Assembly (NCBI GenBank): GCA_963700285.1
Contig: CAVOXA010000001.1
Coordinates: 1,784,101-1,848,100 of the forward strand
DNA from: an uncultured Chloroflexia bacterium
GTDB taxonomy: Bacteria > Chloroflexota > Anaerolineae > JAAYZQ01
Reading direction: 5' to 3'
DNA: 64,000 nt
The translations under genes and the position numbers were made by a program. How positions within the stretch are numbered: position 1 is the stretch's first letter; each line of letters opens with the position of its first letter. The notes below the pieces were generated by a model that was given only the letters and a program-made list of their open reading frames with translations, made no database searches and was not told where the DNA came from. Positions 1 through 64,000 of the stretch are shown here, piece after piece.

Positions 1-422
1 AGGTGGGGCCCGGTCATGTGGACCAGGTCGGGTTGCAGGTCGTGGACCGTGGCCAGCAGCCTATTGAGATCCCGCGGCCGCAACGCGTCGGGCGAGAAGC
101 CGGTATCTCGAGTGTCCACGGGAGTATGTATTGCGATCCCCGGCGTATAGCGGTCCAGAGGCGCCTGCCGGGTGGTGATCAGGTGTACGTCAGCGCCCGC
201 CGCCTGCTGGCGGTTGGCCAGGTCGGCCGTATACTGGTGCATGCCCCAGGTTGGGGAGGGCAGGACGTAGCAGAGGCGGAGGGTGGAGAGGGGGAGAGGG
301 GGTGAGGGGGTGAGGGGGAGAGAGGGAGAGGGAGAGGGGGAGACAGGGTGAGGGGGAGAACCGCTGATTCCGTTCTCTCGTTCTCTTTGTCTCTTTTTCT
401 GCGTGTCTCCTGCGCGGTTCAT
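1..422 (-). CDS. GT4-family glycosyltransferase, N-terminal part (runs off the window)
   Basis: Manual translation gives LRLCYVLPSPTWGMHQYTADLAN...LQPDLVHMTGPH, a typical GT4 N-terminus. The ATG at 422 overlaps the upstream stop, and the N-terminus includes a repeat-derived Ser/Pro tract. Confidence 0.7.
   Translation of the reverse strand, partial: MNRAGDTQKKRQRERENGISGSPPHPVSPSPSPSLPLTPSPPLPLSTLRLCYVLPSPTWGMHQYTADLANRQQAAGADVHLITTRQAPLDRYTPGIAIHTPVDTRDTGFSPDALRPRDLNRLLATVHDLQPDLVHMTGPH
283..413. repeat. 8-mer tandem repeat array (GGGGGAGA/GGGGGTGA) followed by pyrimidine-rich 8-mers
   Basis: Purine-rich periodic tract at 283-360 and a complementary-composition tract at 371-413. Confidence 0.75.
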
Positions 423-806
423 TTTCCCCCAACGGTCCATTGCTCTGGGTGGCGGATCATGTTGACGAGCTTGCCGATGATGTGGTCATAGGTCCGGTAA
501 AGGTCGCGAGCTTTGCCGGCGTCCAGGTACTCGCACTTGACGGAGAACTCGAGCCAGATTTGGGTTTCGGCGGCTTCTGCTTCGGAGTCACTGAGCTTGC
601 TGACAAAGGCTGCCGGGTACCGTCGTTTTCTCCATGCCTCCGCCAGATTAGCACAGATCGATCTGCGAGGAACGACGGATCTGGTCAGTGAGGGCGTATC
701 GTTCGCTCTTTCGGGAAGCCTTGGTAACCTCAAAGATCTCCATCGCAGCATCAAAGGCCATCTGATAGACATCCAGATCGCGATGGCTCCGGATCCTTTC
801 TCCCAC
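419..806 (-). CDS. Four-helix-bundle protein (23S rRNA IVS-protein/bAvd-like family), frameshifted
   Basis: HRDLDVYQMAF...LTDQIRRSS...SICANLAEAWRKRRYPAAFVSKLSDSEAEAAETQIWLEF are hallmark motifs, read across two frames. Confidence 0.9.
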
Positions 807-867
807 TCTCCTGCTCTCCCTCTCTCTCCCCCTTGTCGCTCCTGTACAGCCTGAACTAACTCTCTGT

Positions 868-876
868 ATTATAGCA
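868..876 (-). promoter_or_regulatory. Extended -10 element (TGCTATAAT) upstream of the four-helix-bundle gene
   Basis: attatagca on the + strand, in an AT-rich patch. Confidence 0.5.
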
Positions 877-909
877 TAAATTTCGGATTTGCGCTAGTTT
901 CTACAGATA

Positions 910-2250
910 TCATCCAGATTTTGTGGTCAGTTTGGACTCTGAGCAAAGCGGCGGTGGAGGACGCGGAACAATTCGAACCAGGGCCAGGGCGGCAAAGGGC
1001 AGGGCCACGGCGTCCACGGGCAGCCGGTAGCGGGGCATGGCCCAGGTCAGGATGTGCAGCAGGGAGTAAAAGCCCATGAAGAGCAGGACCAGGGCCAGGG
1101 GCGTGGTGGAGAAGCTGAGCCAGCCGGCCGTCGAGCGGCCGGGCCATGCCTGGCGGAGGGCCAGCCACAACCCGGCCAGCATGAAGGGCAGAAAGAGGCC
1201 AAAGGAACCGCTGCGGCCCAGGTTGTGCAGCAGCGTCGTGTCGGGCGTGGGCCAGAACTCGAAATAGTCCCGGACGCGGCTGAGGGACAGGAGCAGGTAG
1301 CGGCCCGGCTCGGCCAGGACAAAGCCGATGCCGCGAGCCATGAGGTCGCGGTCCAGCTGCGCTTCGTTGAGGCCCGCTCAGTTCCGGCGGCACCGGCGCG
1401 GCCTCGAACTCCTGAAAGTCTGGTGCCGTGCATGGGATGCTGGGCCGAGTACATGGCATAGCCGGCGTTGGAGTTGAGCAGCAGGAACTGGTCGTAGACG
1501 ACATAATTGCGGATGGTGAAGGGCAGGATGAAGAGGACCAAGGTCAAGGTTGCGGTCAAGAGGCTGGGGATCATGCGGCGGAGCCGGCCGGAGCGCCAGG
1601 CGACCCAGAGGAGCCAGGCAAAGAGCACGACCACCCAGGGGAGGATGGATTGGCGCAGGAGGGTGGCGAGGCCCAGGCCCAACCCCAGGACCAGACCCTT
1701 GCCCACGGATGGCGCCTCGGCCGCGGCCATGGCCCGCTCCAGCGTCCAGAGCAGGACGATGATGTAGAACGACTCGGTCATCAAGGTGGCACCGTACAGT
1801 ACGAAATAGGCGTACACGGCCGCGCACCCCGCCGCAACCAGAGCGACTGTGCCCCGGCCCGGAAATAGCTGGCGGGCCAGGCGGTAGACCATCAACGGCA
1901 GGAGCAGCCCGCTGACCAGGGCGCCCAGCAGACGCAGGGCCAGGGGGTGGACACCGAAAAGCCCATAGACAGCCGGCCGCATAGAGGGAATAGAGGAAGG
2001 ACCAGTGGGCGGTGGGCGTCTCGGCCGGTGTGAAGGGGTACCAGCCGGTCTCAAAGCTGAAGCCATGACCAGCAGCCAGCCGGGCGCCCAGGGCGTGGTA
2101 GGAGCGCTGGTCGGTGAGCAGCGGCGGCGCGTCCACCACATCGCCCAGGTAGACGGCAACCCCAACCCGCAGCACGACGGCCAGGATCAGAATCCCGACC
2201 AACGCTACCCAATAGGTTTTCCCTTCTCGCCCAATCATCAAGTCCGTCAA
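910..2250 (-). CDS. GT39/ArnT-like membrane glycosyltransferase, frameshifted
   Basis: ORF pieces 1378-2250, 1047-2165 and 910-1341 are multi-TM and contain LMTESFYI, PFTIRNY and PRYRLPV. Confidence 0.85.
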
Positions 2251-2252
2251 TA

Positions 2253-2331
2253 TCTCCCCATCTCCCTATCTCTCCTTCTCCCCCTCCTCTCCTTCTCCCC
2301 CTCTCCTACTGTCTCACTGTCTCACTGTCCC
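2253..2331. repeat. 8-mer tandem repeat array (TCTCCCCC-like, then TGTCTCAC)
   Basis: Periodic intergenic tract. Confidence 0.75.
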
Positions 2332-2348
2332 GGCGTGTGCCCTCAGCC

Positions 2349-3333
2349 TCACATCCCCGCCAGCTCAGCCAGCAGCCGCCGATAGGTCCGCGCCTGTGCA
2401 GCCAGCGCGTCAGAGAAGGGCGTGCCCAGCGCAGCCACCGCCAGGCGGGGCCAATAGGCCAGCCGCAGGTAGCACTTGAAGCGATTTGCCTGGCGTGCTC
2501 CGCCAAACTTGCGATAGAATTGCATCTTGCTGCGGTAGAGCTGGACGTACATGCGCTCGGGCATCTGTCGCGTGCTCTGTGCCTCATGGTGCAATACCAC
2601 GGCTTGGGGTACCCACCATAGTTCCCATCCGGCTTGGGCCAGCCGGTAGCAGAGGTCCACTTCTTCGGTGTACATGAAGTACGTACTCATCCAGCAGCCC
2701 GACCTGATCCAGCGCCTCATGCCGCAGCAAAAGACACGCGCCCTTGATCACCTCGACCTGGCGCGGTGTACCGAGATCCCAATACTGCATGGGATAGGTC
2801 GCCTGCGGCCACAACCGGCTCCAGAAACAGCAGCCGCCAGAACTCACGGCCAGGCGTGAGCATCGGGTGGCACGAGGATTGCAGGCTACCGTCGGTGTTC
2901 AGCAGTCGCGCTCCAGCCGCGCCGGCCCGGGGATGCGCGTCGATGAACTCGACAAGGGCCTGTATCGCGCCGGGCTGGATCTCAGTATCGCTGTTGAGCA
3001 GCACCACGTAGCGCCCAGCGAGCCGCGCATGGCCTGATTGTTGGCAGCGGCAAAGCCAACGTTCTCACTGGTTCTCGATCAGGTTCACCCAGGGGAAACT
3101 GCGCTCGCACCATGTCCGCGCTGCCATCGGTGGAAGCGTTGTCGACGACCCAAAGTTCGAGGTTCGAGGTTTTAGGGTCGATGGGCGACGGGAGTGGTGG
3201 GGACGTGATTGGAGACTGTCTGGCCTGCGGCTGGAGCGATGGATTCCAGGCACCGGGCGAGCAGGTCGCGGGTGTTCCAGTTGACGACGATGACCGAGAG
3301 CGCCAAGTCCACCAGCTTCTGGCCCTCCCTCAT
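2349..3333 (-). CDS. GT2-family glycosyltransferase, frameshifted
   Basis: LSVIVVNWNTRDLL, VVDNASTDGS, LLNSD and YFMYTEEVDLCYRL occur across frames. Confidence 0.9.
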
Positions 3334-3347
3334 CCACCATCACGTAC

Positions 3348-4834
3348 TTACCCCTGGGCCCCTTCTCCGGTACTCCCACTCTCCCCAGCTCCCTCTTTCC
3401 CCCTCTCGCCATCCCTTCCTCTCACCCTCTGCTCCAGCGCCACCAGCCCGCCCAGGAACATCCAGGCCAGTGCGCTGGTGCGAAAGCCGGGAAAGCCAAT
3501 GTTGTAGACAAAGGGCAGGAACCAGTCGGCCAGCATCATGGCTATCAGGGTGCCCGCCAGCCCGCCCACGGCACCATTTAGGTAGCCTTCTTCAAAACCA
3601 GGATCGAAGCAAGACAGCAGCCGCCAGCCCAGCACGCCGACCTCGGCCAGGAACCATAGGAAGAGGCCCAGCCCCACCACGCCCACCTGCGCGTAGAGGT
3701 CGATATAGTTGTTGTGAGACGACACGTTGGGCCGGATCCAGAGAGCGTGACCCACCCCGGATGAAAGCCACTGGGTATGACCATAGTGGCGGTAGGCTGC
3801 CGGGCCCAGTCCCAGGATGGGATGGTCTTTGACCAGATCGAGAACCGATGCGTATAGTGTACGCGCCCTCCCCAACTCACATCCACTTCGGCTTGCCCGC
3901 CTGCGTGGACAAAGACGATGGGGTAGGCAAGAACTGCAAGAGTAACCAGCGCCACAGCCACTACCAGCCCTAGCACGCGGTTGCGGCGCCACATCCGCAG
4001 CCAGATCACAGCCAGGGCGGCGACTGTGAATGGCACCCAGCCCGACACCCAGTCGTTCAGTCTGGAACCACACCACATAGGTCGCTGCGCCGAGCAGCGC
4101 CAGCAGCCACAGACGTATCAACGGCCGGAGCTTGCGATTGAAAGAGCAATTGCCCGGTCGCCAGTGGCCGCCAACCAGGTCCAGAACATGCTCCGGTTGG
4201 CCATTTCGGATCGGACCAGCCCAGGAGCCCGGCGCAGGGGCGGCAGGAAATACTCCAGAACCACCACGCTGGACACAGCCAGGAAGACGAAGGTGGCGAT
4301 CTTCAGCCAGCGCCCCCGCGCGCCCAGGCTGCCGGTCACGAGAAAGATGGCGGCAGAAAGGGCAAAGATGCCCCACTGACCCAGCTGTACCAGCAAGCAG
4401 GTTACTGGGCTGGGGCACCAGTGGATCCCAGTAGGCCCGGCCGGCCAGGAGCGAGAGCAGTCCAACCAGCACAAAGAGCATCAGGGGTAGCATGGTGCGC
4501 GAACGTGGGCAGTCGCAGGCGACGTTTCGCGAAGGCCATCCACCAGCCAGGCGCGACTCACCACCGGGATCAGGAATACCGGCGCGGTCAGGGCGACCTC
4601 AGACCCGGTGCCGAGAGTGAAGGGCAGAGTGAAAGAAAGCCCGGCCAGGGCCACCAGACCCAGCCCAGGGTGCTGCAGCAGCAGTGAACGCCAGGCACCG
4701 GGCACCAGCACCAGGAAGCAGCACGCGAAAGCGGGTCGAAGGTTGGCGGCGCCAGTGCCGCCAGCATCAGCACGGCGCCGATGACAAGCGGGCTCGGCAT
4801 TGCCAGATCCCGGCGACGGACTGCGCATCATCAT
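3348..4834 (-). CDS. O-antigen ligase/polymerase-like membrane protein, frameshifted
   Basis: Multi-TM; DHPILGLGP...SSHNNYIDLYAQVGVVGL is a Wzy_C-type motif. Confidence 0.85.
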
Positions 4835-6040
4835 GTCGCACGCCTCTCCAGGACGACCGATTCGACCAGGTCGACGAACCGTTCTCCGATGGCGCGCCAG
4901 TCATACTGCTCTTCGACCAATGCCGCGGGCGTTGCGGGCCAGTTGTGCTCGCAGGCCAGGGTCGCGCAGCAGGCGGACAACCTGGGCAGCGAATGTGTCT
5001 GGCTCGTCCGCGAGCAGGATGTCGCGTTTCGGCGTCACGTCCAGCCCCTCAGCAGCTTTGGTGGTGGCGACCACCGGCGTACCCAGCGCCATCGCCTCCA
5101 GGATCTTGAGACGGGTGCCGCCGCCCTGACGGATGGGCACGACGCACGCCCAGGCGCCTGCAACCAGCGGCCGCACGTCGTCAACATAGCCGCTCAGCTG
5201 GACGCTGTCATCGAGCTGCAAGCCAGCCAAAGGTCGACGCCCCGGTTGGGAACCGGTGATGGTCAGCGACACGCCTGGGATCTGCCTCCGGATCAGGGGA
5301 TACGTTTCGCTCAGAAAGTACTGCATGGCATCATAGTTGGCGCTATAGGTCAGGGCGCCGTTAAAGACCAGAGTGCTAGCCTTCGGTGGGGCCAGAATCG
5401 GATGGTTGTACTGGCAATCGACACCATTGGGAATGACTTCTATGCACCCTCGGTAGCGGGGCAGCTCTTGTTCACTGACCTCACGGTCCTGGTCGGACAC
5501 CATGGTGACCAGATCGAAACGGTCAAACACTGTCGCCTCGTAGCGCCTGGCCTTCTGCCAACTCACCCGGCATTGCAGCCGCCGCAGGGGCGAGTCCTGG
5601 GCCTGGTACCGATCCCACAACATGCGCGTTAGTGAGTTGTGTTCCTCCATGACTCTTGTACTCTTTGCGGGTGCCAGCAAAGCATAATTGGCCATGGTCT
5701 CGGTTGAAGCAATGACCACGTCAAAGTCCGCCCCGGCCAGCGTAGATCGGACCAGGCGGCTCATCTCCGGGACAGGGCGGACGAAAACCGGTCGCGGCGA
5801 GAGAAATCGCCGGAGGCTGCCAGTCTGATTCTCCTCGAAAGGATTGTACCGAACAACCTGGACATCCGTACAGAACTTGCCCAATGCCTCTGCTTGCTGG
5901 GGCACGGCTGTATCAAAGGCAAAGGAAGCCAGCGTCACCTGATGACTAGCGCCCAAAGCCCGCAGCAAGTGATAGACCCTGATCTTGGAGCCGTTGTCAG
6001 CGGGGTAGGGAAACCAGGTGGAAAGAAAGAGGATGTTCAT
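4831..6040 (-). CDS. GT4-family glycosyltransferase (C-terminal frameshift)
   Basis: MNILFLSTWFPYPADNGSKIR; GGGTRLKILEAMALGTPVV. Confidence 0.9.
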
Positions 6041-6810
6041 CACCCGGTTCCTGCCTGCGCCAGCAGGCCGACGCATTGTAGCGTATAGCAGCCCAGCCCC
6101 GTTCGCTCGAAGCGGCGCCAGCCTGTGTCATACAGCTGCCAGACAGCGCTGGGCAGCATCTGGCGCTTCAATATCCGTGTCTCGATCTTGGACAATTCGC
6201 GCAGAATGGCCAGGAAGCGCGGATAGTAGCCTCGCCCGTATGCGTCGAGGATCTGGAATCCCGCTGCCTCCAAAAGAGCGCGCAGCTCAGCGAGGCTGAA
6301 TTCGCGCTCCCAGCCGCCATAGGGCCACTTTCCGCTGCGGATCAGCCGCCGCTTGTGCACCGTGTACCAGTTGTAGCGCTGCGGAACATCGACTAAGAGG
6401 TATCCTTCCGCGCGAAGCACGCGCTTCTGTTCCACGATCAAGCTGGCCGGGTCCTCGAAATGCTCCAGGAATCCCTGGTGAAAGACCAGGTCGAAGGAAC
6501 CCGATTCGAAAGGCAGGTGCCAGGCGTCGCCTTGTGCAACATCGAGGTGCACGCCCGCTTGCCTGGCAGTGACTGTGGTACGCTCAAGTGCAGACGTGGA
6601 AAAGTCCAGGGCAGTGACCTTGGCGCCGAGGGATGCCAGCACGCTGCTAGTACCTCCCGTGCCAGCGCCGATCTCCAGGGCCTGGCAAGACTGCAGGTTC
6701 ACGTGCGATCCAATCGTCTCGGTGATCTGCGGGACATGGTTTACGTAATCTTTTGCCTCGAAATGCTGCCAGTAGGCGTTCCACGCAGAGCGTGTGTTGG
6801 GTGACGTCAT
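6040..6810 (-). CDS. Class I SAM-dependent methyltransferase
   Basis: LEIGAGTG; LPFESGSFDLVFHQGFLEH. Confidence 0.9.
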   Translation of the reverse strand: MTSPNTRSAWNAYWQHFEAKDYVNHVPQITETIGSHVNLQSCQALEIGAGTGGTSSVLASLGAKVTALDFSTSALERTTVTARQAGVHLDVAQGDAWHLPFESGSFDLVFHQGFLEHFEDPASLIVEQKRVLRAEGYLLVDVPQRYNWYTVHKRRLIRSGKWPYGGWEREFSLAELRALLEAAGFQILDAYGRGYYPRFLAILRELSKIETRILKRQMLPSAVWQLYDTGWRRFERTGLGCYTLQCVGLLAQAGTG

Positions 6811-6966
6811 AGTTGACTCAATGCTGTTTTCGCCAAGTCTATGATAATCTCGCAGTGTCGCACCGGCCTGGAAGAGCCGGTGCTAGGCATTGAAACCGAC
6901 AGAAACAGGTCTAGCACCGGCTGTTCACGGCGGTGCAGTAATCGCAACCACTTGGCGAGAAGACCA

Positions 6967-8226
6967 CTAAACCTGGGGCCCCAGAAGGTCGCGATAGATG
7001 GTGATCAGTCTGCGGCCGTTCTCCGACCAGTCGAACCGCTGGCAAGCAAGCTGCCGAGCGGCGTAGCCCAACGCTGCGCGCTGGGACGGATCATCCAGGA
7101 GCTGGCAGACCGCGTCCACAGCCTCCTCTGGCTCTGACGTGTAGAGCTTGCGTACCTGGACGTGGTCCTCCAAGCTCTCGCCAATGCCCTGGGCGTAGGT
7201 CACGACGGCCCGGCCTATACTAAGGTACTCGGGCAGCTTGGCTGGCAGGCGCAGGTTGTTGCCCAAGTCCAGGGGATGCTGGAGCAGGACGTCTGCCAGG
7301 CTCAGAAAGCGCGGAACCTGGGAATAGGGCACCCGCCCCACGAGGCGGTAGTGGTTCTGGAGGCCCATGCCCGTGGCGACCCGTTTCGCCTCGACGCGAA
7401 AACCATCGTCTCCCACAAGCAGCAGCACAGCTTTGGGAAATCTGCCAACCACACCGGCCAGAACCCTCATGAACCAGAAAAAGATCTCGGTGTTCATGGC
7501 CCCCGAGTACACCAGGACCTGGCGATTGTTCAGGCCCAATTCCTCCTGAAGGCCATCGGCGGTCACATGGGGACCGAAAAGCTGCAAATTGGCGCCTGGA
7601 TACAACAGATGGACCGGTACGCCGGGCCACTGGGACTTTGCCCAGGCGGTGAGGTTTGGAGATATGGCGGTATGGGCGCTGGCTGCCCGAGTCACCTGCC
7701 GGTAGGTCACCGGTTCCTTTGCCATTCTCGAGACGGCGCCGTCGCTCCGTACGGGCATCACCCAAGGCCACAGGGCGTCGCGAAGTAAGGCAACAGGCGC
7801 CGCAAAGCGCCGGGCTCCGTGCTGCCACCTTGCCATCGTCGCCTGGCGGAGAGAGCAGACATGATAGTCCTCGTCATCTTCGTGATCCATCACTAGCGGG
7901 ACTCCAGTAGAACGGTGCAGTTGCCAACCAGCGAGGGCCGGCACGTGGCGCGGCGTCCAGATGTGCAGGATTTCCGGCTCGAAAGCCAGTACCTGCTGGC
8001 GTACGCGTCGCGCCAAGAGCGGACCGGTGAAGGCCATCTCTACGATCTCGGCCTCGGGCGGCTCTTCCATCGATATCACGGTTTCGGTGCTGCCGGCGAT
8101 GAGGATTTGGGCCGCGTGCCCCTGGCGGCGGACCTCCTGGGCAAAGTGGTAGAGCTGTTTCATGCCGGCGTAGTGGTGAAAGTCGCCGTAGCCTACGTAG
8201 GTGATGCGCACCGACAGATGTTCCAT
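6967..8226 (-). CDS. GT4-family glycosyltransferase
   Basis: LPAKLPEYLSIGRAVV; FDWSENGRRL. Confidence 0.85.
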   Translation of the reverse strand: MEHLSVRITYVGYGDFHHYAGMKQLYHFAQEVRRQGHAAQILIAGSTETVISMEEPPEAEIVEMAFTGPLLARRVRQQVLAFEPEILHIWTPRHVPALAGWQLHRSTGVPLVMDHEDDEDYHVCSLRQATMARWQHGARRFAAPVALLRDALWPWVMPVRSDGAVSRMAKEPVTYRQVTRAASAHTAISPNLTAWAKSQWPGVPVHLLYPGANLQLFGPHVTADGLQEELGLNNRQVLVYSGAMNTEIFFWFMRVLAGVVGRFPKAVLLLVGDDGFRVEAKRVATGMGLQNHYRLVGRVPYSQVPRFLSLADVLLQHPLDLGNNLRLPAKLPEYLSIGRAVVTYAQGIGESLEDHVQVRKLYTSEPEEAVDAVCQLLDDPSQRAALGYAARQLACQRFDWSENGRRLITIYRDLLGPQV

Positions 8227-8260
8227 ACCCGCTCAGCTCCACATGGAAGCGTTGGCTGGT

Positions 8261-9187
8261 TCATTCATCCCTCCTCACCAACCAGATGCTGCCGCCAGCA
8301 TACCTGTCCTCTGCAACATCGATGGGTAGGAAGGGTAGCAGGTCCTGCACGAGGTCGTTGTGGGCATTCAGTAGATAGTTGAGCCAGAATACGATCTCAA
8401 AGGCTCGGTTGTACTGCAGGAAGGCCCGGAGCAGGTATGCCTCGTTCCAGTAGTATCCCCGCTGGATGAATGGCTCAAAATACTGGAAGGGGTAGCGGAC
8501 GTCGTGAAAGTGGATATGCACCCCAGCTGCCAGCCTCGGCAAGATTTCAAACATGATGGTGTTTACGTCGCTGCCGATCTTGGCGACATGAGATGAGTCG
8601 ACGAACAGGATATCGTTGGCAGACAATGCGTCGAAAAGGGATGGATCGACGTCTTGTACGTGTTCCTCGAGTATCGTCACCCTCGCATAGTCCGTTTCCT
8701 TTACAACGGTTCTCAAGTTGTCGCAGAAGGGGTCGATGAATGTGAACGACGTCTGCCCGCCCAGGTGCAGCTCGTCCGTGTCGAGCATGCACGCCGAGGA
8801 GTGGCCAGAGCCGATTTCGATGACCCGGGCCGGTTCCAGAAGCCGCATCATATAGTGCAGGATGGGCCCATCGTCGTACGAGAAGGTGTCGTTATGGATC
8901 TGATAGCGTACCCTCCGACTTGGGTCCCAGAACGGTACGTCCTCCCAGAAACGGCTGAACGCTCCGCAGGTTGCTGCCTGCCTGTCTAGGTTCAGGTCAA
9001 TGCCCCTCAGTTCGTCCTTCCGATCGAACAGCTTGGAGCGTCTCCTTTCAACGTCCTCAAGGGATGGGATTGGACTGTAATAGTGGCCTGGCGGGTACGG
9101 CGTCTTGAATTTCTCCAGCTCCTCCCGTAGCGTTCTGATGTAGGGCAGTCTGTCCGCATAGTGCTTGAGACGCGACTTTAGGATCAA
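8261..9187 (-). CDS. SAM-dependent methyltransferase (Methyltransf_24-like)
   Basis: VIEIGSGHSS, DILFVDSSHV, HFHD, WNEAYLLRAFL. Confidence 0.9.
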   Translation of the reverse strand: MILKSRLKHYADRLPYIRTLREELEKFKTPYPPGHYYSPIPSLEDVERRRSKLFDRKDELRGIDLNLDRQAATCGAFSRFWEDVPFWDPSRRVRYQIHNDTFSYDDGPILHYMMRLLEPARVIEIGSGHSSACMLDTDELHLGGQTSFTFIDPFCDNLRTVVKETDYARVTILEEHVQDVDPSLFDALSANDILFVDSSHVAKIGSDVNTIMFEILPRLAAGVHIHFHDVRYPFQYFEPFIQRGYYWNEAYLLRAFLQYNRAFEIVFWLNYLLNAHNDLVQDLLPFLPIDVAEDRYAGGSIWLVRRDE

Positions 9188-10167
9188 GATTCACGCCCTT
9201 TCGGCTGATCGCCAGGCAAGGCCTCCGGCCGATGCAACCCCAGGCCTCTTGCGCCTGCCATGAGGTATCCCACGGCTCCACCTGACAGAATAGCAGGTAT
9301 TCTTAGGAACCCCTTCGCTGACGGAGCCTCAAAGCAGGACCGTGCCGCGCCTTTGGGCAGATTCACGAATGCTACTCGGGCAAAGTCTCGCCTGGGACCA
9401 AAGTGGCTCACACACAGATAGGCCAATGACCGGCAGCTGATGAATTGCGATCGGAGGTCAAAACTCTCAGATCGTTGCACTACTCCCGTGGGGCGCGGAG
9501 CTTTGAGATGTGTGGCCATCATGCCGGGCACGTACAGCAGCCTATAGCCAGCCCTGCGAATTCGAAAGCTCAGATCCTGTTCCTCGTAGGTGATCCCGAA
9601 CCAGGGGTCAAACGTTCCAGCTTGTAGTAATGCGCTCCTGCGGAAGGCCATGTTGCAGCCGTACAAGAAATCCACCTCAACCATGGAACCTGCCAAGTTG
9701 TTGAAATTCATCGTCAGCTCGCCACGCGGTGAGAACCTGCCTATATCTTGGGTTTCCACCTCGGGCGCATCGGTTTCCACGACCCTGCCTACCACACCCC
9801 CAACATCTGATTCCAAGAATCCGGCCGCCAGCGCTTGCATCCAGTCCCGGGAAACCAACGTGTCATCGTCGATAAAGGCGAGTAGTTGCCCGGTACTCCG
9901 TGCAATTCCCTGGTTTCTCGTTCGAGCAAGGTTGCCCTTTCGGGCGTCTTCTCGAACGTGTAGTGCAGGGAATTGCCGAACTGCTTCCTGTGTACCTGCT
10001 GAATCGGTGGAATTGTCAACTACAATGACTTCAAAGGGATGGTAGTCCTGGGCAAATAGCCTGCTCAAGCACTCGTTCAATATGCTTGGGCGATCACGGG
10101 TGGCAACAATCACCGATATGCTTGGTGTCGGGGTTTTCCGCCCCTGCCGTTCATTGACTTGAGTCAT
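9184..10167 (-). CDS. GT2-family glycosyltransferase
   Basis: ISVIVATRDR; AFIDDD; GCNMAFRR. Confidence 0.9.
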   Translation of the reverse strand: MTQVNERQGRKTPTPSISVIVATRDRPSILNECLSRLFAQDYHPFEVIVVDNSTDSAGTQEAVRQFPALHVREDARKGNLARTRNQGIARSTGQLLAFIDDDTLVSRDWMQALAAGFLESDVGGVVGRVVETDAPEVETQDIGRFSPRGELTMNFNNLAGSMVEVDFLYGCNMAFRRSALLQAGTFDPWFGITYEEQDLSFRIRRAGYRLLYVPGMMATHLKAPRPTGVVQRSESFDLRSQFISCRSLAYLCVSHFGPRRDFARVAFVNLPKGAARSCFEAPSAKGFLRIPAILSGGAVGYLMAGARGLGLHRPEALPGDQPKGRES

Positions 10168-11429
10168 GGTCCTCCTGCGCGCCTGGAACAATCCGTTCGT
10201 ATACGGCCAGGTATTGGGGCACAATGATGTCTGGTGTGTAGCAGCGCAGATACCGTTCCCTCGCCGCCGCGGCCATGCGGCGATAGAGCTCGCTGTCTGA
10301 GGCCAGTTCCAGGATGGCGTCGGCCATCCTCTGGGGCGATCTCGGAGGAACCAACAGGCCGGATACGCCGTCCACCACGACCTCCGGCACGCCGCCGACG
10401 GCTGTCGCTACAGCCGGTTTCCCATAGGCCATGCCCTCCACCAATACTACACCAAAACCCTCATAGATCGACGATAGAACCACCAGATCCACGGCAGCCA
10501 TGACCTCGGCGAGTTGGACCCTGGCAAACGCGCCCGCAAAGATGACATTCTGGCCCAGCCCCAGAGACTCGGCTCTGCCCTCTAATTCACCAAGCTGAGG
10601 TCCATCGCCGTAGATCAGAAACTGAAGGCAGGGATTCTGCTCAACGGCCGCTCTTGCCGCCAGCAGTAGGGTGTTGATGTCCTTCTGCGGTACTAAGCGA
10701 GCGATGCATCCCACTGTAAAGGCTGTGTCCTGACGTTTAGCCTCAAGCTCGGAGTCGGCAGGGCCGTACACCATGTTGGCAATGATGTGTATGCGCGAGT
10801 CAGGCATGCAGTACGGTCGGATCGATGCCGCGGAGGCACCTGATACTGCTGTGACGGCGTCAAGAGCCGGCATCGCACGCGCGAGCCCTTCATAATAGAG
10901 CTGGGTGTGGTCCACCGGCACCACATCCTCTGTGTAGACTGTTCGGTAGCCAAGGCGCTTGCCCCGGATGATCCACAGCCAGGCGTCTGGCTTCCGAAAG
11001 TGAACGAGGACTGCCCGGTCCACGAGACGGCCCTGCACCAAGTGCCAGGAAGAAAATGGCGTCAAGTCCGGCGTATCCCAGGCGCCGTAGTCCTCCCCAT
11101 ACACTCCTCTTGCTGGCCTGCATAGTCTTGTGGCGCAGGAGCGCATCCAGGAGTACAAAAGGGAGGGCAAGCCAGAGAAGTGCCGTGAAGCCCTGTCGAG
11201 CCGCCTGGTGTAGCTGGTGGCTGACGGCCCAAAGGGCCACCTTGCTCTCGCGCAAGAAGCTTGCATAGGCGTGACCGGCGGCCAGTGGATTGCGCACCAG
11301 GAGGATCGGACGTACCCCGTATCGGCATAGTTCCAGGGCCAAGTTTGTCATCTGGTCGGCCACGCCACCGTGGTCCTCCAGGCTCATCGTTGCCAGCAGC
11401 ACTGTGCGTTCTCTATGTGTCATGCCCAT
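10151..11429 (-). CDS. GT4-family glycosyltransferase, frameshifted
   Basis: EGFGVVLVEGMAYGKPAVATAVGGVPEVV. Confidence 0.85.
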
Positions 11430-11439
11430 GTTTGGTGGC

Positions 11440-12614
11440 TCATGGCTCGCCCAGGCGCAACCTCAGCGCAAGCTTGAGCAGGCCCCGGTTGCGGATCTGG
11501 TGAGGGTTTCTGGCCATTGCCAGTAGCGCCTCTCGCTGTGCCCGCTTTCGCTGCCCAATTGTGGCGTAGTGAAAGGCAGCAATAGCGCGTACTTGGGCCA
11601 GCATGACTGGCTGCAGGCCTGCCAGATTGGCCAGTGTCTGCGGTAGGGCAACGAAGACACTACGCACGAGCGCCTCTGCGCCGAGGACGTCGGCGTCATG
11701 ATTATGCATGTAGGTCGAGATTCGATCCTGAAGAAGTTCGTCGAATCCCCCATTGGTAGCATCACTGTCCAGGGCTACTGCCCGATCAAGATGATAAGCT
11801 ACGATGCTCAACTCGCTGCTAAGGGCAGTACCAAAGGCTGCGAATAGGTGTCCCCTGGCCCAGGCTTCATCGGAGACAGTAGGATCCACATCGACAGGTG
11901 CACGCGGCCGCTGCAATGCCCGTATTGTGGAATTGACCACGAGGTCTGATTGCTGCCGAGCGTTGCTTGCACTGACCGATCCTTGGTGTGCCCGCACTCT
12001 GTACAGTACCTCAGGCGCATTGGCGCCATGCCACCTTTCTAGCATGCGCAGCCACAGATCCCGATCCTCTGCAGGGAACCATTCCTGCCTGTACCCGCCA
12101 ACCTCCTCTATCGCTTCACGGCGCATCAGTGCCGCGGCATGGCAGAAACAGTGCGTTTTGCAGTACAGATCGCGGCGGAGTCGGCATCACTTGAAGGAAG
12201 CAGTATGGAGCGTGAACTTGCTGGTGCGGTGCCAAACTCCTCGTAGCCACACGTCACAACGCCCAGGCGCCGATCGCTGTCCAACAATTCAAGCTCCAGC
12301 GCTAGCCTGGTGGGCATGCTCATATCATCTGCGTCCATACGTGCAATGGTGTCGCCCCTTGCGTGAGCGAGTCCTCGGTATAGCGTTGCTACAAGGCCCA
12401 AGTTCTGTCGATTTCGCAATACTACAAGACGTGGATCGGAATAGGCTCGGACAGCTTCAAGCGTGTTGTCTGTGCTGCAGTCGTCGATTACGATCAGTTC
12501 AAAGTTCCCAAAAGTCTGGGACAGGATGCTTTCGATCGCCTGGCCCACAAAGGCCCCGGCGTTGTAGGCGGGCAGGATAATGCTTACCCTCGGCTTTGAC
12601 TCGTTTACCAACAT
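11440..12614 (-). CDS. GT2-family glycosyltransferase, frameshifted
   Basis: VSIILPAYNA, IDDCSTD, ARMDADD, AEDRDLWLR. Confidence 0.85.
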
Positions 12615-12647
12615 GTGGGCTCCATACCTACTAGCCACTGGAACCGA

Positions 12648-14151
12648 CTAGCGCCTTGACCGCAGCTTCCACGCCACCACTAGGCTCACAAGGGCCGCCG
12701 CCGGCAGGATTCCAACGAAGAGCGGATTGAACAGGCTTGTTTGCTGATCACCAGCACCGGGCGCATCCAATGCCTGGACTCCTGTCAGCGTCGCTGGCGT
12801 GGCCGTGTACCGAACAGGGACCCTAGTCAGTGCGGGTGCCGGCAGCACATCCGTGACTTTGGCCTTTGGCGCGTCCGTTGGCCTGGGTTCTGGTGGCACC
12901 GCCGGGGCATCCAGCGAGCAGAGCACATAGTAGATGTGATTCTCGATAAAGTCGTGCCACACCACCACCAGTCGATTGCCCCCGACTATCGCAGCCTCGG
13001 GGTATTCGCTGGCTAGCAAATCCTCAGAGAGAACTGCAGGCGGGGACCAGGCGCCATCGGGGTGTCTCTGGCTGTAGTGAATCTTTGCTTCCCCTACGAT
13101 GTTCCCGCTCATGACGATGTACTCAGAGCCGGCCGAATCAACAACGAGATCCATCGGGCCATTCAGCCCCTCGAGGTTCTCAAATAGCAATTGAGGCTCT
13201 CCCCAGGTCAGCCCGCCGTCGGCTGAGAGTCTGTAGTACTTGCTGTCAGCGAATCCCACGCCTCGAATCCATGTCATGTATAGCCGTTCCTGATCAGCAC
13301 CATTGGACAGGTTGGGGTAGGCCAGCCCGGCCTCCATGAAAGACCTCCTCCGGCTGATTCCAGGTTTCTCCACCGTCTGCCGACCGTGAATACCAAATGC
13401 CTTGAGGCAACCAATCGCTCTCCCTCGTATGTTGTGACCAAACTGCCTGGACCGCTCCCCTACCATCTGCATACACCTGGACAGAGGCATTCGACACCAA
13501 AGCCGGATCGACGGATGCGAAATCAGCAGGTCGCGACCAGTCGTCTCCTCTATTGTCCGACCAAACGTAGCCAATGTGACCGACGCTCTGCATCGGATCC
13601 TGTACAGCATAGACTAGATGCAGGCGGCCCTGCTGATCGACACTCAGGTCTGAGCTCTGAGCAGCTCCCACATAGGGCTCAGCGGTAACCCAGACCTGCG
13701 GGGATCCGGCGAGGGCCATTGGCGCGCGGCTCACGCGGACGCCGTCCTTCAAGCCTTCCCTAAAACGCCAGGAGACAAACAGAAAACCATCGTCGGTGAT
13801 GGACAGACTGTCCGCTGCTGCGTAGTCGCTGGCTGTAAGAACATCGACGGGCTCTGCCCAGTGTCCTTCTTCAAAGACCGAGTAGTAGATGGTGTCTGTC
13901 TCTTGTAGTACTTCATCCCGACCCTCAGCCACCCCACTGCTCCAGATAAGGTGCACACGTCCTTGTCGATCGGCCGCCAAGTGTCCATGCAATGAAAAGG
14001 GCGCTTGGCTGCTGACAATCGCTGCAGGATCAGTACAAGCGATGGGTACCTCTGCTGAAACAGGTGACACGCTCGCCATCATCAGCAGGGAGAAGCCTAG
14101 GAGGGTATACACATTCTTCAAGACAAGCTTCACTATGCGTACTCCTGGCAT
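12648..14151 (-). CDS. Secreted BNR/Asp-box (sialidase-like beta-propeller) protein with C-terminal membrane anchor, frameshifted
   Basis: Signal peptide; Asp boxes SDNRGDDW, SADGGETW and SADGGLTW; Pro/Thr linker; C-terminal TM helix followed by basic residues. Confidence 0.75.
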
Positions 14152-15312
14152 CTCGCCGCCAAACCATCAGCAAGTATCTGCAGTGTTGTCTCATGCAGAA
14201 TACGAGGGTTGAAGACTACCTCAATTCGATGAAAAAGCTGCTCAGCAAGCTGTACCCTCAGTTTTTCGTCCGTTGCCAGTCTCATGATTATGGCACTGAG
14301 TGCCTCATCATCCCCAGGAGGTGCAAGAAAAGGGTATCCTGCGGGCCCCACGGCCTCGCGGATTCCTGGGATTTCGGTTCCTGCGACAGGCAGGCTGGCT
14401 GCCATGCACTCCAGCACGCCGTTTGGACAGCCTTCATACTTTGAACTGAACACCCCCAGGTCAACTGCCTGGAGAAGCCCTGATACATCCTGAACACCGC
14501 CAAGGAAACGTACGCTTCTGCCAAGTTCCAGATCGTATGCCAGCGCCTTGAGGGTGTGCTCGGTGTCGCCAGGTCTTCCTGCTAGGAGCAACATGGCTTG
14601 GCGCTGGCTTTCGTCAAACGCTTGAGCTACTGTCTGCCAGGCTCTCAGCAGGGTAGCATGGTCCTTGCAGCTGTGCAGGTTTGCCACCATGCAAGCCACA
14701 AAGCAGTCTTCCTCCGCCCCAATTCGCTCCCGCCAGGTGGCCCGATCCACAAGGGGCGGGTCCAGTTCCACCCCGTTGTGGACTATGTTGATACGCTGAG
14801 GCGCTACCTGAAACTTTGCCGTCAGGAACTCGGCACCGTGCCGGGAATTCGAAACAAAGCAGGGGGTCTGACGAACTGCCAGCTTTTCAAGCCTGCTCCC
14901 CGTGAGAAAGCGGCCCTCGTCACGCTGATTCCACACAAAGAGCCTGGCACCCGTGAGTTGCCACACGAGTCCACAAGCCACATTTGGCAGTCTTGTATAG
15001 GCGGGCTTGCATCCGGATGGGCTTGCCTGAGCAGTCTGGCCAGCCTGGTGAGGCTTTGCGTCTGCGGCCAGCGCGGTTGGCAGGCCACTGGAGGGAGCAA
15101 ACCCTCCAAGGTATTCCGTACTCGTCGCAGAGCTCAGACGCCCTTCCTGCTTCTCGCAACCCCCATATCTCGACGCGGGCACCGGCCTGCTCGATGAGAC
15201 CGCGGGCCAAGACCACTGCTTGCCGTTCCGCCCCGCCAAGGTGAAGGCTTTCCAGCACCATGGTAATCCTTTTCCCACGGAGTTCGGTTGATCTAGGGGC
15301 TAGTTCTCTCAT
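14133..15312 (-). CDS. GT4-family glycosyltransferase, frameshifted
   Basis: LGGAERQ; EGCPNGVLECMAASLPV. Confidence 0.85.
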
Positions 15313-15318
15313 GGCTGG

Positions 15319-16860
15319 CTACCAACACTTCTGGTCATGGTACGACAGGCCTTGCCTGGTTGAGGGTGCGGTTCCAAGCACGCTGGGATTTCCCATAGCC
15401 GCGGGCCAAGAGATCAGCTGCAATATCCCGCCATGCAGTTGGGTTGCGACAGGGCTGTAACTCAAAGTGCCGCCGCGCCAACTCGATGGAACTGAGCTTG
15501 ACCACCGTCTCGGCAATCCAGTAGCTATCCTCGTCTTCGCACAAGTAGGCTTCCCACAACCGGTCAATGGCTGGGCCGAAGAATAGGCCTAGTTTGCGCA
15601 GGCCGCTGAGAAAAGGAGAGTCTCAAGGCGAGGTCGAAGATCCTTGTGAAGCCAGTTCGACCACTGCGTGGTAGTCGCGGCGTAGTTCTGAGTCCGTTTC
15701 CATCGTTCCGTCGGGTGCAATGCCAGTACGTGCCCAGGGCAGACTGCATAGCCTAGGATCGAGGTCCTTGAGGACTCTCCAGTAGATATCGTCTGTCCTA
15801 CAATCCGGCGCGAGGGCCCACATGAAGGAAACCAGCTTCTCACTGGTAAACGCCTGGTGCAGATCGCAGAACCTTCTGACATAGTCCATAGCGTGGCACA
15901 ACATGCGCCTCATGTAGTTTTCCTGCATGTCCAGTTCACAGAGTACCCAGGTGGCGGACGAAGTTTCCTGTCTCCAGGCAGTTGCACCGATCGTACCGCC
16001 AAACTGAGTGATGGACCAACCAGTGCTGGATGCAGGAGCTTCCACCTGTTTTCCAATCGAGCCAGCGGCGGCTCTGTTAGATGCACGCCGCTGCTGCTCG
16101 GCCGCGCCCTGTTGTCGCCAAAGCTTGCCGCAATGACCAGGTCGATTTCGTCGAAGCGAGCTCAGGTATTCCATGCCGTGAAGGTGTATGCCAGCCACTT
16201 CCGCCCCTCCCCAGATTGCCCCGCGCTGAATGTTCGACCACACCAACTCGCAATCGTCGGGGATGTGTACAAAGTCCCAATCATACCGTGGAGCTTATCC
16301 GCCGGGCGTATACGACATCTCTGCTCTGATCCTGACCCCATGTCGCGCATCTGATGCGACCTGGGAGATGCGGTTCGAGCCTCTTCAGGATCCCTGCCAC
16401 AATGCGGCTATCCAGGCCACCGGAAAGTAGTAGTACGATCTGGTCGCGATCTTGGGCGACGTCGTGCAGTTCCTCTGACAGATACTCGCGAAAGGCCACC
16501 GCCGCCTCTTCGGCTTTGACGAACCGTGTCCCATGGCGGATGGGGGGATGACGTTCCAGCGTGCCTTCACCGGTCAAAGTGGCGTGCCAGGGCATCCGCT
16601 GAATCGATTTCACCAGTGTACGACTGCCCAGCATGTAGTTAAATTGGATGACTTCTTCAGGACCCTTGCGGATCAACTACACGCTCTTCCGCAGGAAGGG
16701 CCAGGATGATCTCTTCGGCCGTATCTGCCACCAGTACCTCGTCATCCAAGACAGTCCAATAGGGACAGAATCCACCAAATCGAGAAGTCTGTACGGTTTC
16801 AGCCTTTTCCAGCTTACGCAGCACTTGGAAGCCTCCGCTCATCTTCTCTGCGTTGAGCAT
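15319..16860 (-). CDS. Asparagine synthase-related amidotransferase, multiply frameshifted
   Basis: LLLSGGLDSRIVA PP-loop; ELDMQENYMRRML. Boundaries are approximate. Confidence 0.7.
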
Positions 16861-17674
16861 CGTCTGACTGGTATGGCAGCTCGCACACTGCGATTAGTGG
16901 CGTCCCCTGATCAGTTATGGACATGGGGACGATCCGCGGAGTATATACGTCTGGCATGCAGTACAATCTTACGCTGCCATAAAAGGCCCTCAACACCCAG
17001 AAGAACTCTCCTGCTGTCCATTCGCGCACATGCAGTCTGTAGATCGGAGGACTGGCGTGGGAGGATAGCTCATCACGGTTCTTATTGGGTGTGGTGAGGA
17101 TGGCTTTGGGCGCCAGATTGACACAAGTCTTCAAGAATGCACGATAGTCGGCAACATGCTCTATCACGTCCACAGCCACTACTGCGTCAAACGGGCCATC
17201 CTCAGGTACCGGGTAACGGTCAATGTAGTGGATGCCGGGCCGAGTTCGATGCTCCCGTGCCCAGTTGAGTGCCTCATTGTCAAGTTCTGAGCAGACTACG
17301 AAACGCTCTGGGTCAACGGTAGCCTCGAAGGCAAAACAGCCCGTTCCGCCGCCCAACTCAACGATGCGCTTTGCGGAGTCCAACAGGGTGACCACAGCCA
17401 TGTTGAGGGCAACGATGTTTGGCCATTCTAGGGGGCCGCCCGCTGCTACCCTAGCCTGTTTCTCAGCCCAATTCACTGAGCCTGCCTCAGGATTCTCCTT
17501 GTACGCTACACCCAAGGCTTCAGTGGTACGTATATGTGTCGAGATCTGGCTTTCTGCCACACGGCGAAGCTCAAAGCCGAACCTGGCCAGTAGCGTGTTA
17601 GCGAGTCCCTTCAAGGAGCGAAGCAGAAAGGACTGGTAGCGCCGTGCGCCATGATCAGGTATCATTGACATCAA
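16814..17674 (-). CDS. Class I SAM-dependent methyltransferase
   Basis: IVELGGGTG; FDAVVAVDVIEHV; LTTPN; HVREWT. Confidence 0.85.
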   Translation of the reverse strand: MMSMIPDHGARRYQSFLLRSLKGLANTLLARFGFELRRVAESQISTHIRTTEALGVAYKENPEAGSVNWAEKQARVAAGGPLEWPNIVALNMAVVTLLDSAKRIVELGGGTGCFAFEATVDPERFVVCSELDNEALNWAREHRTRPGIHYIDRYPVPEDGPFDAVVAVDVIEHVADYRAFLKTCVNLAPKAILTTPNKNRDELSSHASPPIYRLHVREWTAGEFFWVLRAFYGSVRLYCMPDVYTPRIVPMSITDQGTPLIAVCELPYQSDDAQRREDERRLPSAA

Positions 17675-18932
17675 TCACAGTCCATTGTGCAGGTACCCGT
17701 ACCAATCCCTGGCTTCTTACGATGCCCGCCGTAGTACTGTCTACAGTAAACCTTAGACAGTTACCCGCGCGGTCATGCAGTGTGTTGAGCGAATCGCCTA
17801 GCCATATGGTGACATAGTACGCGCCATCATTCAGAATACTCAGGGCAGGCTGCACCTGTATCCGTGTCTCTCTGCTGGGAAGAACCACAGCAGCCTTGTC
17901 GTCCGTGTTATTGAGATGCAGCACGACATTGCCAAGAGAATCGCGGATTGACACGCCCATGATGCAGGCTGTGCCTGCTTCTTGCAAGACCTCCATGTCG
18001 AAGGTAATCTGCTCCCCGTGGCTGAACTCCGATTTGGGTTGCCCGCTGCTATTGCGAGCCGCCAGGTAGGTCACCCGCATCGGACCAGATCCTAGCCTAT
18101 CTACAGCCCAATCACGCAGATCAACTTCACCCTTCGATGAGCCGTAGTCGAGGTAGGCTCGCACTACCTCGCTGCTATACCCATCTGCGGACAGTTTTCC
18201 CTCAGTCAGGCATAGGGTGCGCCGGCACAGATCGATGATGGCGCCCATGTTATGGCTCACAAACAGCACCGTCCGGCCTTCCCGGCCACCTCTCCCATCT
18301 TGCCCAGGCACTTCTTCTGAAACGCCGCATCCCCCACCGCCAGCACCTCGTCCACCAGCAGGATCTCCGGCTCCAGGTGGGCGGCCACGGCAAAGGCCAG
18401 GCGCACGTTCATCCCGCGAGGAGTAGCGCTTGACCGGCGTGTCGATGAACTTCTCCACCCCGGAAAAGTCCACGATCTCGTCGAACTTGCGGTCGATCTC
18501 GGCCCTGCTCATGCCCAGGATGGCGCCGTTCAGGTAGATGTTCTCCCGCCCCGTCAGCTCCGGGTGAAAGCCGGTACCCACCTCCAGCAGCGAGCCCACC
18601 CGGCCGTGGATCTCGGCCCGGCCCTCGGTCGGCTCGGTGATGCGCGACAGGATCTTGAGCAGCGTGATCTTGCCCGCGCCGTTGCGGCCGATGATGCCCA
18701 CCACCTCGCCGCGCTTGACCTCGAAGGAGACGTCCTTCAGGGCCCAGAACTGGTCGTCGTTCGCCGCCGGGTGCTGCCAGCGGACGGCGGACGGCGGACG
18801 ACAGACGACAGCCGTTGCGCGAGCCGTGCAGGCGGCAGCAAAGGCATCGCGCAGCGTGTCATGTTGCTGCTGCGCCTTGCCGATGCGGTAGCGCTTGCCC
18901 AGGTTTTCTACGCGAATTGCTATGTCATTCAT
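17655..18932 (-). CDS. wzt: Polysaccharide ABC exporter ATPase with Wzt C-terminal domain, frameshifted
   Basis: [45 protein letters not shown]. Confidence 0.92.
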
Positions 18933-18943
18933 GAACAAGTTTT

Positions 18944-19017
18944 GCCACGAATTTCACGAATTGAACGAATTTTGGTACCGTGTTTTGATAATTCGTGCAA
19001 TTCGTGTAATTCGTGGC
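18944..19017. repeat. Inverted repeat built from three tandem 9-mers (CACGAATTN) per arm
   Basis: Arms GCCACGAATTTCACGAATTGAACGAATT (18944-18971) and AATTCGTGCAATTCGTGTAATTCGTGGC (18990-19017) are complementary at 26 of 28 positions. Confidence 0.95.
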
Positions 19018-19024
19018 TGGCCTC

Positions 19025-19397
19025 CTATCGTACGATGCGTCTCTGTTGGAGCGATGGTGCGCCAAAGTTGAGCAGGATCGCCAGGCGCAGGCCTGTCGCT
19101 GCCAGGTAGTGGTGGGCCTGCGCCTCGTGGACTCGGGTCAGGGCCGAGACGGCCTTGAGCTCCAGGATGATCTTGTCGTCGACGACGAAGTCAGCGACAT
19201 AATCGCCCACCAGACGGCCCTTGTAGTGTACCGGCAGTCGCTTCTGTCGCTCAAACGGAATGCCGCGCGCCTCGAACTCGATAGGCCAGCGCGCCTTCAT
19301 ACACAGCTTCCAGAAAGCCGGGACCCAGGGTACGGTGTACCTCCATCGCCGCGCCGACGATCTCGTATGAAAGCTCTTTGAACAGGATTTCAGCCAT
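19025..19397 (-). CDS. GxxExxY protein (PD-(D/E)XK nuclease-like), frameshifted
   Basis: MAEILFKELSYEIVGAAMEVHRTLGPGFLEAVYE...YVADFVVDDKIILELKA...LLNFG. Confidence 0.93.
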
Positions 19398-19407
19398 AAT
19401 ACTTCCT

Positions 19408-19479
19408 GCCACGAATTGCACGAATTATACGAATTCTAATCCAAGTATGCATAATTCGTGTAATTCGTGAATTCGTGGC
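19408..19479. repeat. Second CACGAATTN x3 inverted-repeat hairpin
   Basis: Arms GCCACGAATTGCACGAATTATACGAATT (19408-19435) and AATTCGTGTAATTCGTGAATTCGTGGC (19453-19479). Confidence 0.95.
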
Positions 19480-20346
19480 TAAATAACGTCGGCAAAGGTG
19501 CGCTCGGTGCGCCGGAAAAAGACGAGCCCGCTGACCAGGACCAGCAGCGTGATGAGCGATCGAGACGGCGAAGAGCGGGCCAGGCGGCTGCGGCGTCGGC
19601 CAGGTAGTTGCCCAGCAGCGCCCAGCGAAAGCCCTCCACCACGCCGGTCATGGGGTTCAGCGCCAGCAGCCAGCGGATACTGCTCCGGGATCAGCGTCGT
19701 GCCATAGATGACGGGCGTCAGGTACATCCAGATCTGGACCAAAAAGGGCACCAGGTAGTTGACGTCGCGGTAGCGCACGTTGAGCGCCGACAGCCACAGG
19801 CCAAAGCCCAGCGCGGTGAGCATGGCCAGCAGCAGAAAGGCGGGCAGCAGCAGCACGGCCGGCGTGGGCGCGATGCCGGTAGAAGACCATCAAGGCCGAC
19901 CAGCACCAGGAAGGCGATGCCAAAATCGACCAGCCCGGAGAGCACGCCGCTGATGGGGATGACGAGCCGCGGAAAGTAGACCTTGGTGATCAGGTGGGCG
20001 CTGCCCACCAGGCTGGTCGAGGAGCGGGTCAGCGAGCCGGCGAAGTAGTTCCAGGGCAGCAGGGCCGCGTAGGCGAAAGATCGGATAGGGCACGTCGCCC
20101 GACGGCACGTCGAGCAGGCCGCCAAAGAGCAGGCTAAAGACGACCATGCTCACCACCGGCTGGAGCACGATCCAGGCGACGCCCAGCAGCGTCTGCTTGT
20201 AGCGCACCTTGAGGTCGCGCCAGACCAGGAAGTAGAGCAGCTCGCGGTATTCCCACACGCCCGCAGCTGCAGGGAAGCCCAGCCCCGGGTGGGCTCGATG
20301 ATGACGGTGGGTACTCGGTTGGCTGTTCTTGGCAAGTACTGGTCAT
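19479..20346 (-). CDS. wzm: Polysaccharide ABC exporter permease, frameshifted
   Basis: WEYRELLYFLVWRDLKVRYKQT; ITKVYFPR; NVRYRDV; ERTFADVI. Confidence 0.92.
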
Positions 20347-20364
20347 AACTTGCTCGCAGGTGTC

Positions 20365-20544
20365 TCATGGTTCATGGACCAGATCGCGCCGGAGATCATC
20401 GATTGATCCGCACGGTACCCGGCCCTCTCTGAGGGCTTTCCGGGTCGCTTCAGCATTCGCAGCGATTTCGGCGCGGCGGTGCTCTATCAGGCGCTGGTGG
20501 ACGGATTGGAGTATTGAATCAGGAATGCGCAGGTCCTGGGCCAT
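20365..20544 (-). CDS. Small hypothetical protein / antitoxin-like fragment
   Basis: MAQDLRIPDS...RRAEIAANAEATRKALREGRVPCGSIDDLRRDL resembles small TA antitoxin C-termini. Confidence 0.4.
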   Translation of the reverse strand: MAQDLRIPDSILQSVHQRLIEHRRAEIAANAEATRKALREGRVPCGSIDDLRRDLVHEP

Positions 20545-20554
20545 GGTTTGCCTC

Positions 20555-20583
20555 TTGACTCTGCCATGGAATTGGTCTATAAT
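20555..20583 (+). promoter_or_regulatory. sigma70-type promoter for the DUF433 gene
   Basis: TTGACT-17 bp-TATAAT. Confidence 0.75.
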
Positions 20584-20622
20584 CCATCTACCTGTTCTAC
20601 GGAAGTCCTGGAAGGAGTTGGC

Positions 20623-20868
20623 ATGCTTGAAGAACGGTTCTGGCAGCGCATCAGCATCGATCCCCAAGCCATGACCGGCAAGCCGGTGATCAGGGGAACT
20701 CGCATTCCGGTGGAACTGATCGTCCGGATGTTGGCTCAGGGTATCCCGGACCAGGAGATTCTGGAGGAGTATCCCCGGCTGGAACCTGACGACATCCGGG
20801 CTGCTTTGGCCTACGCAGCCCATACCTTGGCCGATGAGGACGTGTTCCCCCTGGCTGTTCCCACCTAG
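20623..20868 (+). CDS. DUF433 family antitoxin-like protein
   Basis: RISIDPQAMTGKPVIRGTRIPV...EILEEYPRLEPDDIRAALAYA; GAAGGAG RBS. Confidence 0.92.
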   Translation: MLEERFWQRISIDPQAMTGKPVIRGTRIPVELIVRMLAQGIPDQEILEEYPRLEPDDIRAALAYAAHTLADEDVFPLAVPT

Positions 20869-20987
20869 TGCCAGGGTTTCCGTCTTCGTGGGTTCGTGAT
20901 CGACCTGCATCATGCGCTTGCCCTTCCCACCGAAGTTGATCCTGTGTTTCCCCACGAGACCACTATGCTTGCGTATCAGCCCGCAGT

Positions 20988-21015
20988 TATTCGTGCTATT
21001 CGTGCAATTCGTGGC
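20988..21015. repeat. Third copy (single arm) of the 9-mer array
   Basis: TATTCGTGCTATTCGTGCAATTCGTGGC. Confidence 0.85.
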
Positions 21016-21025
21016 AGAAGCGAAC

Positions 21026-22744
21026 TCACCGCATCCACCCCAACGCCTGCCAGCCCACATTCACCGCCGACTTGAAGGCCTGCCAGTTGTTCATGCTCTT
21101 CAAAAAGGTCCACATCGGCCCGGGCCGCAGCGCCCACTCGCGGAAGGCGCGCCGCGCCCAGTACTCGATCCGCTCCGCCGGCAGCCCCGGATAGTCCAGC
21201 ACCGTCGACTCGTCCATGTCGACCTCCTCCCAGGTCGTGCCGGGCCGGAACCAGCCCTTCTCCACCACCTCGAAGAAGAAGGGCGTGCCGGGATAGGGGG
21301 CGGCGATGTGGAACAGGGCCAGGTCCAGGGGCAGCTTCTTGGACAGGTCGATGGTCTGCCGGATCGTCTCCTCCGTCTCGCCGGGCAGGCCGATGATGAA
21401 ATAGCCCCAGTTCATGATGCCGGCGTCCTTGCTCCAGCTGCAGCGCGCGGGCGATCTTTTCGTCGGTGGTGCCCTTGCGCACCCGCTTGCGGATCTCCTC
21501 GTTGGCGCTCTCGATGCCCCAACTGATGAGCCAGCAGCCGGCGCGGCCCATCGCCTGCAGCATCTCGGGGTCGACGTAATCGACGCGGCTGTTGCAGGTC
21601 CACTTGAAGTCCAGCCCCTCGCGGACCATGCCCTCGCAGATGCCCATCACCTGCTCGCGGTTGACGGTGAACAGGTCGGCGTACATGTGCACGTTGCGCA
21701 GGCCCAGGTCCCAGAGCATGCTGCAGCTCGGCCAGCACGTTCTCGGGCGAGCGGACGCGCACCGAGTAGCCGATAGCTGACGTGTTTGATGCAGAACGTG
21801 CAGCCGGCCGGGCAGCCGCGGCTGGGCACGATAAAGGTGTAGGGGCCGCGGATGTTGGGCGCCCGGTACTTGTCCCAGGGCAGCAGGTGGTGCAGGGGCA
21901 GCGGCAGGTCGTCCAGGTCGCGGATGAAGGGCCGGTCGGGGTTGACGCGGATCGGCAGCTTCCGGTCGTGCCGCCAGGTTTCGCGCCAGACGAGGCCTTG
22001 ATGGCGGCGAGCTGGGATGCGTGTTGCGTGTTGCGTGGTACGTGGCCGTTGCCAGGCAGGTGCGCGATCCGTGCTTGGGTCCAGGGCGGCTGCCAGTCGG
22101 ATCCGCATCCCGATACATCTTGTCCAGGCGCCCTCAACTCGATCCCGCCGGACCCTGTCTCCGCCTCTGCCCGCTTCCCTGCTCCTCTCCTCCAGCGTAT
22201 CGAGCAGCTCGCGCAGCGTCAGTTCCGGCTCGCCGCGCAGGACATAGTCCAGCGTGGGAAAGGCCTCCATGGTCTCCAGGGGCATGGGCGTGACGTGGGT
22301 GCCAAAGGCGATGGTGCGAGCGCCCAGGCAGCGGGCCAGGAAGGTGCCGCGCATGTCGTTGGTCAGGGTCGGGGCGGTCACCTGGGTGACATAGTAGTTG
22401 GGCCGCTTCTCGGCCAGCAGCTGCTCAAAGTCCTCCCAGGTCATGCGGCTGCGGGATGGCGTCGACGATCTCCACCGAGTAGTCGGGGTAGAGCAGGGCG
22501 GCCAGCTGGGCCAGGCTGACCTGGGGCCAGATCATGTTCTCGCGGCTGCGGCGGCCCACGCGGTGCTGGCTGCGGATCCAGATGGCGCCGTCGGGCGCGG
22601 GTGGGTTGACCAGCAGCACGTCCACGGCCCCTGGGGGCGGGCGGCCGTCGGCAGCTCGCTGAGCGTCTGGCGTACGTTGGGAAACTGGGCCTGGGGCAGC
22701 GGGCGCACCGGCCGGTTTCCCAGGTTCTCGCTGATCAGGCTCAT
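21026..22744 (-). CDS. B12-binding radical SAM protein, frameshifted
   Basis: VLLVNPP; SRGCPAGCTFC (CxxxCxxC); ISWGIES; YFIIGLPGET. Confidence 0.9.
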
Positions 22745-22783
22745 AATGGGTTGAATTCTACCATAGTTGTTTGTTTTGAGCAA

Positions 22784-23515
22784 CTAGATGTACACTGGAA
22801 TCTCGGGCGGCGGATCGTCGCCCGAGATGGTCTTGACCTGGCGCGCTGGGACGCCGGCGACGACGGTGTGGGCCGGCACGTCTCGGGTGACGACGGCGCC
22901 GGCAGCCACGACGGCGCCGCGGCCGATGCGCACCCCGTCGGTGATGATGGCGCCGGCGCCGATCCAGACGTCGTCCTCGACGGTGATGCCCTGGGCGGTG
23001 ATGCCCTGCTCGACAAAGGGCCGCTGGGGGTCCGAGAACACGTGGTCCACGGCGGCCAGTTGAACCAGGGGCGAGGTATAGACGCGGTCGCCGATGGTGA
23101 TGCCGCCCTGGCCGCGCAGCACGTTGAACTCGCCGATGAGGCTGTCGCGCCCGATCTTGATGCCGGCGTGGGGCAGGTCGCGAAAGTTGTAGACGTGCAG
23201 CTCGGCGTGGTGCATCACCAGGGTATTGTCGCCGATCTCGATGCCGCCGGGGCAGGCGTGCAGGTAGACGCCCTCATCCAGGTAGACGCCCTTGCCCAGG
23301 CGTATCTGGCCGGCGAAGCGGATGCGGACGCCGCGCTCGATGGCAACCGTGCCCTCTATCCTCATGATGAGCCGGTAGGCCACGGCGCGCAGGCCGATGC
23401 CAACGACCGTGGGTATCCAGCCAAAGAGGGTCAGGATCAACTGCTCCCAGAGGTAGCGCCGCAGGCTGCTGGCCTGGCGGGAGAGATAGAGACCAAGGCT
23501 GTGGCTGGTGGTCAT
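22784..23515 (-). CDS. Hexapeptide-repeat acyltransferase
   Basis: [34 protein letters not shown]. Confidence 0.92.
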
Positions 23516-25332
23516 GGGCTTTCCGCCGCCTGGCGCATCCACTCTGCCCGCTCTTTGTCCCCAATGTGTTCGTACCAAAAGATCCTCGCCTCGAGTTGGC
23601 TCTGTTGCCTGTTCAAATCAGCCCATAGAGCGCGCCCCTTTTCCAACTGCCCGTTGGCAATGAGCGCCTCGCCATACAGTTGCCGCGTGGTCACGCTCTC
23701 GGGTTCGGCGGCATAGGCGGCCTCCAGGTGGGCCAGGGCGCTCTCGTACTGGCCCAGCGACAGCTCGATCATGCCCAGGCGCCGGTTGGCGGCGGAATTG
23801 CCAGGGTCAAAGGCCAGCGCGCGCTGGAACTCGGCCACGGGCTGGCTCAGATCGGCCTGGCGGCGAACCTCGTCCTGGATGGGCCATTCGGGCCAGGTAT
23901 AGACGCCCAGCTCGGCCTGGCTCTGGTGTACCGCGCCCAGGTTCGAAGAGATCCGCGATAGTATAGGCCCGCGAAGCAGTAGCGCCAGGCCCACCAGCAG
24001 GATGAGGCCGGCGGGCAGGATCCACGACAGCCAACGACTCGTTGGCCTGTGCAGCCGCAGGTAGGGTACGGCGAAGGCCAGGGGCACAAAGAGCAGCAGG
24101 ACGCCGCGGCTGCCGTACAGGACATCGTCCACCAGGCCGTGGACGAGGATGATGACCAGGCTCAGGGCCGCCGCGCCCAGCGCGCCCCGGCCGGAGCGAG
24201 GCCCCCGATGCAATAGCCCCCGCCCTACGGCTATGGCAAAGAGGATCCACATCCAGAGCAGGGCCAGCAGGGCCAGCAGCCCCTGTTCCACGGACACGTT
24301 GAGATAGAGGTTGTGGCTGTGGACCGTGTAGCCCACGTGGAGCTGCAGGACATAGGTGGAGTAGAGCATCTGGAAGCCGCCCAGGCCGGCGCCGATGACC
24401 GGATAATCACGTACCAGGCTGGGAGTGCTGCGCAGCAGTTCCGCCCGGCCGACGGCGGTGTTCTCGCCCGGCAGGGCCTCCAGAGCCGCTGTAATGCCCC
24501 CCGGCCAGACGAGCACAGCGACCAGGACGATGCCCACCAATCCGGCGACCAGGCCCGCGAACAGCCAGCCCTGTCTCTGCTTGCTGCCGGGACTGAGCAG
24601 GCCGGCAGCGGCCCACAGGAGGGCCAGCAACAGCGCGGCGCCCAACGCGATCCAGGCCGCCCGCGACGCGGTCATGGCCAAACCAAAGAGGGTGATTGCC
24701 AGAGCGACAATCGCCGCTGCCAGGGCCAGCCGCTGTCTGGACGCGCCTGGCTGCTGGGCCCGCCGGAGGTCGCGCCAGGACTGAAGGGTCGCCAGCCCGG
24801 CATAGGGCACGGCCATGGCCATCAGGCCGCCGGCGACGTTGGGATGGAGGCGGTGGCCGGGCAGCCGCGGCAGGGGCGCCTGCAGGGCCCTTCCCAGGGC
24901 AGCGAGCGCCGGGATCTTGGCCGGGTAGGCGTCCCAATCGTGGGTGAGCAAAAAGTAGGCCGCGACGCCTGTTCCCAGGAGGGCCAAGAGCCAGACGCGG
25001 ACCCGGGGAACCGGTTCGGCGTTGGCAAAGGCATAAAAAAGGAGCACGCCACCCAGGATCTGCCAGAATTTGGGCCAGGCGGCGGCACGGTCATAGGCGG
25101 CCCAGACGGCGACGCCGGCCGTGATCAGAAAGATCAAGAGGGGCGGGTCAAAGGCCGTTCGTCTGGTGGGCTGCCCCGTATGGACAAAGCGGATGGCCCA
25201 GGGCGCCAGGGCCAGGAGCAGCGGCCAGGGTCCAGCGCCGGGTAGAACGTACCAGATCCCGCCAGCCACAAGGGCACAGGCCAGATCGAGATAACAGAGC
25301 CAGTCGGGTGCGACTTCAGTGTGTTTGGGCAT
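23512..25332 (-). CDS. O-antigen ligase-family protein with C-terminal TPR
   Basis: HPNVAGG, TASRAAW and HSHNLYL motifs; TPR-like C-terminus. Confidence 0.88.
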
Positions 25333-25482
25333 GGGTCCGCTTTGGCAGGGTTGTGGCCTTTTTGTGCAAAGGCGCCTTGTTGTGTGCAAGACGCTCGGTG
25401 AGGCGTTGCCTGGTTTGCGTGGCGCGCCGGGGCACGCTCCGCCGTTCTGACACAATTTCTGTATCAGAATCGGCGTAGGTTC

Positions 25483-25516
25483 TGCCCGTCCGGCACTGTT
25501 TCGCTGCCGGACGGGC
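25483..25516. terminator. GC-rich hairpin in the leader of the glycan cluster
   Basis: GCCCGTCCGGCA-9 nt-TGCCGGACGGGC. Confidence 0.5.
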
Positions 25517-25565
25517 TCTTGGTTTCCTAGCGCGGCGCCGGTTCTTTGGAGAACCTGCGGCGCAT

Positions 25566-25628
25566 CAATCCTAGGCCAAAGCGTGCCAATCCTGGACTGA
25601 CGCGCGGCAATCCTGAACTGACGCGCTT
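25566..25628. promoter_or_regulatory. Three 21-bp-period direct repeats (CAATCCT...)
   Basis: CAATCCT at 25566, 25587 and 25608; units 2 and 3 are nearly identical. Confidence 0.6.
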
Positions 25629-26327
25629 CAGATGGCTGGCGGTTGTGCGGCGGATAGGCGCTTACTGGCGCTCGAGGACGGTTCTGGCCTTGTGGATGTC
25701 AAAGCTGCGGCTCGACGGTGTTGCGCGCGCCGTGTCGCCGAGAGGTGTATTCAGAAGATCCGCACCGCATGCCACACGCAGGCATTGATGGTCCGCGAGC
25801 GCATAGTAGCCCGTCTGTGTACACCGGCTATACCGGCCAAGCTCTGAAAAGGATATGGTCTGATCCCTGGAAATGCGTTCCCATGGTTCCTGCATCAGGT
25901 TCCTCGTGAAACACGCTCCGGTCCTGGAGCGACCGGCCAGAAGCCGTTGCCATCCCTTGGGATTTCAGTGAAAGGTTACAATAACAAGGTTTTCCATATA
26001 AACTAGGTGTTTTCACGTATGGAACCATTGTATCACGGTGAGGCTGTTTGTTCCATCCCCTTTGCGGCGGAGATCAGGGTGTAAACTCTTTCCCCCTGTG
26101 TGCTAGTCTGTGCTCGTGCCTGGGGCCTAGTCAGTGCTGCCACAAGTCGGACCGAGACTAGGCCTTGCTCCTCGACGCTGCCGGTCCGGCGTTCCACTGG
26201 GTTAGCGGCGTTCGAAAGCCGGAGCGCGCCCGTACTCCAGTCGGGGCCCTGGACCCGATCGTGCCGCCACCGGGATGAAGGCCATGACCCCCTGATGCCA
26301 AAGCCGTACCTGCCCTATCCCATGTTT

Positions 26328-26357
26328 TTGACCGCTGGAGAGCAGGTGTGCTATAAT
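26328..26357 (+). promoter_or_regulatory. Promoter of the histidine kinase operon
   Basis: TTGACC-18 bp-TATAAT, with an extended TG. Confidence 0.7.
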
Positions 26358-26391
26358 GGCCGCGCCAAGTGGTAGGGAGATATGATAGCCT

Positions 26392-29319
26392 ATGATGGAT
26401 GGTACGCCAGAAGTGCGGCGTGATTCAGGGTTGCACTACCGGATGATCGCGGATTTTGCCTATGACTGGGAGACCTGGGAAGACCCTGACGGAACCCTCC
26501 GCTACGTTTCCCCCTCCTGCGAGCGGATTACCGGCTATCCTGCTGAAGCCTTTTTTCAAGATCCAAACCTCTTCGAGGCCTTGATCCTGGCCCCGGACCG
26601 CGAGGACTGGGCCAGCCACCGGCATAGCGCCCAGCCGGGCGAGCCAGGCGAGGCGCAGTTCCGCATCCGACGGCGCGACGGCGAAACGCGCTGGATCGAG
26701 CATATTTGCCAGCCTGTGATGGATGCCGAGAAGGGGTATCTGGGGTACCGGGCCAGCAACCGCGACATCACCCAGCGCAAACGTGCCGAAGAAGAACTGC
26801 GGCGCTATCAGGAAAACCTCGAGGAGCTGGCCGCTGAGCGTACGGCCGAGCTGGCAGAGATCAATGCGGCGCTCAGAAAAGAGATAGCGGGTCGAAGACG
26901 GGTGGAGGAGTCGCTGCAGCGCAGCGAAGAGCGATATGCGCTGGCCCAGCGAGCCGCCAACGTCGGGAGCTGGGACTGGAACCTTCAGACAGGCGAACTG
27001 TACTGGTCCGAGCAGATCGCGCCCATGTTCGGGCTTGACGAGGGGGGCTTTGAGGCGACCTATGACGCGTTCCTGTCATGCGTCCACCCCGAGGACCGCC
27101 AGCGAGTGATGGACGCCGTCGATGCCTGCGTCGAGCAGGGGGCGGCCTATGCCATCGACCACCGCGTTGTCTGGCCGGATGGGAGTGTGCGCTGGGTCTC
27201 AGAGACCGGCGATGTTGTCCGTGACCAGGCCGGCCATGGGCTGCGGATGATGGGCGTGGTCCGCGACATCACCAGCCGGAAACAGGCGGAAGAGTCGCTG
27301 CGAGCCTCGGAGCGATTCCTGCAATCTACACTCGATGCGCTCTCGGCCAATATTGCCATCCTCGATGGACGGGGTACCATCCTCTCTGTCAATGCCTCGT
27401 GGCGGGCCTTTGCACAGGCAAATGGTCTGTCGTGGGCGGATTATGGCGTGGGGAGAAACTATTTGCATGCGCTCGCGCCGGTGCGGAGAGAGGCGGGGGA
27501 CGGCGCTGATCAGGCTGAGAGAGAGATCAAGGCGTTGCTCTCGGGCGAACTCGATCAGTTCTGGCTCGAGTACGCCTGCCACAGCCCTACTGAGAAGCGG
27601 TGGTTCATGATGCGCGCCACGCGTTTCCTGGGCAACGAAGGCACGCGGGTAGTGATCTCACACCAAGATGTCACCGAGCGCAAGCTGGCAGAGCAGGCGC
27701 TGCAGGCCCAGTCCGACGAGGTGAGCCAGAGGGTCAAGGAGCTGAACTGCCTGTATGGGATCTCGCACCTGGTTGAGCAGCCGGGCATCTCCTTCGAGGA
27801 GATCCTTCAGGGAACCGCGGAACTAGTCCCGGCAGCGTGGCAGCATTCCGAGATCTGCGGCGCACGGATTCTCCTGGAGGGACAGGAATTCAAGACCGCG
27901 AATTTTCGAAACACAGATTGGTGCACGGCGCAACTCGTTTCGGTGAGTGGCGTGCCGGTGGGCAGCGTCGAGGCCTGTTACCTGGAGGCGGTGCCGCCAG
28001 CCGACCAGGGGCCTTTCCTCGATGGGGAGATTGACTTGCTGCGGGCCATCGCCCAGCGCCTGGGCCGGATCGTCGAGCGGGTGCGCGTGGCGGAGGACCT
28101 GCAGAAGGCTAAAGAAGCTGCCGAAGGGGCCATGCGCCGGGAAGAGGAGCGCAGGCGGGAGGCGGAGCGGCGGGGCCAGATAGCCGAAAGCCTGGCGGGC
28201 GTTCTGGCGGCGCTGAACTCTAACCAGAGCCTGGACGAGGTATTGGACCTGATCGCCATGCAAGCCAGGGTCCTGCTGGGGACGCGCGCGGTTGGCATCT
28301 ACAGCTTGGAGGATGAGGCTGGCACCCTGGCTATCCAGACGGCGCAGGGCCTGCTGGTGGCCTACGTTGCTGGCACGAACGCGCCTATCGGCCAGGGAGC
28401 CCTGAGACAGGCCATGGTTTCGCGCCAGCCTGTACCGGTCCCCGACGTGAGCGTAGAGCTGGCCAGCGGCGCCGACCTCGTACTCGACGCTGAGCGCCGA
28501 GACCGGGCGGGGCATTGGGCGAATGTGTATCGGGCCCTGCTGGCCGTGCCCATCACGATGCAGGACCAAATCTACGGGGGCATGCTGCTCTACTATGGCC
28601 AGCCGCGAATCTTTTCCGAGGAGGATATCGAGCTGGCGCTTCTCTTTGGCGAACAGGCGGCCCTGGCGGTGGAGAACGCGAGGCTGCGGAACCAGGTCGA
28701 GCGGGCTGCTGCGACGGCCGAGCGCAGTCGCCTGGCACGCGAGTTGCACGATGCGGTTACACAGACGCTGTTTTCGGCCAGCCTGATCGCTGAGGCCCTG
28801 CCCCGTCTGTGGGCCGCGCATCCAGACGAAGGACTCTGTGGCCTGGAAGAGCTACGCGAGCTGACGCGCGGGGCGCTGGCCGAGATGCGGACCCTGCTGC
28901 TGGAGCTGCGGCCGGCGGGCCTGGCGGAGAAACCTCTGGGCCAACTTCTCCGCCACTTGACCGAGGCCATGACCAGCCGGACCCGAGTACCCATCAGCCT
29001 AGTGGTGGAGGGTCATAGTTTGCTTCCGGCAGACCAGCAGATCGCGCTGTACCGAATTTCCCAGGAAGCGCTGAACAACATATCCAAACATTCAGGGGCC
29101 GGCCGGGTATCCGTAGAATTGCGCTGCCAGCCGGACCGGGTCACGCTCTGCGTGGCCGACGATGGCAGCGGTTTCGACCCTGGCATGGTGCGGCCAGACA
29201 GGTTTGGGATGGGCATGATGCGCGAGCGGGCCGAGGGCATCGGTGCCCACCTGGAAGTGAGAAGCCAGCCGGGACAGGGCACCCGGGTCATGGTCGACTG
29301 GCAACAGGAGAGGGAGTGA
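26392..29319 (+). CDS. Multi-PAS/GAF sensor histidine kinase (HisKA_3, NarX-type)
   Basis: Three PAS/PAC domains and GAF domains; ERSRLARELHDAVTQ; QEALNNISKH; DDGSGFD. Confidence 0.95.
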   Translation: MMDGTPEVRRDSGLHYRMIADFAYDWETWEDPDGTLRYVSPSCERITGYPAEAFFQDPNLFEALILAPDREDWASHRHSAQPGEPGEAQFRIRRRDGETRWIEHICQPVMDAEKGYLGYRASNRDITQRKRAEEELRRYQENLEELAAERTAELAEINAALRKEIAGRRRVEESLQRSEERYALAQRAANVGSWDWNLQTGELYWSEQIAPMFGLDEGGFEATYDAFLSCVHPEDRQRVMDAVDACVEQGAAYAIDHRVVWPDGSVRWVSETGDVVRDQAGHGLRMMGVVRDITSRKQAEESLRASERFLQSTLDALSANIAILDGRGTILSVNASWRAFAQANGLSWADYGVGRNYLHALAPVRREAGDGADQAEREIKALLSGELDQFWLEYACHSPTEKRWFMMRATRFLGNEGTRVVISHQDVTERKLAEQALQAQSDEVSQRVKELNCLYGISHLVEQPGISFEEILQGTAELVPAAWQHSEICGARILLEGQEFKTANFRNTDWCTAQLVSVSGVPVGSVEACYLEAVPPADQGPFLDGEIDLLRAIAQRLGRIVERVRVAEDLQKAKEAAEGAMRREEERRREAERRGQIAESLAGVLAALNSNQSLDEVLDLIAMQARVLLGTRAVGIYSLEDEAGTLAIQTAQGLLVAYVAGTNAPIGQGALRQAMVSRQPVPVPDVSVELASGADLVLDAERRDRAGHWANVYRALLAVPITMQDQIYGGMLLYYGQPRIFSEEDIELALLFGEQAALAVENARLRNQVERAAATAERSRLARELHDAVTQTLFSASLIAEALPRLWAAHPDEGLCGLEELRELTRGALAEMRTLLLELRPAGLAEKPLGQLLRHLTEAMTSRTRVPISLVVEGHSLLPADQQIALYRISQEALNNISKHSGAGRVSVELRCQPDRVTLCVADDGSGFDPGMVRPDRFGMGMMRERAEGIGAHLEVRSQPGQGTRVMVDWQQERE

Positions 29320-29326
29320 GTATACG

Positions 29327-29968
29327 GTGAAAGAGGACAATCGCGTGCGTGTGATGGTGGTCGATGACCACACGGTGGTCCGCAGTGGTATCCGCTATTC
29401 GCTGCTGGCCTTTGACGATATCGAGCTGGTGGCGGAGGCCGGGGGCGGTCATGAGGCTCTGCGGTTGTGCGCCGAGGCCCGGCCAGAGGTCATACTGATG
29501 GACATGATGATGCCCGGCATGGATGGCGTAGCTACAACGAAGGCAATCCTTGCAGAGCATCCGCAGGTACGGATCATTGCGCTCACCAGCTTCCAGGAAG
29601 GGAGCCTCGTGCAGGATGCCCTGCAGGCCGGGGCCATCAGCTACTTGCTCAAGGATGTGGACATGGATGAGCTGGCCGCTGCCATTCGCTCCGCGTTGGT
29701 CGGGCAGGCGAGACTCGCACCCGAAGCTGCTCAGGCCCTGGCAGGAGTGGTGGCCCACCCCTTTGATCTGGGCGGCGACCTGACGGCGCGAGAACGGGAC
29801 GTATTGGCGCTGGTGGTTGAGGGAAAGAGCAACGCAGAGATTGCCGAGGAGCTTGGGGTCAGCCTATCCACGGCCAGGTTCCACGTCAGCATCATCATTG
29901 ACAAGTTGGGGGCCGCCAACCGCACCCAGGCGGCTGCCCTGGCTGTGAGGCACAGGTTGGTACTCTAG
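29327..29968 (+). CDS. NarL/LuxR-family response regulator
   Basis: VVDDH, LMDMMMP, LTARERDVL...SNAEIAEEL. Confidence 0.95.
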   Translation: MKEDNRVRVMVVDDHTVVRSGIRYSLLAFDDIELVAEAGGGHEALRLCAEARPEVILMDMMMPGMDGVATTKAILAEHPQVRIIALTSFQEGSLVQDALQAGAISYLLKDVDMDELAAAIRSALVGQARLAPEAAQALAGVVAHPFDLGGDLTARERDVLALVVEGKSNAEIAEELGVSLSTARFHVSIIIDKLGAANRTQAAALAVRHRLVL

Positions 29969-30122
29969 CAGACGATACTCCGATTGGTAGGCGATCTCCT
30001 CAGGTGCAAAAGGCGCCCGAGGAGATTTTCTTTGGGCGCGAGTGCAAACGGCCCGCCTGTCGATCCTTTGGGATCTGGTTCGTTCATACGCGCAGGCTGG
30101 TGCGGCATGGCCTGAGGTAGGG

Positions 30123-30215
30123 CTTGTACATTCGTACGGGCCGGGACCTGTACAAGTGTACAGGGGAAAGACTGTACGAATGCCTGATGCGGAATGGTGC
30201 AGCTCATGATATACT
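30123..30215 (+). promoter_or_regulatory. Activated promoter: three 18-bp boxes at 24-bp period plus -10 TATACT
   Basis: CTTGTACATTCGTACGGG (30123), CCTGTACAAGTGTACAGG (30147), ACTGTACGAATGCCTGAT (30171), TATACT (30210). Confidence 0.75.
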
Positions 30216-30314
30216 GGCTGCAGTCGCATGAAAAACCCGCAGCCTGGCGGCGGACGGAGCACCTTTCTGGATCGAACTGCGACCGACAGGTGGTTTGTGG
30301 AAGGGTAGGTACCT

Positions 30315-30734
30315 ATGGGCAACCTTACGGAACTGCGCATCCTGCTCGCGGATGACGATGCTCGGGTTCGCTCAGCGCTGCACACGCTGCTGGCCCAGGT
30401 GGCGCAGCCGATCGTGGTCCGTGAATGCCCGGATATCGGATGCCTGGCAGTCGAGATCAAGGGTTTTGAGCCCGATGTGGTGCTGCTGGATTGGGAGCTT
30501 CCTGGCCGGCCGGCTGCGGCGCTGCTTTTCGCCTTCCACGGCCTGGAGTCGAAGCCAAAGGTGATCATCCTCAGTGCTCGCCCGGAGACAGAACCAGAGG
30601 CCATGCGTGCAGGCGCCGATGCTTTCGTAAGCAAAGGGGAGCCGCCAGAACGGCTCTTGACTGCATTCCGAGAGTTGGTAGGGGACTTGGTGGGAACGGC
30701 GGCAACTGGACAAAAATCGACGTCTGAGGTATAA
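30315..30734 (+). CDS. Stand-alone response regulator receiver domain
   Basis: ILLADDD; VLLDWELP; ADAFVSK. Confidence 0.9.
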   Translation: MGNLTELRILLADDDARVRSALHTLLAQVAQPIVVRECPDIGCLAVEIKGFEPDVVLLDWELPGRPAAALLFAFHGLESKPKVIILSARPETEPEAMRAGADAFVSKGEPPERLLTAFRELVGDLVGTAATGQKSTSEV

Positions 30735-30857
30735 TACTCGCAGCGCATGTCTGCTCATGCTGGGATCCGTCTGGACAGGTCTCCAAACTTGGCGGTCCTT
30801 GAGACAAGATCGAGTGACCGGTTCTACTTATCATAAGATAGCGGGAGGAAAGGCAAA

Positions 30858-31346
30858 ATGTCTAATCTGATCGTAATTCTGTTTGACAACGCGGAGGAAG
30901 CGGGCCAAGTTCGCGATACCTTGCGCTCGGCGCAGCGCGAGGACTATATCAGCCTCGATGACTCGGCCGTGGTGGTCAAAGACGAGCATGGCAAGATCCA
31001 CGTCAAGAACGAGATGGATCGTGGCGTCAAGATCGGCGCGGTCGGCGGCGGCTTGCTTGGCTTGATGTTGGCCGGCATTTTTTTCCCGGTTGGTGGGTTG
31101 ATCATCGGCGCCGTTGGTGGCGCGCTGGTGGGCAAGGCATTCAACACGGGCATCGACCAAAAGTTTGTCAAGGACGTGGAAGCAGAGATGCAGCCAGGAA
31201 CCTCGGCCATCTTTTTCATCGTCCGTGAGGCGAACGCCGACATGGCGGTTGCCGCTCTCAGGCCCTACAAGGGCAAGGTGCTGCAGACGACACTTCCCGA
31301 GGAAGATGAGGAAGAACTGCGCCGGGTCCTGAAGAAAAAGATCTAG
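30858..31346 (+). CDS. DUF1269-family membrane protein
   Basis: LDDSAVVVKDEHGK; glycine-zipper TM; GIDQKFVK...PGTSAIF. Confidence 0.88.
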   Translation: MSNLIVILFDNAEEAGQVRDTLRSAQREDYISLDDSAVVVKDEHGKIHVKNEMDRGVKIGAVGGGLLGLMLAGIFFPVGGLIIGAVGGALVGKAFNTGIDQKFVKDVEAEMQPGTSAIFFIVREANADMAVAALRPYKGKVLQTTLPEEDEEELRRVLKKKI

Positions 31347-31436
31347 GGCGAGAGCGACCAAGGTCTCAGCAGGGTGGCGTCTGGCTGAGACCTCTGATAT
31401 TGAATCACCGGTCCGCCCCGGGAGGCTAGAGGTGCT

Positions 31437-32579
31437 ATGGTAGATATTCCCATCGAGGCCAATGTCGAGTGTGCTGACGGTCCTTGCGGCAAGTCTGTTA
31501 CGGTTATCGTTAACCCCGCGACCAGGAAAGTGACCCATTTCGTCGTCCAGGAGAAGGCTTTCCTCGATGCGGAACAGCGTATGGTGCCTGTGGCAGAGGT
31601 GCTAGAGACGACTTTAGAATTGATCCGCCTGCGCTGCACCAAAGAGCAGGTGGCCAACATGGAGCACTTTGTCGAACGACGCTTCATTGAGGACCAGTGG
31701 GATGAGGCTGCCTATTGGGCTGCGGCAGGCGACATGTACTATGCAGAACCCTACGCTACGCCGGCAATGCCCCTTTACGAAGAGATAGAGCGGGTCCCGC
31801 CAGGCGATCTGGCCGTACACCGTGGAGACTGGGTGGAAGCCACGGACGGGCACGTCGGCGCCGTAGGCGAACTTGTCATGGATCCTGATAGTGAGCAGAT
31901 CACCCACCTGGTACTCCAGGGGGGGCACCTGTGGGGCAAACGGGAGATCACGGTGCCCCTTTCGGCCATCGATCGGGCCGCACTGGGTACCGTCTACCTG
32001 AAGCTTGACAAGCAGGCCGTCGAGCAGTTGCCGTCCATCGCCCTTACCCGGCACTATCGCAAAGCCAAGGCCGAAGGCAAGGACGTTGAATTGGTGACCA
32101 AGGTCTTTGAGCAGCCAGATGGTGCAAACCAAGCCCTGAAATCTGTCGAGGACCTGCAGCGGCGAAAGGCCCTCAAGATCCTTGACGCTGCCGTTTTGGT
32201 CAAAGAGCAGGACGGTTCGACTTCCTTCAAGGATATCAAGGATCTGGAGCCGGGTAAAGGGCGCCTGCTGGGAGCCATTGCCGGGGGGCTGGTTGGTCTT
32301 ATCGGCGGCCCGGTGGGCGTGGTCGTGGGAGCGCTGGCGGGCCTGGGTGTAGGGAGTCTGGCTGCCAAATGGGTCGACCTGGGCTTCTCTGACAAATTCC
32401 TGGCGGGCCTACAGGAGCATCTTCAGCCTGGGTCTTCTGCTCTGGTCGTCCTGGTGGAGAATGACTCGGCCCAGTCCCTGGCGGACGCCTTGGATGGACA
32501 GGACGGTGTGATCTTGAGGCAGCCGCTCACGGATGAAATGCTTGGGGCACTGATGCAGGGTGACGAGCCAGATAGCTAG
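31437..32579 (+). CDS. PRC-barrel plus DUF1269 fusion protein
   Basis: Two PRC-like repeats (VECADGPCG; VEATDGHVG...ITHLV) followed by a DUF1269 domain. Confidence 0.8.
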   Translation: MVDIPIEANVECADGPCGKSVTVIVNPATRKVTHFVVQEKAFLDAEQRMVPVAEVLETTLELIRLRCTKEQVANMEHFVERRFIEDQWDEAAYWAAAGDMYYAEPYATPAMPLYEEIERVPPGDLAVHRGDWVEATDGHVGAVGELVMDPDSEQITHLVLQGGHLWGKREITVPLSAIDRAALGTVYLKLDKQAVEQLPSIALTRHYRKAKAEGKDVELVTKVFEQPDGANQALKSVEDLQRRKALKILDAAVLVKEQDGSTSFKDIKDLEPGKGRLLGAIAGGLVGLIGGPVGVVVGALAGLGVGSLAAKWVDLGFSDKFLAGLQEHLQPGSSALVVLVENDSAQSLADALDGQDGVILRQPLTDEMLGALMQGDEPDS

Positions 32580-32624
32580 GGCCTCCGCCCAAGCGGCAAG
32601 CGGCTCGGCGCCCAGTTGCATCTA

Positions 32625-32653
32625 TTGACATGAATTGCCTGTTCTGGTATAAT
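32625..32653 (+). promoter_or_regulatory. Consensus sigma70 promoter
   Basis: TTGACA-17 bp-TATAAT. Confidence 0.85.
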
Positions 32654-32793
32654 GTGCTCAGGCAGTTTGGCTATCGTTGCGACCAGAAAGAAAGGAGGGT
32701 TGCTTATCGACCAAGCCCGCGCAGTGGTTTTGCTGTCCCCGTCGTATTTGTAGTATATTCTATTACAACAGATTCATTCAAGGAGGAAATGAG

Positions 32794-33348
32794 ATGAGCG
32801 CGGAAGCAACAAGTCTGGAGACCAAGGCTCGCCCTTGGGGCATACTTCTCGTCGAGGGTATCATCGCTGTCGTCATCGGTGCTATTCTGCTGTGGGCACC
32901 CCTCGGGGCCAAGGTTCGTACCTACGAGATCCTGGTTGCGGCGCTGGGCCTCTACTGGGTCATCTCGGGTATCATGACCCTTGTCCACATGTTCCAGGAC
33001 CACAGCGCCTGGGGCTGGAAGCTGTTCATGGGCGTCATTAGCATCATTGCCGGCGCCTACGTCTTGATGTATCCAGTGGCAGCCGGCGTGGCCCTGCCCA
33101 AGATCTTTGTGCTGGTCCTGGGCATCTGGGGCATCATCGAGGGCATCGTCATGCTCGTCATGGCCTTCAAGGGCGGAGGCTGGGGTATCGGCATCTTGGG
33201 TGGCCTGTGGCTCATCCTTGGCATCTACCTCGTGGCCAACTGGTCTGTGCTAGGAATGGGCCTGGCCTTCCTCTGGGCCGCGGCCTTCACCGCCATCATA
33301 GGCGGCATATTCATGATCGTCGTCGCCTTCCGGCAGAGATCTGCTTGA
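32794..33348 (+). CDS. HdeD/DUF308 family membrane protein
   Basis: Six TM helices; W-x-x-LL-x-GI pattern; AGGAGG RBS. Confidence 0.88.
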   Translation: MSAEATSLETKARPWGILLVEGIIAVVIGAILLWAPLGAKVRTYEILVAALGLYWVISGIMTLVHMFQDHSAWGWKLFMGVISIIAGAYVLMYPVAAGVALPKIFVLVLGIWGIIEGIVMLVMAFKGGGWGIGILGGLWLILGIYLVANWSVLGMGLAFLWAAAFTAIIGGIFMIVVAFRQRSA

Positions 33349-33424
33349 CGTCGTTCAGCTGGTAGGCGCCATGGCGATGGGTTTCCCTGATACTTGGACG
33401 TCGCCCTGGTTGGTGGGCTCGTAG

Positions 33425-33465
33425 AAAAAAGAGGGACGGGGCTTGATTGCTCCGTCCCTCTTTTC
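33425..33465 (+). terminator. Intrinsic (probably bidirectional) terminator
   Basis: AAAAGAGGGACGG...CCGTCCCTCTTTT. Confidence 0.8.
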
Positions 33466-33620
33466 TATGGGTTGTGGATACCTTTTACCAAGGTCGCTTC
33501 GCGTACCAGCCGGGCCAGGGTTGTCAGGGTCGACCAGGTGTCAGCCAGGAAGCCGAGGCGTAGCTGCCCCCGGAAAGCCTCGGACCCTCAGTCCCTCCAT
33601 CCTGGCTGGAAGCGAGTCGC

Positions 33621-33854
33621 TCAGATCCAGATTTCGCCTTCGGGCCCGAAAGCCAGCGGGCCGGCGTCGACGCGCGCTTGATCTGGTCCCAGGCCAAACA
33701 GCTTCCACTCACCTTCAGTGGTGCCCGACGCCACCCGCAGCATGCCATCTGAGGCAACGGTGAGGCTGCGGAGCGCCCTGTCCAGGAGCCCTGGCGCCAT
33801 GTGGAACCTGGCGGTCGAGCCGTCGAAATGCCAGAGTTCGCCGTCCATGACCAA
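33621..33854 (-). pseudogene. Fragment of a beta-propeller (two-component regulator propeller-like) protein
   Basis: GELWHFDG...LTVASDGML...LAFGPEGEIWI repeats; no intact gene. Confidence 0.4.
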
Positions 33855-34068
33855 CGAACAGGATCTCTTCGAGGTGAATTCCTTGGTGACTAAACATAAA
33901 CAGGCTGCTGGTAGGTGGCCAGAACGTCGTCAGCGCCGTACAATGTGCAGCCAAAGCGCGGGATAGGTACTGCCGAATAGGGTCTGGGAATGGAAGATGC
34001 TGCCCGTCTGACTCTGGCTTGCTAGCTGAGTGGGGAAATACCCTCAAGAGCCTGATACCCTTGATTCA

Positions 34069-34137
34069 CCTGTACGAATGTACAGGCAAAAGACTGGACG
34101 AATGGCTGATGCGCTCGGGCGCAAGTTGTGGTATACT
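34069..34137 (+). promoter_or_regulatory. Arylsulfatase promoter with the same box architecture as 30147-30215
   Basis: CCTGTACGAATGTACAGG (34069), ACTGGACGAATGGCTGAT (34093), TATACT (34132). Confidence 0.75.
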
Positions 34138-34210
34138 GTAAGTAGTTACCGCGGCCCTCCAAAGGAGTAGGAGCAACATTCAGCAGATTCCCCTGAAAGG
34201 AGAAGCAACT

Positions 34211-36640
34211 ATGGCTTTGACAGAGTACAAACCTGGAACCACGTTCCCCGGCGTCATCGGGCGCACGGTGGACCAATCCGAGCCGGCCTGGCCGGAGCCA
34301 CTGCGCGCAAAGGAGGGTGCTCCCAACGTGTTGTTCATCGTCCTGGACGACACCGGCTTTGGGCAGCTCGGCTGCTTACGGCAGCCCCATCGAGACGCCC
34401 AACCTGGACAGCCTGGCCGAGCCAACGGCTTGGCGTACAACAACATGCACACCACGGCGCTCTGCTCGCCGACGCGCACCTGCATTCTGACCGGGCGCAA
34501 CCACCACTCCAACGCCATGGCCTGCATCACCGAGGGTTCGACCGGCTATCCCGGCTCCAACGGCAACATCCCCTTTGAGAACGGCTTTCTGTCCGAGATG
34601 CTGCTGCAGCAGGGCTACAACACCTACGCCATCGGCAAGTGGCACCTGACCCCGGCCGACCAGATCTCGGCCGCCGGACCCTACGACCGCTGGCCGCTGG
34701 GCCGCGGCTTTGAGCGCTTCTATGGCTTCCTGGGCGGCGAGACCCACCAGTACTATCCGGAGCTGGTCTACGACAACCACCAGGTGGAGCCGCCCAAGAC
34801 GCCGGAGGAGGGCTACCACCTCACCGAGGACCTGGTGGACAAGGCCATCAGCTTTATCGCCGACGCCAAGCAGGTGGCGCCCAACAAGCCCTTCTTTATG
34901 TACTTTTGCACCGGCGCCATGCACGCCCCGCATCACGTGCGCAAAGAGTGGTCCGACAAGTACAAGGGCCAGTTCGACGACGGCTGGGAGGCCTACCGCG
35001 AGAAGATCTTTGCCCGACAGAAGGAACTGGGCATTGTCCCTGCAGGACGCCGAGCTGTCGCGCCACGACCCCGATGTGCCCAAGTGGGACTCGCTGGCGG
35101 AGGACGAGAAAAAGCTCTACGCCCGCATGATGGAGGTCTTTGCCGGCTTCCTGACCCACACCGACCACCACATCGGCCGTCTGCTGGACTTTCTCAAAGA
35201 CATCGGCGAGTTCGACAACACGCTCATCATGGTCATTTCGGACAATGGCGCCAGCTCCGAGGGCGGCCCCACCGGCTCGGTCAACGAGAACCTGTTCTTC
35301 AACAACGTGCCCGAGTCACTGGAGGAGAACCTGAGGCGGATCGACGAGCTGGGCGGGCCCAACACCTTCAACCACTATGCCTGGGGCTGGACCTGGGCCG
35401 GCAACACTCCCTTCCGCCGCTGGAAGCGCGAGACCTATCGCGGCGGCATCAGCGACCCCTTCATCGTCCACTTCCCCAAGGGCATCGAGGCCAAGGGCCA
35501 GGTGCGCACCCAGTACACCCACGCCATCGACATGGTGCCCACCGTGCTCGACGTGCTGGGCATTGAGCCGCCCACCGAGCATCAAGGGCGTCACCCAGTC
35601 GCCCATCGAGGGCGTCAGCTTTGCCCATACCTTTGAGGATGGCGCAGGCGACCAGCAATCGCCACACCCAGTACTTTGAGATGATGGGCCACCGCTCCAT
35701 CTATCACGACGGCTGGCGTGCTGTCTGTCCCTGGCCGGGCCCATCCTTCACCGAGGCGGGCGCTTTCTTTGGCGACGCCGATCCCGGCCGAGAAGCTGAC
35801 CGAGCTGGACGCCAAGGACTGGGAGCTGTATCACGTGGCCGAGGACTTTGCCGAGAACCACAATCTGGCCGAGATGAACCTGGAGAGCGCCGTTGGCGGC
35901 CCTGGGCACGTGGCTGAAAGAAGGGCGCGACGTCGGCGAAAAGTCAGGGCCAAGCTGATCGAGCTGATCGGCATGTGGTACGTGGAGGCGGGCAAGTACA
36001 ACGTGCTGCCCGTGGACGGGCGTGGCGTACAGCGCTTTGCCGAGGAGCGCCCCCAGATCGCCGTAGGACCGCACCAGCTACACCTTCTATCCCGGGCACC
36101 CAGTCCGTGCCCTCCAACGCCGGGCCGCGCCTGCTGAACCGGACCCACACGATCACGGCCGACGTGGAGATCCCGGAAGGGGGGCGCGAGGGCGCGCTGG
36201 TCTCTTACGGCGGCACCGATGGCGGTTACTCCCTCTACGTGAAGGACGGCAAGCTGCAGTACGTGCACAACTATGTCGCCCGCGACTATCTGCACGTCGA
36301 GTCGACCGAGCCGGTGCCGGCCGGGCGCCACGCGCTGCGCTTCGAGTTTGAGGTCACCGGCCCGCCCGATATCGCCAAGGGCAAGGGCACACCGGGCCGC
36401 GCCCAGCTCTACATCGACGGCAAGCTGGTGGGCCAGGCTGATTTTCCGCACACCACGCCGCTCAGCCTGGGCCTGACCGGCGGCATCAGCGTCGGCGCCG
36501 ATCCGGGCGCGCCGGTGGCGCCCTTCTACGAGCCGCCCTTCGAGTTCACGGGCACGGTCCACAGCGTCACCTTTGACGTCAGCGGCGACGTCATCCAGGA
36601 TGAAGAGGCCGAAATGCGCCGCATCCTGGCCAGGCAGTAG
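34211..36640 (+). CDS. Arylsulfatase (Cys-type), frameshifted
   Basis: [27 protein letters not shown]; LamG-like C-terminus. Confidence 0.93.
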
Positions 36641-36744
36641 ACATCTGGACGCTTGCCGTCCGGGCAGGAGTGCCGGCCACGGAAAAGCGCGTGTAGTCAA
36701 GAGTCAAGTAGGCGAAAACTGGTACCTAGAAAGGAAACACAGAC

Positions 36745-37302
36745 ATGCCACGAAGAGCAGAGGCAAGGACGGAACGAAGGCAGGAGCGAAAGGGCGGCGG
36801 GTCCGCAGGGGCCGCAGGTCCCACTCGCTACCAGATGCGCGAAAAGCTGGTGTCCATCGGCGATGATTTCTGGATCGAGAACGAGCAGGGCCAGAAGACC
36901 TTCAAGGTCGATGGCAAGGCCTTGCGCATCCGCAAAACCCTCAAGTTCGAGGACGCCCACGGCAACACGCTGTGCCAGATCCAGGAAAAGATGGTACGGG
37001 TCAAGGACAGCATGGAGGTCGAAGACGCGAATGGCAAGCAGGTGGCCATGGTAAAAAAGGCCTTGATTTCGCCGTTGCGCGACCGCTGGACAGTCAAGAT
37101 CAAGGATGGGCCGGACTTGGACGTGAAAGGCAACATCCTGAACCACGAGTACAGTATTGGGGAAGGCCGGGACAAGGTCGCGGAAGTGTCCAAAAAGTGG
37201 TTCCGGATACGCGACAGCTACGGCGTGGAGATCGACCCTGGTCAGGATGACATTGTCATCCTGGCAGTGACTGTGGCCATCGACCAGATGGCCCACGACT
37301 GA
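36745..37302 (+). CDS. LURP-one-related/scramblase family protein
   Basis: YQMREKLVSIGDDFWIE...FKVDGK...VAEVSKKWF. Confidence 0.9.
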   Translation: MPRRAEARTERRQERKGGGSAGAAGPTRYQMREKLVSIGDDFWIENEQGQKTFKVDGKALRIRKTLKFEDAHGNTLCQIQEKMVRVKDSMEVEDANGKQVAMVKKALISPLRDRWTVKIKDGPDLDVKGNILNHEYSIGEGRDKVAEVSKKWFRIRDSYGVEIDPGQDDIVILAVTVAIDQMAHD

Positions 37303-37338
37303 CGTTAGGGGCCAATTCGGGATCTGAATTTGCGCAAA

Positions 37339-37367
37339 AAAGCCGCCGGCTCTGAGCCGGCGGCTTT
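37339..37367. terminator. Bidirectional terminator between convergent genes
   Basis: AAAGCCGCCGGCTC-T-GAGCCGGCGGCTTT. Confidence 0.85.
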
Positions 37368-37399
37368 GTTATCTCTCGGCGAACAAGCGTCCGCATCTC

Positions 37400-38182
37400 T
37401 CAAGGGAGTACCAGGTCGAGGCATCTCAACCAGAAGGCTGCATACTGCTCCCAAAAGACAAAGTTGCAGCCCCAGTGCGGCGCCGGGTCGGACATGTAGG
37501 CCAGGGTCTTGCCCCTTCCGAAGGAACCTACCGTGACCAGCGGATCGCCTGTTTCCCTGACGGAGAGCAGGATTGGACAGGCTTCCCGGGGCAGGGTCTT
37601 GTTGTAGCCCAGTATGGGTGGGAAGGCGGAAAAACTGATGCCATCAAATCGCTCAGTCCCGTGAGCCTCTATCTGAGCAGTGAAGCCTTCCGTGCTTTCC
37701 ACCAGGTCCTCGAAATCGAGGCACTGCACTGGCAGGATCTCCCGCAGCCTGGTCCGGTTCCAGCCACCCTTGCCCATTTCACCGGTGAAGGACAGCCAGC
37801 CGCCGAGGAACATGACGCCCTTGCCAGCCCGCACGGCATCGATGGTGAGGCGAATGCGATCCGGGAAAGTGAGGATCTGGGTCCCAAACTGTTCCCGGTC
37901 GAAAAAACTGGGGGCCAGTTGAAAGTTCTTGGCTTCAACGTCGCTGAAAATCAGGATATCGTATTCGTCCAGAATGCGCTCATACTCCCCGGGGCCCAGC
38001 TTGTAGAACTCCCAGGTGGGTACAGACTCGACCTGGTGCTGGCCGGTGGATTCCAGCGCCTCCTTTAGCCATTTGCCATAGTTGTAGGTCTCCAAGCCCT
38101 TGTAGGTATAGTTAAAGGGCGTTTCGGCAAAGACTGGGCCCAACATGATGGCCCAATCCCCTACGTAGTAGATCCGTGCCAT
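37400..38182 (-). CDS. Glutamine amidotransferase-like (DUF1355-type) protein
   Basis: YDILIFSDV, GGWLSFTG, PPILGYN, SDPAPHWG. Confidence 0.8.
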   Translation of the reverse strand: MARIYYVGDWAIMLGPVFAETPFNYTYKGLETYNYGKWLKEALESTGQHQVESVPTWEFYKLGPGEYERILDEYDILIFSDVEAKNFQLAPSFFDREQFGTQILTFPDRIRLTIDAVRAGKGVMFLGGWLSFTGEMGKGGWNRTRLREILPVQCLDFEDLVESTEGFTAQIEAHGTERFDGISFSAFPPILGYNKTLPREACPILLSVRETGDPLVTVGSFGRGKTLAYMSDPAPHWGCNFVFWEQYAAFWLRCLDLVLP

Positions 38183-38251
38183 GTGAATCCCCTTTCTATG
38201 GGTCAAGAGCGCATATTGCCCAGGATCTGGTCAGCCCCGGTGATGGCCTGT

Positions 38252-39256
38252 TCAGGAGCCTGATAAAGGCAGGCTCACGGGCTGTCCCGATTCGGCTGAG
38301 GCATAAACGGCCAAGGCAACCTCCAGGGCTTTGTAACCGTCATCGCCGGTGACCGAGGGCTGGCGCGACTCGCGTATGGCGGCCACAAATTCCTCGACCA
38401 TGGCCTGATTCATGTCGGAGCCCCAATAGGACCAGGCGGTGTGCTGCTCCGGGCGGCCGTAGGTGGTCAGGTTCTGGCGGAAACCGTCCACGTTCACGAT
38501 GCCCCGCTCTCCGACCATCTCCATGGCCAGGCCGCCCCAGGTCGGGTAATGATGTGGCCGGCTCCAACTACAGTCGATGCTGGCAAAGGTACCGTTGGCG
38601 AAGGTTAGCATGATCAGGCCGCCGGTTTCAACGTCCACCTCATCGGCGTGCAAGATGTGGTTGGTCGTGGCATACACCTCTACCACCTCGCTGGCCAGGT
38701 ACCAGCGCAAGAGGTCGGCCAGGTGGACGGTGTGGTCCATGACCGCACCGCCGCCGGCCAGGTGCTCATCCACGAACCACTCCCGGTGGTGGCGCGGCAT
38801 CTGGCCCTGATTGGTGGTATTGCAGGCATAGACCTGGCCCAGTCCGCCGGCATCCAGCATGGCCTTGACCTCGAGCATCGGCGCGCTGAAGCGCATGGGA
38901 AAGGCCGTCATCAACAGGACGCCCGCCTCCCGGCAGGCATCGAGCATGGCCTGGGCTTCTGCCAGCGAGGTGGCCAGTGGTTTCTCGCTCATGACGTGGA
39001 CTCTGGCCGCGGCCGCCATCTCTACCAGCGGGCGGTGGTTTGCGTTCTCGGAGCAGACGAGCACGCCATCCGGCTCGTCCGCCAGCAGCGCCTCGTAGGA
39101 TGGATACTGCCGGGCAGCAAAGAGCGAGGCATAGTGCTGGCCACGCTCCGGCACGTCGTCAGCAATACCGATCAGTTCCACACCGGGAATGCTGCGCAGG
39201 TTGCCGATGTAGGCTTCGGCATGGTGGTGGGCAAAGCTCAGTATGCCAATTCTCAT
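38252..39256 (-). CDS. Gfo/Idh/MocA oxidoreductase
   Basis: MRIGILSFAHHH; EKPLA; GGGAVMDHTVH. Confidence 0.92.
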   Translation of the reverse strand: MRIGILSFAHHHAEAYIGNLRSIPGVELIGIADDVPERGQHYASLFAARQYPSYEALLADEPDGVLVCSENANHRPLVEMAAAARVHVMSEKPLATSLAEAQAMLDACREAGVLLMTAFPMRFSAPMLEVKAMLDAGGLGQVYACNTTNQGQMPRHHREWFVDEHLAGGGAVMDHTVHLADLLRWYLASEVVEVYATTNHILHADEVDVETGGLIMLTFANGTFASIDCSWSRPHHYPTWGGLAMEMVGERGIVNVDGFRQNLTTYGRPEQHTAWSYWGSDMNQAMVEEFVAAIRESRQPSVTGDDGYKALEVALAVYASAESGQPVSLPLSGS

Positions 39257-40265
39257 GCTGGTACCTCCGGCAAAAGTTGAAGGGCGACCGCGGCGCCGGT
39301 ATGGGCCGACTCGATGGCCGCCAGCGCGATCTGCAGGGCGGCCAGCCCGTCCTCGGCGCTGACCCGGACGTCCGTATCGTGAACCAGGGCGTTGTAGAAC
39401 TCTTGGATCTGCGTGGTATAGGGGCTCTCGCTGAGGGGGCTGCCCGGCAAGGGAACGTCGGGAGCTTGCTCCACCTTCTTCCTGGTGCAGACTGAGGCTG
39501 ATGGGGGCCGTGGCGTCCGAATTGAACTCGATCAGTCCCTGCGAACCGGCGAGCTCCAAGCTGGTGTGGAACTCGGGCGGCGGATAGGCCCACGAACCGG
39601 TGACGTGGGAGATGGCTCCATTCCGGTGGGTGAGGATGACCAGAGCCGTGGTCTACCGCGGCCTCAGGGTGGCTGGCGGTGATGCTCTTGGCAAAAACGC
39701 TGTCTACCTCGCCTGCCACCCAGCGGGCATAGTCCAGGTCGTGGATCATGAGGTCCAGCATCATCCCGCCCGACTTTTCAAAATCAACGAACCAGTTGTT
39801 GGCCGCCTTTTTGGGCTGGAAGGCCTCTCGCGCCAGGCGAAGCACGGCGACCTGGCCGATGTCACCGCGGTCTACTGCCGCCTTGGCCAGGGCGTATTCA
39901 GGGAAGAAGCGGACGACGTGGGCCAGCAGCAGCTTGACCCCGGCCGCTTTGCAGGCGGCGATCATCTCCTGGCCCTGCTTCAAGGTGCGGGCGATGGGTT
40001 TTTCGCAGACGATGTCCTTGCCGGCCGCCGCCGCCTTGAGCACTTGCTCGTGGTGCAGGTGGGTGGGCGTGCAGATGTCTATGACATCCACGTCAGCCAG
40101 CATGGCGTCCAGGTCCGGATAGGCCTTGGCCGCATACCGCTCGGCCAGTGGCCGGGCGCCTTCCTGTGTTTTGTGCAAAAAGCCGGCGATCTCGGCCTCC
40201 GTCTTTGCCCAGGCATCAGCGTGGGTCCTGCCCATAAAGCCGACGCCGGCAATGCCTACGCGCAT
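39253..40265 (-). CDS. Gfo/Idh/MocA oxidoreductase, frameshifted
   Basis: GVGFMG; CEKPIA; SGGMMLDLMIHD. Confidence 0.9.
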
Positions 40266-40331
40266 GGGTACTCTCCTTGTCCGTGGGAGGACTGGCGGTC
40301 CCTCAGAAGGACCGCCGGTCCGGGCTGTAGT

Positions 40332-41174
40332 CTATTTGATGGCGCCGGTGGTCAGGCCGCGGATCAGTTGCCGGGAGAAGATGACGTATAGGATGAGGAC
40401 GGGCACCATGGCCAGGGTGAGTGAAGACAGCACGGCGTTCCAGTCGGAGACGAACTGACCCAGGAAGACCTGAGCGCCGAGGGTCACGGTCTTGGTCGAT
40501 TCGCCAGGCGCAAGGATGAGGGGAAACCACAAGTCGTTCCAGATGGGGATCATGGTGAACACGGCGACGGTGGCAATGGCCGGGCGAACCATGGGCAGGA
40601 CGAAACCAAAGATCCGGTACTCGCTGGCGCCGTCCACCCGGGCGGCGTCCTTCATCTCGACCGGCACCTGGCGCATAAACTGTTGCAGGATAAAGATGGT
40701 CAGGGGTAGTCCCATGGCCGTGTAGACCAGGATCAGGGCCACCAGGGTATCCACCAGTTTCATGGCCACCACCAGGCGCAGGATACTGACCGTGCCCAGG
40801 CGGATGGGGATCATGATGCCCAAGGCCAGGTAGAGGCCCATGAAGGAATTCCCCGGGAAATCGTACTCGGACAGGGCATAGGCGGCCATGGCGCCGGCCA
40901 ATATGATGAGAACGAGGGAGCCGATGGTTACGATGAGGCTGTTGGCAAAGTACAGCGGAAAGTTGGTACGCTCAAAGACGGTGGCATAGCCCTCCAGGCT
41001 GAAGGTCTCTGCCGTCGGTGGGAGATAGGGCGCCTTGAAGATGGCGCGGCGCTCTTTGAGGGAGTTGATCAAGATCAGGACGATGGGGAACAGGGCGATG
41101 AAAACCCAGAACCAGAGGATGACGTGAGGGACCAAGCGGCCGAGCTTGAGTCGCAGTGTGCTGGCGGGTGTCAT
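40332..41174 (-). CDS. Carbohydrate ABC transporter permease
   Basis: DAARVDGA (EAA loop); WNDLWFP. Confidence 0.95.
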   Translation of the reverse strand: MTPASTLRLKLGRLVPHVILWFWVFIALFPIVLILINSLKERRAIFKAPYLPPTAETFSLEGYATVFERTNFPLYFANSLIVTIGSLVLIILAGAMAAYALSEYDFPGNSFMGLYLALGIMIPIRLGTVSILRLVVAMKLVDTLVALILVYTAMGLPLTIFILQQFMRQVPVEMKDAARVDGASEYRIFGFVLPMVRPAIATVAVFTMIPIWNDLWFPLILAPGESTKTVTLGAQVFLGQFVSDWNAVLSSLTLAMVPVLILYVIFSRQLIRGLTTGAIK

Positions 41175-41195
41175 GGTGGCGCTACCTCCACTCTC

Positions 41196-42137
41196 TCATA
41201 GTTCGTAGGTTGCGACGCGGCGCTGCCAACCAAAGAGGTAGATGAGGACGCCGACAAGGATGATCAAGAACATCATCGTCGCAATGGTGGCGCCCATGGT
41301 AGGATTCCCGAGCTGGAGCTGCTGGCCAAAGAAGGTACGGTAGAAAAAGGTACCCATGATGTCGGTGGAATAGTTGGGGCCGGCCAGAACGCCCTGGGTG
41401 GTGTAGATCAGGTCGAAGGCGTTAAAGTTGGCCACGTAGGTCAGAACGAGGACCATGCCGACCGTGGGCAAGATGAGCGGGAACTTGACCCGCCAGAATA
41501 TGCCCCAGTTCGTCGCGCCGTCCACGTGGGCCGCCTCGATCAGCTCGTCGGGAATGCTAATGAGGGCGGCGTAGAAGAGCATCATGGGGATGCCGATCCA
41601 TTGCCACACGGAGATGAGCGAGAGGGTTATCAGCGCTGACGCCTCTTTGCCCAGCCAGGGTCCAAAGAGCTGCCCCAACCCAATCAGCCCCAGCAGATCC
41701 TCGGCGATGCCCCACAGCGGGCTGAGGATGAGCTGCCAGATAAAGCCAATGATCACGACTGACAGCATGGTGGGCAGAAAGAGCAGCGTCCGGTATAGGC
41801 CAGCACCGCGAAGGCCGCGCAGGCTGAGAAGGGCAGCCAGCAGGAGCCCGATGGTATTCTGGACGATGGCATGCATCAGAAAGAAGACAAAGTTGTTCTT
41901 GAGCGCGCCCCAGAAGCGGGGCTGCCACAGGTCGTCGGTCAGCAGCTTGACAAAGTTCTGGAGCCCGACAAAAACCTCGGTCCCGTCGGCGCCGGGCGCA
42001 AAGAGACTGAGCCGTAGCGAGTCGATCAAGGGGTAGACCATGAACAGGGTATAGACCAGCGTGGCAGGCAGTAGAAACACGACAATGTGTGTCGGGAATC
42101 CCCTCCACCTGGTCCTTCTCTTGCTCGTTTGCTGCAA
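41196..42137 (-). CDS. Sugar ABC transporter permease
   Basis: FVGLQNF; EAAHVDGA. Confidence 0.95.
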   Translation of the reverse strand: MQQTSKRRTRWRGFPTHIVVFLLPATLVYTLFMVYPLIDSLRLSLFAPGADGTEVFVGLQNFVKLLTDDLWQPRFWGALKNNFVFFLMHAIVQNTIGLLLAALLSLRGLRGAGLYRTLLFLPTMLSVVIIGFIWQLILSPLWGIAEDLLGLIGLGQLFGPWLGKEASALITLSLISVWQWIGIPMMLFYAALISIPDELIEAAHVDGATNWGIFWRVKFPLILPTVGMVLVLTYVANFNAFDLIYTTQGVLAGPNYSTDIMGTFFYRTFFGQQLQLGNPTMGATIATMMFLIILVGVLIYLFGWQRRVATYEL

Positions 42138-42246
42138 TGCAACCCCCTTTCGGTGAGAACCATGCGAGGTTCCTGGGCCTGTCCCAGGTTGCTGCTGATC
42201 GGTGGCGCGGCGCCACAGTAGCGGTTGCGACGCCAGCGTAGAATCG

Positions 42247-42275
42247 ATTTTACACCAAAGCGTTGCAGGAGTCAA
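42247..42275 (-). promoter_or_regulatory. Candidate internal promoter for the permease genes
   Basis: TTGACT-17 bp-TAAAAT on the minus strand, downstream of the hairpin at 42323-42369. Confidence 0.5.
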
Positions 42276-42380
42276 TTCACCGCAAATGGCGCTTGGCGAT
42301 TGCTCGATCGCTCTTGACATTGGGACTGGCAGTCGGCAACCCAGGGTTGCTGGGAAGGACTGCCAGTCCTAGATTGGCAG

Positions 42381-44964
42381 CTATTGCTGCGGTGCGTACC
42401 ACTTTTCCAGGCCGTCCTGGATCTGCTGGGCGGCCTCCTCGGGAGTGATGTCGCCGTTGATGACCTGGGCGCTGACGCGCCACAGTTCGTTCTCCAGGTT
42501 GGGCTCGCCGCGGGAGAGGATCTGGTAGGAGTTGCGGATGGTGGATTCGCAGCTCGCCGCGCCAGCTCAGGAATTCCTGGGCCATCGGGTCGTCCAGCGA
42601 GATGTCGTGGTCGGAGAGGGTAGAAGAAACCGGGCAGGCCGTTGCTGTAGAGTTCGGCGAATTCGGCGGTGGTCATCCACTGCCAGGAAGGCCTTGGCCG
42701 CTTCGGGGTTCTCGGTCTTGGGATTCATGCCCAGGGCGATGTCGGTGTGGTCGCTGATGTAGCAGGTGTCAGCGCCCTTCGGGCAGGGGCGGCGGAAAGC
42801 GCCCATCTCAAAGTCGGCCTGCTCGTTGAAGAGGGCGATGTCCCAGGAGCCGGCGGGATAGATGGCGGCCTGGCCCGAGGGTGAAGAGGTTCTGGGAGTC
42901 GGGGTAGGTCTGGGCTTCAAAGCCGTTGGGCAGATAGTCCGCCCACTTGGCCAGCTGATCCCAGGGTGCCACATACTGGGGATCGGTGTAGCTTTTCGGT
43001 GCCGGCGATCAGACCCAGGCGACCCTTCTTCGCCCTTCCAGTAGTTGGGGCCGATGTTCTGGAAGCCCATGGTGGCGGCTTCCCACTGGTCGGCGGTGCC
43101 CATGACCAGGGCGTCATAGGTGCCGTCAGCCTTGATGGCCTCGAGCAGCTCAAAGAACTCGGCTTCGGTGGCCGGCTCTTCCAGGCCGAGTTCGGCGAAG
43201 ATGTCGGCGTTGTAGATGAAGCCGTGGATGACGGAAGCCATGGGGACACAGAAGACGTCGGAGCCGTCGTCGGTGACCCAGGCGCTCTTGGCGACGTCGC
43301 CAAAGTTCTCCAGGCCGGGCAGGTCGTTGAGCGAGGCCAGGTTGCCCTGCTCAAAGAGGGCCAGGGAGGGTCGAAGGGGCGGCAGGTGATCAGGTCGCCG
43401 GCGGTGCCGCCTTCCAGCTTGGCGTTGAGGGCGGCGTTGTACTCGGCCGGGGCGGCGGGGGCAAAGACTCACTTCGATGTCGGGATAGTGCGCGTTGAAG
43501 GCCGGAATGATGACGTCCTGCCAGATGGCCAGGTCGTCGTTGCGCCAGCTTTCGATGGTCAGCGTGGCTGGTCCAGCCTCTGCGGCCGGTGCTGCGCTCT
43601 GCTGCACCTTCGCCCTGCTGCGGTGTGTACCACTTTTCCAGGCCGTCCTGGATCTGTTGGGCGGCCTCCTCAGGAGTGATGTCGCCGTTGATGACCTGGG
43701 CGCTGACACGCCACAGTTCGTTCTCCAGGTTGGGCTCGCCGCGGGAGAGGATCTGGTAGGAGTTGCGGATGGTGGACTCGCACTCGCCGCGCCAGCTCAG
43801 GAATTCCTGGGCCAGCGGGTCGTCCAGCGAGATGTCGTGGTCGGAGAGGGTAGAAGAAACCAGGCAGGCCGTTGCTATAGAGTTCGGCGAATTCGGCGGT
43901 CGTCATCCACTCAAGGAAGGTCCTGGCTTCCTCAGGATGTCTCGGTCTTGGGGTTCATGCCCAGGGCGATGTCGGTGTGGTCGCTGATGTAGCAGGTGTC
44001 GGCGCCTTCGGGCAGGGGCGGCGGGAAGACGCCCATCTCAAAGTCGGCCTGCTCGTTGAAGAGGGTGATCTCCCAGGAGCCGGCGGGATAGATGGCGGCC
44101 AGGCCCGAGGGTGAAGAGGTTCTGGGAATCGGGGTAGGTCTGGGCTTCAAAGCCGCTGGGCATATAGTCCGCCCACTTGGCCAGCGAGCCCAGAGTGTCC
44201 ACGTACTGTGGGTCGGTGAGTTTCTCGGTGCCGGCGATCAGACCCAGGCGACCTTCTTCGCCCTTCCAGTAGTTGGGGCCGATGTTCTGGAAGCCCATGG
44301 TGGCGGCTTCCCACTGGTCGGCGGTGCCCATGGCCAGGGCGTCATAGTTGCCATCGGCCTTGATGGCCTCGAGCAGCTCAAAGAACTCGGCTTCGGTGGC
44401 CGGCTCCTCCAGGCCGAGTTCGGCGAAGGCATCGGCGTTGTAGATGAAGCCGTGGATGACGGATGCCATGGGCACACAGAAGACGTCGGAACCGTCATCG
44501 GTGACCCAGGCGCTCTTGGCGACGTCGCCAAAGTTCTCCATACCGGGCAGGTCGTTGAGCGAGGCCAGGTTGCCCTGGTCAAAGAGGGCCAGGGAACGGT
44601 CAAAGGGGCGGCAGGTGATGAGGTCGCCGGCGGTGCCGCCTTCGAGCTTGGCGTTGAGGGCCGCGTCGTACTCGGCCGGGGCGGCGGGGGCAAAGACGAC
44701 TTCGATGTCGGGATAGTGCGCGTTGAAGGCGGGGATGATGACGTCCTGCCAGATGGCCAGGTCATCGTTACGCCAGCTTTCGATGGTGAGTGTGACCTTT
44801 TCCCCTGGCTCGGGCGCCTTTTCCTCGACCGCCGCTTCCTTGGTTGGCTCTTCCGCTTTGGGCTGCTCAGGCGCTGCCGTCGGCTCGGCCGTAGAGCCGC
44901 AGGCTGCAACCAGAAGCGCCAAGATGGTCAGTACTGCCAGGACCGAAACCAATCTGGTACGCAT
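42381..44964 (-). CDS. ABC sugar-binding lipoprotein with two tandem SBP domains, frameshifted
   Basis: Lipobox LVAAC. TLTIESWRNDDLAIWQDVIIPAF occurs twice (~44790 and ~43560). The copies are joined by an Ala-rich linker with no second signal peptide. Confidence 0.85.
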
Positions 44965-45130
44965 TTCTTGTTCCTCCTTTTTTCCCTGCTCTTTGTTCGC
45001 TAATAGTCGTTCGCAGAACCTGGTGGGCGTCGTGTCTGGGTATCACCTCCCTTCAGGGCATGCTGCCCCCGGCTGGTTGCAGGCATGGATCCATGCCGTC
45101 AACCAAAAAGACCCGCCGGCCGGGGCCAAA

Positions 45131-46382
45131 TTACTGGAGCCCATTGGCCAGGGGTACAAACAGCCCCAGTTCATGGTCAAGAACCAGGGCCGAGGCGCCC
45201 AGGACTACCATGCTTGATCCCATGTCCGATAGGTCGACCTGGATCTCGCGGGCGATCATCTCCAGCGAGCGATCGCCCAGCTCTGCCTGGATCACGTCGA
45301 GGAGCGGCTGGCCCAAGCAGGCCACGCTTCCGGCAATGAGGATGCGTCTGACGCCCAGCACGGAAACCAAGTTGGCCAGGGCCATGGCCAGATATCGGCC
45401 CACAGCCTGGACAATCTGCAGTGAGATCGGGTCGTTGGCCTGGAGGGCCTGGCAGATGAGATCGAGAGAGATCGCTTGCTGGCTGCCAGCCAGTTGATTC
45501 AGTGCGGAGGAGGGGTTCTTTCGGGCGGCAGCCTGTGGCCTGCTGGACGATGGCCTGGGCACTGGCCACCGTCTCCAGGCAGCCGGTGTTTCCACAACGA
45601 CAGGTGCGGCCATTCTCAACGACGGCCACATGCCCAATCTCCCCCGCGCCAAAGGTGTCGCCGTGGAAGAGCTGTCCATTCAGGATGATGCCCGCGCCGA
45701 CGCCGTGCCCGACCTTGACCACGATGAGATTCTCTTCGTCGCGGCCCTTGCCAAAGGCATGCTCGGCCAGGGCAGCCACCTGCGAGTCGTTGGCGACATA
45801 GATGGGCAGGTGGTAACGCTGCTGGAGCAGATCGCGCAGGGGCAGGTTCTGCCAGTCGAGGTTGACGGCGCGGCGCACGATGCCCTGCTGCGGATCCATC
45901 AGGCCCGGTGTGCCGATGCCGATGCCCAGCAGGGGGCTGCTGGCTGCCGAGACCAATTCGTCGACGAGATCGTAAACGAGCGCCAGCGCCGCCGGGCCGT
46001 CCCGGCCATCGAGGGGCAGGGTGGTCTGGTGTCGGATGTGGCCCCGCAGGTTGACCACTGCCCCGCGAAACTCGCTGCTGGCCAGGTCGATGCCGATGAG
46101 ATGGTGCGAGTCGTCCGCCACGCTCAGCAGGATGGGAGGCTTGCCGCCGACCGATGGCCCGTAGCCGATCTCTTCTACGAGCCCGCTGTCCAACAGCCTG
46201 GCAATGATATCCGAAACGGTCGTGCGCGTGAGGCCGGTGGCGCGAGCGATGCCGGCCCGGCTGATCTGGCCGTGGTCGTAGATGGTCTTGAGCACCAGGC
46301 GGCGGTTGTGCGCTTTGGTCTGCCTACGGGTCGCCTTCTGCAAGGGATGCTCCTGCACCAAGCTAGGGTGGCCGGTGGTCAT
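45131..46382 (-). CDS. ROK-family transcriptional regulator, frameshifted
   Basis: HTH (ISRAGIARATGLTRTTVS); GAGEIGH; CRCGNTGCLE. Confidence 0.93.
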
Positions 46383-46433
46383 TGAAAGTCCAATGGACTT
46401 ACAAAGTATATCACATGGGGGGCTGTTTGTCAA
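46382..46433 (-). promoter_or_regulatory. ROK operon promoter with an overlapping palindromic operator
   Basis: TTGACA-17 bp-TATACT (46433-46405); near-palindrome TTGAAAGTCCAATGGACTTACAA at 46382-46404. Confidence 0.75.
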
Positions 46434-46512
46434 GTCTGGATCCGGGAGCACTGTGTTCTTGTGTTTCCAATGTCGTGAATATCCTTCCGGAGCTGGAAGG
46501 CGTAGACATTTC

Positions 46513-46638
46513 TGTCATTGCGAGGCGCGCTGTTTGCGCCGTGGCAATCCCCAGGGCACAAGTGGAGATCGCTTTCCCTCGGCAGGCCCTTCGCGGACTC
46601 AGGACATGCTCGGGACAGGCGCTGACGCTCGCGATGAC
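46513..46638. repeat. REP-like element (TGTCATTGCGAGG...GCAATC / GCTCGCGATGAC)
   Basis: Palindromic unit; a related copy lies at 55772-55810. Confidence 0.6.
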
Positions 46639-46728
46639 GACTTTGCAACAGCCGTACTACCCGGAGCTGTCCTGCTAGCAGAGCCATCCGCAATGTGGTA
46701 TAATCGAGTATGGGAGCGAATTGTGGCG

Positions 46729-48306
46729 ATGGTACTGGAGCAGGTCCGGCGAACAATCCAAGCGTACGATTTGTTACCCCGCGGCGAGACGGTCGTCGTG
46801 GGCGTGTCGGGCGGCCCCGATTCTCTCTGTTTGCTCCATTGTCTCTGCCGGTTGAGGGCAGATTTCGACCTGGCCCTGCACGTGGCGCACCTGCACCACG
46901 GGCTGCGTGGAGCGGAGGCCGATGCCGACGCCGAGTTCGTGCGGGCGCTGGCCGCCGAATGGGGGCTGCCCTGTACCGTGGAACGGGCGGACGTTCCCGC
47001 CCTGGCCCGGGAGCACCGGTTGGCTATCGAAGAGGCTGCCCGGCGGGCGCGCTACGCCTTCCTGAGCCAGGTGGCGGAATCCGCCGGCGCGCAGACCATC
47101 GCCGTGGGCCACAATGCCGACGACCAGGCCGAGACAGTGCTCATGCATTTTCTCCGGGGGTCGGGCCTGGCCGGCCTGCGCGGCATGCTGCCCAGAACAG
47201 CCCTGGCCAACCTTCGAATCTTGTGGCTCGGGGCGCCTTCGGGCCGAGATCGAAGCTCCGGCCCCGATTCCCTTGTCCCCAATCTCCAACTGATCCGGCC
47301 GCTGCTGGAGGTGACGCGGGCCGAGGTCGTGGCCGAGTGCGAGCTGCATGGTCTAGAACCCCGCTTCGATCGTTCGAACCTGGATACCACCTACTACCGC
47401 AACTGGCTGCGGCACGAGGTACTGCCCCTATTATCTCAACATAATCCCAACGTGCGCGGCGTGCTGCGGCGTTCGGCGCAGGTGATGGCCGGCGAGTACG
47501 CGCTGCTGCGGTCGCTGCTGGACGAGACCTGGCCCAAAGTGGTAGTGGAGGAGGCGACTCGCCTCCCTGGGGACACTGCGGAGGGGCAGGGCAGGCGTAT
47601 CGTCTTTGACCTGGCCGCCTGGCGGGCTCTGCCGGTGGGGATGCAGCGTTCCACGCTGCGGGAGGCCATCCACCGGCTCCGTTGGTCGCTGCGCAACATC
47701 AATTTCGTGCACGTGGAGAGTGCCGTACAGGTAGCCCGTGACGGGACGACGGGCGACCAGGCGACGCTGCCCCGGGGTCTGGCGCTGACTGTGGGCTATG
47801 ACCGCTTGACGGTCGCGGACACGAGCAGTGAAGAGCCCTTGCCCGACTGGCCCTTGCTGCCCGCGGAGGGTGGGCTAATCCCTGTGCTGGCGCCCGGTGA
47901 CACGTATCTGCCGGAATCGGAGTGGGTGCTGAAGGCGGCGGTAATCAACCGGGCCGAGCTGCCGGCTGGATGGGAGGCCAATGTGGACCCCTGGCTGGCC
48001 TACCTCGACGCGACGGTCACTGGAGAGGGGCTGAGCTTGCGTACCCGGCGGCCCGGCGACCGGTTCCAGCCCCAGGGGATGGGCAGCCACGGGGTCAAGC
48101 TGGCCGACTTTTATACCAACCAGAAGGTGGTCCGTGCCGCCCGCGACCGGCTGCCGTTGCTGGTGGTTGAGGACCCGGCCTGCGAGAATGGGCGCATTGT
48201 GTGGGTTTGTGGCTGGCGGGTGGATGAGCGCGCGCGGGTGCTGGCGGGGACGGAGCGAGTGCTGGTGCTGAGGTTTGCTGGCGGGAAGCTGGCTGCAGAG
48301 GGTTGA
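46729..48306 (+). CDS. tilS: tRNA(Ile)-lysidine synthetase
   Basis: VSGGPDS, EEAARRARY, GHNADDQAET, RNWLRH, TilS C-terminal domain; TGGTATAAT at 46696-46704. Confidence 0.96.
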   Translation: MVLEQVRRTIQAYDLLPRGETVVVGVSGGPDSLCLLHCLCRLRADFDLALHVAHLHHGLRGAEADADAEFVRALAAEWGLPCTVERADVPALAREHRLAIEEAARRARYAFLSQVAESAGAQTIAVGHNADDQAETVLMHFLRGSGLAGLRGMLPRTALANLRILWLGAPSGRDRSSGPDSLVPNLQLIRPLLEVTRAEVVAECELHGLEPRFDRSNLDTTYYRNWLRHEVLPLLSQHNPNVRGVLRRSAQVMAGEYALLRSLLDETWPKVVVEEATRLPGDTAEGQGRRIVFDLAAWRALPVGMQRSTLREAIHRLRWSLRNINFVHVESAVQVARDGTTGDQATLPRGLALTVGYDRLTVADTSSEEPLPDWPLLPAEGGLIPVLAPGDTYLPESEWVLKAAVINRAELPAGWEANVDPWLAYLDATVTGEGLSLRTRRPGDRFQPQGMGSHGVKLADFYTNQKVVRAARDRLPLLVVEDPACENGRIVWVCGWRVDERARVLAGTERVLVLRFAGGKLAAEG

Positions 48307-48321
48307 GTTGGCTGGGCCAGT

Positions 48322-48391
48322 ACCTCCGAGGTCAGGCCTTTGGGTGCTTGGTGGAACAGACTTTGGAGGTTGAGGCCAAACCTCCGAAGTC
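48322..48391. repeat. REP-like ACCTCCGAAGTC / GACTTCGGAGGT units
   Basis: Three alternating-orientation copies between convergent genes. Confidence 0.6.
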
Positions 48392-48394
48392 GGG

Positions 48395-49282
48395 TTATGT
48401 GGCCTTGATTTGGGAGAGAAGCAGTTGGGCCTGGGTAAGGATGGCGGCCATGGCGGCGTCTTTGTCGCGGCCTTTGCCCAGTTCTGCGGCGCTGAGGGGA
48501 GGGGCAAAGCGGACTACCGGTTCGAGCCCGAAGCGGCGGCCGAACATGATCTGCTGGCCGACTTGGAGAAATTCGGCCAGAAACTGTTTGAGCCTCTGTT
48601 CGTCGCGCAACCGGGTCAGGGGGTGGTAGTAGCAGCTTGGGGCCAGGACGCCGCTTACAATGGTGACCAGGATCTGGGTTTCAGGCGCCTGCCTGAGAAA
48701 TAGGGGCAGGCTGGACGACCACTTTTGCAGTTCCTGCTGGGCGCCGGGCAAAAAGGCCGGGTCGGGATCTACCTGGGCGCTGGGATAGAGGAGCAGGGCG
48801 CCGCCGGCCCGCAGATGGCGCATGGCTTCGCGGGCCGCCGCCATACGCGCGTGGCTGTCCAGCGTGGTGTAGATGAGGTGGGGCGACGAGGCACGCATGT
48901 TGCGCAAAAAGGGCACGTCACTGGCGATGACTTTGAGGTCGTCCCGGGCCAGGTAGGAGGCGATGACCAGCCCGTCGTAACTGCCCGGATGGTTGGAGGC
49001 CACGATCAGCGGCCCGCTGGTGGGAATTTGCTCCGTGCCGTGGGCCTGCGTGCCTTCGACAAAGAGGGAGAGGGCCCAACGCACGGCGTCCGTCAGCCCG
49101 TAAGTCGCCACGCGGCGGTCAAACTCGCCGGCCAGGGACTGGCAAAACGGTGGGCAAGGGGCCACACCGGCGGGCGTAAAAGTGTTCTGCAGGAGGCCGG
49201 TGCGCGGCAGCCCTGCCGCGACCAAGATCTCAATGCTGATGGCGCGCGTTAGCTCGTCGACTTGGGCGTATTGTGACGACAT
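48395..49282 (-). CDS. Lysophospholipid acyltransferase family protein
   Basis: SNHPGSYD (HX4D); LLYP. Confidence 0.8.
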   Translation of the reverse strand: MSSQYAQVDELTRAISIEILVAAGLPRTGLLQNTFTPAGVAPCPPFCQSLAGEFDRRVATYGLTDAVRWALSLFVEGTQAHGTEQIPTSGPLIVASNHPGSYDGLVIASYLARDDLKVIASDVPFLRNMRASSPHLIYTTLDSHARMAAAREAMRHLRAGGALLLYPSAQVDPDPAFLPGAQQELQKWSSSLPLFLRQAPETQILVTIVSGVLAPSCYYHPLTRLRDEQRLKQFLAEFLQVGQQIMFGRRFGLEPVVRFAPPLSAAELGKGRDKDAAMAAILTQAQLLLSQIKAT

Positions 49283-49330
49283 CAGGTCCGATAGGTAGGT
49301 GCGGCGCCGCGTATATGGGCTATTCGCTGC

Positions 49331-49489
49331 CTAAAAGACGAAGCGAAAGAGCAGCCACAGAATCCCCAGGGCAATGAGCACCGTCAAGATGCAGCCGATG
49401 ACCCGGCCCGCCAGATGAAGAACAAAGCGGGCGATGACAAAGACGACGACTACCAGTAGGATGAAGCCAACGATGGAAAGCAGATCCAT
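49331..49489 (-). CDS. Small two-TM membrane protein
   Basis: MDLLSIVGFILL..., preceded by AGGAGG. Confidence 0.7.
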   Translation of the reverse strand: MDLLSIVGFILLVVVVFVIARFVLHLAGRVIGCILTVLIALGILWLLFRFVF

Positions 49490-49530
49490 GAATCCCTCCT
49501 TGCTCTCTCGAGCTTGTGGTGTTGGCTGCC

Positions 49531-49629
49531 CAGGCCTGACAGGTTTCTCAAGATCGGATGATCGTCGAGTGATTCCGCCTGTCACGGCCTGCGCGCAATG
49601 CGAAACTTCCTAAAAATCTGTCAGGTCTG
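49531..49629. repeat. REP-like CCTGACAGG / CTGTCAGG units
   Basis: CCTGACAGGTTT at 49535, CCTGTCA at 49578, AATCTGTCAGGTCT at ~49615. Confidence 0.5.
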
Positions 49630-50808
49630 ACCACTCCCGCCTGGCTGCCGCCCTCGCGGCTTCCATGACCTCGGCCAGGGGCACCCCCGTCCTGGCGGCC
49701 AGCCGGGCGCAATCGTCATACTCGGGTGAGGCGGCCACGGGCCGCGCCGCCAGGATCTTGACCTTGACCCGCACCGGCCCCCAAGGCGTCTCGACGGAGC
49801 GAACCTCCCGCTCCGCCTTGCGGCGGGAGAATTCCCGCTGGCGCACGCCCAGCGTGGTCGTCTCGCGCAGGAGCAGGTCAGCAAAGCCGTCCGCGTCCTG
49901 GGGACGGGCGAGCACCGACAGCAGGGTGGCCGGCCTGTTCTTTTTCATCTGGATGGGCGTGAACCACACGTCCAGCGCGCCCTGCGGCGAGGAGCCGCTC
50001 CATGGTGTAGCCCAGCACCTCAGCGGTGGAATCGTCCACGTTGCAGGTTAATTCAACCACGAAATCGCTCACATTTGTGGGCGATTTGTCTGGCAGTACC
50101 CCCAACCAGACGCGCAGCGCATTGGGCCAGGCGAACTCTTTGGTGCCAAAGCCATAGCCCACCTGCTGGATGGCCATGGGCGGGCGTTCAAAGGCGGCGA
50201 ACTCGGTGAGCAGCGCCGCGCCGGTGGGCGTGACCAGCTCGGTCTGCGCCGGACCGGGCACGGTGGGCGCGCCGGCTTCGGCCAGCAGGGCCAGGGTGGC
50301 CGGGGCGGGGGCCGGCAGTCGGCCGTGTTCGGTCTGAACCGTCCCGCCGCCCAGGGTCAAGGGCGAGGCGTAGACCCGTTCGATGCCCAGCCGCTCCAGC
50401 GCGCAGGCGAAACCGACGACGTCGACCAGGCTGTCCACGGCGCCGATCTCGTGAAAATGGACGTGGTCCACGGTCGTGCCGTGGATGGCGGCCTCGGCGC
50501 GGGCGATGCGCGAAAGACGGCCAGGCTGCGGGCTTGGACCGGTTCAGAGCAGGTCGCTGCGGCCGATGATGTCCCGAATGGCCGGCAGGGTCCGGGCGGG
50601 CCGCTCGCCGTCACCGGCCAGGACACGGAGGTGGGTGCCGGTCAGTCCCCGGCGCGTCACCCGCTGGGCGGCCAGCTCGTAGCCGCCCACGGCGAGCTGA
50701 GCCAGGTCGGCCTCCAGATCGGCCAGGCTGCAGCCCGGCGTCCAGCAGGCTGCCCAGCAGCATGTCGCCGCTGGCGCCGGAAAAGCAGTCAAAATAGGCG
50801 ATCTTCAC
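49610..50808 (-). CDS. larC: Nickel pincer cofactor biosynthesis protein LarC, frameshifted
   Basis: YFDCFSGASGDM, HFHEIGAVDS, ELVTPTGAA, MKKNRP, ETTTLGVR, PEYDDC. Confidence 0.93.
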
Positions 50809-51250
50809 GTCGGCCAGTCACCTGGACCGCATCGCCGGTAGCCACGGACCCGCCCTCGTGTACCCGGACAAAGATGCCCTCGCGGGGCATGACGCAGTCG
50901 CCGGCCTGGTAATAGATGGCGCAGCGATCGTGACACACCTTGCCGATCTGGGTGACCTCAACCAGCGCCTCGCCCAGCCGCAGCCGGGTGCCCACCGGCA
51001 GGTCGACCAGACTCAGGCCCTCGGTGGTGATGTTCTCGGCAAAACTGCCGGCCTTCACGTTGAGGCCCAGGGCGCGCATCTTTTCGATGCTCTCCCAGGC
51101 CAGCAGGCTGACCTGGCGGTGCCAGTCCGCCGCGTGGGCGTCGCCGACGATGCCCCAATCGGGCCGCAGCTCGGCCCGCTCGACGTTCTGCTTGCGCGTT
51201 CCCTTTTTTTCGCTGGTGCATACCGCAATCACTCTGCCGCTATCATTCAT
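50789..51250 (-). CDS. MOSC domain protein
   Basis: GDAHA..HRQVSLL; FAENITT; TQIGKVCH..C..GDCVMPREG. Confidence 0.92.
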   Translation of the reverse strand: MNDSGRVIAVCTSEKKGTRKQNVERAELRPDWGIVGDAHAADWHRQVSLLAWESIEKMRALGLNVKAGSFAENITTEGLSLVDLPVGTRLRLGEALVEVTQIGKVCHDRCAIYYQAGDCVMPREGIFVRVHEGGSVATGDAVQVTGRREDRLF

Positions 51251-51270
51251 CGGTTTTCCTCCTCAAATCT

Positions 51271-51795
51271 CTAGCCTTGGACATCCGGGTTCTGTTGCTC
51301 CGCGCCCTCGTTCCACTCGCCGCTTTTGCCGCCGCTCTTGTGCGCCAGGCGAACCTGGCCGATGCGCATGCCGCGGTCGGCGGCCTTGCACATGTCGTAC
51401 ACGGTCAGCGCGGCCACGCTGACGGCTGTCAATGCCTCCATCTCGACGCCGGTCTTGCCCGTCGTGCGGACGGTCGCCTGGATCTCGATCCAGGCCTCAG
51501 CCCCTCCGGATTCCGCCCGGCAAGGCGCCAGGTCGACGCTCACGTGGGTCAGCAGCAGGGGATGGCACATGGGGATCAGCTCGTGGGTACGCTTGGCCGC
51601 CTGGATGCCGGCGATCTGAGCCACGGTCAATACGTCGCCCTTTTTGGCCAGGCCGCTTTCGATGAGGGCCAGCGTCTCGGGCGCCATGGTGATCCGGCCG
51701 CGGGCCACCGCCACGCGCTCCGTCTCCCCCTTGGCCCCGACGTCGACCATGCGGGCCCGGCCGCTCTCGTCCAGATGTGTGAGTTCGCTAGACAC
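51271..51795 (-). CDS. moaC: Cyclic pyranopterin monophosphate synthase
   Basis: LTHLD..ARMVDV; LIPMCHP; TGVEMEAL; YDMCKA. Confidence 0.96.
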
Positions 51796-51933
51796 AAGAG
51801 GAATCCTCGGACGCTGATCCACGACAGAGCCCAGAAACCAAAGTACGGACCACGCAACACGAACCACGCACCATGCCCGGTGTCCAGAGCTTCGGCTCCG
51901 TGTCCACAGCGCACGTTCCCAAATCCAAAGCCC

Positions 51934-52920
51934 CTAGCCTCCTATCTCGGCCATGGTGCGGTCTTGGGGCGCCTGGGCCTCGGCCAGGTGGTGCTGCTGG
52001 GGCTTGAGCTGGATGGCCTGGGTCAGGAGGCTCTTGATCTCATCGTCGCCGGCGCCGGCTCGCAGCGGGGCGTGCAGGTCGATCTCCTGGCTGCTCATCA
52101 GGCAGGGACGGAGGCGCCCGTCGGCCGTCAGGCGCAGGCGGTTGCAGGCGCTGCAAAAGTGGTCGCTCAGGGCGCCGATAAAGCCGATGGTCCCCTCGGC
52201 GCCGGCCAGATGGTAGTAGCGGGCCGGGCCGCTCCCCCGGGGGCCGTGGACCGGCGCCAGGGGGCCCTCAGCGGCCTCGATGCGGGCCCGGATCTCGGGG
52301 ATGGGCACGACGCCGTCGCCGGCCCAGGCCACGTTGGCGCCGATGGGCATCAGTTCGATGAAGCGCACGTGCCAGCCCTCAGAACGGGTGCGCCGGGCAA
52401 AATCCGCTACCTCGTCGTCGTTGAGCCCTCGCACGACGACGACGTTGAACTTGATGGGAGCCAGCCCTGACCGCTCAGCGGCCTGGATGCCGGCCCAGAC
52501 GTCGTCCAGCCGGCCCCGGCGCGTGATGCGCCGGAAGCGGTCGGGGCGCAGGGTGTCCAGGCTGACGTTGATCCTGTGCAGCCCGGCGCGGGCCAGGTCC
52601 TCAGCGTGACGGGCCAGGAGCGTGCCGTTGGTCGTCATCGACAGGTCGTCGATGCCGGGGATGGCGGCCACCATGCCCACAAAGGCGGTCAGGTCCAGGC
52701 GGGCCAGGGGCTCGCCGCCGGTGATCCTCACCTTGGAGATGCCCAGGTCGGACGCGGCGCCGATGATCCGGACGAACTCCTCGTAGCTCAGGATATCGGC
52801 GTGGGCCTTGCTGGCCACGCCCTCCTCGGGCATACAGTAAACGCAACGCAGGTTGCAGCGGTCCGTGACCGATACACGCAGATAGTTGATGGCGCGACCA
52901 AAATCGTCCCGGTACGGCAA
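51934..52920 (-). CDS. moaA: GTP 3',8-cyclase
   Basis: YLRVSVTDRCNLRCVYC; FCSACNRLR; C-terminal IGG. Confidence 0.97.
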   Translation of the reverse strand: MPYRDDFGRAINYLRVSVTDRCNLRCVYCMPEEGVASKAHADILSYEEFVRIIGAASDLGISKVRITGGEPLARLDLTAFVGMVAAIPGIDDLSMTTNGTLLARHAEDLARAGLHRINVSLDTLRPDRFRRITRRGRLDDVWAGIQAAERSGLAPIKFNVVVVRGLNDDEVADFARRTRSEGWHVRFIELMPIGANVAWAGDGVVPIPEIRARIEAAEGPLAPVHGPRGSGPARYYHLAGAEGTIGFIGALSDHFCSACNRLRLTADGRLRPCLMSSQEIDLHAPLRAGAGDDEIKSLLTQAIQLKPQQHHLAEAQAPQDRTMAEIGG

Positions 52921-52926
52921 GATGGC

Positions 52927-53337
52927 CTATCCTTGCCAGGGGCGGGGGAAGCAGCCCAGTTGGCAGCGGGAGACCTTCAGGCCCATGGCCTCGCAAGCGC
53001 TGCTGGCCTCCATGCGCTTGTAGCCCAGCCCGTCGGCGACCTTCCAGACTTCCGTGCAGGTGATGTTCTCGCCGTGGGCCGCGGCGCGCAGCCGACCGGC
53101 CATGCGCTCCGGCACCTCGTCCATGGCGTGCACGATCTTGTGCTTGCCCTCAGCCTTGGGGCCGTAGCCAAAGAGCCCCAACTGGCAGTTGGAGATGCGG
53201 ATGCCGCTCTCGTTGGCAGCCAGGCCCACGGTCAAAGGCTCGATGCGCATGGTCCGGGCGATGGCAAAGGCCTGATTGCAGGCCAGGCGCCCGTCCTCCA
53301 TCCGGTCCCGCATGGCTTGGTTCAGTTTGTCGTCCAT
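52927..53337 (-). CDS. Hypothetical protein with two Cys-containing repeats (C...CQLGxF)
   Basis: LACNQAF...NCQLGLF and ITCTEVW...RCQLGCF; upstream promoter TTGCCA-17-TAGAAT (53397-53369). Confidence 0.8.
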   Translation of the reverse strand: MDDKLNQAMRDRMEDGRLACNQAFAIARTMRIEPLTVGLAANESGIRISNCQLGLFGYGPKAEGKHKIVHAMDEVPERMAGRLRAAAHGENITCTEVWKVADGLGYKRMEASSACEAMGLKVSRCQLGCFPRPWQG

Positions 53338-53414
53338 GTCGTCCTTTTCTCTGAAAAATGTTGGGGCTATTCTACCCCATTCGGTCTGAATTGGCAATCT
53401 GCGGTGGTGCGGAG

Positions 53415-53500
53415 ATGGGGAGAGGGGGTGAGGGGGAGAGGGGGAGAGGGGGAGATTGGGAGAGGGGCTGACGATGAGAGGGGGAGCAGGGAGATGTGGG
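53415..53500. repeat. 8-mer tandem repeat array (GGGGGAGA)
   Basis: Same unit as 283-360. Confidence 0.75.
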
Positions 53501-53503
53501 TCC

Positions 53504-53575
53504 GTCATTCCCGCGGAGGCGGGAATCCATGGAAGTGCTGGCCTGTCATTCCCGCGGAGGCGGGAATCCATGGAA
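53504..53575. repeat. Two identical 31-bp REP-like palindromes
   Basis: GTCATTCCCGCGGAGGCGGGAATCCATGGAA at 53504 and 53545. Confidence 0.85.
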
Positions 53576-53627
53576 CGTGCAACCTGCCAGCCAGTTGCGG
53601 CAGCCCGAGTCGCGGCAGGTGGCATAC

Positions 53628-53656
53628 TTGTCAATACCAGGGAGGTGGGGTATAAT
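53628..53656 (+). promoter_or_regulatory. tRNA promoter
   Basis: TTGTCA-17 bp-TATAAT. Confidence 0.8.
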
Positions 53657-53669
53657 GGCGCCTGGTTGA

Positions 53670-53746
<77 letters not shown>

Positions 53747-53790
53747 GGGGCGCAAGGTGGCTGATTTTGGGAGCCCCTTGCGCCCTTTAT
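53747..53790 (+). terminator. tRNA terminator hairpin supplied by the element
   Basis: GGGGCGCAAGG...CCTTGCGCCCC-TTT. Confidence 0.7.
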
Positions 53791-53818
53791 CATTCCCCCG
53801 TCACCAGGGGGCTCTGCT

Positions 53819-54073
53819 ATGGAACCCACCCTGGCGGCTATAGAGATGACCGGTACGGTCGACGAGCAGCACCGGCTCCTGTTGGATGGGGAAGTCCCGA
53901 TCCCCGGTCCGAAGCGGGTGCGAGTCCTCGTCCTCTATCCCGTGGATGATGAATGGGACGAGCAGGAGTGGCTCACGGCAGCGGCCCGGAATCCGGCCTT
54001 TGCCTACCTCCACGACCCTGCCGAGGACATCTATCTCGCGGAGGATGGAGAGCCCTTTGACGACACGACATAA
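53819..54073 (+). CDS. Putative antitoxin (partner of the MazF-like toxin)
   Basis: Small acidic ORF, WL..AARNPAF..L.DPAEDIY; overlaps the toxin start. Confidence 0.7.
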   Translation: MEPTLAAIEMTGTVDEQHRLLLDGEVPIPGPKRVRVLVLYPVDDEWDEQEWLTAAARNPAFAYLHDPAEDIYLAEDGEPFDDTT

Positions 54074-54443
54074 AGTTTTTCTTGTCCCCTTCCCCTTTGA
54101 TGATCTCTCCAGCACCAAGGTCCGGCCTGCCCTGTGCCTGACCGAACCTGTCGGCCCCTACAGGCACGTGATCCTGGCCTTCATGACCAGTAGAGCAAGG
54201 GCAAAGCCGCTGCCGACAGATCTCGTGATCCGTGAGACCGATGAGGATTTCGCCGCAACTGGCTTGCGCGTCTCATCTACCCTCCAACTGCACCGGCTCA
54301 TGACCGTACGTGTAGGGATGATCCGGCGGGAGTTGGGGACCCTGTCGCCCCGGCTGCAGGCCGAGGTCACTTCGGCTCTCCGGCTGCTCTTTGGACTGGG
54401 GCAGTGCCCGTCGAGTGTGCTCTCTAGCTCGGCGGGCGGATGA
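54057..54443 (+). CDS. PemK/MazF-family toxin
   Basis: VFLVPFPFDDLSSTKVRPALCL...AFMTS...TGLRVSS. Confidence 0.9.
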   Translation: MTTRHKVFLVPFPFDDLSSTKVRPALCLTEPVGPYRHVILAFMTSRARAKPLPTDLVIRETDEDFAATGLRVSSTLQLHRLMTVRVGMIRRELGTLSPRLQAEVTSALRLLFGLGQCPSSVLSSSAGG

Positions 54444-54625
54444 GTTCACCCTTGGAGGCAGATGCGCTGAGGGCAGGCCGTGCGGCGATCAATCGGACCG
54501 GGCTACCGAGCAACGCCCCATAAAGTGGGACTCAAGCAGGCAAGTCGCCTATGCGCTCGTTCTGGCCGGTACCAGGTGACCTGTGGCCCAGCCTCAAGGC
54601 TGTTTTGGCGAGCAAGGCCCACCCC

Positions 54626-54781
54626 ATGAACGCAAGTGATGAGCAGGGACTATCCAGCGTTTCCAGAAGCCGGACGGAAGAAGAGATCGGCGACTTCTGG
54701 GACACCCATAGCCTGGCCGACTACTGGGACGAGACCCACGAGGTGGAATTCGAGCTCAGGGCCAGGCGCCAGGAGAGAGTC
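54626..54781 (+). pseudogene. Truncated CopG/BrnA-like antitoxin
   Basis: EEIGDFWDTHSLADYWDETHEVEFE is nearly identical to 60647-60916 but lacks the RHH C-terminus. Confidence 0.7.
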
Positions 54782-55018
54782 ATGAAGGCCGAGATCATCA
54801 CGCCGCCACGCCATATCGTCTGGAGTACAGACAGAGTTGACTTGGCAGATCCATTCCAGCGCCGCTGGTATATCCGCCAGGTACTGCTGCACGGGCGCGC
54901 GGAGGATGTGCGGACTCTGGATCTAGACGAACTGGCTTTGGAACTGGACAATCTGCGCCTACCCCCAAACCTGCACAACCTGTGGCAGGAATTCCTGGAG
55001 TCGCGCACCGATGATTAG
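54782..55018 (+). CDS. Small partner (putative antitoxin) of the AbiEii toxin
   Basis: Own RBS (AGGAG); WYIRQVLLHG motif; overlaps the toxin start. Confidence 0.7.
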   Translation: MKAEIITPPRHIVWSTDRVDLADPFQRRWYIRQVLLHGRAEDVRTLDLDELALELDNLRLPPNLHNLWQEFLESRTDD

Positions 55019-55703
55019 GGGCAAGGGGCTGCTCACGCCCATCCAGCGTGCCTTCCTGCCGGTGTTCGCCAGCATGCCTGATCAAGAACAGTTCTACCTG
55101 GCTGGGGGTACGGCTTTGGCCGAGTTTTATCTTGGGCATCGCCTCTCCTTTGACCTGGATCTATTCACCGCCGAAGCCGACTTGATCCCACCCTTCGCCT
55201 ACCAGCTAGAGGCAGTCGCTCGCCAGGCCGGACTCCAGATGGAAGCAACGCGGCGGTTTTCGACCTTTGTCGAGTTCATGGTCACCCAGGACGATGAGCG
55301 CCTGCGGGTGGATCTGGGACTGGACACCCCGGTGCGGTTCGATACGCCTGTTCTGTCGGAGCACGGGGTCTTTGTCAGTCGCTACCGCGACCTCTGCGTG
55401 GACAAGCTGTTGGCCTACTTTGGCCGGGCCGAGCCCCGCGACGCCGTCGACCTCTATTTCATCCTCAAAGAAGCATCGCTCAATGAACTCTTGGACCTGG
55501 CAGTCCAAAAAGACGCAGGTTTTGATCTCTACTGGCTGGCAGTAGCCTTCAGACAGGCTGCTGAGCTTCCAGACGAACTGGAGCGCTGGCCGGTGAAGAT
55601 GCTGGCCGCCTTTGAGCCTGTGGTACTCAAGCAGATGTTCCGCGGGTTGGCTACCGAACTGATGTCCAGAGTAACAGGTGACGGTCCCAGCGCCACGGCC
55701 TAG
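55011..55703 (+). CDS. AbiEii/AbiGii-family nucleotidyltransferase toxin
   Basis: FYLAGGTALA..YLGHRLSFDLDLF; DKL...RAEPRDAVDLY. Confidence 0.92.
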   Translation: MIRGKGLLTPIQRAFLPVFASMPDQEQFYLAGGTALAEFYLGHRLSFDLDLFTAEADLIPPFAYQLEAVARQAGLQMEATRRFSTFVEFMVTQDDERLRVDLGLDTPVRFDTPVLSEHGVFVSRYRDLCVDKLLAYFGRAEPRDAVDLYFILKEASLNELLDLAVQKDAGFDLYWLAVAFRQAAELPDELERWPVKMLAAFEPVVLKQMFRGLATELMSRVTGDGPSATA

Positions 55704-55850
55704 ACATCTACCAGCGACTTGCCCACCCCCAGCAGCGAGAGCAGCCCCACCGGGATCCACCCCCCTATCCCTGTCGTTGCGAGGAGGCCGCAGGCCGACG
55801 AAGCAACCCCGACTTGCGCCCAGTGAGCATAAGGTACATTCCCGCCACAG

Positions 55851-56969
55851 CTACTCCAGACCCAGCAGGGCCGTCTTCTCCCGCCAGCTCTGTCCGGATC
55901 CCCCCGCAGGTGTCTCAGATACCGCATCGTCGTCTTCGGGTCCGCGTGCCCCAGGAACTCGCTGATCCGCGTCAGGCTCGTCCCCAGCTCCTCCTCCAGC
56001 ATCGCCGCCGAGTGCCGCAGCACGTGCACGTGGATCCGCCCCGTCGTCCAGCCCCGCCTGCCGCGCGTACCGCTTCAGCAGCCGGTTCACCTCCCCCGCC
56101 GACAGCGCCCGGTTCCCGTCCCACGCCCCCGCCATCCACATTCGGCAGCCGCGTCGCCCTGTCCGACAGCGCCGTAAACACAAAATCCCCCGGCCCCATC
56201 GCCGCCAGCCGGCCCCGCCCGCCTCCAGGTAGTCCCGGATCGCCTCCCACACCGGCGGCGGCAGCTCGTTCCGCGCCTGCTCCGTCTTCTTCCCCCGCCA
56301 CGTGTAATAGATCCGCGCCCCCCGCCCTCGCAGGTCGCCCCACCGGATCTGCCGCCACTCCGCGTTCCGCCGCCCCGTCAGCACATAGCCCAGGAACAGC
56401 GCATAGTCCCGCAGCCCGCCCACCGTGTCCCGCGGGATCGCCCCCAGCAGCCGCGCCAGCGCCCGGGCGTCCAGGAACTCGCTCTCCGTGTAGGCCTCCA
56501 CCTCCGGCCGCCGCACATTCGCCGCCGGATTGTACGCATGCAGCGGCCGCTCCCCGCCGTCCTCCGTCCGCACCAGGTACCGCGTGCTCACGAACCGGTA
56601 GAACGACGACACCGCCGACAGCCACTGCGCGATCGTCGCCGGCGACAGCCCCAGCTCCTGGCCACCGCCCCGCCGCCCCTTCCGCCTCAACCCCCGCAGC
56701 ACCGCCGGATCCAGCGCCCGGCCGGCCAGGTCCTCCGCCCACTCCTGCACATCCGCGCTCAAGATATCCTCCGGCCTCTTCTCCGAGAACGCGCACAGGT
56801 CATCCCACGCCCGCCGGTAGGCCCGCTGCGTATTCGGCGCCTTCTCCGCCAGCCACCGCTCAAAAGCCAGCGCCCACTGAAACCGACTTCCACTCCCCCG
56901 GCGCCTTTCCTCTCCCCCGGCGAGGTACGAACCCGTCTGAGCGGAGGGGATAGGAGGGGGGTGCGACAT
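55851..56969 (-). CDS. Tyrosine recombinase/integrase, frameshifted near the C-terminus
   Basis: NTQRAY; LRDYAL..TGRRNAE; HVLRH; LGHADPKTTMRY (R-H-R-H-Y catalytic set). Confidence 0.93.
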   Translation of the reverse strand: MSHPPPIPSAQTGSYLAGGEERRRGSGSRFQWALAFERWLAEKAPNTQRAYRRAWDDLCAFSEKRPEDILSADVQEWAEDLAGRALDPAVLRGLRRKGRRGGGQELGLSPATIAQWLSAVSSFYRFVSTRYLVRTEDGGERPLHAYNPAANVRRPEVEAYTESEFLDARALARLLGAIPRDTVGGLRDYALFLGYVLTGRRNAEWRQIRWGDLRGRGARIYYTWRGKKTEQARNELPPPVWEAIRDYLEAGGAGWRRWGRGILCLRRCRTGRRGCRMWMAGAWDGNRALSAGEVNRLLKRYARQAGLDDGADPRARAAALGGDAGGGAGDEPDADQRVPGARGPEDDDAVSETPAGGSGQSWREKTALLGLE

Positions 56970-57092
56970 CGCACCCCCCTTGACACTCCAGCCGACAAGC
57001 CCAACCCCCACCCCCGTCCCTCCCAGAGCCACCTGCGGCCACCAGATCCTCGACGCCAGCGCACACTCACGCCGGCTCTCCACTCCAGATGC

Positions 57093-57106
57093 AGCACATA
57101 TGTTCT
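57093..57106 (-). promoter_or_regulatory. Candidate LexA (SOS) box upstream of the integrase
   Basis: AGAACATATGTGCT has one mismatch to the GAAC-N4-GTTC box used by Gram-positives and Chloroflexota. Confidence 0.6.
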
Positions 57107-57129
57107 ATTCGAGATCCAAAAAAAAGAGA

Positions 57130-57349
57130 CCGCCACGTGTACATGGCCGGCTGGTCTACAGCCTCCTCGGTCGAAACCATCCGCAAACAGCGACGCCAGC
57201 CGTTCCATCTGCCGTTCCAGGTCCAGCGCCTCCTGCAGCGTCTCTCGCAGAAACTCACTCACACTCACGCCCTGGCCCTGCGCCATCGCCTTGACCACGA
57301 CATAGTGCTCCGGCGCCATCTTCAGGCTGACCGTCGTGACATTCGACAT
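57130..57349 (-). CDS. Small ribbon-helix-helix/CopG-like DNA-binding protein (end uncertain)
   Basis: MSNVTTVSLKM...AQGQGVSVSEFLRETL; AAAGGAG RBS. Confidence 0.7.
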
Positions 57350-57428
57350 AATCTTCTCCTTTCGCTTTCCGTTTCACTGTCATTCCTGCGGGCCCGTTCA
57401 CCCAGGCGATATGCACTCGGCCGAACAG

Positions 57429-57475
57429 AGTATACCACCACGCCGATTGACCCGTCAACCAAAGTGAGGTAAAAT
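57429..57475. promoter_or_regulatory. Back-to-back divergent promoters
   Basis: Plus strand: TTGACC(57447)-17-TAAAAT. Minus strand: TTGACG(57458)-18-TATACT. The two -35 boxes form the near-palindrome TTGACCCGTCAA. Confidence 0.7.
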
Positions 57476-57524
57476 GAGCAGCGGGAGGTATACCTTAATC
57501 CTACGTTCAAATCGAGGACCAACC

Positions 57525-58023
57525 ATGACCGAGTTGGCAAATGGCTGCGAGCTCAGATGCAGATCCGTGGCCTACAACCAGATCCAGACCTCCGTCCACA
57601 CCGGCGTCGCCCAGGGCACCCTCAGCGACATCCTGCACCAGGACCACATCCCCCAGCATCGAGACCCTCTTCCGCCTCGCCGACCACTTCGACACCGACC
57701 GCGTCGAGATCCTCATCCTCGCCGGCCACCTCCAGCGCGCCGACCAACTGCATGCTGAGCGAAGCATCAGCCCCGAACGAAGCCTCGGCCCCGATACCGC
57801 CGGCAGCGACGACGAACACCTCACCTGGCAGCTCATCCAAGAGTTCCGCCAAGTCCCCGCCGAGTGGAAAGGCGAAGCCGTCCAGCAGATAGCCATGTTC
57901 ACCCGCCTAGCCAAGCTCCCGCCAACCGGCTTCCAGCCGGCACACGTCATCGGTGACGAAGAAGACGAGGAGAAAGAGAGTGACCAAACACCCGCCGACC
58001 AGCCGACCACCCAAGCCGCCTGA
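57525..58023 (+). CDS. Xre-family HTH repressor, frameshifted
   Basis: HTH (TGVAQGTLSDIL...PSIETLFRLADHF...EILILAGH). Confidence 0.8.
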
Positions 58024-58217
58024 CTCCGCTCGGTACATGGGCCGACCACGCCACCACCTCGCCCGGTCATTCCAGCAGGTCCTTGCAGCTGGAGTTCTCC
58101 GTAGTTTGAAGGGCCTTCTGCCAAGTTGTGGCCGCAGGCCGCGGCTTTCTTCGTCAGCTGCGACCTCCGAATTTCTGCCTGCCCAGCCCCGATGCGGACG
58201 CGAGTCCGCGAAGCCGA

Positions 58218-59770
58218 GAAAACCTCAACGGACTGCTATGCATCGACACGCCAGCAACCGCACAAACTCTCGCTTATGGCGGCCTTATAGGTCGCCGGCA
58301 ATCCCCTTCGCTTCAAGTCCTGCTGCCTTCGCTCTCCTTCTTTGCAGTCGCCGCTTGCGGTCCCATCTGCGAAAGAGCCCAACGCCTGCTCATCGCAATC
58401 CCCCGGTCCGAGGACTTTGCCGATGCCGACCTCTACCTAGTCACGCCGGGTGGGCAGCCGAAGGACTCAAATCACCTCGGCACAGGCTTTCCCTGGAGCG
58501 CGGGCGAGTTTGTCTTCCAGGGCAAGGGCCTGCTGCTCGGAATGCAGGTAGGCGACCAGAACGTCGTCACCTTTCGGCCAGTTGCCGCTCGCCAATCCAT
58601 CACCCTTCTTGAGTCGCATCTGACACTTCGGCTCCAGCTACATCAAGCACGCTAACAAAGTCTTTCTTCACGAGATCCAATCCGATCCTCAGCGGAGCCG
58701 CTGTTCCATCGCAACTCTGGATGGCAGTCTCAAGAGCCTGCCCACAGCGGATAGCTGCACTCTTTTCCGAAGACGGCTCCACCATCATCAACTACGATCA
58801 CCCTGAGGATGCGCTAAGGCTGACCTTCTACGACGTGGCTCAGGACCTTAAGCCCTCCTCACCGTGGGACTCGATGGTGGCTGGTATGCTACAGTCTCAC
58901 CCGACGCCTCTCACTTTGCCTACGTCGAACAATCATACAATCGCCAGCAGATCTACCTGGCAAACAGAAGCAGCCGTCAGGAGACACTACTCGCCGATTC
59001 CTCCAATGTCACAATCGAAGATTGGTCTGACGACGGCCTTCACTTGGCATACTCCGTGACAGAGGGCACGGAAGGCGACCGGCTCCACGTCTACTCCCTA
59101 GCCGATGGAGTTGACACCACCATCCTGGAGGAAGACAGCATCCATGCGCCCAGATTCACCACCACCTCACCGCCAACCCTCTTTTTCAGTGCCGAGTCAG
59201 ATTCCGAGACATACACGTACTACACCTGGAGCCCGGAGTGGCGGACCCGCGAGCCATCAGCCAAGCTGAACAACCTTTTGCGCCTGACGCTTGGTATGTT
59301 GATGGGGATACAGTCCTGTACCTCAAAGACCCGAGCATTGAGGGCACAGTCTTCTCGATGAGTCTCCAGGCAATCCCAACAGACGGTCGAGGGCCATACT
59401 ACCTGCTCTATGAGTGGGTAGCCGAACTCGAAGCGGCCTCATCGGACAGCCAAAAGCTGGCATTCGTCGGCTTCCCGGGCAAGGCCGATATCGAAACAGA
59501 GGACCGCCCGGTCGCCCTTTATGTGACCAACACGCAGGTAGGATCTCAGCCTATCAAACTCGATGATAGCGTCACGTCTGTTAGCAATGCCTTCTTCAGC
59601 CCGGATTCCAGGTTTCTGTACTTTACACTGCACGGGTTGGCGACAACCCCCTCACCGACCTTCAAGTGCGGCGGGTTCGGGTAGACGGCAGCGGGCCGCC
59701 TCAGGTCCTGAATGAGCGCGCCATCCTCCAAGACGTCTCCTGGTCAGACAGCCTGCCTACGCTGCATAGG
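58218..59770 (+). CDS. TolB-like beta-propeller lipoprotein, heavily frameshifted
   Basis: Lipobox-like VAAC; repeats FSEDG, VSPDA, WSDDG, FFSPDS. Boundaries are approximate. Confidence 0.6.
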
Positions 59771-59934
59771 CTGGACTAGCGGGTAGCCACTTCCAAGCCG
59801 CAGTCACAAGCCACAACTTGATGCGGCTTGCCAACGATTTCGATCCCGAAGCACCAGATGCTCCAGCAGGGCGAGCTTCCGCCATCCCCCTGTCTCCCCG
59901 CCATGCTGCCGCCCCCGCGTCGCTACACGCCTGC

Positions 59935-59963
59935 TTGACATCTAGCCCCGAACCAGGTATACT
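59935..59963 (+). promoter_or_regulatory. Strong sigma70 promoter with no downstream ORF
   Basis: TTGACA-17 bp-TATACT. Confidence 0.8.
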
Positions 59964-59969
59964 GATCTC

Positions 59970-60084
59970 CGGTTGACTGTGCCGATAAGATGCATTATCG
60001 CCACAGATCACTCCACAATGCAGTCGTAAGTTAACAAGTCGAGGAGTCGAAGAACCGTACCTCAGCGCGCACGGTTCGTTTTTC
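59970..60084 (+). ncRNA. Candidate ~115-nt small RNA next to attR
   Basis: Promoter; 5' hairpin CTGTG.CGATAA-GATGCA-TTATCG.CACAG; 3' hairpin GAACCGT-12 nt-ACGGTTC followed by GTTTTT. Confidence 0.5.
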
Positions 60085-60162
60085 CTCAGCGCTCACGGTG
60101 CCTCAGGAGCGCAAACCATGCGGGCTACGGTAGGGCATTTGTCGACCACGGTTCGGGTCCGT

Positions 60163-60195
<33 letters not shown>

Positions 60196-60199
60196 GGAG

Positions 60200-60243
60200 G
60201 CCACAGGGTTCACAAGTGTGAGTGACCTTGTGGCTCTTGTGTT
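60200..60243 (+). terminator. Hairpin after the displaced tRNA 3' end
   Basis: GCCACAGGGT...ACCTTGTGGC followed by a T-rich tract. Confidence 0.6.
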
Positions 60244-60262
60244 TGTTGTCGATCTTGCGCCT

Positions 60263-60292
60263 TTGACTCCCGTCCCGAGGATGTGGTATAAT
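60263..60292 (+). promoter_or_regulatory. Promoter of the brnTA-like operon
   Basis: TTGACT-18 bp-TATAAT, with an extended TG. Confidence 0.75.
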
Positions 60293-60375
60293 GGCGGTGG
60301 TCATCGCCGCAGCGCATTGCTGCGAGGTGGTGCCAAGAACGGCCTTTGGCGTCGCTTTCTGGCTGGAGATCAACA

Positions 60376-60660
60376 ATGTACATTGATGACTTTGTTTGGC
60401 TTCCTGACATCATTGACAAACTGGCTGCCAAGCATCGGGTCAGCCAGGACGAAGCTGAAGAGGTGTTCTTCAATCGTCCACGATTTCGCATCGTTGAGGC
60501 GGGACACAGACAGGGGGAAGATGTGTATGCCGCTGGCGGTCAGAGCGATGCGGGCCGCTACCTGATCGTCTTTTTCATCCGCAAGGCGCACAACACAGCA
60601 TTGATCCTCAGCGCGAGAGACATGGATAGGAGCGAGCGCAAACGATATGAGCGAAAGTAA
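60376..60660 (+). CDS. BrnT-family toxin
   Basis: KHRVSQDEAEEVF...GRYLIVFF...LSARDMDRSERKRY. Confidence 0.9.
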   Translation: MYIDDFVWLPDIIDKLAAKHRVSQDEAEEVFFNRPRFRIVEAGHRQGEDVYAAGGQSDAGRYLIVFFIRKAHNTALILSARDMDRSERKRYERK

Positions 60661-60916
60661 GGATCGGAATCTGACCAGCATCTCTGGGGCAGAAACCCTA
60701 GAGGAGATCGGTGACTTCTGGGACTCTCATAGTCTGGCTGATCATTGGGACGAGACCCATGAGGTGCAGTTCGAGGTCAGGGCCAAGCGCCGCCGCCGGG
60801 TCACTTTGGAGCCGGAGGTCTATGACGAGATCGAAGAACAGGCTCGGGCGAGGGGTATTGCGCCCGAAACCCTGGTCAATGTCTGGCTGCTGGAACGGCT
60901 GCGGGACGCCGCGTAG
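60647..60916 (+). CDS. CopG/BrnA-family antitoxin
   Basis: EIGDFWDSHSLAD...ARARGIAPETLVNVWL. Confidence 0.88.
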   Translation: MSESKDRNLTSISGAETLEEIGDFWDSHSLADHWDETHEVQFEVRAKRRRRVTLEPEVYDEIEEQARARGIAPETLVNVWLLERLRDAA

Positions 60917-60934
60917 CCGTCACCAAGGGGGCTA

Positions 60935-61330
60935 TTGAGGGGCTTGGACGATGGTTGCAGCTTGCAAGACACCCTCTGCGAGATCCTCCACAAGGACCAC
61001 ATCCCGCAGATCGAGACCCTCTTCCGCTTGGCCGACCACTTTGGCACCGACCGCGTCGAGATCCTCTTCATTGCAGGCCACATTCAGACCGCCGACCAGC
61101 TCTCCCGCGGCCGTCCCCAACCCGACCACCGCGACTGTTTGTTGGATGAGCTGGTCCAGGAATTCCGCAGAGTCCCTGACGAGTGGAAGCAAGAAGTCAT
61201 AGCCCAAAACCGCATGTTCGTCCGCCTAGCCAACAGCCCGCCGTTCCGAGTCATCGGCGACGACACCCAATCCGAGGAGGACACAAGTCCCGAACAACCA
61301 TCGCAGCCAGTCGAAGCGCAGGTCGCTTAA
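60935..61330 (+). pseudogene. 5'-truncated paralog of the Xre repressor at 57525-58023
   Basis: TLCEILHKDHIPQIETLFRLADHFGTDRVEIL..AGH...QEFRRVPDEWK; the first HTH helices are missing. Confidence 0.75.
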
Positions 61331-61466
61331 CCTCGACCTCGAGCTAAGACATAAACCGGCACGTATTCGCCGCCCCGAGGAACGGACCCGACCGAGTAGC
61401 ACAGAGGCTAACCTGACAGCTCGGGCGCGTGTCCAGCACATCATCGCACCACTGCGGCTGTAGTAC

Positions 61467-62042
61467 ATGGAGGTGATGATGGCCAACCTACATAGGATTG
61501 TCAGCCTGATGGTCGCTCTGACAGCAATTGCTGCCTGTGCAACTCCACCGCCACCAACGCGCATGGCGATGCCGTCACCGACACCTGGTCCGCTACCAAC
61601 CTCAACCGTGATGCCCTTGCCCTCTGGGCTCAAACGGAGCTGGTTCTAGTTGAAGAGGTATTGCGCGGTGAGACAAAGCCGGTTACTTCCAAAGGGATGT
61701 GGATCGAGATTCACTCATCTTGCAGGCTCTCGGATCCTCTGTGACGGCTGCAATGGATGTGTTGAGATACGATTGCAGTGAAAACACCTGTACGCTTTGG
61801 CTCAGGGTGACCGACTCCGGTGCTTTTTGCAATACGGATTCGAAGGCGGCGAGGAAGGACCCTCTGAGCTGTGCATAGAAATGGACCCAGAGACTGGGAA
61901 GACCGTGCGCTGCAATTTTCCCGACCATACAAGGTTCATAGACATGCTGCAGCAAGTCCGTAGCTACGAGCTTCGGGATGGTCAGCTGTGGCTCTACGAT
62001 GATGGAAAACAGACCGCTTTGGTATTCGAGGGAGTACCATAG
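61467..62042 (+). CDS. Lipoprotein with META/HslJ-like domain, frameshifted
   Basis: Lipobox IAAC; Pro/Thr linker; FIDMLQQVRSYELRDGQLWLY. Confidence 0.55.
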
Positions 62043-62284
62043 AGAGCAAGCAGGGAGCCACCCAGTGCCCAAGAGCCATCAGAGCACGTCCCAGCCCAGG
62101 TCGCCTGACCCCGCCTGGGACACAGAATTCGAACAAGTCATCCGCCAGCTCCCACCCCCACACCGCCCAGCCCTCCTAACCTACCTCCGCCACCGCCACC
62201 CCTCCACCCGCCTCTTCATCCACTTCGACCAGACTGGCACAACTGACAGCGTGTATATGCCCTGCACCAAAAGGAGGAGCTATC

Positions 62285-63137
62285 ATGGCTGAACTAAGCA
62301 TGCAAGTCGTTCTGGATCTTGTCGGATGGGATTCTGGATGACAAGAGCGACACCAAGGACAGATTCCGCAAGTTCTTGTGCAACGACAAATGGCAGCCCT
62401 AGGAGTTCGAGCAGTGGATGCGAGAATGCACGGAAAAGGGCAGCGTTACGAACAAGGTCTGGTACAACGCGCTGCAAGACATCGTGGTTGCTATCGGAGA
62501 CCGACTTGGCTTCGAGGTTGAGTTCGGTCGCTATGGCGGCAGCAAGCAGGAGATCGCTGATGATGGTCTGTGGCGGCGTGCTTCAGGAGACGTACTCCTC
62601 GTTGAAGTCAAAGCTTCCGCCTGGCCGGTAACCTCTGTCGGGCAGCTTGGCGACTGACGTCAGCCGCTACGCTGACAACACGGACATGGCCGACGCCAAC
62701 GTCTTTGGTCTCTACGTGTGATCGGCGATTCCGATGTCCAGCACCTTGTTGACCAGATCAAGGGTGGCCAGTATCGGAATCGTTTGCGCCTGATCTCCTT
62801 CAAAGATCTCAGCGACTTGTGGCAATTGAAAGTCGATGTCGAGGAAGTCGCCGGCAAGGACCAAGCCGCTGGCCGAATCCAGAGTGTCCTACTACCCATT
62901 GAAAGCGTCAATGTCGGCAACTTTGTGCAGCTAATCCTCGAGATTGCTGCGCTGAAGACTGTTGAGGCTGTGGACTCAGGAGGCACAACACCCGACACGG
63001 TAATCTTCCAGTGCTCCGTGAGCCTTGGGAAAAGGCAGAGCTGCACAGCTTTTTCCGCCATAACACTGACTGGCAGACCGCTTGCCTCACTGTTATGGCA
63101 CTGGCTGATGAGGATCGGGTCCCGACGAATCGGCTGA
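62285..63137 (+). CDS. Restriction endonuclease-like (PD-(D/E)XK) protein, frameshifted or degraded
   Basis: AAAGGAGGAG RBS; LGFEVEFG...DDGLW...LLVEVK...GQL. The end is uncertain and may extend to ~63380. Confidence 0.6.
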
Positions 63138-63441
63138 AAAGACTCGCCTCCAGGGCTGGCTGACGCCCACCTACCTGCTATTGCTGGACGTGAGCTGAAG
63201 TCGCCAGCCGGACCTCGCGCCGGATTCAAGATGCGCCGGGGCAACAAGGAAGACTTTATCAGCAGTGAATGGGGACAGTTCTGCACTGACTGGATGAACT
63301 ACTACTGGCTGAAACCTCAGTACAAGGACTGGATTCGCGAGTGGGTCCTGGCCAAGAATCTCAGCATTCCGCCCACTGATGACCAAGACAGCTAGGGTGA
63401 GTCTGCTTCCCGCCATCCTCAATTAGGAGCTTGACGCCCAG

Positions 63442-63840
63442 ATGAGCACACTCGAAACCCCTCTCACACGCTGGTATTGGCGCCAAGTCGGCGGTACGCT
63501 TGTGGAGGAATTCCCCGCTGTAAGGAGAACACGCACCTGCGGCCAACGCCTGATTGACGCAGTGATTCTGCCCGATGGCCCCACCGAGATTGCCCACTGG
63601 CATGATGTGTCTCTGGACGGCAAGGATGTCATCGTGGTCCAGACCAAGAAAGGCCGCCTTGGCATGTACCTCATGGGTCAGACCTTCTTCTCGGCAGAGC
63701 TCATTGAGAGGTTCAAACCCAGGTCGGTGCGTTCAGTTGCCCTCTGCGAGGCACACGATTCCGTGCTGAGCCCCATGCTTGAGAGCTACCCAAACATGGA
63801 GGTGGTCACTTACCCGGGCCAAAAGAGCGCGACCCGGTAG
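63442..63840 (+). CDS. Hypothetical protein, PD-(D/E)XK nuclease-like
   Basis: AGGAG RBS; E...IDAVI...VVQTK...MGQ pattern. Confidence 0.6.
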   Translation: MSTLETPLTRWYWRQVGGTLVEEFPAVRRTRTCGQRLIDAVILPDGPTEIAHWHDVSLDGKDVIVVQTKKGRLGMYLMGQTFFSAELIERFKPRSVRSVALCEAHDSVLSPMLESYPNMEVVTYPGQKSATR

Positions 63841-64000
63841 CTGGCCAGCCGCACCCGTGCTTTTTGCTGGAATGCGCAGCTCTTCTCCCGTCCCTCGTGC
63901 CTCTGCCAGGCCCACTTGGGGCTGTTGCATTGTCCCTTGACATGCACTGCCAGTCATTTCTGTCATTGAGCAATATGCTGAAGCCAAGAACAACCACATA

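What the first reader, a model, noticed from the sequence alone, without database searches (positions are those of the whole stretch)
18944..19479. GxxExxY nuclease gene as a precise cassette flanked on both sides by 9-mer-array hairpins, splitting wzm from wzt
Seen: two ~73-bp hairpins, each with arms GCCACGAATTNNACGAATTNNACGAATT and different AT-rich loops, exactly bracket a 373-bp GxxExxY gene. One overlaps the wzm stop and the other begins 7 bp after the GxxExxY stop. Known: wzm and wzt are normally adjacent, and GxxExxY is a PD-(D/E)XK-fold family of unknown function. Inference: a minimal 'gene plus downstream hairpin' mobile cassette, reminiscent of REP/RAYT or attC logic, in which the nuclease may recognise and spread its own repeats. 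I am not aware of a described mechanism.
Basis: partly seen in the sequence, partly recalled or inferred. Interest (0 to 1): 0.8.

Follow-up and report, generated by a model that had tools for sequence, protein, structure and literature searches.

The report
Hairpin-bracketed nuclease cassette favouring exporter junctions
A small gene for a predicted nuclease of unknown function (GxxExxY) sits between two hairpins of 9-base repeats at the junction of two sugar-export genes that are adjacent in close relatives; related nuclease genes occur with matching repeats and often at this same junction, so it is likely a selfish nuclease-plus-repeat cassette spread by host recombination.

Summary
Observation confirmed: hairpins 18944-19017 and 19408-19479 (fold z -8 to -10) bracket a GxxExxY gene (19025-19397, minus). 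The same-genus genome has wzm and wzt 13 bp apart; 0 of 51 relatives' junctions hold the gene. Arrays flank stand-alone GxxExxY genes generally (31 of 57 on both sides, against 2 of 400 random windows), and the repeat word follows the protein clade, not the host, also in a fresh sample. New here: 16 of 28 closest homologs lie just upstream of a wzt start (0 of 76 distant ones), filled junctions are scattered over the wzm tree, and the arms mark tandem wzt-start fragments carrying toxin-antitoxin genes (6 of 12 against 1 of 52). Against a strict model: most arms have no gene, 9 of 12 arm-rich genomes lack a close partner gene, no target duplication or recent donor was found, and non-nuclease four-helix-bundle cassettes use the same junction. 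Best reading: an Ssn/REP-like hairpin-nicking nuclease whose cassette moves by host recombination; activity untested. This scan already noted the system on other DNA many times; I found no paper on it.

The parts
19479..20345 (-). wzm, ABC-2 polysaccharide exporter permease (frameshifted in the assembly; 5' end approximate); its TAG shares one base with the upstream hairpin
19408..19479 (.). upstream hairpin: left arm 19408-19435, 17-nt loop, right arm 19453-19479; three 9-mer units per arm
19402..19407 (-). purine-rich ribosome-binding-like site between hairpin and ATG; no promoter-like site found inside the cassette
   Evidence: sequence
19025..19397 (-). GxxExxY (TIGR04256/PF13366) gene, one extra base near 19283; all family-conserved residues (E30, D69, E79, K81, Q93, Y97, N110, R120 in relative numbering) present across its two pieces
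18944..19017 (.). downstream hairpin: arms 18944-18971 and 18990-19017, 18-nt loop
17655..18932 (-). wzt, ABC ATPase with Wzt_C domain (frameshifted in the assembly); ATG 11 bp from the downstream hairpin
20987..21016 (+). lone gene-less arm of the same family between a DUF433 gene and a convergent gene end

Best explanation
This is one copy of a widespread cassette in which a small GxxExxY gene is bracketed by inverted arrays of a 9-base repeat; the protein is predicted to be a RecB/Cas4-like nuclease that likely recognises its own arms when they fold as a hairpin in single-stranded or cruciform DNA and nicks there, and host recombination would then copy gene and arms into a resident hairpin or into the conserved wzm/wzt gene ends. 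Shown: the anatomy, empty alleles in relatives, the family-wide gene-repeat association, co-variation of repeat word with protein clade, the bias of this clade for the wzt start, scattered occupancy on the wzm tree, and the excess of arms at tandem wzt-start/toxin-antitoxin arrays. Inferred: nuclease activity, hairpin specificity, and that the cut drives the spread. The cassette has no promoter-like site and rides the operon transcript; gene-less hairpins and lone arms are its leftovers or non-autonomous copies.
For: Empty allele in same-genus G001 (13-bp spacer) and same-family G021 (2 bp); 39 of 51 relatives' junctions are 30 bp or less and none holds GxxExxY; the window's wzm is sister to G001's inside a starred 17-row set with no other GxxExxY-filled allele, so gain in this lineage is the simplest reading. 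Arrays on both sides of 31 of 57 stand-alone genes from relatives and 44 of 56 mostly metagenomic homologs, 0 of 8 domains of tandem two-domain GxxExxY proteins, 2 of 400 random windows. Repeat similarity rises from 0.07 to 0.49 with protein identity (Mantel rho 0.18, 0 of 2000 permutations); nearest protein in another genome 0.41 against same-genome genes 0.08, higher in 21 of 31; repeated on 35 new genes, 0.41 against 0.12, higher in 26 of 35. CACGAATT-type arms at 26 of 27 homologs of 65% identity or more, 4 of 45 under 45%. Two-sided changes in the stem 12 against shuffle mean 2.8, maximum 9 (71 hairpins). 16 of 28 close homologs just upstream of a wzt start, 0 of 76 distant ones; 7 filled wzm alleles rejected as one clade, AU p 7e-61. 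Arms at 6 of 12 loci with tandem wzt-start fragments, 1 of 52 single-copy loci. Model pLDDT 95, PD-(D/E)XK fold, top match Cas4 SSO0001 Z 8.2, rmsd 4.1 over 100 residues; E..D..ExK..QxxxY conserved at 90% or more, the RecB motif set described for Cas4 (PMC8610317, passages). About 80% protein identity with near-saturated fourfold sites shows purifying selection.
Against: No activity was measured. Only 4 of 123 repeat-first loci have the gene beside the arm. 9 of 12 arm-rich relatives lack a gene of 60% identity or more; G001 has 8 arms and no PF13366 match; G314 has 74 arms and two GxxExxY genes with other arms. Co-variation can come from co-inheritance alone, and CACGAATT-like arms recur in several protein clades. 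No recent donor: fourfold sites of the gene agree with other filled loci at 20-55%, no better than wzm or wzt. No target duplication. Four-helix-bundle genes, with no known nuclease activity (own knowledge), sit between heptamer arrays at the same junction in 3 of 51 relatives, so the design and the site do not need a nuclease. The fold match is middling and nearly tied among many PD-(D/E)XK proteins. This copy is frameshifted as assembled.
Confidence: 0.5

Rival explanations
1. Passenger at a hot spot: the arrays are spread and homogenised by host processes (slippage, gene conversion, repair at hairpins); GxxExxY and four-helix-bundle genes are cargo that stays linked to whatever arms it arrived with and does not act on them.
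For: Arms outlast or precede the gene in many genomes; the junction takes unrelated cargo, HicAB, PIN, HEPN, MazF, aspartyl protease and four-helix-bundle genes; 6 of 12 tandem wzt-fragment loci have no CACGAATT arm.
Against: Ordinary cargo at these loci has no arms of its own word, while each GxxExxY clade keeps its word across hosts and several words coexist in one genome; the active-site set is kept; two-domain GxxExxY proteins lack arms.
Confidence: 0.2
2. RNA-level insert like a 23S rRNA intervening sequence: the arms pair in the operon mRNA, loop out the guest gene or are processed there, so that flanking genes stay expressed; the protein acts on or with that RNA.
For: Arms abut stop and start codons, most lone arms in this genome precede an RBS and ATG, in-frame arms are tolerated in the wzt linker, and the sister four-helix-bundle family is the IVS protein family.
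Against: Here each hairpin closes on itself and the gene lies between two hairpins; the fold and motifs are those of DNases; an RNA role does not explain new DNA copies. No Rfam match.
Confidence: 0.12
3. True autonomous cassette: gene plus one hairpin is excised as a circle and integrates at another hairpin, the protein doing both cutting and joining.
For: The two hairpins of a locus resemble each other more than those of other loci in 15 of 16 cases, the window ranking 1 of 16; tandem units with a repeated wzt start look like single-crossover integration of circles.
Against: PD-(D/E)XK enzymes hydrolyse and are not known to rejoin DNA (own knowledge); many homologs lie within a single arm pair; the two loops differ; similarity within a locus may be genome-wide homogenisation, which was not controlled.
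Confidence: 0.1
4. Domesticated filter like Neisseria Ssn: the nuclease cuts incoming single-stranded DNA that carries the arms and so limits exchange at surface-polysaccharide and prophage genes; mobility is incidental.
For: Same layout as NTS-ssnA-NTS (PMC11893778, sections 7, 8, 12); arms cluster at a surface-glycan locus and prophage late genes; purifying selection.
Against: Very patchy presence among relatives (5 of 151 genomes with a close gene) and up to about nine paralogs per genome, each with its own arms, fit a selfish element better than a host function.
Confidence: 0.08

Closest known systems
Ssn/NTS: GIY-YIG site-specific ssDNA nucleases flanked by their own hairpin repeats (PMC11893778; abstract and sections 7, 8, 12 read)
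   Same: Tiny single-domain nuclease gene with cognate hairpin repeats on one or both sides (42% both sides there, 54% here), many gene-less copies, repeat and enzyme diversified in pairs.
   Different: PD-(D/E)XK RecB/Cas4-like fold, not GIY-YIG; arms are tandem arrays of 8-10-mers, the gene often inside the stem; activity untested; clade-level bias for one gene junction.
REP/REPIN with RAYT transposase (PMC3116915; passages read)
   Same: Repeat doublets forming hairpins, singlets as remnants, each enzyme paralog next to its own repeat type, closest enzymes in different genomes.
   Different: No HUH/Y1 transposase; units are arrays of 9-mers with outer GCCAC ends; gene-repeat coupling per genome is looser (3 of 12 arm-rich relatives have a close gene).
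Paired tandem-repeat 'global regulator binding sites' of Geobacter metallireducens (PMC2700814; passages and supplement legends read, supplements themselves not opened)
   Same: Three or four tandem 7-9-mer repeats, paired on opposite strands at variable distance, in dozens of intergenic copies.
   Different: Read there as IHF/HU sites with no link to a nuclease; other words; identity with these arms not tested.
ORF-bearing 23S rRNA intervening sequences and TIGR02436/PF05635 four-helix-bundle cassettes (PMC4990558 seen only in a search listing)
   Same: Small guest gene between complementary arms; such cassettes occupy the same wzm-wzt junction in 3 of 51 relatives.
   Different: Unrelated protein, heptamer arms, not in rRNA here; no processing shown.
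Integron cassettes (attC) and homing endonucleases (own knowledge)
   Same: Promoterless gene with flanking hairpin; patchy occupancy of a preferred site with empty alleles.
   Different: No integrase sought or seen nearby, no attC R/L boxes, no intron or intein; several other sites are also used by the same clade.

Membership tests
GxxExxY / PDDEXK_3 (TIGR04256, PF13366) | HMM score above curated cut-off | tested here: met
   98 bits against cut-off 35; 92.7 and 38.9 bits for the two pieces against 22
PD-(D/E)XK nuclease, RecB/Cas4 type | Fold plus motifs E, D, ExK, QxxxY | tested here: met
   Model of intact relative L187, pLDDT 95; matches all PD-(D/E)XK; residues conserved and present in the window's pieces
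PD-(D/E)XK nuclease, RecB/Cas4 type | Metal-dependent DNA cleavage | not testable with these tools
   needs purified protein
Cas4 proper | Four-cysteine Fe-S staple and about 200 residues | tested here: not met
   123 residues, no conserved cysteine
Ssn/NTS | GIY-YIG (cd10448) domain | tested here: not met
   only PF13366/TIGR04256 match; PD-(D/E)XK fold
Ssn/NTS | Gene flanked by cognate hairpin repeats that also occur gene-less | tested here: met
Ssn/NTS | Site-specific cleavage of ssDNA only | not testable with these tools
   bench assay
REPIN/RAYT | HUH/Y1 tyrosine transposase | tested here: not met
REPIN/RAYT | Repeats organised mainly as inverted doublets | tested here: met
   93 of 140 left-arm matches have a right terminus within 130 nt; in this genome 14 of 18 arms are single
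REPIN/RAYT | Repeat abundance tied to a resident enzyme gene | tested here: inconclusive
   3 of 5 genomes with a close gene are arm-rich against 9 of 146 without, but most arm-rich genomes lack it; many are fragmented
Insertion sequence / MITE | Target-site duplication at the ends | tested here: not met
   comparison with G001 and G021 empty sites shows replacement of the spacer; relatives are about 9% or more diverged, so an old duplication could be lost
Integron cassette | attC site with R/L boxes and an IntI integrase | tested here: inconclusive
   arms are plain 9-mer arrays; no integrase among the 15 neighbouring ORF pieces scanned; the genome was not searched for IntI
Intrinsic terminator | Stem followed by a U run | tested here: not met
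   not called by the scan; family flanks are T-rich before (60%) and A-rich after (55%) the stem on either strand
23S-IVS-type RNA insert | Excision from the transcript | not testable with these tools
   no RNA run holds the stretch

The most novel reading that the evidence does not exclude
GxxExxY proteins are a large family of 120-residue, sequence-programmed hairpin nucleases, each clade reading its own tandem-repeat word, and their cuts drive an integrase-free cassette system: at the wzt start, hairpin-primed recombination stacks toxin-antitoxin and other small genes in tandem, each unit bounded by a copy of the wzt 5' end, an integron-like array built from a housekeeping gene fragment and a nuclease-cut hairpin.
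Probability: 0.25. Interest if true: 0.85.

Novelty: new variant of a known kind. Interest (0 to 1): 0.62.

Why it matters
GxxExxY is a common family listed as 'unknown' in the PD-(D/E)XK survey (PMC3424549, passage). The flanking arms give it an obvious candidate substrate, clade by clade, so one binding and cleavage assay with swapped words would settle its function and might yield a set of very small structure- and sequence-specific nucleases, as happened for Ssn. It would also explain a class of unexplained paired tandem repeats in many phyla, and this locus adds a natural filled/empty pair within one genus and a link to tandem toxin-antitoxin arrays in surface-polysaccharide operons.

Tried and rejected
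Sequencing runs: no run holds more than 0.10 of the words and no RNA holder was listed; laying four runs at 80% likeness gave only relatives' fragments, no piece across the cassette, so neither the frameshift nor excision could be checked. Homodimer prediction: no verdict. Protein search found no near-identical intact copy, best 85%. Horizontal transfer from known filled loci: first suggested by DNA identity, rejected as evidence after fourfold sites proved saturated. Excess mismatches to G001 next to the junction (9 of 33 against 7%) would fit co-conversion, but the window was chosen after looking and other 30-nt bins are as high; not used. Co-orientation test was uninformative in GC-rich DNA. 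A class-wide search with wzm returned nothing even in genomes known to have it; wzt was used instead. PDB sequence search gave only T7 endonuclease I at E 1.4. Viral contigs gave two distant hits. Rfam: two chance-level hits. One search dropped genes whose alignment ran over the stop; redone. Literature searches without a description of the system: (open-access library only).

Full report
Observation. The region is a minus-strand polysaccharide operon with glycosyltransferases, wzm, wzt and a methyltransferase. Between the wzm stop (19479-19481) and the wzt ATG (18932) lie 546 bp: a 72-bp hairpin (19408-19479), a GxxExxY gene (19025-19397) and a 74-bp hairpin (18944-19017). Each arm is three 9-mers with core CACGAATT. 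Folding z-scores are -8.2 to -10.2 with 0 of 200 shuffles as stable. The gene carries one extra base near position 115. wzm and wzt are frameshifted as well and the locus has many single-base gaps against the same-genus genome, so an assembly error is likely; no read set could test it. The tools did not name the host.

Repeats in this genome. Loose scans found 18 arms: the four of this cassette and 14 lone arms, seven of them at gene junctions of a prophage region (portal and head protease), two in a related region, one at window 20987-21016. Most lone arms end just before an RBS and start codon. A second, decayed GxxExxY on contig C9 is flanked by a different word (CGCAAAG), which also occurs gene-less elsewhere; a tandem two-domain GxxExxY on C5 is a different kind.

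Empty sites. The same-genus genome G001 has wzm and wzt 13 bp apart, G021 2 bp apart. Of 51 distinct wzm-wzt junctions from relatives, 39 are 30 bp or less, 7 are 31-140 bp, 5 are longer, and none holds GxxExxY (loci chosen by similarity to wzt, of whose hits I fetched the 30 returned plus 40 further regions). Three of the long ones hold a four-helix-bundle gene (TIGR02436/PF05635) between heptamer arrays, and two short ones hold heptamer arrays alone. No target duplication is visible; the spacer is replaced.

Gene to repeat. Arrays lie on both sides of 31 of 57 stand-alone genes from relatives (59 genes, two dropped for short flanks) and 44 of 56 mostly metagenomic homologs (71, 15 dropped), against 0 of 8 domains of tandem two-domain proteins and 2 of 400 random genome windows. 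Two layouts occur: gene inside one arm pair, or gene between two hairpins as here. The word follows the protein: among 47 genes with arrays, repeat similarity climbs from 0.07 below 35% identity to 0.49 above 65% (Mantel rho 0.18, 0 of 2000), same-genome pairs score 0.08, and the nearest protein in another genome scores 0.41, higher in 21 of 31. A fresh set from ten other genomes and one virus repeated this (35 of 39 genes with arrays; 0.41 against 0.12; higher in 26 of 35). Kin are not independent and co-inheritance alone could give part of this. Two-sided stem changes were 12 against a shuffle mean of 2.8, maximum 9, in 71 hairpins; flanks are T-rich before and A-rich after the stem, the reverse of a terminator.

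Repeat to gene. Among 151 relatives, 12 have ten or more arms and only 3 of these have a gene of 60% identity or more; 5 genomes have such a gene (Fisher p 0.004, overstated by kinship). G001 has 8 arms and no family match. Of five arm-rich genomes reached through the repeat scan, three have a GxxExxY with CACGAATT-type arms, one a near variant, one none. Arms break short-read assemblies (an arm ends at a scaffold gap in G018), which may hide some genes, but the coupling is clearly looser than 'no gene, no repeat'.

Site preference, the new part. Among unique homologs with enough flank, 16 of 28 at 65% identity or more lie within 450 nt upstream of a wzt start, 1 of 7 at 55-65%, 0 of 76 below; L187 has the same junction as the window, arm fused to the wzm TAG. 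On a tree of 58 wzm ends the 7 GxxExxY-filled alleles fall in four places, one clade is rejected (AU p 7e-61; quick tree, one long branch, groups set by junction content, a smaller tree seen before; two of the seven have other DNA between wzm and the cassette), and the window is sister to empty G001. So the junction was filled more than once or emptied dozens of times. There is no recent donor: fourfold sites of the gene match other filled loci at 20-55%, no better than wzm or wzt, while the protein keeps 70-83% identity. Many of these loci contain repeated wzt 5' fragments alternating with HicAB, PIN, HEPN, TumE, MazF or aspartyl-protease genes; in the class survey 12 of 64 loci have such repeats and CACGAATT arms mark 6 of them against 1 of 52 single-copy loci (p 8e-5). 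In G117 four units repeat, each with the hairpin inside the wzt linker. The same clade also uses other junctions, for example behind a NurA-containing gene pair.

Protein. An intact relative folds with pLDDT 95. Fold searches give PD-(D/E)XK proteins only, led by Cas4 SSO0001 (Z 8.2, rmsd 4.1, 100 residues), with many near ties including Hjc resolvases, so no specific relative. E30, D69, E79, K81, Q93 and Y97 are conserved at 90% or more, N110 and R120 are invariant. This is the RecB motif set I, II, III and QxxxY described for Cas4 (PMC8610317, passages), without the Fe-S cysteines.

Mechanism. Most likely (0.5) the protein nicks its own arms when folded, and host recombination or repair copies the unit, either into a resident hairpin (giving hairpin-gene-hairpin; the two hairpins of a locus are more alike than across loci in 15 of 16, with imperfect extraction and no same-genome control) or through the conserved wzm and wzt ends. 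Hydrolytic PD-(D/E)XK chemistry has no known rejoining step (own knowledge), which is why I put the joining on the host. Rivals: passenger at a hot spot (0.2), RNA-level IVS-like insert (0.12), autonomous attC-like cassette (0.1), domesticated filter of incoming DNA (0.08).

Known systems and novelty. It works like Ssn/NTS (PMC11893778, abstract and sections 7, 8, 12) and REPIN/RAYT (PMC3116915, passages) but is a member of neither. Similar paired tandem repeats were catalogued in Geobacter without a nuclease link (PMC2700814, passages; its supplementary alignments were not opened and may bear on this). The family is 'unknown' in PMC3424549 (passage); the term GxxExxY occurs in three library papers, two listed, and the one I opened mentions it in passing. 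Searches found no description; subscription journals are not covered. This scan's own notes report the GxxExxY cassette and the four-helix-bundle cassette many times on other DNA; two look-ups for the wzt bias or wzt-fragment arrays returned nothing. Verdict: real, a new variant of a known kind, interest 0.62.

Noticed in passing
L361 (G117), L320 (G141), L355 (G230), L170, L171, L191, L204: Tandem arrays in which copies of the wzt 5' end alternate with small toxin-antitoxin or protease genes; 12 of 64 surveyed wzt loci, half of them with CACGAATT arms. Looks like an integrase-free cassette array.
   Followed up: partly
L348:1060-1500, L365:1500-2030, L351:845-1500; L337:1438-1500, L344: Four-helix-bundle genes between heptamer arrays at the same wzm-wzt junction; L365 (filled) and L337 (arrays only) are sister alleles on the wzm tree.
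   Followed up: partly
L158 (G011), L191, L179, L361: CACGAATT hairpin inside the variable linker of wzt, in frame at least in G011.
   Followed up: partly
G000:C22:138000-151000 (L312) and G001:C17 (L313): Prophage late region with seven lone right arms at gene junctions, most just before RBS and ATG; the related prophage in G001 has arms at partly the same, partly other junctions. Other hairpin families are nested there.
   Followed up: partly
G000:C9:1600-2400: Second, decayed GxxExxY with CGCAAAG-type arms and three tandem upstream units; gene-less copies of that word on C10, C14, C19.
   Followed up: partly
window 18785-18822: Short heptamer array (GACGGCG/GACGACA) read in frame in the wzt linker, also present in G001; a different repeat family.
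   Followed up: no
window 20548-21016: DUF433 gene with its own strong promoter-like site (20555-20583) on the opposite strand upstream of wzm, followed by a lone arm; G001 has a different gene upstream of wzm.
   Followed up: partly
window 17428-18250: The Wzt C-terminal part is lower in GC (0.55) and much less like G001 (about 60-84%) than the ATPase part (about 92%): a swapped sugar-binding domain.
   Followed up: no
G000:C5:275043-275792 and L030, L290-L292: Tandem two-domain GxxExxY proteins (270-330 aa) are widespread in the class and lack flanking arrays; a possibly domesticated branch.
   Followed up: no
L175, L177, L208, L172: A second short repeat (CTCAGGACAGG type) is inserted inside GxxExxY and wzt coding sequences in these contigs, so several repeat families pile up at the same loci.
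   Followed up: no
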